A DNA stretch of 32,000 nucleotides, from positions 1-32,000 of the forward strand of contig NJBF01000033.1 of NCBI GenBank assembly GCA_003144275.1. Reading direction: 5' to 3'. The DNA is from Candidatus Heimdallarchaeota archaeon B3_Heim (lineage in GTDB: Archaea > Asgardarchaeota > Heimdallarchaeia > Hodarchaeales > Hodarchaeaceae). The notes under the pieces are model-generated. The model had not been told where the DNA came from and did no database searches. It saw only the letters and a list, made by a program, of their open reading frames with translations. The translations under genes and the position numbers were made by a program. Of this stretch, positions 1 through 32,000 are shown piece after piece (within the stretch, counting starts at the first letter, position 1; each line of letters starts with the position of its first letter).

Positions 1-122
1 CGGAGTTCGTTTTCTAACGGGTGTATTTCTTGTTTTGGTGACATAGAATTACATTTGGTTCAGAAGTTAAATGCTTGTGGGTCAGCTCCGTCATTACTCC
101 CCGATGGTGACTTACTCATCAT
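1..122 (-). CDS. 5' part of a gene running off the left edge, containing an in-frame TGA at 62-60 (MMSKSPSGSNDGADPQAFNF*TKCNSMSPKQEIHPLENEL...); alternatively a gene starting at ATG 44
   Basis: Manual minus-strand translation: ATG ATG at 122/119, preceded by AAGGT; one TGA, then the same frame stays open to base 1. Bases 61-120 look more GC-balanced than the AT-rich spacer at 121-250. Confidence 0.35.
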
Positions 123-206
123 TCGAGATTCTAACCTTTAGTAGATATTTCTATAGATGTATATAGAATAACTTTTACATGTTTTTGATTTAAAAATATT
201 AAAAAC

Positions 207-243
207 TTATAAAGGATAATTTCTTTATATTACAAATCAGGTG
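207..243 (+). promoter_or_regulatory. Candidate TATA boxes (TTATAAA 207-213, TTTATAT 224-230) and SD-like AGGTG (239-243) for the gene at 251
   Basis: Motifs read directly in the AT-rich divergent spacer; AGGTG lies 7 nt before the TTG start. Confidence 0.35.
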
Positions 244-250
244 TACTACG

Positions 251-1360
251 TTGAAATTCAGAAATCTAATAAATTGTTTATTGATAGTCTTATTATTAGC
301 ATTAGGTATTAGCTTAAATAATACTAATGTAATGGGCCAATCTGTTTCTTTTGGTGTCGATGTTGGTGATCAAGCTACTTTCTTTGTCAAAAAATATCTT
401 ATAAATACAACGGATTTACCCCCCGAGTATGGAGGGACAGGTGAACTTCTTGTATTTAACGAATTTACAATTGCTGGATCTAGCAATATCTCAGCTGGGA
501 CTCCTGTAGCTAAATTTAATATTACTATTTCCGATATAATAGAAAATCAACCTGAACCTGGTGAAGTAACAGCGTCCTATGAAATTAGAAAAGATAATAA
601 TGCTGTAAATGTCTCTGAATCCGGGTTTGGTCTATTTCCGCTTATGATTATTTCTCCTTCATTATTATACGCTGCGGGATTAAATTCTTCATCTTTTGGT
701 GTATCCCTAGCAACCAATAATGAACTTGGAGCATCACCATTGTATCCAGGATCGAGTGTTTATTTCCCTAGTATGCCTTATATTATCCCTTTAACTTTCA
801 TAAATGCGAGTAGTGAATTACCAGTTGATACTTGGACAACATTTTCTCAAATATATAGTCAAATGTATGTTGATGCAATGTATACGCCAATCTTTGGTAA
901 TGACTTATCTATAAAACTCAATACTACCAGTACAACTGATGATATTGAATTTTTCTCCTCAATCAATGGTTCACTTACCAATCAATCCACAGGCGATCAC
1001 TTAACAATCAATAGTTCTACTACAATAATTTTTGAAATATCCACGGGTGTTTTAAAATTATTTAAAGATTTTCAAGATGTTGAAGGTGTTATTACTGGTA
1101 ATACAACAGTTGCAAAACGTGAGATTGAAATAGAGCGAGAAAGTTTCAGTTCTGCTCCTCCGCCAAATTCTGATACTACTACTACGCCCAGTTCTGATAC
1201 TACTACAACCACAGATACAATCACAGATACAACCACAAGCCCTACAACTACTACAGATACTACTACAACCACACAAGCTTCGCCATCGTGGACTCCACTG
1301 ATAGTTCTTATGTCGATAACAGTACTACTTATCTTTCGAAAGAGAATGAAATATCATTAA
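251..1360 (+). CDS. Secreted/cell-surface protein with Thr/Asp-rich linker and C-terminal sorting signal (PGF-CTERM/Heimdall-CTERM-like)
   Basis: N-terminal signal peptide (MKFRNLINCLLIVLLLALG); PPPNSDTTTT... linker; ends SPSW-TPLIVLMSITVLLIF-RKRMK (motif + TM + basic tail). Confidence 0.8.
   Translation: MKFRNLINCLLIVLLLALGISLNNTNVMGQSVSFGVDVGDQATFFVKKYLINTTDLPPEYGGTGELLVFNEFTIAGSSNISAGTPVAKFNITISDIIENQPEPGEVTASYEIRKDNNAVNVSESGFGLFPLMIISPSLLYAAGLNSSSFGVSLATNNELGASPLYPGSSVYFPSMPYIIPLTFINASSELPVDTWTTFSQIYSQMYVDAMYTPIFGNDLSIKLNTTSTTDDIEFFSSINGSLTNQSTGDHLTINSSTTIIFEISTGVLKLFKDFQDVEGVITGNTTVAKREIEIERESFSSAPPPNSDTTTTPSSDTTTTTDTITDTTTSPTTTTDTTTTTQASPSWTPLIVLMSITVLLIFRKRMKYH
1157..1276 (+). repeat. 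Low-complexity Thr-rich linker with imperfect repeats (TCTGATACTACTAC / ACAGATAC units)
   Basis: Repeated SDTTTT/TDTTT units in the translation and repeated ACT/ACA codons in the DNA. Confidence 0.8.
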
Positions 1361-1431
1361 GAGATTTAAATACAGCTAGTTAAAAAAAAATATAATTACA
1401 GAAAAAAAGAGGCTTGGAGAGAAACCTTCCA

Positions 1432-4248
1432 ATGAAAGATAAAATACACACTTTACAATTCAAATTTAAGATTATTTTCATTATTTTTCTTGTTTTTGGG
1501 TTAAGTGTTAATTTGTTCCAAGAATCACACGAAACTAATGAGATTGACATTTCAGTTAGAATCACATCTGGAACAGTGGTGAATATAAGTCCGCACAGTG
1601 AAATACTTATTACTAGTGATTCACAACTAATTAATACTGCTGTTAGTGGTACAGGAACAGCTATTGATCCTTACATATTAGAAGGCTGGAATATTACGGT
1701 TTCAGGCAATTTCACACATGGTATCGCGATATCTGGAACAACAAAATATTTTGTAATCCGCAATAATTATATCAATACTGGAGGTTTAACTAATGTTCAT
1801 GGGATATTCATTAATGGTGTTGCAAATGGAACAGCCAGAATCGAAAATAATACTGTTGAAAATAATTATGTCGGGATTGAGATTCAATCTGGAACCTATT
1901 CGACCATTCAGAATAACACTGCTCGATTTAACATTAACTATGGGATTGAAACTAGAGACGGAGCCAGTAACACACTTGTTGCCCAAAACACCTTAATTCT
2001 AAACCTTGCTGGAGGGATTCGGTTGGAAAGTGTGGACACCTCCCTGATTAATAATACTATTCAGGGAAACGCTAGTGATGAGGTTCCCAGTAATTTAGGT
2101 ATTGAAATCACTCGCAATAACGCGAGAGTCATTGGTAATACAATTCTTAGTAGCAATTTAGTAGGAATCGAAGTTGGACCAGTCTTGAATGCATATGTTG
2201 CGTTAAATCTGGTTGATGGTTGCAGGGGTGGAATTGCAAGTTGGTCTAATAACAGTATAATCTATAATAATACTCTGAAAAATGGAGGCGTAGGTGGTAG
2301 TGGATTAAGTTTGGGAGGACAACCAGTAAGTACTCCTACCAATAATACCATTGCTTGGAACCTAGTCATGAATTTCCCTTGGTATGCTTTCTACGTCTCT
2401 GATAATGCTTCTGGAAACATCATCCACCACAATGCCTTTATCCATAATAATTTTGATAATCCAGGTTCACCACAGGGTCGAGATTTCAGTACAAATCGCT
2501 ATTATGATAATATCACTAACAAAGGCAACTATTGGCATGATTATTCTGGTAGTGGTAACTATAAACTAGATGGAGTTGCAGAAGATCCTTTTCCATTGAC
2601 ATCGATCGATTTAGATCAAGATTTAATGGCTGATGGCTGGGAGTATGATAATAATCTCGATCCAGCTACTGCAACCGATGCTAACTGGGATCTTGATAAT
2701 GATAGTCTAATTAATCTTTTTGAATATCAGAACGGTCTACGAGCTGATAATCCAGATACGGATGGGGATGGTCTTACTGATGGAATTGAGGTAATAATTC
2801 ACCATACTGATCCCCTGCTGAATGATTCCGATAATGATGGATTAACTGACGGGACTGAGATCGCTACGCATCTGACTGATCCTACTGATAATGATACTGA
2901 TAATGATGGGTTAATGGACGGTGTTGAAATCATTACTTATCGAACTGATCCTAATGATGGTGATTCGGACGACGATGGTGTGAGTGATGGTGACGAAGTT
3001 AATCTATACCTCATTGATCCTAATGATGATGATTCAGACGATGATGGCATACTAGATGGAGAAGAAATCAATCGTGGTTTTGATCCAACGGATCCAAACG
3101 ACCCTCCAATACAGGATCCTTTACAGGAATTTCTTGTTATCAGTGGAATAATTGCTGTTGTTGGTGGGGTATCTGTAACCGTTATATCAGTGGGAGCCTC
3201 CTATATTGCTCCAAATTCAACAATTGGTAGGTTAGGTCGTCGGATCCGGAATCCACGGAAGAAAAAACCTAAGAAGAAAAGAAAACCCAAGGAACCTCAA
3301 AAGCAAGTAGAAAGCGACTTAGAGAAGATTTCATCTGATCTTCCAATATCTTCCGCAGTTCTTGAGTTATTGACGCGATGTCGATTTTATGTGGACAAAT
3401 TAACAATTCGTAGTAATATTTCTGAACCGATAACGAATCTAGAAGTTCATTTAAAGAGTAAACAATTATATAGAATCCTAACGTTACATGGCTCACTAGT
3501 TAGTAATGGAAAACTATTCTTAGAAAGGTTGGACCCACATCAAAAAGCTGATTTGACTACTAGCATGGTTGGATTAGACGTTCCGCTTTTATCAAGACTT
3601 GAAGATATCCTCCTCAATTACAATTATTCAGGTACTCAGAATATGCTCACTCTGAAACCTGGAGAAAAAGTTGAGAACTCAGGAATCATTGTCCATCATG
3701 AACATGGGTTCTCATCAGAGGCCCTGAAAATTTTTAGCGGATTTGATCAAATAATAATGAGTCTCACAAGTTATGTGGGCAAAAAAATCCTTGGATTAAC
3801 GATCCAGCGGATCAAGGAATTAATTGAAGATTGGCGTTTCCATGTTCTGATCATCAAAAAGCTCACAGAATCAAGCTCTTTTGAGGATAAATCTGTCAAA
3901 ATCTCGTTACCCAAATTTGGAGTGCTGTCTCAGATCCAAGTGAAAACTCCAGTAGCGATTGAGGATTTTTCGTCAAAGAATATGGATTCTCGTACAATAA
4001 CACTCAAAGATACTACCATCGATACTGTAATGATAAGATTCGGAACAATAATGCTACTAATTAATGATAAATTGCCCCTCTCACCCCTGAAAATTGATTT
4101 TGGGGGAAAAGAGCTCGTAGAAGGAGTAGAACTGATTCATGAAGGTTTCCAGGTCATTTGGCTCTCGAAAAACAGGAAAAAACTCAATAAGGAGCTTGAA
4201 TTGTTATCTTCTGAAATTGAGGAGGAGGTGGGAAAGAGAGGAGGGTAA
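1432..4248 (+). CDS. Large single-pass membrane protein: right-handed parallel beta-helix (NosD/CASH-like) + Ca-binding TSP3-like DxDxDG repeats + TM + Lys-rich segment + ~310-aa cytoplasmic domain of unknown function
   Basis: N-terminal hydrophobic segment; NNT/GIxI beta-helix repeats; 'NIIHHNAFIHN...NYWHDYSG' NosD-like C-cap; DTDGDGLTDG-type repeats; TM FLVISGIIAVVGGVSVTVISVGA followed by RNPRKKKPKKKRK. Start at ATG 1432 preferred over TTG 1414. Confidence 0.8.
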   Translation: MKDKIHTLQFKFKIIFIIFLVFGLSVNLFQESHETNEIDISVRITSGTVVNISPHSEILITSDSQLINTAVSGTGTAIDPYILEGWNITVSGNFTHGIAISGTTKYFVIRNNYINTGGLTNVHGIFINGVANGTARIENNTVENNYVGIEIQSGTYSTIQNNTARFNINYGIETRDGASNTLVAQNTLILNLAGGIRLESVDTSLINNTIQGNASDEVPSNLGIEITRNNARVIGNTILSSNLVGIEVGPVLNAYVALNLVDGCRGGIASWSNNSIIYNNTLKNGGVGGSGLSLGGQPVSTPTNNTIAWNLVMNFPWYAFYVSDNASGNIIHHNAFIHNNFDNPGSPQGRDFSTNRYYDNITNKGNYWHDYSGSGNYKLDGVAEDPFPLTSIDLDQDLMADGWEYDNNLDPATATDANWDLDNDSLINLFEYQNGLRADNPDTDGDGLTDGIEVIIHHTDPLLNDSDNDGLTDGTEIATHLTDPTDNDTDNDGLMDGVEIITYRTDPNDGDSDDDGVSDGDEVNLYLIDPNDDDSDDDGILDGEEINRGFDPTDPNDPPIQDPLQEFLVISGIIAVVGGVSVTVISVGASYIAPNSTIGRLGRRIRNPRKKKPKKKRKPKEPQKQVESDLEKISSDLPISSAVLELLTRCRFYVDKLTIRSNISEPITNLEVHLKSKQLYRILTLHGSLVSNGKLFLERLDPHQKADLTTSMVGLDVPLLSRLEDILLNYNYSGTQNMLTLKPGEKVENSGIIVHHEHGFSSEALKIFSGFDQIIMSLTSYVGKKILGLTIQRIKELIEDWRFHVLIIKKLTESSSFEDKSVKISLPKFGVLSQIQVKTPVAIEDFSSKNMDSRTITLKDTTIDTVMIRFGTIMLLINDKLPLSPLKIDFGGKELVEGVELIHEGFQVIWLSKNRKKLNKELELLSSEIEEEVGKRGG
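2608..3108 (+). repeat. About 7 tandem ~24-aa Asp-rich repeats (D-x-D-x-D-G-L-x-D-G-x-E...T-D-P), bacterial TSP3-like calcium-binding repeats
   Basis: e.g. DTDGDGLTDGIE, DSDNDGLTDGTE, DTDNDGLMDGVE, DSDDDGVSDGDE, DSDDDGILDGEE. Confidence 0.85.
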
Positions 4249-4555
4249 TATTCCAATCTTTCATATACGATGCATTTGTGGCGTCATATTAGCTAAATAG
4301 TTTATTAATAAATTCTTTCCCGATTTAACACTATCTTACTTTTAGGATTTTCCTAATTTCTGCTGTATGATGATTAATATTTCCTGAAATTATAAACTCG
4401 TCAGAAAAGCTGTTTAAAAGCAGTTTGTATTGCTTGAATCATAATTTTTTACTGGTCTAGTTACTCAAATGAACGAATATTGTTTTTGACAAAATCAAAT
4501 TTTGAAAAATCTCAATATTCGAAAGCTAGTTTTAACAATTATAAGAATTATTTGA

Positions 4556-4885
4556 CGAAAGCGGGCTTTAAAATTCAAACAGATATGTAGCGAAGTTATA
4601 GATCAAATAATTTGTCTAGCTTTACTTGATGACAACACCGATTTGACGACGTATTCAGAATTTTATTCAGATCATTAAAAGAAATACAGAACTTTGTTTT
4701 ACGGTTCCCTAAGGTTTGTCAGGCTACACGTTTTATAAGTGTTATTAACAGGAGATTATCAAAACAATCGCAATGCTATTGGAAAAGCAAGACAATTGGA
4801 GCTCATCAATTATTACCGAAAATCATCCTCTATTAGTCATTGGAGAATCCTTAATACATGTATCCATCAAATAATTAATTTATGA
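4556..4885 (+). pseudogene. Possible decayed reading frame with two internal TAA stops
   Basis: One frame reads RKRALKFKQICSEVIDQIICLALLDDNTDLTTYSEFYSDH*KKYRTLFYGSLRFVRLHVL*VLLTGDYQNNRNAIGKARQLELINYYRK...INL*; only 2 internal stops in ~110 codons of AT-rich DNA; no family recognised. Confidence 0.25.
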
Positions 4886-4893
4886 AATTAGTT

Positions 4894-5310
4894 TCATTGA
4901 TGAAACAATCTCTCAACATCTTCCCAAAGCCATTCTTTTTTATAAATAGGATAACGTTTTTGTAAGTTTCTAATCTCCTTTTCAACCATAGATGTCAGAT
5001 TATATTCTAGTCCTTGATATGCAGGACATTTATCATCAGTATAAGGAATCCCGGTAATGAATATGGGGTAAAATTTACAGTATAAGGGTTTAAAATCATG
5101 AATACTACATTTTTTCTCCTTATCCAAATAAGGACATCCCTCTTTCGTATAGAATACTGCCCCATCTTTTTCCTTAGTTACACAGAACCCAGGGAATTTT
5201 TCAAATAAATCCATTTCATCAGGATTGAGTATAATAAAGACATCAATACAGCAATCCTCTCCTGCGCCCCTTTCCCCTATACAAAACCTACAAGGATTGG
5301 TTGCAGTCAT
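4894..5310 (-). CDS. YkgJ-family cysteine-cluster protein (putative Fe-S/Zn-binding)
   Basis: CxxC...CC, GCPYL...CSIHxxKPxxCxxYP pattern; SD AGGAG upstream of the ATG. Confidence 0.8.
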   Translation of the reverse strand: MTATNPCRFCIGERGAGEDCCIDVFIILNPDEMDLFEKFPGFCVTKEKDGAVFYTKEGCPYLDKEKKCSIHDFKPLYCKFYPIFITGIPYTDDKCPAYQGLEYNLTSMVEKEIRNLQKRYPIYKKEWLWEDVERLFHQ

Positions 5311-5353
5311 GTTTTCTCCTTAGATTAATCACGGAGTATGTTAATATTTAAAT

Positions 5354-6547
5354 TCAATGGTTTTTTTTCTTAGGAATCACATGTTTAAAGGTAACGCCAA
5401 CAAATAATGCAATTACAACAGGAAGAAAATCAAGTGTGATTCTAGATTTTGTTTTTCCTACAATTGCTGGTATGATATAATTATTCAAAATCGGATCCCT
5501 ATTGATATCAGCTGAAGCAGTAAATACCACAATTAGATCTAATTCTGGGAAACAATGGATTTTTTGACCTGCATATCCTACTGCAAGAAAATCAAAATAT
5601 CCATATGTTTGATCAAAAATCCACCATTGATAACCATATTGAATAGGTACGCCATATCTTTCCCCAATTTGAGCATAATTTCTGGTAGATTCTATAACCC
5701 AAGATTCTGAAATAATTTGTTCACCATCCCACGTTCCATTATTTAAATACAGAAGTCCAAATCGGGCCATGTCTAAGGGGGTTAGATGAAGCCCGTGAGC
5801 TCCGAAAAATACGTCATGAGGACTTGTTAAATGCGTTCCAGGATTAATTCCGATGGGGTTGAATAGATAGAGATTCAGAAAATCCCATGTTGTCATATTG
5901 GCTGTCTGTTGTACAATTGCTGAAAGAAGATGGCTTGCTCCTCCACAATAAACAAAAACAGTTCCAGGATCAGATGCCATTGGTTTATCGAGAATAAATT
6001 GAATATAATCATCGCTACGTTGCATAGCTGTGTGATCATTATCAGGGTGTCCATATGCTAAGCTCCATTCATCCCAATCAAGGCCTGTTTGCATTTGTAA
6101 GAGATTTTTCACAGTAATGTTCTTTTTATGTACATCGACAGTTTCAAATGTTCGGTTCGGGAAGAAATCAAGCACATAGTCATCTACAGTGAAGTATCCT
6201 TTGTCTATGGCAATTCCTACTGCTGCTGAGGTAATACTTTTCGTGCAGGAGTAGAGTGGATGTTCCATATTTTCCTTCCAGCCATTGTAATACTCATTCA
6301 ACACAAGATAACCATTTTTAACAACGATAATTCCATCTAAGCCCACTACCTCGGCATCTATGTACTTCTTAAGATCTTCAATAAGCGATGCATTCATTCC
6401 TACTGTCTCTGGGATAACAAACGTCCATTCGTCAGTAGGCCAATAGCTACGGTCGTGATTTCCTGCGATCTCTGCTTTTAGACTCATTTGTCCTATGGAT
6501 GTGGACATAGTGATTGCTAGAAGAATTAGGAGAATTTGTTTTTTCAT
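5354..6547 (-). CDS. Serine hydrolase, beta-lactamase class C/AmpC-like family, with signal peptide and C-terminal membrane anchor
   Basis: SxxK motif (YSCTKS), LLQMQTGL, FVYC, LTPLDMARFG, YGYQWW, GYAGQ; C-terminal hydrophobic stretch + KKK. ATG 6547 preferred over TTG 6562. Confidence 0.85.
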   Translation of the reverse strand: MKKQILLILLAITMSTSIGQMSLKAEIAGNHDRSYWPTDEWTFVIPETVGMNASLIEDLKKYIDAEVVGLDGIIVVKNGYLVLNEYYNGWKENMEHPLYSCTKSITSAAVGIAIDKGYFTVDDYVLDFFPNRTFETVDVHKKNITVKNLLQMQTGLDWDEWSLAYGHPDNDHTAMQRSDDYIQFILDKPMASDPGTVFVYCGGASHLLSAIVQQTANMTTWDFLNLYLFNPIGINPGTHLTSPHDVFFGAHGLHLTPLDMARFGLLYLNNGTWDGEQIISESWVIESTRNYAQIGERYGVPIQYGYQWWIFDQTYGYFDFLAVGYAGQKIHCFPELDLIVVFTASADINRDPILNNYIIPAIVGKTKSRITLDFLPVVIALFVGVTFKHVIPKKKNH

Positions 6548-6754
6548 TTCACTTCTCTTCAAAATCGTATTTGAGAAATCATTACGGTAAATGTGATTAC
6601 CCCTATTTTCCTCAAATTAATGGTAGTTTTCTCGATTAGTTAGAAGAGAGAATGAAATTTGAAATAGTTAAATCTTATGTTATGGGTAAAAAGGAGAAGC
6701 CCATGACATTACCTTCTTCTTTAACTCTAGTTTTTCGTACTAAAGATACGACTT

Positions 6755-6813
6755 AAAAAGAGAAAAAGGAAAGAAGGAGGAGAAGAATGTTATAAAGATG
6801 AAATAAAAGAAAA
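6755..6813 (-). terminator. Pyrimidine/U-rich terminator-like tract downstream of the SCP2 gene
   Basis: Minus strand reads TTCTTCTCCTCCTTCTTTCCTTTTTCTCTTTTT shortly after the stop. Confidence 0.5.
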
Positions 6814-7146
6814 TTATGGTTTCATCATCTTGATGATGGGAATTAACTTCATGGTTCCCATAACATCGCCTTCTATCTTATATTTCTTGGCAAAGTAGGC
6901 TTTTTGTGCGTCTTCTTCACCAGTAAACATCTTTTCGAAGATTTCTGTCGTACCGATCATAGTAAAGCTTGCTTTTTCAGGTTTTCCTTCATGAAATTCG
7001 CAGGTTCCATCCGCGTTGTGTGATATGTAACAATCTTCACCATCAACATTATATCCAGCAACTTTTGTCCAATTCTTTAATTTTGCTTTAACGTCATCAC
7101 GACTGTTAATTGCTTCACAAAAATCTTTAATCTTTTCAATACCCAT
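6814..7146 (-). CDS. SCP2 sterol/lipid-binding domain protein (110 aa)
   Basis: C-terminal 'FEKMFTGEEDAQKAYFAKKYKIEGDVMGTMKL' matches the SCP2 signature; ATG 7146 preferred over TTG 7233. Confidence 0.8.
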   Translation of the reverse strand: MGIEKIKDFCEAINSRDDVKAKLKNWTKVAGYNVDGEDCYISHNADGTCEFHEGKPEKASFTMIGTTEIFEKMFTGEEDAQKAYFAKKYKIEGDVMGTMKLIPIIKMMKP

Positions 7147-7335
7147 TTTTATCGCCTTTGTAATAATTCTTAGAAATAGAACTTTTACTATCTCTTCTAG
7201 TAAGAATTTCTGGTAAGAGTCCTCAATGAGCAATCCTCCAGATTCTTATTGTAATAATTTGTTAAAATGTCAATAATAAAAGTTTTTGCGTCTAAGTTAT
7301 ATTCAAGTTATAACTTTAAACAACATATCAAAAAG

Positions 7336-8007
7336 TCAAGGGAATAGTTTAAGCAATTCACGAAAATCATTGATAACAAGGTCGGCCTTCTTTACTTCCC
7401 CAAATCCGTATCCATACGCACATCCAATGGAAAGCCCCCGATTAACCTTTGCAGCGTCGATATCGTGATGTCGATCGCCTACAACGGCAAAATTCTCTGT
7501 TCTGAGGTTTTTGATGATTTGACTGATCATCCAGTCTTTACTTTTCCAGTTATGTTGACCTGCTGCATACATCACCGAAAAATAGTTGGTTAGCTGAAAT
7601 CTTTTAGTAACAGCTTCGAGATAATCCTTACGAGCGTTTGTACACAAGGCTAGTTTGTAATTTCGCTTTCTTAACTCAGTTAATACCTCTGGTACTCCTT
7701 CATAGAGTTCTCCTCCCCCATTTTCTAATGTTTTGACCTCTGCATTTTCTATACATTCTGCAAATGATTCTATAATATCTGGTTTTGCATTTTGTAATAG
7801 GGTTCGATATATATCGTTGGAATGTCTTCCAAACTGTGCCAATATTTTTGCTTCTGAAGGAAAATCTAAATTGTAATGAAACTCATCAATAAGTATTGTT
7901 AAACACTCTTGGAAAATCGGCAGGCTGAATGTTTCCCCTTTAAACAGTGTGCCATCAAAATCAAAAATTATTGTATCGACTTGGGAAAGGGAATTTTGAG
8001 GATCCAA
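7336..8007 (-). CDS. HAD-superfamily hydrolase (phosphoglycolate phosphatase-like)
   Basis: Motif I FDFDGTL, motif II CTN, Lys motif III, motif IV VGDRHHD; SD AGGAG upstream of the TTG; 33 nt downstream of pheT. Confidence 0.85.
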   Translation of the reverse strand: MDPQNSLSQVDTIIFDFDGTLFKGETFSLPIFQECLTILIDEFHYNLDFPSEAKILAQFGRHSNDIYRTLLQNAKPDIIESFAECIENAEVKTLENGGGELYEGVPEVLTELRKRNYKLALCTNARKDYLEAVTKRFQLTNYFSVMYAAGQHNWKSKDWMISQIIKNLRTENFAVVGDRHHDIDAAKVNRGLSIGCAYGYGFGEVKKADLVINDFRELLKLFP

Positions 8008-8040
8008 GATTTTGATTTCTCCTTGATTGCTTTCGTGAAT

Positions 8041-9753
8041 CTAAGATGTACTTAATGGTGGCAAGTCCAAGGTGGGAATCATAGATAAATCGATTTCAAA
8101 GGCCACTGCAGGCATGTAAATTTGCCATTTCTCAAGAATTGCTGGAGAAATTTCTCCAATAATACCTATTTGTTTATCTTTATGTAAGATTTTTGCCGTT
8201 CTTCCTTCTAAAAATTCAGAATCTACTAATGCTTCCAAGACAATAGTAATTCCTAATTGTGTAGCTAAAGAATCAAGAATGCTATGAGCATTTTCAAAAG
8301 AGATATCTGCATCTGTGAGGACAGCTGCCGTTTTTGTAAATGTGATTACACTCTTTTGGTTCTTTTTTACTACCTCCCCTACTTCAAAGATGTATTGAGG
8401 GTACTCGTTGTGAGTATTTCGAGATAAGAAGTCCAGGAGATTAGGAAGCAATCGTGATCGTAACACAGAATATGTTAAACTTACTGGATTTGCTATATGG
8501 ACATTATTCTTCAAGTTCTCTTGCTTTTGCCCCATAAAGTCTGCTATTTTTTCTGGTGCTGTAAGAGTGAAAGTAAGTACTTCCTGCAAAGCACACCCAC
8601 TCAAAATTTCTCTAACATAGTTTTCGCTAATACTTCGTTTTGAAAGATGTCCTATTGTCATAACTTTCCATTTAGTTGGTTCTATATTCATATATCCATA
8701 TGCCATAGCTATTTCTTCTGCGATATCAACCCAGTGAAGGAGATCTACACGATATGGAGGGTATTTGATCAAAAGAGAATTCTTCTTCTTTACTACATCA
8801 AAACGTCTTTTCTGTAATAGTTTCACCATGTCTGCTGGCTTTAAATTTAAGTTTAAGTATTTTTCAATATCTTTTGGATTAATAGTTAGTTCAAATGGCT
8901 CAGTATTTGGTGTGATTTGAATTTCTGAAGTATCTAGATATTTGGGAGGATATTGGATCTCGACACTGTATGCTTTGCCTCCCCGATCTCGTAACGCTTG
9001 AGTGATAATTGTAGTGACGGCATTAACAACTTCTAAATTGGTTCCTGTAACTTCCACAAGAACATCGGTTGTTTCCTCGGTTATTCTTCCAACATCATTA
9101 GAATTGATAATTGGAGGCATGGATAGAACGACTCCCCTATGATCCCGCAAGATTGGTAAATCACCTTTTTTAGGGAATATATCTCCATACTCAATCCCCT
9201 TTTCATGTTGAGAAAGAATCTGGCTTAATGTGAGTTTCTTCTCATATCCCAAGGGGACAAATGCTGTCGAACGGGGTGTTAAGTCGTACTGAATTGGGCT
9301 TTCAACCATTCCTAAATTGTAAATTCCAATCGAAGATCGTTTGCGTTTCCGACCGTAAGAAAAATCAACTTTTTCTTGGAGTTGCATAATTTGTTTAATT
9401 AAAAAATCTGAAAACGATAATCCTCTGATTATAGCAGCTCCAATATATGGTCGAACTGTTTTAAGTCTTGGGTCAACTTTGATAACATATCCACTTGGTT
9501 CAGCGGAGATATCTGGTAGGCCTGACTTCTCACCAGTTATTCCCTTGACTTCACGTGTTAAACCTTCCACACCCCAGCAATCTGGCCTATTAGAGGTTTT
9601 GCAGTCTATTTTAAGGAGATCATCATCTAAATCATGTTCCTCAATTTCACATTTCGCATAGCTAAAGAGGTCATCAAGGGCCTCAACTGTGGTACCTTGA
9701 GGAAGATTTAGTATAGATAATACATCATTATATGAAATTTTATAGCTAACCAT
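8041..9753 (-). CDS. pheT: Phenylalanine--tRNA ligase beta subunit (archaeal/eukaryotic type)
   Basis: NRPDCWGVEGLTRE, RPYIGAA, SMPPIINS, PPYRVDLLHWVDIAEEIAMAYGY, LRSRLLPNLL, FEVGEV; adjacent to pheS. Confidence 0.95.
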   Translation of the reverse strand: MVSYKISYNDVLSILNLPQGTTVEALDDLFSYAKCEIEEHDLDDDLLKIDCKTSNRPDCWGVEGLTREVKGITGEKSGLPDISAEPSGYVIKVDPRLKTVRPYIGAAIIRGLSFSDFLIKQIMQLQEKVDFSYGRKRKRSSIGIYNLGMVESPIQYDLTPRSTAFVPLGYEKKLTLSQILSQHEKGIEYGDIFPKKGDLPILRDHRGVVLSMPPIINSNDVGRITEETTDVLVEVTGTNLEVVNAVTTIITQALRDRGGKAYSVEIQYPPKYLDTSEIQITPNTEPFELTINPKDIEKYLNLNLKPADMVKLLQKRRFDVVKKKNSLLIKYPPYRVDLLHWVDIAEEIAMAYGYMNIEPTKWKVMTIGHLSKRSISENYVREILSGCALQEVLTFTLTAPEKIADFMGQKQENLKNNVHIANPVSLTYSVLRSRLLPNLLDFLSRNTHNEYPQYIFEVGEVVKKNQKSVITFTKTAAVLTDADISFENAHSILDSLATQLGITIVLEALVDSEFLEGRTAKILHKDKQIGIIGEISPAILEKWQIYMPAVAFEIDLSMIPTLDLPPLSTS

Positions 9754-9765
9754 CTCAATTCATCC

Positions 9766-11256
9766 TCAAATTACAGGGACAGTCCGTAACCACTCCAGTT
9801 TCTGGGTGAATAATTCCCGAATATCATTGATTCCACGTTTGACCATGTATAACCTGTCAACTCCTATCCCCCAAGCAATGACTGGGTCTTTGATTTCAAA
9901 GGGGGCGGTGACTTCAGGTCGGAACATTCCTGCTCCGCCAAACTCTATATACCCTAATTTAGGATGTAATGCACTTAACTCTACTGATGGGCTAGTAAAC
10001 GGATAGTAATCAGGTCTAAATTTTACTTTTGTCGCCTCAGCAACTTCTACTGCAAATGTTTTTAAAATCCCCAGAAGATCTCTGAAAGTAATAGATGGAT
10101 CACATACAATTCCTTCTAATTGATTAAATTCAGATAGATGAGTCGCATCGACTGAATCGGGACGATAACATCGTGCAATAGAGAAAAATTTGGCTGGAAT
10201 TTCTAGATTGTAAAGCGTACGCGCACTTACTGATGTCCCCTGAGGCCTTAATAATAAGAGTGATGCTTTTTTAGGGCTCCAATTATAACGCCAACCTCGT
10301 GAACCTACAGGCTCTCCAGTTTCATGAACAGTCTTAACAGCATTAACGAGTTTCCTATCTTTAGGCAGTTTACCGTAAGGTGGATCCTGGATCGAATAAA
10401 CATCTGTTGGTTCACGAGCAGGATGATCTTGGGCGGCGAATAAGGCATCAAAATTCCAAAATTCTGTTTCAACGATTGGGCCTCGCATTTCCGAAAAGCC
10501 TAATCCAAGAAGCTTCTCTTTTACTTCCTGTAAGAAGAGTAGATAGGGATGTTTTCTACCAATTGGTATATGTTTTGGTCGTGTGGCGATTTTATACTTC
10601 TTCAATTGCAATGATCGCCATTCGCCTGTTCGAATTTGATCAGGGGTCAATTTAGAGACAGTTTGGACGATTTTTAATTTCGGTAAAGATTTCACTCCTA
10701 GCGGTGTTATCTCGACTATCGTCTTTTGACGATCTTTCGTTTCTACAAGCTTTCTACGAAGGAGGTGGTTCAAAATCTGTTCTTGTATTTCATTGGAGGC
10801 ATTATCCGCGATTACCTGGAGCGCTTCCTCTAAGGTTTCGTTAATTCTTTGTGTTGCTTTAGTAAGAGTAACTTGTCCTTTTTCGATAGTGATAATCTTT
10901 TCTTTCCGTAGTTGGCCAATAGCAGCATTAACCGCCTGTTTTGGAAGACCTGTTGCTGTAGCTACGTTAGCAAGTGCAATCTTCTTCTGATTCTGTAAAA
11001 AAGTCAATAATAAATTCTCAGGCAATCCTGCTTTTAATACTCGCTTTCCTTCTGATGTCAATTCTATCAAAGTGATAAGTGAAGTGAGTCGTGAGACTAA
11101 ATCCTTTGACATGAGTTGAAACATGAGTAATTCAGTTTTTGCTCTCGGGATTTGTAATATTTCAGCTAATTCATCTAATGTTTTATTTTTGTATTTATTC
11201 ACAGCTTCTAAGAGCTGATTCATTTCTTTAGTTATCGATAAAGAATCATTATGCAC
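9766..11256 (-). CDS. pheS: Phenylalanine--tRNA ligase alpha subunit (archaeal long form with N-terminal HTH domains)
   Basis: GRKHPY, FWNFDALFAAQDHPAR, FSIARCYRPDSVDATHLSEFNQLEG, YYPFTSPS, EFGGAGMFRPEV, AWGIGVDRL. Confidence 0.97.
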   Translation of the reverse strand: MHNDSLSITKEMNQLLEAVNKYKNKTLDELAEILQIPRAKTELLMFQLMSKDLVSRLTSLITLIELTSEGKRVLKAGLPENLLLTFLQNQKKIALANVATATGLPKQAVNAAIGQLRKEKIITIEKGQVTLTKATQRINETLEEALQVIADNASNEIQEQILNHLLRRKLVETKDRQKTIVEITPLGVKSLPKLKIVQTVSKLTPDQIRTGEWRSLQLKKYKIATRPKHIPIGRKHPYLLFLQEVKEKLLGLGFSEMRGPIVETEFWNFDALFAAQDHPAREPTDVYSIQDPPYGKLPKDRKLVNAVKTVHETGEPVGSRGWRYNWSPKKASLLLLRPQGTSVSARTLYNLEIPAKFFSIARCYRPDSVDATHLSEFNQLEGIVCDPSITFRDLLGILKTFAVEVAEATKVKFRPDYYPFTSPSVELSALHPKLGYIEFGGAGMFRPEVTAPFEIKDPVIAWGIGVDRLYMVKRGINDIRELFTQKLEWLRTVPVI

Positions 11257-11441
11257 TTATGAGAACTCCTTCTTACGAATCCTTACATCTTTGATTTAAA
11301 AGTTAAATAAGAATAAACTTTTAGGACATTCTTCCTCTCTTCCGTAAAATAGACTCATAAATGTATAAAAGACACAAATCTGCAACCAAGAATAACAAAA
11401 GTCAAAACTTAGTACATATGGATCTATGGAGATAGGTATAG

Positions 11442-12122
11442 ATGGAAAAATCAATGTCCCTGATAAAGTTGTATGGTCCCGGAATCCCGTTTGCATTAAG
11501 AATATTAGAACATTTCAAAGCTGAACTTGTAACAGGGAAAAATTCTGAATTTCTTTCAAAGATTAGTCAAGCTCATCCCTATATTGGAGAGGAAGCAGAT
11601 TATGAATTTGTATGGAAAAATGTACCAGAAACATTGGACATTTTGTCATTGATAGAGATACTAGATGAAAAAATAGCTGAAAGTGAAGCAAAATATAGTA
11701 TAACGACGAAAGTTCCAGAAGAAGACATCCTAATTTACAATTTTGACTCTCCCAAGGTCAAAGGAGTTGCTTATACTTTCTTCCGTATTCACGGCCCAAG
11801 CTTGTCAAAGGCAATAAATATCTTGAACAAAGAGATAACAAATAAAATTCCTGGAATTCAACTCTCTAAGGGGATCCTACTTGGTAAATACGATTATGTA
11901 ATTGAATGGTTACGAATCCCAACTGTGAGCGATATAATTGGCCTTCTTGAACGAATTGATTCTGTTTTAAAAGATACAGGTGTGACTTATAATGTCACCA
12001 CTAAAAGCAAGCTTAAATTACATACGGATCCCCTAGACAAGAAACAAGAAAAACAAATAATGGAAATCGGAGCCCCGTCACCGAGTTTTACCATTGAAAC
12101 AGGATCTGAAAATAACAAATAA
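11442..12122 (+). CDS. Uncharacterised protein with two tandem ferredoxin-like (RAM/ACT-like) domains and no HTH
   Basis: Internal duplication (aa 5-90 vs 111-188); second copy has the Lrp/AsnC-like 'LGKYDY' turn. Confidence 0.6.
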   Translation: MEKSMSLIKLYGPGIPFALRILEHFKAELVTGKNSEFLSKISQAHPYIGEEADYEFVWKNVPETLDILSLIEILDEKIAESEAKYSITTKVPEEDILIYNFDSPKVKGVAYTFFRIHGPSLSKAINILNKEITNKIPGIQLSKGILLGKYDYVIEWLRIPTVSDIIGLLERIDSVLKDTGVTYNVTTKSKLKLHTDPLDKKQEKQIMEIGAPSPSFTIETGSENNK

Positions 12123-12133
12123 GGTGTCTTCCA

Positions 12134-12436
12134 GTGAAGAAAAAAATAATCGCTGAACTATCAACTTATCCAGTGGGCGAAGGAACGAGTTTAAGTCAAT
12201 ATGTAAAGAAAGCTGTGGATGTAATTGACCGATATCCAGATATTCGCGTAGTTCATCATCCTATGGGAACTGTGATTGAAGCTGATGACTTGAGTCAGAT
12301 TTTTGAAGTAGCTCGTCTAGCTCATGAAGCTATCTTATCTACAGGAGCCAATCGCGTGATCACACAATTGAAAATCGATGATCGTCGGGATAAAGTTAGG
12401 AGGATGGAAGATAAGGTCTCTGCGGTAACTAAGTAA
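12134..12436 (+). CDS. MTH1187-family thiamine-binding protein
   Basis: IAELSTYPVGEGTSLSQYVKKAV, HPMGTVIEA, RVITQLKIDDRRDK...KV motifs; GTG start with SD AGGTG. Confidence 0.9.
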   Translation: MKKKIIAELSTYPVGEGTSLSQYVKKAVDVIDRYPDIRVVHHPMGTVIEADDLSQIFEVARLAHEAILSTGANRVITQLKIDDRRDKVRRMEDKVSAVTK

Positions 12437-12444
12437 TCCTTGAT

Positions 12445-12867
12445 TTACTCTAACCAAGTTTCATGCACATGTAGCCAGCTTATATCGTTATAATTATTGG
12501 TAGCTTTCTCAAAAATGGCTGTACTCAATCGACCTTTCTTGTTTGAGTTATTCTCGTGCCATTCTTCATATGTTACAATGTAAATAAAGTTAAATTCTCC
12601 TTTATACGTGTAGTTTTCAATCCATATTCTCATTGGATCTTTTTTGGAATCTCGTGATCCATATGCATCCCAAATCCCCTGAATAACTTCCTTCCTTTTC
12701 CTTTCTTTCCCATCTGGAGATATTAAGACAAACTTGGGATGGAGTACTGTGGTCAGTCGTTGGAAGATCAGATTGGATTTATGGAGTTCTCCGTTAAACC
12801 ACTTTTGAAAGAAGGTGTGAAGTTCATTTAATTCTGATTGACATACAGATTTCAATTTTTTTCCCAA
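12445..12867 (-). CDS. NTF2-like/SnoaL-like (DUF4440-type) protein
   Basis: ELHTFFQKWFNG, LHPKFVLISPDG, YEEW, STAIF, WLHVHETW pattern; start uncertain (TTG). Confidence 0.7.
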   Translation of the reverse strand: MGKKLKSVCQSELNELHTFFQKWFNGELHKSNLIFQRLTTVLHPKFVLISPDGKERKRKEVIQGIWDAYGSRDSKKDPMRIWIENYTYKGEFNFIYIVTYEEWHENNSNKKGRLSTAIFEKATNNYNDISWLHVHETWLE

Positions 12868-12891
12868 AAAAAAAGGAGGATGGAAGTGGAG

Positions 12892-13155
12892 TTATCTATC
12901 AGACCCTAAAGCCTTCAATAATTGACAGATTGCTACCGCAAAAAAGCAATATGCCCAAAATTGCATCATTCCCCAGAAATCATGATTTTTAAAGATATCT
13001 CCCACAATTCCTTCTGTAGTGAACATAAACTGGTTGAAAACCAGACCATCCGCGAAATCTAACGGATTAGCCGTTTGTACAGCAAAATCTAAGACCGAAA
13101 ATGCACAAAGAGCAATAAAAACAAATTGTACGATTGAAAGTGACTTATATCCCAT
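12892..13155 (-). CDS. Small membrane protein (2 predicted TM segments), unknown function
   Basis: Two hydrophobic stretches; ATG with upstream GAGG. Confidence 0.65.
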   Translation of the reverse strand: MGYKSLSIVQFVFIALCAFSVLDFAVQTANPLDFADGLVFNQFMFTTEGIVGDIFKNHDFWGMMQFWAYCFFAVAICQLLKALGSDR

Positions 13156-13305
13156 AATTTTTTCCTCATTTACTTTTTAAAGGCACTTTATTGCCTATTC
13201 CTTTAATCTATAGAACATACAATTTAAAGGTTTCTCAGCTCAGTTTCTTTATTTGTAGTGTTTGTCCCAGATACTTTAAATGAAATTAATCGGGAAGATC
13301 TCTAA

Positions 13306-15312
13306 ATGGTAAACCAAAAAAGACGGAAAAAAACCCGAACAAGCTCTTTCGGTTCATCAAAAAGAGAAAGCCACGATGCTTCCCTTTTTTATAGGAGCAA
13401 ATTATATCAAAATCAGCCGATAGAAACTTCATCGACACAGACGGTAAATCAATTTCCATCTGAATATGAGAATTGTATTTTTTCTAAGTCCGCAGAAAGA
13501 ATGAAGGAAATTCCTGATAATAGCATTCATTTAATGATTTCTTCCCCTCCTTATAATTCATCTAAGGAATATGATGAAGATTTAAGTTTAGAAGAATACC
13601 TAGCATTCTTGAATCGTGTGTGGACTGAAGTCCAACGAGTTCTCATTCCAGGAGGGAGAGCCTGTATTAATATAGCAAATCTTGGCCGAAAACCATACAT
13701 TCCCCTTCATTCCTACATTATCAATTGTATGGATCAACTTGGCTTTCTCATGCGGGGAGAAATCATTTGGGATAAATCAGCCAGTGCAGGTACATCCACC
13801 GCCTGGGGTTGTTTTGACGATAAAACGCGTGTATTAACGAATAATGGATTAAAACTCTTTAAAGATGTCAATATGTCCTCTGATCTTTTTCCAACATTTA
13901 ATATTGAAGAAAATTCGATACAATATCAAAAAGCATTCGATTTCATTGAGAAACGGTTTGAGGGAGAGATGTACAAGATAAGTAATAAAAATTTCAATCT
14001 CGTCCTAACTCCAAACCATAATGTACTATACGTGTCACGAAAATACATACGTTCAGGTTCAATGCCCAAATTTTTATTCAAACCGATCAAAGAGTTGGCT
14101 CTTGATTCATTTTTCTATATCCCGAAGAAATATGGGGGTAGTTATAATTCAGGCAAGAATCTTTCACATTATTCCATTCCTAACACTACTTGCGGTAAAA
14201 GAACTAATAAAGAATATATAGAGAAAGATACTCTAAATATTGAAATGAACTCATGGTTGAAATTTTTAGGAATCTTCTTAACTGATGGGAGTGTATACTT
14301 CTCAACAAAAAATAGACAATATAAAGTTTCAATATTTCAGAAGAAAGAGAACTTCTTGGAGGAAATTCAAGATCTTTTACAAGAATTGCCATTTGATTTC
14401 AAACATAAACCATCGAAATACGAATACTACATCTGTAATAAAAGATTAGCCTCACTTTTATCAAAGTGGAAAGGGAAGAACAAGTTGATATTTCCAGAAT
14501 TCATTCATGATCTATCCATTTCACAAAAGCGAATTTTTGTTGAATGGCTTTTCAAAGGAGATGGATCATTTCATAAAGATGGAAGTCTCAGATACTTCGC
14601 AACAATTTCAATAAATTTCCGTGACAATTTATTTCATTTACTGTTGCAATTGGGCTATAATTTCTCTTTTTATAAGCAAAGTGACAAGTCTAGTCTGAGC
14701 AAAAATCCGATACCAATTTATCGAATTAACCTGAAGAAGAGTGATTACTATTACATAAGGAAAAGAAATATTACTACAACTCCGTATGATGGGAAGGTAT
14801 ATTGTGTCTCTGTTCCTAATAGAGTTCTATTTGTTGAACGTAATGGGAAATTCACCTGGTGCGGTAATAGCTGGCAGTCAGCATCCAATCCTACCCTAAG
14901 AGATGTGCATGAATATATCCTTATTTTTTCTAAAAGCGTGTACAAAAGAAATAAACCCGATAAAAGTTCAGATAGCATAACTCGCGATGAATTCCTCACA
15001 AATACCAAGAGTGTGTGGACCTTTCCAACCGAATCTGCAAAGAGAATTGGTCATCCAGCCCCCTTCCCAATTGAATTACCTTATCGTTTGATTCAACTAT
15101 ATTCCTTTCAAGAAGACATTGTGTTGGATCCTTTTATGGGGAGTGGTCAAACGGCTATTGCTGCATTAAAATCCTCACGTCGCTTTGTGGGGTATGACAT
15201 CAACCAAGATTATGTGGACTTAGCTAATAGACGCGTTAAACAATTCAAAGATGAACAAAGTCGTAAAAAGTTGGATAATTTTCTTCCCTCCCTCAGTGAA
15301 AATTCAGAATAA
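13306..15312 (+). CDS. Site-specific DNA amino-methyltransferase, beta class (SPPY, probably N4-cytosine), intein-containing; mature extein ~315 aa
   Basis: SPPY (13543-13554) precedes IIWDK, HEYILIFSK, HPAPFP and DPFMGSG (15127-15147), the beta permutation; splicing restores GTSTAWG|SWQSASNPTLRDVHEY. Confidence 0.92.
   Translation: MVNQKRRKKTRTSSFGSSKRESHDASLFYRSKLYQNQPIETSSTQTVNQFPSEYENCIFSKSAERMKEIPDNSIHLMISSPPYNSSKEYDEDLSLEEYLAFLNRVWTEVQRVLIPGGRACINIANLGRKPYIPLHSYIINCMDQLGFLMRGEIIWDKSASAGTSTAWGCFDDKTRVLTNNGLKLFKDVNMSSDLFPTFNIEENSIQYQKAFDFIEKRFEGEMYKISNKNFNLVLTPNHNVLYVSRKYIRSGSMPKFLFKPIKELALDSFFYIPKKYGGSYNSGKNLSHYSIPNTTCGKRTNKEYIEKDTLNIEMNSWLKFLGIFLTDGSVYFSTKNRQYKVSIFQKKENFLEEIQDLLQELPFDFKHKPSKYEYYICNKRLASLLSKWKGKNKLIFPEFIHDLSISQKRIFVEWLFKGDGSFHKDGSLRYFATISINFRDNLFHLLLQLGYNFSFYKQSDKSSLSKNPIPIYRINLKKSDYYYIRKRNITTTPYDGKVYCVSVPNRVLFVERNGKFTWCGNSWQSASNPTLRDVHEYILIFSKSVYKRNKPDKSSDSITRDEFLTNTKSVWTFPTESAKRIGHPAPFPIELPYRLIQLYSFQEDIVLDPFMGSGQTAIAALKSSRRFVGYDINQDYVDLANRRVKQFKDEQSRKKLDNFLPSLSENSE
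13810..14868 (+). mobile_element. Intein (353 aa, C169-N521) with double-motif LAGLIDADG homing endonuclease
   Basis: Block A CFDDKTRVLT; block B TPNH; motifs FLGIFLTDGS (14263-14292) and FVEWLFKGDGS (14536-14568); block F YDGKVYCVSV; terminal WCGN followed by Ser(+1). Confidence 0.93.
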
Positions 15313-15326
15313 TCCTGGAACTTTTT

Positions 15327-16088
15327 TTATTGCATAAAATAGCTAAAATCATCTAATCGTAGGGGTTTAGGTGTTACTAAATGTTCTGCATACTCAACAC
15401 CGATCCGTGAACCCAGATTCCGATTCCATTCCATGATTACACTGGGGAAATGTCTCAACCCCTGAGTAGCTTTGGGTTCGAACCCTTGGGATTTATACAC
15501 CAGTATTGCTTCTTCTTTAATATCTATGGTATCACTGATATCTACAAAGAAAGAGGTATAATTCTCGGGGTGAAGATCAATGAAACGAACTGGAAAATAT
15601 AATAACGATTTAATTCTATGAACAGGCAAATGATTGAAGTATTTTTCCCATTTTGTCAATCGACTGTAAAATGTTGCAGCTTCCACAATTTGTTGAGCTT
15701 GATTATGATCTGGAGAAGCTAGTATCGTCTTACCATACATGGCAATGACAATTTTTGGACGCCATTGACGAAAAATAGTTGCTAGTGTACATCTTGCTTC
15801 AAAAGTATCAAATAAACGACGATTTGGCAAATTAAGAGTGATTCGTTCTACCCCAAGAATTTTTGCTGATTTTTGTGCCTCTGCTAGCCGTACATCGGCA
15901 TAGTCCTCATCATGATCATCTGGACTTCGATATTTTTCATTTAGAGGGGTAGGTTCTGCAGTAGTCAGGTCAATAATTCCAGTTCTAATACCACTGCGTG
16001 CTAATTTCGCTAGTGTTCCTCCAACTCCTAATTCTACATCATCGGGATGGGCTCCAATTGCTACTACTTCTATTGGTTCTTCAGACAT
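15327..16088 (-). CDS. PIG-L/LmbE-family deacetylase (BshB1-like)
   Basis: GAHPDDVELGVGGTL, DLT..E, R..EA, PDH, AILVYKSQ, GSRIGVEYAE; ATG 16088 preferred over GTG 16100. Confidence 0.88.
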   Translation of the reverse strand: MSEEPIEVVAIGAHPDDVELGVGGTLAKLARSGIRTGIIDLTTAEPTPLNEKYRSPDDHDEDYADVRLAEAQKSAKILGVERITLNLPNRRLFDTFEARCTLATIFRQWRPKIVIAMYGKTILASPDHNQAQQIVEAATFYSRLTKWEKYFNHLPVHRIKSLLYFPVRFIDLHPENYTSFFVDISDTIDIKEEAILVYKSQGFEPKATQGLRHFPSVIMEWNRNLGSRIGVEYAEHLVTPKPLRLDDFSYFMQ

Positions 16089-16265
16089 TATGTACTCCAC
16101 ATTCCAATATCATTTGACATATCACTCGACTTCTTCCCTTTAAATTTCCTTCATTTAAGGCAATTATAAATTATCAATGATAGTTGAAATCAAAAACTTA
16201 CGAAAACGCATCATTCACCTTTAACTCCTTTATACATATCTTGCATTAGAGGATCGGAGATTCTT

Positions 16266-18356
16266 GTGAGCGATCAAAAACCAAATTATTTAATTAATGA
16301 AACCAGTTCTTACCTTCTTCAACATGCTTACAACCCAGTTGAATGGTTTACGTGGGATAAAGGACTTAAAAAGGCTAAAGAAGTAAACAAACCTATTCTA
16401 ATATCTATTGGCTACGCCGCGTGTCATTGGTGTCACGTAATGCAACATGAGTCCTTTGAAGATCCTGAAACTGCGGAATTAATGAATGAGCTCTTCGTTT
16501 CAATTAAAATTGATCGTGAAGAACGTCCCGATCTTGACAACACGCTCCAAACTGCGGTTGCACGTTTATCAGGGGGACGAGGAGGGTGGCCCTTGACGGC
16601 ATTCGCAACATCGTCTGGACAGGTTTTTGCAGGGGGAACTTATTTTCCAAAAGAATCGTCATATGGGTTACCTGGATTTAAGCAGGTTCTTCGCTTTATT
16701 ATTGAAGAATACGAGAAAGATCCTGAAAAAATTAAATCGTTGACTGAGAATAATTTATCGTTCTTAAGGGAATCTTACAATATAAAATCCATTGCTGGTA
16801 GCACAGAGAAGATTTCTACAATAAGGAATATTACATTTGGTAGATTAAGTGAGACTTATGATTCAGTCTTCGGAGGGTTTGGATTTCAACCCAAATTTCC
16901 GAATGTAAGTGATTTGCGATTGTTATTAGCGGAATCTCATCGCACGAAAAATCAGACCTTTCTAGATATGGTCATTACAACACTGAATCATCTAGCAGGT
17001 GGGGGAATATATGATCAGTTAGGATTTGGGTTTCATCGGTATTCTACTGATAGAAAATGGTTAATCCCACATTTTGAGAAAATGCTGTACGATAATGCAC
17101 AACTCCTTTTATTATATTTAGAAACTTTTCAATTGACACAAAATAAACCGTACGCCGATATATCTAAGGAAATTATTACCTACTTAAGACATGAAATGCA
17201 ATCTTCTGATGAATTATTTTTTTCCTCACAAGATGCAGATTCTGAGGGAAGAGAAGGAGCGTTTTTTGTCTGGAAAGAAAAAGAAATCTTAGATATCTTA
17301 GGTGAAAAAGATGGCACTATCTTTAATCGTTGCTTTGGAGTAACTTCTGAAGGCAATTTTGAGAATGGTTATTCTGTGCTTCATGAAAGAGAGGATATAC
17401 AACATGTCCTTACTCATGGTGAGATTACATGGGAAAAAATTTCCCAATTAAAGCAGAAATTATTTTTACATAGAGAAAAACGGGTTAAACCGGTTTTAAA
17501 CGATAATATTATTCTGTCTTGGAATGCGATTACCATCCTTGCCTTTGCTCGTGCTTCCTTCATTTTGAGTGATCCTGAATATTTAGATGTGGCAGAGCAA
17601 TCACTTAATTCTTTAGTAACTCTACTTCAAGATCAAGCGACAGGTCGTTTGCGACGCACATTTCGGAAGCAACCTCGCGGGTGGGCTTTTTCGGAAGATT
17701 ACACTCTCTTGATACAGGCTATCTTAGAACTCTTTGGTTTAACTGGCAAAAGAAAATACTTGGAATTGTCTTTACAGTTTCAACGGATCTTAGACGATCA
17801 TTTTTGGGATGAAACCAATTCGGGGTACTATTTTACTGGTTCATGGGTAAAAGATACCATTGTACGGGAAAAACCTGTGATAACGTTTTCAATTCCCAAT
17901 TCTAATGCCGTTGCTTTGGAAAATCTCCTTAAATTATATCATTATACTGGTGAAAGTGATTTTCTTAAAAGAGCGGATGCTCAAGTGGCGTTCCTCCTCG
18001 GTTGGTTCGAAGAATATGAAACTTTCAATGGAGAGGCCTTACTCTCCCTCAATTTATATGAACATAAACCAGTTGAATGTATCTATTTTGGAGGTTCTGA
18101 TCTTAGCGAGACAGATAAAATAATGGATTATTATCGGAGTACTTTTCTCCCAAATTCAATTTTCCTTAATGTTTCAAAAGAGACGTTCAACGATTTGAAG
18201 GACTTGCCTTTAGTTCGTGATCGATTCAAAGAATCTTTGGAGTATCCTTTGGGCAAGGCAACAACTTTCATTTGTAAAGATCTCACTTGTTCAGTTCCTT
18301 TAAAAACAGGAACAGAAATCGATCTTTATTTAAATAGTGATTTGGGTGATAAATAG
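16266..18356 (+). CDS. YyaL/SSP411-family protein (thioredoxin-like DUF255 domain + six-hairpin glycosidase-like fold)
   Basis: [72 protein letters not shown]. Confidence 0.92.
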
Positions 18357-18521
18357 TCCTAATATTACAAGTAGATTCTTTACTACAATCCCACGTTAGT
18401 TCATCTCTTAAGGACTACTCAACAATGAGTAAATAAGAAATATTTAAGTAGAGCCTGTCTTGATTGGTGACCATATCTTTAATTTTATGAATACTCTTAG
18501 AACCAGCTAAATGTGATTTTT

Positions 18522-19601
18522 ATGGATCCTCAGGAACAAAAAGAAGTGATTATAGGACCTGCCATTGTAGCGGGTGCAAATGCTATGCGTGCTCTTGATG
18601 CACCTGTCAGATATCCTTTAACACTGAAAAATTTTGATCTTATGATCCAACGTCAGGTAGCAAGTGATCCCATTAGATATATATATGTTCCTGATCCCGT
18701 TCTGGTACCCTCACGATCCATATTCATCGTATTGATTGAACATCTAATCGGTACAATCTTAGTCCTATTACTCTTATTTTCCAGGAAAGCTTCTTCCACT
18801 CTCAAATCACAGATTAGTACTTTTGATAGACGAGATTGGATATCTTTTTTCTTAATGTCAGCAGGTTCAGGTTTGGGACTCTTTTTCTTTATGATTGCCT
18901 TTAGTCATGGAAGTCCAACTATTGCTATCCTTCTGCAAAAAAGTCAACCCTTTATTACGTTACTCTTTGCAATGGTGGTATTACAGGAACGTCCCTCCAA
19001 GTGGTTCTACTTCTCTCTGCTTGTTGCTATTTTTGGCATCTATCTTATGATATTTGAGACTTTTGGTTCAGGATCCACAGATGAACTAATGGCAGCTGTG
19101 TTTTCTCTTGTTGCTGCGATTTTTTGGGGATCAAATACAGTATGGGGACGAATTTTAACTGAGAAAGTTGATTATTGGAATCTAACTACACTACGATATA
19201 TCGGAGGATCAGCAATACTGATCGTTGTTAATCTTTTAGTTGGAGCCTACAATCCTGACAACTTCGGAGTTTTATCAGAGACGATAATCACTTTCGGCTC
19301 TGATTTTGCTATTCCAATCAACGCGTTAGTTGCAATAGCTCTGGTAACAATATTTACTGGCGGAATCTTTCCTTTAGCGCTGTACTATTATGGATTACGC
19401 TGGTCACGAGCTTCTGTTGGTGGAATTGCTGAACTAGCATTTCCTATTCTAGCGATTTTTGTAAATTTCTATTTTCTAGGTTTTGGACTCACTGAAATGC
19501 AAATAGTAGGGGCGATTATTCTATTCATTATCGTCTCGTTAATGAGTTATATCAACAAGATTGAACACGAGCAGTCTACTATAGATACCACAAGTGCCTA
19601 G
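18522..19601 (+). CDS. EamA/DMT-family transporter
   Basis: About 10 hydrophobic segments, two EamA repeats; LQKSQP..LLFA.VVLQERP, LYYYGL, ELAFPI motifs. Confidence 0.85.
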   Translation: MDPQEQKEVIIGPAIVAGANAMRALDAPVRYPLTLKNFDLMIQRQVASDPIRYIYVPDPVLVPSRSIFIVLIEHLIGTILVLLLLFSRKASSTLKSQISTFDRRDWISFFLMSAGSGLGLFFFMIAFSHGSPTIAILLQKSQPFITLLFAMVVLQERPSKWFYFSLLVAIFGIYLMIFETFGSGSTDELMAAVFSLVAAIFWGSNTVWGRILTEKVDYWNLTTLRYIGGSAILIVVNLLVGAYNPDNFGVLSETIITFGSDFAIPINALVAIALVTIFTGGIFPLALYYYGLRWSRASVGGIAELAFPILAIFVNFYFLGFGLTEMQIVGAIILFIIVSLMSYINKIEHEQSTIDTTSA

Positions 19602-19643
19602 TATATGAAAAAGTATATTTCCTCTGCGAAAATAAATTTTCAA

Positions 19644-19946
19644 CTATTTTTCTTCTGATATACTAGAAGATTTGGCTTGTTCTAAACGAGGAATTAACCC
19701 CCAAAACTCTAAAAGAAGTATGAGACCAAATACTAAAGTAAAACCTGGTAAATCATGCAGGAATGTTTTTACAAAAACATTATCACCAACGAAAGGGTTT
19801 AAGAGAAACGCAAATGCTATACCTGTAAGCCATACTATTAAGCCCACTAATATTCCCGAAATAAATCTTGTTGTTCTGGATCTTTGAGAGAGTTTGTAGA
19901 TATCTTCGATTGGTTTTGGTATTCTTTGTGAGATCACTGAGTTCAC
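19644..19946 (-). CDS. Small 2-TM membrane protein, unknown function
   Basis: Two hydrophobic segments; GTG start. Confidence 0.6.
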   Translation of the reverse strand: MNSVISQRIPKPIEDIYKLSQRSRTTRFISGILVGLIVWLTGIAFAFLLNPFVGDNVFVKTFLHDLPGFTLVFGLILLLEFWGLIPRLEQAKSSSISEEK

Positions 19947-20045
19947 CTGTTAATTCGGTCTATTTCTCGTTTTAATATAAGACTTATTCTTTGATCTACT
20001 AATGTTGAGAGGGGGTCGTGTAGGAAGAATGAGTATTACTTGTTC

Positions 20046-20612
20046 CTAAATTTTCTTTTTTTTCTTAACAATTAGGGGGAGCAATAAAAATAGAATTAAC
20101 TGGTTATGAAATCCAGAAACTTGATTTGAAGTTATTGATGTTGTTGGAGGAGTGGATGTATCCACTATGTTTATTGAAAAGTAAAAAAGATCGTCTGAGG
20201 CTTTACGAATTGAGTGTACATCAGAATAATCTAAACAGTCAGGAATATTAAACAGCGTACCATTCTCCAACTTGATTTCGAAGTTAAATCCAAGTATTGT
20301 CTCTGCTTCATACTCTGGGATAAATTCTATGCTGAAAAAACCAAAAACATTCCTTTCTAGTTGTAAACTTGGAAAGTGACAAATAAAAACTGGTTCTAAG
20401 GAGCAATAATGAAGCAATACGGAACTGATGGCTATTTCTAAATTATTTCTAATTGTTAAATTGAGAGGTGTTTCTACAAGAAGAGATGTCCCATCTGGAT
20501 CCTGTATAATTGTAAAAGGTTGTGATGCCTTGAGAGCAGAACTAGGTTGACAAACGAAAAGAAAAAGGAATAGCATTCCATAAAGGAAACCTGTTTGATT
20601 TCGCTGAAACAT
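20046..20612 (-). CDS. Secreted protein with Ser/Thr linker and CTERM-like anchor (VSGF-TM-KKKKK)
   Basis: Signal peptide (..LFLFLFVCQPSSA), TSTPPTTSITS linker, C-terminal hydrophobic segment + poly-Lys. Confidence 0.7.
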   Translation of the reverse strand: MFQRNQTGFLYGMLFLFLFVCQPSSALKASQPFTIIQDPDGTSLLVETPLNLTIRNNLEIAISSVLLHYCSLEPVFICHFPSLQLERNVFGFFSIEFIPEYEAETILGFNFEIKLENGTLFNIPDCLDYSDVHSIRKASDDLFYFSINIVDTSTPPTTSITSNQVSGFHNQLILFLLLPLIVKKKKKI

Positions 20613-20644
20613 ATATTAATCTCTCAAGAATCGCAATCACTTAT

Positions 20645-21349
20645 CTAAATTGGAGAAATCTTTCTCTTCTTCATCAAGAAGATAATAGTTATCGAACTTA
20701 TAAGGTTAAAGAGTATAATAAATCCAGGGGAGGACTTGGAGCTAGTGTTTACACTCATCTCTGAAGTAGAAAGGGAGGAATATGTATAATCTATAACAAT
20801 CAATTGATCTAAAGCAGAGATTATGCCTACATTATCAAACCCAATTTCTGTATACACAATGAAGCCTGATTGGTTAATGATGTACATTGTAGGAATATAT
20901 CCAGTTCCGTAATCTTGATTCATATTAGATTCATCCAGTGAAACAATCCATGACATATTATGCTCTTGTACAAAAGAAATCACCTTGTCATACGATTCAT
21001 CTGGATCGATATCAATAGAGATGATTTCAAGATCAGTGCTATTACAAGAATTCTGAATCTGTTTGATTTGAGGAATTGCCTGAATGCATGGACCACACCA
21101 GGTTGCGAATAGATCAAGAATTACAACTTTGCCCAAATAGTCTGATAGTTGTGAACTTGTATTAGAATAAATATTAACCATATCAAAATTTGGAGCGAGC
21201 TCTCCAACTGATAATTCTTGCGGAGAAGCGATTGTATTAGACATCCCAGGAATAATTGCCAATAAATTGAAGAAAAGTATTGGAAGTAGCCTGAAAATTT
21301 TTTTTAAGTGCATAATTTTTAGAATGTTAGAAGTTAGATATAAAGTCAT
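20645..21349 (-). CDS. TlpA/ResA-like thiol-disulfide oxidoreductase with signal peptide and PGF-CTERM-like anchor
   Basis: GELAPNF, GKVVILDLFATWCGPC (21086-21100), YIPTMYIIN; SPGF (20720-20731) + TM + KKRK. Start may be ATG 21313. Confidence 0.88.
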   Translation of the reverse strand: MTLYLTSNILKIMHLKKIFRLLPILFFNLLAIIPGMSNTIASPQELSVGELAPNFDMVNIYSNTSSQLSDYLGKVVILDLFATWCGPCIQAIPQIKQIQNSCNSTDLEIISIDIDPDESYDKVISFVQEHNMSWIVSLDESNMNQDYGTGYIPTMYIINQSGFIVYTEIGFDNVGIISALDQLIVIDYTYSSLSTSEMSVNTSSKSSPGFIILFNLISSITIIFLMKKRKISPI

Positions 21350-21377
21350 TCAGTTACTAGTGTTAAGTGAGACGTTG

Positions 21378-21914
21378 ATGTCTGACTATACTAACATTTT
21401 AAATGCAGAAATAACCAAAGAAAAATATCAATGGCTTTTAACACGAATGGAACCATTTCTTCTCATGTTTCAAAAAGAAATTCACAATTCTAATGATAAA
21501 TCTCATGGAATTACCACTTCTACGATACCAAACTTATTGGGAATAGGTGAAGGTAGTACACCACAGTCAGATGATTTATATTTAGGAATCATTGCTACAA
21601 TAAAATGTAAAGAACCCTCTCTCTCTGAGGTTCTTCAAAATTTATCGCTTATTAAATACGAAAGCTATACAACAAGAAAAAGTTCATCCTTAATTCGGTC
21701 TTTTCTTCGCTATAATTTTCCCGATGAAATAAAACCTATTATAGAGCTCTTAAAGATTGATTTTCCTTCTACTGCGCATATCATGAAATTTAAAATGGAA
21801 ATTCAAAAAATAAAACTGATTGGTGCCTCATCTGGGTACTATTTTCTGGTTGGAGTGCTATGGCAACTCGAATATTATGAAAATCAGAAGCAAAATTTGA
21901 TAGTGAAAAAATAA
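21378..21914 (+). CDS. DUF2877 (AllH/YlbF-like) protein, apparently N-terminally short
   Basis: LLGIGEGSTPQSDDLYLG, TT..S, IGASSG...LVG resemble the DUF2877 core. ATG 21378 chosen because the longer TTG ORF overlaps the divergent TlpA gene. Confidence 0.65.
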   Translation: MSDYTNILNAEITKEKYQWLLTRMEPFLLMFQKEIHNSNDKSHGITTSTIPNLLGIGEGSTPQSDDLYLGIIATIKCKEPSLSEVLQNLSLIKYESYTTRKSSSLIRSFLRYNFPDEIKPIIELLKIDFPSTAHIMKFKMEIQKIKLIGASSGYYFLVGVLWQLEYYENQKQNLIVKK

Positions 21915-21939
21915 ACGACACAAGAATGAGTGTGATTGG

Positions 21940-22983
21940 ATGAAAGCTGTATTATTACACGAACATGGAGCAATTGAAAATTTAAAGTACGAGGATTTCC
22001 CTACTCCAGAACCCAAGTCAAATGAAGTTTTAGTAAAGATTCAAGGTGTTGCATTGAATCATTTGGACTTATTTGTACGAAAGGGATTACCTGGGTTAAA
22101 ATTGGAAATGCCCCACATATTAGGATCTGATATTAGTGGTACCATTAATGAGCTGGGATCCGCAGTATCTGAATTACACCTTACAGAAGGACAAAATGTT
22201 GTTATTGACCCAGGTATCTATTGTGGAACATGTGAATTCTGTTGTCAGGGACAACACTCATTATGCAATACTTATGGAATTCTTGGTGAACATAAACGTG
22301 GAGGATATGCAGAATATATAGCCATTCCTGCTCCTTTAGTTATTCCTATACCCAAATCTAGTCCAATAAGTCCATTACATGCAGCAGCTGTTCCTTTAAC
22401 GTTTATGACAGCCTATCACATGTTAATGGATCGTGCGAAAATTAAATTGGGAGAGGATGTTTTAATTACAGGAATTTCAGGCGGGGTAGCTCTTGCCGCA
22501 TTACAAATTGCAAAAACCGTTGGCGCACGGACTTTTGTAACTTCATCTTCTGATGAGAAATTGAAGCAAGCCAAAGATCTAGGAGCCGATTTTTTAATTA
22601 ATTACAACACTACTCCTGACTATCACAAAGAAGTGTTCAAAATGACACATAAAAGAGGTGTAGATATTGTGATAGATTCCGCAGGACAGGATACTTGGAA
22701 AAAAAGTATACGTTCATTGCGTAAAGGAGGACGTCTAGTCACCTGTGGTGCAACTACAGGTCCGATTGCAGAAACAAATATTAATCTTTTATTTTGGAAG
22801 CAATTCGATCTTCTTGGTTCTACCATGGGGACTCGGGGGGATTTGAATGCTGTGCTAGAACTTGTCTGGAAAGGTAGGTTGAAACCAGTTATTGATCGTG
22901 TTCTCCCGTTAAGAGAAGCTCAGGATGCACATAGACTACTAGAAAAAGGAGATCATTTTGGTAAGATAATTTTGCAACCTTAA
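21940..22983 (+). CDS. Zinc-binding dehydrogenase/quinone oxidoreductase-like (MDR family)
   Basis: ALNHLD, HILGSDISG, structural Zn motif CGTCEFC..GQHSLC, GGYAEY, GISGGVA, GKIIL. Confidence 0.9.
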   Translation: MKAVLLHEHGAIENLKYEDFPTPEPKSNEVLVKIQGVALNHLDLFVRKGLPGLKLEMPHILGSDISGTINELGSAVSELHLTEGQNVVIDPGIYCGTCEFCCQGQHSLCNTYGILGEHKRGGYAEYIAIPAPLVIPIPKSSPISPLHAAAVPLTFMTAYHMLMDRAKIKLGEDVLITGISGGVALAALQIAKTVGARTFVTSSSDEKLKQAKDLGADFLINYNTTPDYHKEVFKMTHKRGVDIVIDSAGQDTWKKSIRSLRKGGRLVTCGATTGPIAETNINLLFWKQFDLLGSTMGTRGDLNAVLELVWKGRLKPVIDRVLPLREAQDAHRLLEKGDHFGKIILQP

Positions 22984-23156
22984 TGAATAATACTGGAGAT
23001 TTATGTATAAATACTTCCTATGGAATATAATTAGAAGAGGAACTTGCCTATTTGAAAATTTTTGAAAACCAGATCCTTCCATCTATTGAATAGACATCGT
23101 ATAAAGTGTTTTTCCAATAGGTATTAGAATATAATTAAAATCAGGATGTTACGCAC

Positions 23157-23966
23157 ATGTGGCGGAAGTTATATCAGTTATTAAAGGCTCAGGGTTTCCG
23201 ACTCCCTCGAGAACATGGTTTAACTATCATTTGGACTGGTGCTATTAGTCTCGGGATTGGAATCTCTATAATGAATAATTCAGACATCATTGGACTGACC
23301 CTTTCCATATTGTTTTCTACTAGTATCCTATTTAGTGCGGATTCATTGATGAAGCTGGCAAAAAATCCTAGCAAAGAGATTCAATGGTTACCAATACTTC
23401 TAATTGCTGGAACTGCTGGGATAATGCTACTGTGGACTTCTTTAAGAGCAGAATTAGTGTTTATTCTAATTATAATTGGAATTTTATCGACGGGGTGGAT
23501 ATTTTTCTCTTATAGAACTAAACAAGTAAATCCAATGGAGCTGGTTCTCGGATCGGTGTCTATTGGGTTACTTTCTCTGGTTATATTTCTTGCATCTGTT
23601 AAGAGTATATCACCAATTCTTTTACAACAAGGGGTAGTAATTGTTTGGGCATTTATTGGTGTTGCAATCGCGCATATTCAATATGTTGAGACTTTACGCG
23701 ATAAATTGAGTATAAAACCCTTTTTCTTTACATGGATTCTATTTTTAGGGAGTTTATTCATTCCAATTAGTCTTTCTAAAGTCACAATCTTCATTTTTCT
23801 ACCTTTGATAGAGCCAACGATTTTTGTGCTGTTACAAACATATCAGCAGGAGAGATTAAAAAATTCGAGACGTAAAATAAGAACAATTGGATTTCGTTTA
23901 ATGTTTCGTCTTTGGTTTGCAGTAGTCTTAATGTTAGTATTTTATCCTTTGATCATAGTATCATGA
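23157..23966 (+). CDS. YwiC-like integral membrane protein
   Basis: N-terminal PREHG motif, about 8 TM segments, C-terminal 'IRTIGFRL'. Confidence 0.65.
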   Translation: MWRKLYQLLKAQGFRLPREHGLTIIWTGAISLGIGISIMNNSDIIGLTLSILFSTSILFSADSLMKLAKNPSKEIQWLPILLIAGTAGIMLLWTSLRAELVFILIIIGILSTGWIFFSYRTKQVNPMELVLGSVSIGLLSLVIFLASVKSISPILLQQGVVIVWAFIGVAIAHIQYVETLRDKLSIKPFFFTWILFLGSLFIPISLSKVTIFIFLPLIEPTIFVLLQTYQQERLKNSRRKIRTIGFRLMFRLWFAVVLMLVFYPLIIVS

Positions 23967-23973
23967 GACGAAG

Positions 23974-24744
23974 CTAGTTAGTTTTCTTTTCAAGATAAGC
24001 TTTTAACTGTAAATAAAGATCCTCTAACGTACCTGAATCATCAATTGGAAACTGAGGGTTTTCGCGATCTAAATCTGTGGTAATGATCTTATCTGGGGCA
24101 GTATTTGTTTCGATGAAAAAAGTCTTGATCCCAAGCTTTCCAGCAACCATATCATTAATTCTATCATTACCAATCATTGCACATTCATCTGGAGATTTGT
24201 TGATTTTTTCCAGGACTTCCTCATAATACGTGAGATACGGTTTTGCAGTAGAATAAGCATCGGCAACGGTTATTTCTAGCCAGGGAATTATATCTAATCC
24301 AATTTTACCCCAATTAAGTCTCTTTTCTGTTGCAATTCTTGGGAACAGGGGATTAGTAGCGGCTACCACATGAAAATGTTGGGATACAAGATGAAGTAAG
24401 GGCTGAGCAAATGGAGCTGGTGAAATAATTTGGGCCAATTGATCAAATTGATAGGCATAAAAATGGAGGAATCGTTTTAAGATTTCTTCAAAAGGAAGAT
24501 TTAGTTTTGGACTAAAGTGAGCAGCAAATTTCTCAAGGTTTGTAAGTCCTTCAGGTTCCTTTTCTAACATTGCATGAGTCGAAGTTAAGAATAATTTCAT
24601 AAATTCTTCATAAGAAGATATCTCTTCGGTAAAATACGCATGAATATTCTTGCCATACATAGGAATGAACTCATTTTCATCAAACATGATCAAGGTATTG
24701 TCTAAATCGAATAAAAGTGTAGTAATTTCATTCCAGTTAATCAT
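23974..24744 (-). CDS. HAD-superfamily hydrolase
   Basis: LLFDLDNTL, ATNPLFP, AKP..YY, MIGND..ND. Confidence 0.88.
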   Translation of the reverse strand: MINWNEITTLLFDLDNTLIMFDENEFIPMYGKNIHAYFTEEISSYEEFMKLFLTSTHAMLEKEPEGLTNLEKFAAHFSPKLNLPFEEILKRFLHFYAYQFDQLAQIISPAPFAQPLLHLVSQHFHVVAATNPLFPRIATEKRLNWGKIGLDIIPWLEITVADAYSTAKPYLTYYEEVLEKINKSPDECAMIGNDRINDMVAGKLGIKTFFIETNTAPDKIITTDLDRENPQFPIDDSGTLEDLYLQLKAYLEKKTN

Positions 24745-24966
24745 GATAAGTACCGATCCGGAATTTATCCAGAAAAGTGTTAAATAAAAATATTATTTTG
24801 TTACTCCCAGAAAATTCGACCGAAAATTCATTTAGGTAGAGATTATTAGTGAGATTCCTTTCCTCTGATTTTTGCGTGTTCCTCGCTTCTTAAAACAAAT
24901 GGTTTATTAAGAAACTACTGACAAGCCATTAATGTACGAGAAAAAGGATAAAAGGATGATAGAAAA

Positions 24967-26529
24967 ATGACAAGTCCAATGAGACCAGTTTCACGGAAGA
25001 AATCAAGCGCATTAAAGTTCACTGCTGAAAAAGTAAGAATATATCCAAAAAATACAGTAATTCTTTCACCAGAGACTGGTTTGTTTAAGGGGAGTTTCAA
25101 AAATCCGCAACTTCAATTAATATCCCCAACACAAACCGTCTTTACCGAGCATATCGTCATCTCTGACCATGTACCCGTCGATAAGATATGGATTTCAAAA
25201 CAGATGCTAAATGAATTAGATGCAGAGGACGGGGATATTATTCAAGTATTACCTCTAAGTCGCACACCACCCGATTCTTATTATTTAATCCGTAAACGAA
25301 TGATGCATAGAAGAGCATTCAAGGGTAATGAAATAGAACAAGTTGTTAATGATATTGCATATCACAGATTGAATCAATTAGAAAAAGCTGCTTTTGTACT
25401 TTCTCAAATCTTTGAACCGTTTAATATGGATGAGATTGAAGAATTAACAAAGGCTATGGCTCAAACAGGAGAGATGATAGATTTCGGCCAGCACACAGTC
25501 TTTGACAAACATTCTACTGGGGGTGTTCCCGGTAATAAGGTAACTCTTTTGATTGTGCCGATTATCGCCGCCTCTGGATTATTAATTCCCAAAACAAGTA
25601 GTCGAGCAATTACTAGCCCTTCAGGTACGGCAGATACTATGGAAGCACTGGGATGTGAGGTCATTTTTACCTCAGATGAACTAGTGGAAATTTCCCAAAG
25701 AACTAAAGGAATGATTGTATGGGGCGGAGGATTCAATCTTGCACCAGCTGATGATATTCTAATTAAAGATGTTGAATTTCCACTAGGAGTAAATCCCACT
25801 TCGATGATGCTTGCATCAATTATGTCTAAGAAGCTGGCCACTGGGATTCATTTTCTCGTGATGGACCTACCTACTGGACCCGGTACTAAAATCTCTGATA
25901 TAGGAACAGCCCAAGCTCTAGGTAGAGAATTTGCTGAGCTAGGAAGACGTCTAGAAATTAGAGTTGAAAGTGGAATTACTTTTGGAGCATCTCCAGTAGG
26001 TCATACTGTGGGAAGCGCTTTAGAAGCCCAAGAAGCTCTTCAGACATTAATAAATCCCAAAGAAGGCCCATCTAGTTTAGTAGAAAAGTCCTGCGAGTTG
26101 TCAGGGATATTACTAGAGATGGCTGGTAAAGCTCTTAGAGGGCAAGGTCGGGAACTGGCAAAACAAATCCTTTATAGTGGAAAAGCGATAGAAAAATTCC
26201 GAGAAATCATCGAAGCCCAATCAGCCAATCGAGATATGAAACCTGACGATATTGAAATTGGACAGTATTCTATTGAAATTCCTGCTCCTTCCTCTGGCTG
26301 GATAGTTCAAATTGATAATGTTAAAATTGCTGAAATTGCTCGAACCGCAGGTTGTCCCAAAGATAAAGGTGCCGGTATCGTCTTTTTAAAGAAGAAGGAT
26401 GCTGTTAAACGGGGTGAATCATTAATTCGGATTTATTCATCTTCTGAATCCCGTCTATCTGCCGCTGAAGGTAAATTTGCTAAGTTAAATCCTATTACTA
26501 TTGAAGGGATGCTCATAGGTCGAGTTTAG
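24967..26529 (+). CDS. AMP phosphorylase-like protein (thymidine/pyrimidine-nucleoside phosphorylase family), copy 1
   Basis: DKHSTGGVPGNK, PKTSSRAITS, GTAD, WGG..NLAPADD, ASIMSKK, GPSSLVEK, ARTAGCPKDKGAG, plus the archaeal N-terminal beta domain. Confidence 0.9.
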   Translation: MTSPMRPVSRKKSSALKFTAEKVRIYPKNTVILSPETGLFKGSFKNPQLQLISPTQTVFTEHIVISDHVPVDKIWISKQMLNELDAEDGDIIQVLPLSRTPPDSYYLIRKRMMHRRAFKGNEIEQVVNDIAYHRLNQLEKAAFVLSQIFEPFNMDEIEELTKAMAQTGEMIDFGQHTVFDKHSTGGVPGNKVTLLIVPIIAASGLLIPKTSSRAITSPSGTADTMEALGCEVIFTSDELVEISQRTKGMIVWGGGFNLAPADDILIKDVEFPLGVNPTSMMLASIMSKKLATGIHFLVMDLPTGPGTKISDIGTAQALGREFAELGRRLEIRVESGITFGASPVGHTVGSALEAQEALQTLINPKEGPSSLVEKSCELSGILLEMAGKALRGQGRELAKQILYSGKAIEKFREIIEAQSANRDMKPDDIEIGQYSIEIPAPSSGWIVQIDNVKIAEIARTAGCPKDKGAGIVFLKKKDAVKRGESLIRIYSSSESRLSAAEGKFAKLNPITIEGMLIGRV

Positions 26530-26533
26530 TCAA

Positions 26534-26557
26534 TTTATTTCTCTCTTCCCCTTTTTT
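26534..26557 (+). terminator. U-rich terminator-like tract after AMP phosphorylase copy 1
   Basis: TTTATTTCTCTCTTCCCCTTTTTT starting 5 nt after the stop. Confidence 0.5.
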
Positions 26558-26810
26558 ATTGGTTATTTTTGAGCGTGTTAATGAATTCTCTAGCTGAAAT
26601 TTCCCAAAAAGAAAGCTGTAAAAAAGGCCAGTGATTTAGTAAAACAATAAGTTAGTAAAGAGTATTCACAATAGATAATCAATTTAACGAGTCTTTCTCC
26701 ATTCAATAAGAGATATAGCTAAACTCATCACTCTAGAATCTCGGGGAAGATTTTGTATTCTAAGGGTGAGATTTTTCTCTTTATCCACTGTAGAACAGGA
26801 TGTACAATAT

Positions 26811-28319
26811 ATGAAATTAACACTTAAAGAAATACCTTTAGATTCACCATTCGCGCTTATTAATGAGCAAAATTTTCCTAAAGCAATTACTTATCCATGT
26901 CAATTACGAATCTCATTTGATAGCACTTATTTTCCTGTACAAGCTTATTTAACTAGTAAATATGTCGATAAAGGGGAGATTGGTTTGTCTGAATCTGTGA
27001 TCAAACGATATGGCTTGTTGGAAGGGACGGAAGTGGATGTTCAGACTAGACGAACATTTGATTCAGTTGCACATAGACTGATTATTGATAAAGTTAAAGG
27101 AAATATGCTCAATAAAGAAGACATGGATACAATTACAAAGGGGTTCATGAATGCGGAGATTTCTCCTTCCCATTCTTCTGCATTTTTATTGAGCCAGCAT
27201 TTCACAGAGTTCTCCTTGGATGAAATAGAAGCAATGGCCCGTTCTTTTGCCGATTCGGGAAAAATTCATGATTTTTCAGCTCCAGTCTTTGATAAACACA
27301 GCATTGGAGGTGTTCCAGGCAATAAAATTACGTTATTAATTGTACCCATCCTTGCTGCTGCTGGATTACTCATTCCCAAAACATCTACCTATGCTATCAC
27401 TTCTGCCAGTGGCACAGCAGATACAATGTCGGTTTTGGCACCTGTTGAGTTAAATGCTGATGAGGTTTTTGATCTAGTTAAAAAAACGAAGGGATGTATA
27501 GTATCTGGCCGTGATATGGGGATTGCGCCCGTTGTTGATAAAATTATCACAGAGGCTGCCTTTCCTTTGGGCATTGATCCTGAGTCCCTATTCCTTGCAG
27601 GAATATTAGCTAAAAAGCTTGCAATGGGAGTAGATTTTATGTGCTTGGATATTCCGGTTGGTACCGGCACTAAAGTTGATAATGAAGAAGATGGGCGTAC
27701 TTTAGCCCGTTTATTTGTTAGTTTAGCATCTAGACTTGGTATAAAAGCCGAAGCAGGATTAACCTATGCTAATGTCCCCGTTGGTCATAGTATAGGTCCT
27801 GCGTTAGAAGCTGCTGAGGCGTTAGATGCATTAGCTGGAAAAGGCCCTACTTCTTTAGTTGAAAAAAGCTGTGAATTAGCAGGGATTATTTTTGAGTTAG
27901 CAGGTATGACGGGTCGCGGTCTTGGCAAACCATTTGCTGCCGATATATTACACAGTGGAAAAGCTTTGAAAAAAATGCGTGAAATCATTGAAGGTCAGGG
28001 AGGAGATCCAAAAATATCCTCAGATGAAATTCGTGAAAAACTCGTTGGGAAACCTGTATTATCATATCAAGCACCTGGAGATGGGTGGCCTCATACTTGG
28101 AACAATTACGCTTTAAAAGAGATAGCTCGTGCAGCAGGGGCACCAGGGGATCGATTAGCAGGAATCCAAATTTTATCCAAAAAAGAATCCGTGCGCAAGG
28201 GTGAGGAAGTTTTTCGTGTCTACGCATCCTCAGACTCGGCTTTGGATGAGGTAAGAGGGCTTATTGCCAAATTACGTCCCGTTATCGTTGAGAGTGTCCT
28301 TTTGGAAAGAGTTGCCTAA
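26811..28319 (+). CDS. AMP phosphorylase-like protein, copy 2 (divergent active site)
   Basis: DKHSIGGVPGNK, PKTSTYAITS, GTAD, GIDP, AKKLA, VGHSIGPALEA, ARAAGAP; ATG 26811 (AGGA upstream) preferred over GTG 26766. Confidence 0.9.
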   Translation: MKLTLKEIPLDSPFALINEQNFPKAITYPCQLRISFDSTYFPVQAYLTSKYVDKGEIGLSESVIKRYGLLEGTEVDVQTRRTFDSVAHRLIIDKVKGNMLNKEDMDTITKGFMNAEISPSHSSAFLLSQHFTEFSLDEIEAMARSFADSGKIHDFSAPVFDKHSIGGVPGNKITLLIVPILAAAGLLIPKTSTYAITSASGTADTMSVLAPVELNADEVFDLVKKTKGCIVSGRDMGIAPVVDKIITEAAFPLGIDPESLFLAGILAKKLAMGVDFMCLDIPVGTGTKVDNEEDGRTLARLFVSLASRLGIKAEAGLTYANVPVGHSIGPALEAAEALDALAGKGPTSLVEKSCELAGIIFELAGMTGRGLGKPFAADILHSGKALKKMREIIEGQGGDPKISSDEIREKLVGKPVLSYQAPGDGWPHTWNNYALKEIARAAGAPGDRLAGIQILSKKESVRKGEEVFRVYASSDSALDEVRGLIAKLRPVIVESVLLERVA

Positions 28320-28391
28320 ATATCTTAGTAATAAGTTCTACCATTGAAAATTTCCTTTCTCAAAAATAGAGGCTGAGAAAGTATAGGCTTT

Positions 28392-28793
28392 TTAAATCAT
28401 AGCTGCAAGCTTTTTTGCTGCACGTTTCATATCTAAAAGAATTAATCCCAATTTAGCGTTGGCACGGGCGATACCTACTAGAACAGCATGCTCTCCAGAA
28501 TCACGAATAATGACTATTCCATTGGATCCAGTGATAATCACCTGTTCCATTATCCCTCTCTCTAACTCAACAACCACTCTTTCCGATAGCGATAAGCTAG
28601 CTGCTGTCATGGCAGAGATACGATCTTCGTCGGTATTAGTATAGAGAGCACTCGCGATGGGTAATCCATCTCTGGTTACAACGGCAAGCCCTTCTAAATC
28701 TGGAATTCTGCTTTGAACATCTTTCAAAATTTGTTCAATTTGTGCCAACCTATCCATAATTTCTTGGTCATCATTCTCTAGCAATCGGTTCAC
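28392..28793 (-). CDS. Roadblock/LC7 domain protein
   Basis: EGLAVVTRDGLPIAS, DEDRISAMTAA, ELERG..EQVII.G..G, AKLGLILLDMKRAAKKL; start may be ATG 28757. Confidence 0.92.
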   Translation of the reverse strand: MNRLLENDDQEIMDRLAQIEQILKDVQSRIPDLEGLAVVTRDGLPIASALYTNTDEDRISAMTAASLSLSERVVVELERGIMEQVIITGSNGIVIIRDSGEHAVLVGIARANAKLGLILLDMKRAAKKLAAMI

Positions 28794-29173
28794 CTGAATG
28801 GCTTAACTAAGTTCTAGCTATATTGTTTTTAATGGTTTTGTTATATTAAAGTATTGCCAAATAAATTGTCTTGAACTGAAAAAGAATCTGTGACGTGTAT
28901 TCTAGTTTCCCCGATCAGATTTTCAGACACTGTTTGGATTTTATTATTTCGATGTTGTAAAGTATACTTTTAAATATGAATTTCTAATCCTCTCTGGATA
29001 GAAAAGTGAGTCCAGGGATAATATTTAGCCATCATCGTCCTCCTCCTCAAGAAGAAAAGACTATAGAGCTCCTCTTTACTTTTTTTCTTCTTTTTTTTCA
29101 GACTTAAATTCGAAAAATCAAGAAAAGTTTTTCTTATCCTTAGAATTATTTTAGAAAAACCTCTATAAGAGTA

Positions 29174-29677
29174 GTGACTGCTGAAAAGAATTCATCTGAT
29201 AATCTCTTGTATCGGTTTATTAGGAGTTTATGTTATATGGCAGAAAACAATAAAATGGCTTACTATGTCGGCACGTTTATCTTTGTAATTATTGGGTACT
29301 TTGTATCCTTATTTGTGGAGGATCTTCTAGCTGAAGTTGCTCCATCAGAGTCTATTCTCGAAATATTTACCCCTTTCAGGGTAATGTGGATTTTTACAGC
29401 TCTTGTCTGGTTCATATTCCTCTTTGTAGTATACTGGGGATCTACTATGTTCACAGATTTCGGTGAAAGAACTGGTTTAGCCTCAATTACTTTTGTGATA
29501 ACATTAATTATCGCTACATTAGCAATGGTCATTGCTTATATAATCTTTAACTTAGTTAACGACTCTTCAGTTACAATTGATTTGGATTACTTACTGGATA
29601 GCTATTTCATTGTTTTAAGAAGTAGTGTAGCACCTGCAGTGGCAGCAACTTTTGGTTATAGTAATAAATCGAAGTAG
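29174..29677 (+). CDS. Four-TM membrane protein, unknown function
   Basis: Three to four hydrophobic segments; GTG start. Confidence 0.65.
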   Translation: MTAEKNSSDNLLYRFIRSLCYMAENNKMAYYVGTFIFVIIGYFVSLFVEDLLAEVAPSESILEIFTPFRVMWIFTALVWFIFLFVVYWGSTMFTDFGERTGLASITFVITLIIATLAMVIAYIIFNLVNDSSVTIDLDYLLDSYFIVLRSSVAPAVAATFGYSNKSK

Positions 29678-29684
29678 AAATTAA

Positions 29685-29705
29685 TTTTCTCTTCTCTTTT
29701 TTTCT
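29685..29705 (+). terminator. U-rich tract between the membrane-protein gene and the thiolase gene
   Basis: TTTTCTCTTCTCTTTTTTTCT after stop 29677; SD AGGAG at 29711 precedes the thiolase ATG. Confidence 0.4.
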
Positions 29706-29725
29706 ATTATAGGAGATTTTATTGA

Positions 29726-30910
29726 ATGGATAATGTTGTAATAGTAGAAGCCGTCAGATCGGCAATAGGTAGTTTCGGAGGCACTTTAAAGGATATACAA
29801 GCTCCTGATATTGCTTCTGTCGTCATGAAAGCAGTTATTGAACGGAATGGCGTTGAGAACATTGCAGAGCAAATTAATGATGTTAGATTTGGATGTTGTG
29901 TTGAAGACAATCGCTATATGAATGTCGCCCGAATTGCAGCTTTACGAGCAGGTATTCCCAAAGAGGTACCTGCAGTAACGCTTAATCGTGTTTGCACCTC
30001 CGCAATGGAAGCTATTGTCTCTGGAATGCACCAGATACAAGCTGAACCAACTAGTGAAATTATTCTCGCTGGTGGGGTGGAATCTATGAGTACAATTCCC
30101 TACCTTTCTTATGATATGCGTTGGGGATCTCGATACTTTGATAAAGTATTCGTTGATGGTGTTATGGAGGGTCTTAAGGCTGGGGGTGACAAACTCATGG
30201 GTATGACCGCGGAAATATTGGCTGAAGAATTTAAATTGACTAGAGAAGAATTAGATGAAGTTGCCTATCGTTCACATCAGAATGCCTTAAAAGCAACATC
30301 ATCTGGCCGATTTAAGGATGAAATTGTCCCAATTGAGGTGAAAACACGAAAAGGAGTAACCAATTTTGAAGTTGATGAACATCCACGTGATTATTCCCTT
30401 GATCAATTAGCAAAAATGAGACCTGTGTTCAAAAAAGATGGAGTTGTTACATCTGGAAATGCCTCAGGGATTAATGATGGAGCAGCTGCAGTTCTAATAA
30501 TGAGTGAATCAAAAGCTGATGACTTGGGTATAAAATCATTAGCTAAAATAGTTGGTTATGGCATAAGTGGTGTAGATCCCGATCGAATGGGTATGGGCCC
30601 AGTTCCAGCTACAAAAAACTTGTTTTCTAAAGTGTCTGATTATACTTTTGACGATATCGGGCTTATAGAAATGAATGAAGCATTTGCTGCAACATATCTT
30701 GCTGCAGAACGCGAAATGGGTTTTGAACGTGAAATTGCTAATGTAAATGGATCTGGGATAGGGTTAGGTCATCCTGTAGGATGTACTGGTTCACGCATTA
30801 CAGTAACCCTTTTACACGAAATGATTAAGCGTCAAGAATCGGTTGGGTTGTCCACATTATGTGGTGGGGGTGGACTAGGTATGTCCCTCTTACTCACACG
30901 CGATATATAG
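29726..30910 (+). CDS. Acetyl-CoA C-acyltransferase (thiolase)
   Basis: Catalytic motifs NRVCTSA, NEAFA, GHPVGCTG, LCGGGG; GNASGINDGAAA. Confidence 0.95.
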   Translation: MDNVVIVEAVRSAIGSFGGTLKDIQAPDIASVVMKAVIERNGVENIAEQINDVRFGCCVEDNRYMNVARIAALRAGIPKEVPAVTLNRVCTSAMEAIVSGMHQIQAEPTSEIILAGGVESMSTIPYLSYDMRWGSRYFDKVFVDGVMEGLKAGGDKLMGMTAEILAEEFKLTREELDEVAYRSHQNALKATSSGRFKDEIVPIEVKTRKGVTNFEVDEHPRDYSLDQLAKMRPVFKKDGVVTSGNASGINDGAAAVLIMSESKADDLGIKSLAKIVGYGISGVDPDRMGMGPVPATKNLFSKVSDYTFDDIGLIEMNEAFAATYLAAEREMGFEREIANVNGSGIGLGHPVGCTGSRITVTLLHEMIKRQESVGLSTLCGGGGLGMSLLLTRDI

Positions 30911-30926
30911 TTAAAATAATAATTCG

Positions 30927-30942
30927 TTTTCCTCCTTTTTTT
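30927..30942 (+). terminator. U-rich terminator-like tract after the thiolase gene
   Basis: TTTTCCTCCTTTTTTT about 16 nt after the stop. Confidence 0.5.
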
Positions 30943-30983
30943 GTGTCTCATTAGTCAATTCTCTCAAAATAATTTTAACCAAA

Positions 30984-31721
30984 TCATTGATAGATTTTCC
31001 CAAGTCCAAGTATTAGGATAACGAAAATAAAAATGAAGAGAAGAATCGATATAACAGGTAAATCTCCTCCCATTTCACTCATTTCAGTCGTGGAATCTTG
31101 TAATTGTTCTGAGACGAGTTCAAATAAAGTTATCATTTCATTATTTGATATTAATGTCATTGACCAGTATACGAGCCAACCTGTCTGCCAATTTCTCATG
31201 ATCATAATCTTGATGCGTGGTGTATTACCACCAAAGGGGAGAGGGGATTCACTTGACATTATTATAAGATTATCCTTAAAAGTTACATTGTGTAATTCAT
31301 TTTGGCTAATCCAATATGATTGATTAGATGTTGTTTTCATTACATATTGAAAATTTATAAAACCGAGAGTGTAGTTATCAGATCGGTCTTTCTCTGTAAT
31401 ATTCCCGTCATAAATAACTCTTATTGTAGCACGGTCAGCAATTTCACTACTAAGACTTATAATTTCGACTGTGATTTTAGAACCTTTTCCAAGGGTAACT
31501 TCGACTATATTTCCATCCTTCGTTGTGACTGGAAATCTTATTAAACTAGCCAGATTTTCATCAGGTTCGTTATCATCATAATAATCAATTACAGTATATG
31601 TTTCTCGATTACTTATATTTACTTTCCATTCCAGATCTTGTGTAAAATGCTGTACTGAGAAATGACTTGCAGAAAACACTAATAATATTAGAACTATACT
31701 CAGAAGTTTTGTTTTTTGCAT
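30984..31721 (-). CDS. Secreted/surface protein with C-terminal TM anchor, unknown function
   Basis: Signal peptide MQKTKLLSIVLILLVFSASH; STTEMSE linker; C-terminal hydrophobic segment + GK. Confidence 0.75.
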   Translation of the reverse strand: MQKTKLLSIVLILLVFSASHFSVQHFTQDLEWKVNISNRETYTVIDYYDDNEPDENLASLIRFPVTTKDGNIVEVTLGKGSKITVEIISLSSEIADRATIRVIYDGNITEKDRSDNYTLGFINFQYVMKTTSNQSYWISQNELHNVTFKDNLIIMSSESPLPFGGNTPRIKIMIMRNWQTGWLVYWSMTLISNNEMITLFELVSEQLQDSTTEMSEMGGDLPVISILLFIFIFVILILGLGKIYQ

Positions 31722-32000
31722 ATATTTTGACTCGACTTCGTCTAATCTTGTAGAATATGTACTCAGACTTCTAGATACTTACATTTAGTCTTAAAAAGTT
31801 CTCCAGTCCATAGGATTCATATTGATATTTAGCCTCTTTCTTTGAAGAAATTATGTGGGAATGATTATATATTTCTTTTATACATCTTTTCTAGTCTTCA
31901 AGAGTCCTAAAAGAGTTTCTTAATTCATTAAATAGTTTTTTGTATAAAATTATATCGCCTAAGATTAAGGGTCACTCTTAATATCCTCATTATTTTGCGA

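Follow-up and report, generated by a model that had tools for sequence, protein, structure and literature searches.

A LAGLIDADG intein in a probable orphan SPPY DNA methyltransferase from a Hodarchaeales-like Asgard archaeon

In the current analysis a 668-residue open reading frame has been identified as a beta-class SPPY DNA methyltransferase of the family PF01555 that is split by an intein. It lies at positions 13306-15312 (+ strand) of the window, the 32,000-nucleotide stretch of contig NJBF01000033.1 that was analysed. The reading that we favour, with a probability of roughly three in four, is that a true intein of the class 1 type, which includes a two-motif LAGLIDADG homing endonuclease, has been acquired by homing and is lodged in the invariant TAWG/SW loop (the slash marks the insertion point) of a vertically inherited, probably orphan methylase of this Hodarchaeales-like Asgard archaeon.

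The split gene and its host methylase

The intein comprises residues 169-521 of the reading frame (353 residues; 13810-14868, + strand) and the joined exteins make up a protein of 315 residues. The junctions read STAWG/CFDDKTRVLT and FTWCGN/SWQSAS in the protein, and ...GCCTGGGGT/TGT... (5' side) and ...GGTAAT/AGCTGGCAG... (3' side) in the DNA. Both the coordinates and the junction DNA are exactly as given in the original prediction, which had placed a 353-residue intein at AWG/SWQSAS. The N-extein (residues 1-168; 13306-13809, + strand) contains a conserved basic N-terminal stretch, the catalytic motif IV SPPY (residues 80-83; nucleotides 13543-13554, + strand), the IIWDK strand and the terminal TAWG, and its start agrees with the N-terminus MVNQKRRKK of the orthologs. 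The C-extein (residues 522-668 and the stop codon; 14869-15312, + strand) opens with Ser522 at the +1 position (14869-14871, + strand) and carries the SAM-binding motif I DPFMGSG (residues 608-614; nucleotides 15127-15147, + strand). The N-extein and the C-extein share 92% and 88% identity, respectively, with the intein-free ortholog P0004.

The PF01555 family has been assigned to this protein (E-value 2.4e-43) in two parts, which cover model positions 1-90 in the N-extein and 84-220 in the C-extein. A match to LAGLIDADG_3 lies between the two parts, and the match to the Intein_splicing family scores 29.2 bits, below the cut-off of 35.8 bits. The intein DNA has a GC content of 31.6% against 38-39% for the exteins, and when this AT-rich sequence was shuffled 20,000 times the frame never stayed open. 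A search of a public protein collection returned only a truncated call of the gene, 355 residues in length, and the 668-residue form was absent from the results; surveys of methylases or of inteins may therefore miss the gene. Many split PF01555 matches elsewhere in the genome were found not to be related inteins. The genome has few other inteins. ThyX carries one, a member of the same broad clade at 30% identity, RNR carries two and MCM a single one.

As motif IV (80-83) precedes motif I (FMGSG, 610-614), the methylase belongs to the beta class. The nearest solved structure is that of TTHA0409 (2zie, E-value 4.7e-33), followed by the N4-cytosine methylase 8s9n. The top five fold matches in Swiss-Prot are the type II methylases M.MjaI, M.BglI, M.CfrBI, M.MthZI and M.MjaV (identity 23-31%), all of which we take to be N4-cytosine enzymes. 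The present methylase is probably of the N4-cytosine type, as judged solely from the SPPY motif and from relatives that are about 30% identical. An AlphaFold2 model of an intein-free ortholog is of moderate quality (pLDDT 66.7), with the loops at two sites, a and b (residues 82-92 and 160-179), falling below 50.

The sequence modified by the enzyme may resemble CGCG or CTAG, or be of another kind. Relatives at 57-65% identity carry a fused endonuclease domain of the ThaI family. A target carried over from M.MjaI or M.MthZI was rejected, the identity of 29-31% being too low for this purpose, and the automatic name 'M.MjaI' given to a 62%-identical homolog depends on the same weak likeness to M.MjaI. 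Depletion of sites in the genome gave no clue to specificity, with observed/expected ratios of 1.02 for CTAG and 1.05 for CGCG and the lowest value, 0.52, for CCGG.

The genes flanking the methylase encode a thiamine-binding protein, a S6PP_C-like protein, an 87-residue protein, a PIG-L deacetylase and a DUF255 thioredoxin-like protein. No restriction enzyme or other nuclease is found among them, in agreement with the earlier description of a beta-class methylase that no restriction endonuclease gene flanks, and the locus is equally free of nucleases in the relatives. The genome, which is 94% complete, gave no match to the RE_MjaI and ThaI families, the two that were searched for. The gene product is thus likely to be an orphan methylase, comparable to HVO_0794, a CTAG methylase from Haloferax (PMC5867850), which is an orphan and is broadly kept within its group. 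M.MjaI, M.MthZI, M.BglI, M.CfrBI, HVO_0794 and TTHA0409 all share with the present protein the PF01555 domain, the occurrence of SPPY before motif I and a length of about 300-360 residues.

A search with the C-extein identified many proteins of 315 residues, and the best of these (P0004-P0007) are 72-91% identical overall and run gap-free through TAWGSW. The alignment with intein-free orthologs that had been proposed as a check confirms the insertion site. Source names point to Hodarchaeales for some of the close homologs and to Thorarchaeota or Promethearchaeota for homologs at 60-70% identity. When 40 related genomes were considered, a clear ortholog (E-value below 1e-100) was found in 12 of the 21 genomes of the same genus and in 4 others of the same order or class. 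The ortholog is contiguous in all 16 of these genomes and is split in the present one alone, that is in 1 of the 17 genomes which bear it. The nearest relatives and three metagenomic contigs conserve the gene order thiamine-binding protein, S6PP_C, 87-residue gene, methylase, PIG-L and DUF255. This fixed syntenic locus, contiguous in the relatives, indicates that the methylase has been vertically inherited and that no lineage but this one acquired the intein. One DNA sequencing run contains 6% of the sampled words, and its contigs correspond to intein-free homologs of other organisms; no RNA run was listed as containing the sampled words. These runs are uninformative on expression and on intein-minus alleles in the source population.

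Splicing residues and the homing endonuclease

The insertion is in frame in a conserved host protein and is lacking in the orthologs, as is characteristic of class 1 inteins. All the splicing residues named in the original prediction (Cys1, TxxH, the terminal Asn and Ser+1), as well as the penultimate Gly, are seen in the sequence. Cys169, the first residue of the intein (13810-13812, + strand), and the block B motif T235-P-N-H238 (14008-14019, + strand) are both invariant in an alignment of 34 sequences of the clade, and the terminal Asn521 is followed by Ser522 at +1, as required of class 1. In intein numbering the catalytic set that has been kept is C1, T67/H70, D159, D251, C332 and N353, together with Ser+1. 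The positions conserved among the 34 relatives include C1, T67xxH70, an acidic residue at 159 (Asp or Glu in the clade) followed by G160, Q177 and D251-G252, and in the C-terminal part Y331-C332, P336-N337, R344, G346, W350, G352 and N353. The intein keeps 45 of the 48 clade-conserved positions, which is typical of the clade (range 39-46).

The penultimate His of block G (G:6), which is usual but not obligatory, is absent and Gly520 occupies its place ahead of Asn521 (14863-14868, + strand). A Gly at this position is near-invariant throughout the clade, in many host proteins, and is therefore neither a defect nor an oddity of this copy. C332 of the intein (Cys500; 14803-14805, + strand) is aligned with the Asp that PI-PkoII has in block F, which identifies it as the F:4 residue. 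The block F His is replaced by Arg, at a position that is variable among the clan of inteins inserted at the same site. With both usual His helpers of Asn cyclisation missing, caution is called for on the speed of splicing, which could be slow or dependent on special conditions. Class 3 inteins are defined by the lack of the N-terminal nucleophile and by a triplet of Trp at B:12, Cys at F:4 and Thr at G:5. Assignment to this class was ruled out, as the intein has Cys1 and carries Val at B:12 and Cys at G:5, leaving the Cys at F:4 as the single residue that fits the triplet.

An AlphaFold2 model of the intein, built on the alignment of 34 relatives, has a pLDDT of 92.8 and a pTM of 0.90. The top PDB matches of this model in Foldseek are the VMA inteins TliVMA and PhoVMA (7qsu, 7qst), PI-PkoII (2cw7), PI-PfuI (1dq3) and PI-SceI (1vde), with E-values of 1e-15 to 1e-10, which corresponds to the HINT fold. 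The endonuclease core is similar to I-DmoI (Foldseek TM-score of 0.66 by target). The PDB sequences, when searched with a profile, gave the same picture, with matches to residues 272-446 of PI-PkoII and to I-DmoI. A profile was required for this purpose, as a single-sequence phmmer search of the PDB with the intein gave no match.

The homing endonuclease domain extends approximately over intein residues 138-314 (14221-14750, + strand), as delimited by the secondary structure of the model and the matches to PI-PkoII and I-DmoI. Two LAGLIDADG helices are located at intein residues 146-159 and 237-251 and each of them ends in an acidic residue, Asp327 (14284-14286, + strand) and Asp419 (14560-14562, + strand). 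Both motifs thus retain their Asp, in TDGS at 326 and GDGS at 418, as had been claimed, and the clade-conserved Gln177 is also kept. Profile and fold together reveal the two acidic-ended helices and the I-DmoI-like core of a two-motif LAGLIDADG endonuclease.

The solved inteins TliVMA, PhoVMA, PI-PkoII, PI-PfuI and PI-SceI share with the present intein the two-part HINT and LAGLIDADG architecture, Cys1, the TxxH motif and the terminal Asn, though their identity to it is just 10-15%. They differ in having Asp at F:4 and His before the terminal Asn, where Cys and Gly are found here, and the size of 353 residues suggests that the present intein has no extra DNA-recognition or stirrup domain. These residues and the modelled fold together point to a genuine, full-length intein of the class 1 type that includes a LAGLIDADG endonuclease.

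Same-site relatives and the origin of the intein

With the intein as query, 7,548 matches were retrieved in an exhaustive HMMER search. The best nine of these (P0240-P0248) are all SPPY methylases of PF01555 that carry an intein at the same point, xAWG/C...WCGN/S(W). Their inteins are 42-51% identical to the present one and their exteins 35-45%. The exteins of the same-site hosts (median identity 38%) are less alike than the inteins within them (median 47%). In a maximum-likelihood tree the same-site inteins form one clan with a support of 100/100. The same junction is encoded in IMG/VR by at least 17 predicted viral contigs (L030-L045, L057), which are up to 208 kb in length and mostly of about 30% GC. 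The original prediction had raised the prospect that this insertion site is a common and already catalogued one; TAWG/SW is indeed recurrent, being found in nine diverged protein clusters and on these viral contigs, but no paper that catalogues it was found.

The relatives in both collections, with inteins 40-51% identical to the present one, share with it the insertion point, the clan and the VERNG...WCGN C-terminus, and differ from it in their gene neighbourhoods, which are virus-like, whereas the present gene resides in a conserved cellular locus. One of the virus-like contigs encodes in a row an RNR, the intein-bearing methylase, PolB, a second methylase, an AdoMet synthase and an RFC-like gene; another consists of same-strand ORFans and a third carries a lysozyme-like gene. 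When the intein with its flanks was used as a query against GenBank phage records, no methylase was seen among the matches listed, the best of which were to a Lak megaphage (33%) and to RNR inteins of Staphylococcus phages. The nearest sampled intein is just about 50% identical, and no donor has therefore been identified; judged by gene context and GC content alone, a viral origin is the most likely one.

Inteins have also been identified at other points of this methylase family. P0047 (663 residues), which is encoded at the same syntenic locus in another archaeon, has an intein within motif I (DPFMG/SGQT), and P0232, a more distant homolog on a 349-kb contig, has one right after motif IV (SPPYNVGK/). 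Both fall outside the same-site clan, which implies three separate invasions at three conserved motifs and makes the methylase a recurrent intein target.

The exteins show a dN/dS of 0.13-0.15 against the two nearest intein-free orthologs, to which they are about 90% identical in nucleotides, and this low ratio together with the shared locus bears out the earlier claim that the methylase is conserved. The extein changes specific to this lineage comprise 27 synonymous and 5 non-synonymous ones, the corresponding counts for the two intein-free lineages being 15:8 and 21:12. Purifying selection on the intein-bearing branch argues for splicing of the precursor. Such constraint is indirect, and would be the best available sign that the precursor splices, unless the insertion is very young.

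The synonymous changes are clustered around the insertion site. Five of the 27 are located in extein codons 162-173, where about one is expected (P about 0.004-0.009, for a window width picked after seeing the data). The 5' half of this candidate co-conversion tract (codons 162-168; 13789-13809, + strand) has three genome-specific synonymous changes, in codons 162, 164 and 166, which differ from both nearest relatives, and in the 3' half (codons 169-173; 14869-14883, + strand) the codon of Ser+1 has changed from TCT to AGC. Identity to the nearest relatives near the site is 0.80-0.87, against 0.92-0.97 in adjoining windows. When the two nearest relatives are compared with each other, this stretch ranks with the best conserved. 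Such a pattern would be expected of a short tract co-converted from a diverged donor.

The proposed sequence of events is as follows. The 668-residue precursor would be translated whole, Cys169 would form the N-terminal thioester, the N-extein would be passed to Ser522, and cyclisation of Asn521 would release the intein, giving a 315-residue methylase and a free endonuclease of 353 residues. The endonuclease would then cut the DNA coding for TAWG/SW in intein-less alleles, and repair would copy the intein in. Entry into this lineage would have followed its split from the sampled relatives, most likely by homing from a virus-borne allele of the SPPY methylase, and about 36 bp of flanking extein DNA may have been carried in with the intein.

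Alternative readings and significance

The absence of both the penultimate and the block F His, and the occurrence of the element in one genome only, would also suit an intein that no longer splices, or never did so in this host, leaving a methylase which is effectively dead and looks intact since the invasion is recent; a very recent insertion would make the intact exteins say little on splicing. We consider this unlikely. The ratio of 27 synonymous to 5 non-synonymous changes is tighter than that of either intein-free lineage, all the nucleophiles and nearly all the clade-conserved positions have been kept, and the Gly-Asn pair is the norm of the clade over dozens of host proteins, where it would not persist in elements that do not splice. 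Moreover, among inteins Cys ranks second in frequency at F:4 (PMC4031507), and a study by Chen et al. of protein splicing without the penultimate His is cited in the same review. On these features the intein is probably still splicing. Many resident inteins carry decayed endonucleases, and the present element may, as a less likely but real alternative, have become an immobile passenger which splices and is fixed, at a late stage of the homing cycle, with its endonuclease inactive. The nearest sampled relative being just about 50% identical accords with such a state, against which stand the retention of both LAGLIDADG Asp residues and Gln177 and the high confidence with which the domain folds in the model. 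The patchy occurrence, in 1 of the 17 genomes with the ortholog, and the candidate co-conversion tract both suit a recent homing event and not long residence.

The original prediction had further suggested that conditional splicing could act as a switch on genome methylation. The splicing centre has three cysteines (Cys1, the Cys at F:4 and that of WCGN) between which a disulfide trap is possible in principle, and conditional inteins do exist, the mycobacterial DnaB intein being an example (PMC6195587). These cysteines could be imagined to gate splicing by redox state, and temperature or DNA could be imagined as the condition, the intein being co-opted as a switch that acts post-translationally on N4-cytosine methylation across the genome of this Asgard archaeon. 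The same cysteines occur, however, throughout the clade in unrelated hosts such as ThyX, peptidases and glycosyltransferases and are therefore not an adaptation to this methylase, and sixteen relatives manage without the intein. The proposal is unsupported and purely speculative, and we regard it as very improbable. Were it true, the repeated invasion at three sites would represent tolerated or useful regulation and not pure parasitism.

The favoured reading, a spliced and recently homed LAGLIDADG intein, places the gene beside a known group of methylase inteins. Mycobacteriophages carry inteins in the methylases DNMT-1/2 (11 inteins; Kelley et al. 2016, PMC5050341), and a large actinophage methylase family with inteins includes Dorothy_75 (Gosselin et al. 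2023, PMC9957025). Their hosts, too, belong to the N6_N4_Mtase family (PF01555) and are orphan methylases, and the Dorothy_75 intein is of the LAGLIDADG type. Further common traits are a patchy occurrence, insertion at conserved points, more than one such point in a given family and movement from one methylase to another that has diverged from it. The phage cases are hosted by bacteriophages of Actinobacteria, whereas the present intein interrupts a gene at a syntenic chromosomal locus in an Asgard archaeon. The methylase inteins in the searched literature are all from phages, in agreement with the earlier statement that they are reported mainly from there, and this literature, the coverage of which is incomplete, yielded no report of such an intein in a methylase of cellular archaea.

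The intein thus adds one well-supported case to a kind of selfish element that is already known and does not establish a new kind, and knowledge of how inteins work is left unchanged by it. The recurrent targeting of the methylase fits both the constraint on this protein and its sharing between viruses and hosts. With its cellular locus, its virus-like relatives and a possible co-conversion scar, the gene can serve as a natural example of how an intein homes from virus to host.

Other inteins of the genome and of the Gly-Asn clade

The genome of Candidatus Heimdallarchaeota archaeon B3_Heim encodes further inteins besides the one that interrupts the SPPY methylase (PF01555) gene at 13306-15312 on the forward strand: one in ThyX, two in the large subunit of ribonucleotide reductase and one in MCM. 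Loci of these other inteins lie at 40208-41305 of contig C61 (L027), 74100-76200 of C8 (L028) and 30900-31520 of C91 (L029). The ThyX intein shares a sequence identity of 30% with the methylase intein (13810-14868), belongs to the same broad clade and likewise ends in WCGN|S. A 286-aa frame with matches to LAGLIDADG_3 has also been identified (C87:101789-102292).

Inteins of the clade with Gly before the terminal Asn have been identified in four metagenomic proteins (P0299, P0323, P0246 and P0300), the hosts, which are unusual for inteins, being two papain-family peptidases and two group 1 glycosyltransferases. The peptidase inteins are inserted at NSWG|S, a context that closely resembles the TAWG|SW of the methylase. 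The WG|S context common to the peptidase and methylase sites might reflect either ectopic homing or extein requirements.

The methylase gene and the PF01555 complement of the genome

In the public protein collection the methylase gene is represented by a 355-aa call (P0002; 14245-15312), which starts at Met314 inside the intein. The full-length protein of 668 aa is absent from the matches of its length range in that collection. Since the 355-aa call alone was returned, catalogues of methylases or inteins may overlook this gene.

The genome has 32 matches to PF01555, distributed over many contigs (C30, C44, C87, C34, C10, C12 and C48 among them), several of which are clustered. Several of the matches either fall within open frames of great length, reaching 1631 aa, or are interrupted by stops. 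Its set of N4/N6 methylase genes is unusually rich and partly decayed. None of the other PF01555 genes of this genome has an intein related to that of the methylase.

N-terminal extension and fusions of the methylase family

Residues 1-55 of the methylase (13306-13470) form a basic N-terminal extension beyond PF01555, which is predicted to be disordered and has near-invariant residues at T12, S13, F15, G16, H23, D24, F28 and Y29.

The methylase homolog P0160 has an insert of about 120 aa (residues ~240-360) in the variable region downstream of HEYILVF. This insert is of low complexity, has a repeated GGTPPSGNSVLHNG unit and is not an intein.

Methylases sharing 56-65% identity with the extein have a C-terminal fusion to a restriction endonuclease domain of the ThaI family, PF15514 (P0126, P0129, P0130, P0134, P0137, P0140, P0204, P0205 and P0234). 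These proteins are the single-chain restriction-modification form of this methylase family and provide a lead to its target sequence.

Follow-up and report, generated by a model that had tools for sequence, protein, structure and literature searches.

AMP phosphorylase catalyses the first step of the pentose-bisphosphate route of archaea, which leads from AMP to RuBisCO. In the Thermococcus kodakarensis enzyme (DeoA, PDB 4GA4, 4GA5 and 4GA6) Asp256 is annotated as the proton donor, and the segment Ser194-Ser199 together with Ser264 as nucleotide-contact residues; a search of the open literature for the role of Asp256 in AMP phosphorylase returned no full-text match. In the NP-I purine nucleoside phosphorylases a single Asp or Asn residue that faces the purine (Asp204 in Escherichia coli, Asn243 in human) sets the preference for 6-amino versus 6-oxo bases, but their fold is unrelated, and they model the coexistence of the Asn-type group A and the Asp-type group B described below by analogy only. 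The NP-II pyrimidine nucleoside phosphorylases (PyNP) and thymidine phosphorylases (TP; 5OLN, 5EP8, 1BRW, 2J0F) share the fold and the phosphate-binding loop with the proteins analysed here. Unlike AMP phosphorylases, they have neither an N-terminal domain nor a PGNK insertion, carry a base-binding Arg in an ALRD/ARD motif, and act on nucleosides, not nucleotides. The T. kodakarensis enzyme accepts all NMPs and dNMPs and assembles via its N- and C-terminal parts into multimers of more than 40 subunits (PMC8376864).

The window, a stretch of 32,000 nt from Candidatus Heimdallarchaeota archaeon B3_Heim, contains two AMP-phosphorylase-like genes in tandem, here called copy 1 and copy 2, in the following arrangement:

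23974..24744, minus strand: HAD-family hydrolase (Pfam PF00702), divergent from copy 1
24967..26529, plus strand: copy 1, Asn-type AMP phosphorylase (group A), 520 aa, based on TIGR03327, the 4GA5 alignment, orthologs and dN/dS
25792..25794, plus strand: AAT codon for Asn276 of copy 1, aligned with T. kodakarensis Asp256 (4GA5 alignment)
26530..26810, plus strand: intergenic region, read directly, with runs of six and five T right after the copy 1 stop codon and AGGA ahead of the ATG at 26811
26811..28319, plus strand: copy 2, divergent "C-type" AMP-phosphorylase-like protein, 502 aa (517 aa with the GTG start at 26766)
27390..27392, plus strand: TAT codon of copy 2 (codon read), Tyr at the Arg195 position
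27600..27602, plus strand: GGA codon of copy 2 (codon read), Gly at the Ser264 position
28392..28793, minus strand: Roadblock/LC7 protein (PF03259) beside copy 2

Both reading frames are open (24967-26529, 520 aa; 26766-28319, 517 aa), and the exact codon check returned CGA for Arg213 of copy 1 at 25603 and GAT for the Asp of copy 2 at 27576. Contigs from public DNA runs of four studies span the two codons at issue, with no difference at either among the differences listed. Translation of copy 2 most likely starts at the ATG at 26811, because the called orthologs have 502 aa and the AGGA lies about 10 nt upstream. Copy 1 carries the motifs SSRAITS, WGGG, APADD, FPLGVNP and ASIMSKK, and copy 2 the counterparts STYAITS, SGRD, APVVD, FPLGIDP and AGILAKK, so that the two full-length paralogs described in the initial annotation were recovered with their motifs to the codon. 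Over 383 aa the copies share 49% identity, and they have the FPLG and SLVEKSCEL elements in common, as had been noted; the "ER motif" that FPLG was said to replace is not the usual state, since the family consensus at this site is VE[YHRF]PL.

By sequence, both genes are full-length AMP-phosphorylase paralogs of the NP-II class. They align with 4GA5 from residues 17/46 to 493/494 (E-values 1.6e-119 for copy 1 and 1.2e-104 for copy 2), share its three-part architecture, and each includes the N-terminal domain, helical bundle, alpha/beta domain and PYNP_C expected of an AMP phosphorylase as well as the T. kodakarensis motifs HS-GGVPGNK, K-T-S, GTAD and SKK. Pfam domain PF00591 was detected in both copies, PF02885 in both, though copy 1 did not reach the gathering score, and PF07831 in copy 1 only. 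A third paralog (copy 3, group B) is located on another contig, C54. Relative to the curated cut-off of 535 bits for the NCBIfam model TIGR03327, the AMP phosphorylase equivalog, whole-protein scores placed copy 1 above (546.2), copy 2 below (485.2) and copy 3 at the borderline (535.5). Equivalents of the Lys-His-Ser residues, Lys191, Ser193, Thr203, Lys268 and Lys288 are present in all three proteins and reach 95% conservation or more in each of the three clades. The paralogs differ at the annotated residues, for which the T. kodakarensis numbering (Arg195, Asp256 and Ser264) fits the 4GA5 alignment. Compared to the T. kodakarensis enzyme, copy 1 has Asn276 in place of Asp256 and Phe in place of Arg251, the latter together with an insertion of one residue, and keeps the Ser194-Ser199 segment and Ser264. 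Copy 2 retains Asp at the 256 position; in it Ser194-Arg195 is replaced by Thr-Tyr, Trp-Gly-Gly by Ser-Gly-Arg, Asp243 by Val and Ser264 by Gly. Copy 3 keeps the Arg, Asp and Ser and every other residue in question. The statement that neither copy is canonical overlooked this third paralog.

The Asn of copy 1 is not an isolated change. It is invariant in 39 aligned A/N-clade members and in all orthologs of the genus. Among 150 family clusters formed at 50% identity the Asp256 site is occupied by Asp in 111, Glu in 18 and Asn in 14, and to account for the Asn label the family tree needs no fewer than 10 changes. N-type and D-type sequences differ consistently at this site alone. The aligned position reads TVNSIP in the Bacillus PyNP structures 5OLN and 5EP8, and TVDSLP in human TP. 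Moreover, in three other Asgard genomes (G061, G051 and G071) the sole AMP phosphorylase is N-type (651-658 bits). These genomes encode an R15P isomerase of 405-415 bits, above the cut-off of 314, directly adjoining a RuBisCO of 426-449 bits; as these values lie below the type III RuBisCO cut-off of 497 bits, the pathway argument for the three genomes rests on an unclassified RuBisCO. The genome of B3_Heim itself contains a type III RuBisCO (538.7 bits), and its best e2b2 homologues reach 204 and 189 bits, below the same isomerase cut-off.

Since the Asn is recurrent, is found in active Bacillus PyNPs and occurs in sole-copy AMP phosphorylases of pathway-carrying genomes, copy 1 is probably an active enzyme that carries a natural variant of the family, not a loss of function. 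A pseudoenzyme is expected to have lost a residue indispensable in all active members, and the residue found in copy 1 is the one present in solved Bacillus structures and in sole-copy enzymes. This pattern speaks against the earlier suggestion that copy 1 is a catalytically weak scaffold. If Asp256 were strictly required, the Asn of copy 1 would slow catalysis; as a feature defining family membership, Asp256 may be too strict given the 14 of 150 clusters and the sole-copy genomes with Asn.

Phylogenetic analysis showed that the paralogs are old. The copies fall into one clade of 153 sequences with a support of 99, which indicates a lineage-restricted radiation. The three ortholog groups A (copy 1), B (copy 3) and C (copy 2) were found throughout one GTDB genus of the Hodarchaeales (Heimdallarchaeia) for which 21 relatives were sampled, with group A orthologs in at least 17 genomes and A and C adjacent in at least 12. 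The substitutions of the pair are real and conserved. The A and C clades span the entire genus and deeper lineages, and the N and D states have each been fixed within their own clades over long times. The proposed lineage-specific duplication is consequently supported as a lineage-restricted radiation, but not as a recent tandem event. Free trees place A with B; a sister relationship of the copy 1 and copy 2 clades was not rejected by the AU test (p 0.27). Compared to the nearest ortholog, dN/dS was 0.036 for copy 1, 0.064 for copy 2 and 0.14 for group B, and all three groups are under strong purifying selection. Copy sets differ among related genomes (A+B+C, A+C or A+B), and some closed genomes have copies 1 and 2 or copies 1 and 3 only; three genomes with A and C only (G009, G011 and G017) keep a type III RuBisCO. 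Since the third copy has all the residues and such two-copy genomes exist, the "reciprocal" complementarity of two genes was not borne out. NCBI organism labels within this single GTDB genus are inconsistent (Heimdall-, Hod-, Hermod-, Prometh- and Thorarchaeota), and the pair is therefore not claimed for the Odin or Thor lineages.

Copy 2 belongs to a C-type clade of about 58 sequences that is distinct from the canonical enzymes. Seven positions invariant in canonical enzymes are replaced throughout this clade, and the changes in the pocket comprise S194T, R195 to K/R/H/Y, W233S, G235R/E, D243V/I and S264G. The Ser264 position is Ser in 147 of 152 family representatives and Gly in 57 of 57 C-clade sequences, group membership being defined by this Gly and Thr at 194. 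Conservation of at least 95% across all three groups was seen at 43 positions, including K181, H182, G185, G186, K209, S211, T216, S217, G220, T221, D223, K288, K289 and K308. The residues lost from copy 2 lie in the pocket and the conserved core is kept, unlike what is expected of a pseudoenzyme. The Tyr at position 195 (Tyr209), which had been taken as a defining feature of copy 2, is limited to this species and the ortholog in its closest relative, G013; elsewhere in the genus the orthologs carry His, and in deeper members of the clade the residue is Lys or Arg. One subclade of C-type orthologs has lost the N-terminal domain, of which the remnant in G007 contains stop codons, and another has Ala at the Ser193 position. 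The drift from K/R to H to Y, the N-terminal loss and Ala193 are compatible both with a non-catalytic role and with a new specificity. A C-type HMM run over 300 genomes of the phylum produced a continuum of scores, and the best 39 matches examined from other genera were canonical Asp-type or Asn-type with the sole exception of G063. A strict C-type DNA signature matched 11 species representatives, each of them from this genus, a count that misses variants such as G063. The best reading of this pattern is a phosphorylase with altered specificity, as the initial annotation had suggested, and copy 2 is a good candidate for it; a non-catalytic role is less probable.

The surroundings of the two genes are partly conserved as well. 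In at least 10 loci of the genus the HAD-family gene lies next to a copy 1 ortholog (47-94% identity); it resembles pyrimidine 5'-nucleotidase families weakly, with scores below threshold. Roadblock/LC7 homologues lie beside C-type genes at locus L101 (70% identity) and at L099 and L100 (55% identity). Oligo-T stretches are an established archaeal terminator. In G013 a TldD/PmbA pair is inserted between the two genes, in LC_3 they are separated by 3 kb, and a deeper pair (L098) is arranged convergently. The T-runs after the copy 1 stop codon, the insertion in G013 and the convergent pair suggest that copies 1 and 2 are probably transcribed separately. The intergenic reading and the scan for parallel changes gave no sign of co-transcription or co-evolution of the two copies. 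A scan for co-evolution or gene conversion revealed no converted DNA tract and a single parallel change (T376C) in the A and C lineages, about the level expected by chance.

We consider it rather probable that the locus represents part of an old three-way family of NMP phosphorylases, in which copy 1 is active and copy 2 performs the same chemistry with another substrate preference. Copy 1 would most likely convert NMP and phosphate to base and ribose-1,5-bisphosphate, which would then enter the route via the isomerase and type III RuBisCO, and its Asn may shift the base preference relative to the Asp-type copy on C54. Copy 2, with phosphate-binding and core residues kept and the nucleotide pocket rebuilt, would most likely be a phosphorylase of different substrate preference, and the two genes would be neighbours through conserved synteny with probably separate transcripts. 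A more specific division of labour is conceivable, but held only tentatively. By analogy to the NP-I switch, groups A and B may each take a share of the NMPs according to the base, such as 6-oxo versus 6-amino. Group C may act outside the canonical NMPs, with a modified nucleotide, a deoxynucleotide or some other 5-phosphoribosyl compound as substrate, or modulate the polymer without catalysis.

That the paralogs are redundant isozymes with the same broad NMP phosphorolysis, differing in regulation, expression condition or stability and carrying near-neutral substitutions, appears unlikely. The broad substrate range of the T. kodakarensis enzyme would make specialisation unnecessary (PMC8376864), D/N/E swaps are frequent and copy number differs among related genomes, but seven clade-wide replacements at otherwise invariant sites are hardly neutral given a dN/dS of about 0.05, and N and D have each long been fixed. 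We regard as quite improbable, even more so than redundancy, an enzyme/pseudoenzyme pair in which one copy, more plausibly copy 2, is non-catalytic, co-assembles with a catalytic paralog and regulates the polymers. The C clade has lost Ser264, Asp243, Trp233 and often the basic residue at 195, and in part also the N-terminal domain; A and C are linked in deeper lineages beyond their adjacency in the genus, where C was never found without A, and the T. kodakarensis enzyme multimerises (PMC8376864). Nevertheless, copy 2 retains the equivalents of Lys-His-Ser, Lys191, Thr203, Asp256, Lys268 and Lys288, T376C is the single parallel substitution of the two lineages, and the genes are separable, as seen in G013, L098 and LC_3. 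Copy 1 as the dead partner is at odds with Asn-type enzymes that stand alone in genomes with the isomerase and a RuBisCO.

Altogether, the preferred reading of an old family of NMP phosphorylases would be of value for annotation and enzymology, and leaves the known pathway picture unchanged. About a tenth of the family clusters, including sole copies, have Asn in place of the "catalytic Asp", and annotation rules that require Asp would therefore wrongly call such enzymes dead. Genome surveys score AMP phosphorylase merely as present or absent. A conserved and uncharacterised subfamily with a remodelled pocket is present in the Hodarchaeales, which rank with the nearest known relatives of eukaryotes, and it constitutes a concrete target in the search for new nucleotide phosphorylase specificities.

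Two open reading frames encode the AMP-phosphorylase-like proteins of the window:

24967-26529: copy 1, open reading frame, 520 aa
26766-28319: copy 2, open reading frame, 517 aa; likelier start at ATG 26811

The later start of copy 2 is favoured because its orthologs are called at 502 aa and an AGGA lies ~10 nt ahead of this ATG. All codons named in the initial annotation matched the sequence (CGA Arg213 and AAT Asn276 in copy 1; TAT Tyr, GAT Asp and GGA Gly in copy 2), and its Thermococcus kodakarensis numbering (R195, D256, S264) was recovered by alignment to 4GA5, the AMP phosphorylase structure from that species. Both proteins are full-length homologues of 4GA5 (E 1.6e-119 for copy 1, 1.2e-104 for copy 2) and belong to the AMP-phosphorylase branch of the NP-II phosphorylases. 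With respect to the NCBIfam AMP-phosphorylase equivalog cut-off of 535 bits, copy 1 scored above (546 bits) and copy 2 below (485 bits).

A third paralog, copy 3 (535.5 bits), was found on contig C54 of the same genome, which is 94% complete. It carries the motifs SSRAITS, WTGG, VPADE, YPLGIDP and ASVISKK and therefore retains Arg, Asp and Ser. Homologues were detected in 31 of 40 relatives, and 74 sequences were collected. The sequences of the genus sort into three groups: A (copy 1), with Asn in every member at the site aligned to T. kodakarensis Asp256; B (copy 3), with Asp in every member; and C (copy 2), with the motifs ST-His-AITS, SG, APVVD, GIDP and AGILAKK. The group C His is Tyr in the window and in G013, a relative with 99% identity to it, and nowhere else. 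Values of dN/dS against the nearest ortholog were 0.036 for A, 0.064 for C and 0.14 for B, and none of the groups is decaying. Gene sets vary among closed or near-complete genomes, G009 and G011 having A and C only and G015 A and B only. Directly upstream of copy 3, L004:1459-2778 encodes a 439-aa protein with a CDC48_N-like N-terminal domain, weakly matching the AMP-phosphorylase N-domain (E 8e-5), followed by a von Willebrand A domain. NCBI names genomes of one GTDB genus Heimdallarchaeota, Hodarchaeota, Hermodarchaeota, Promethearchaeota or Thorarchaeota; these phylum-level labels are unfit for distribution claims.

Copy 1 differs from the T. kodakarensis enzyme at Asp256 (Asn276). This site is Asn without exception in a 39-sequence clade alignment, and is the sole one consistently separating N-type (Asn) from D-type (Asp) sequences. 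Asp occupied it in 111 of 150 representatives of 50%-identity clusters, Glu in 18 and Asn in 14, and the N state required at least 10 changes on a 333-sequence tree. Among solved NP-II structures, Bacillus PyNPs have Asn here (TVNSIP), whereas human TP has Asp (TVDSLP). Furthermore, three genomes of another Asgard family (G061, G051, G071; two closed) each encode a single AMP phosphorylase (651-658 bits), which is N-type with the motif YSL[QE]INP. All three have an R15P isomerase above cut-off, its gene directly adjoining that of a RuBisCO scoring 426-449 bits, under the type III cut-off of 497. Genomes of the genus lacking group B retain type III RuBisCO. By pathway logic, we infer that the N-type enzyme is the working AMP phosphorylase in these genomes. 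The evidence speaks against Asn276 being a defect, and copy 1 is a member of the AMP phosphorylase family save for the Asp-to-Asn change, a variant that the data show the family to tolerate. The RuBisCO locus of G061 (C1:198233-201587) is a compact cluster with two e2b2/R15P-isomerase genes, with equivalents in G051 and G071. Three representatives of ~700-1000 aa (P0124, P0207, P0248) carry a big insertion in the SSRAITS-to-GTAD active-site loop that terminates ...LHN|SGTAD and looks like an intein.

The family tree places all three copies within one 153-sequence clade (support 99), which divides into a C clade (58) and an N/D clade (95). Asn is basal within the latter, and the group B Asp looks like a reversion. 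A tree with A and C as sister groups survived an AU test (p 0.27); the duplication is older than the genus whichever branching order holds.

The C clade, to which copy 2 belongs, has swapped seven sites whose residue is shared by at least 90% of canonical enzymes (T. kodakarensis numbering: D111G, E121H/Q, S194T, W233S, G235R/E, D243V/I, S264G); position 195 is Lys/Arg in its deep-branching sequences, His across the genus and Tyr in the window. The C clade retains the positions conserved across all groups, including (copy 1 numbering) K181, H182, G185, G186, K209, S211, T216, S217, G220, T221, D223, K288, K289 and K308. This pattern fits a substrate pocket that has changed while the catalytic scaffold stayed intact; copy 2 may also be non-catalytic. 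In one C-type subclade of the genus, ~70 residues are missing from the N-terminus, and with them most of that domain (G007:C48:11236-12630; also G002, G008, G009, G011, G016, G017, G001); the remnant ahead of the G007 gene is interrupted by TGA and TAA stops. Copy 2 scores below the family cut-off and misses two nucleotide-contact features of the T. kodakarensis enzyme; it should be filed as 'AMP-phosphorylase-like'.

A and C genes adjoin in at least 12 genomes. The strict C-type signature turned up in only 11 GTDB species representatives, each of them a member of this genus; deeper C-type genes (~50% identity) occur in metagenomes and Heimdallarchaeota LC_3, on contigs shared with N-type genes. 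The two stand next to each other in convergent orientation in L098, with 3 kb between them in LC_3 and >6 kb in L101. In the window only ~280 nt separate the copies, with T6 and T5 runs directly after the copy 1 stop, whereas in the closest relative, G013, two TldD/PmbA metallopeptidase genes intervene on the other strand (L048:2295-5201). No gene-conversion tract was found between copies 1 and 2, and the A and C lineages have in common a single parallel substitution, T376C (Cys of SLVEKSCEL), about the chance expectation. Together these observations show conserved synteny and give no hint that the two proteins form an obligate two-subunit system. A HAD hydrolase gene is divergent to copy 1 throughout the genus, and a Roadblock/LC7 gene accompanies C-type genes, distant lineages included:

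window 28392-28793 (-): Roadblock/LC7 gene
L101:4080-4502: Roadblock/LC7 gene, 70% identity to the window's protein
L099:5211-5636: Roadblock/LC7 gene, 55% identity

In two distant MAGs, a tandem-SIS protein resembling 6-phospho-3-hexuloisomerase is encoded divergently to the C-type gene (L098:4574-5785 (-), L101:4546-5778 (-)). Its homologue in the window's genome (C57:151826-152977) adjoins an OMP-decarboxylase/HUMPS-family gene, likely for hexulose-phosphate synthase.

The T. kodakarensis enzyme uses every NMP and dNMP as a substrate and assembles into multimers of >40 subunits (PMC8376864), so either specialisation or mixed assembly is conceivable. The initial annotation had proposed an enzyme/pseudoenzyme pair or a split-specificity salvage system with reciprocal substitutions. 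For copy 1 the pseudoenzyme reading is unlikely, given the tolerated Asn and the genomes with a sole N-type copy; for copy 2 it is possible, though unproven. Altogether, the finding is an uncharacterised but well-conserved variant within a known enzyme family.
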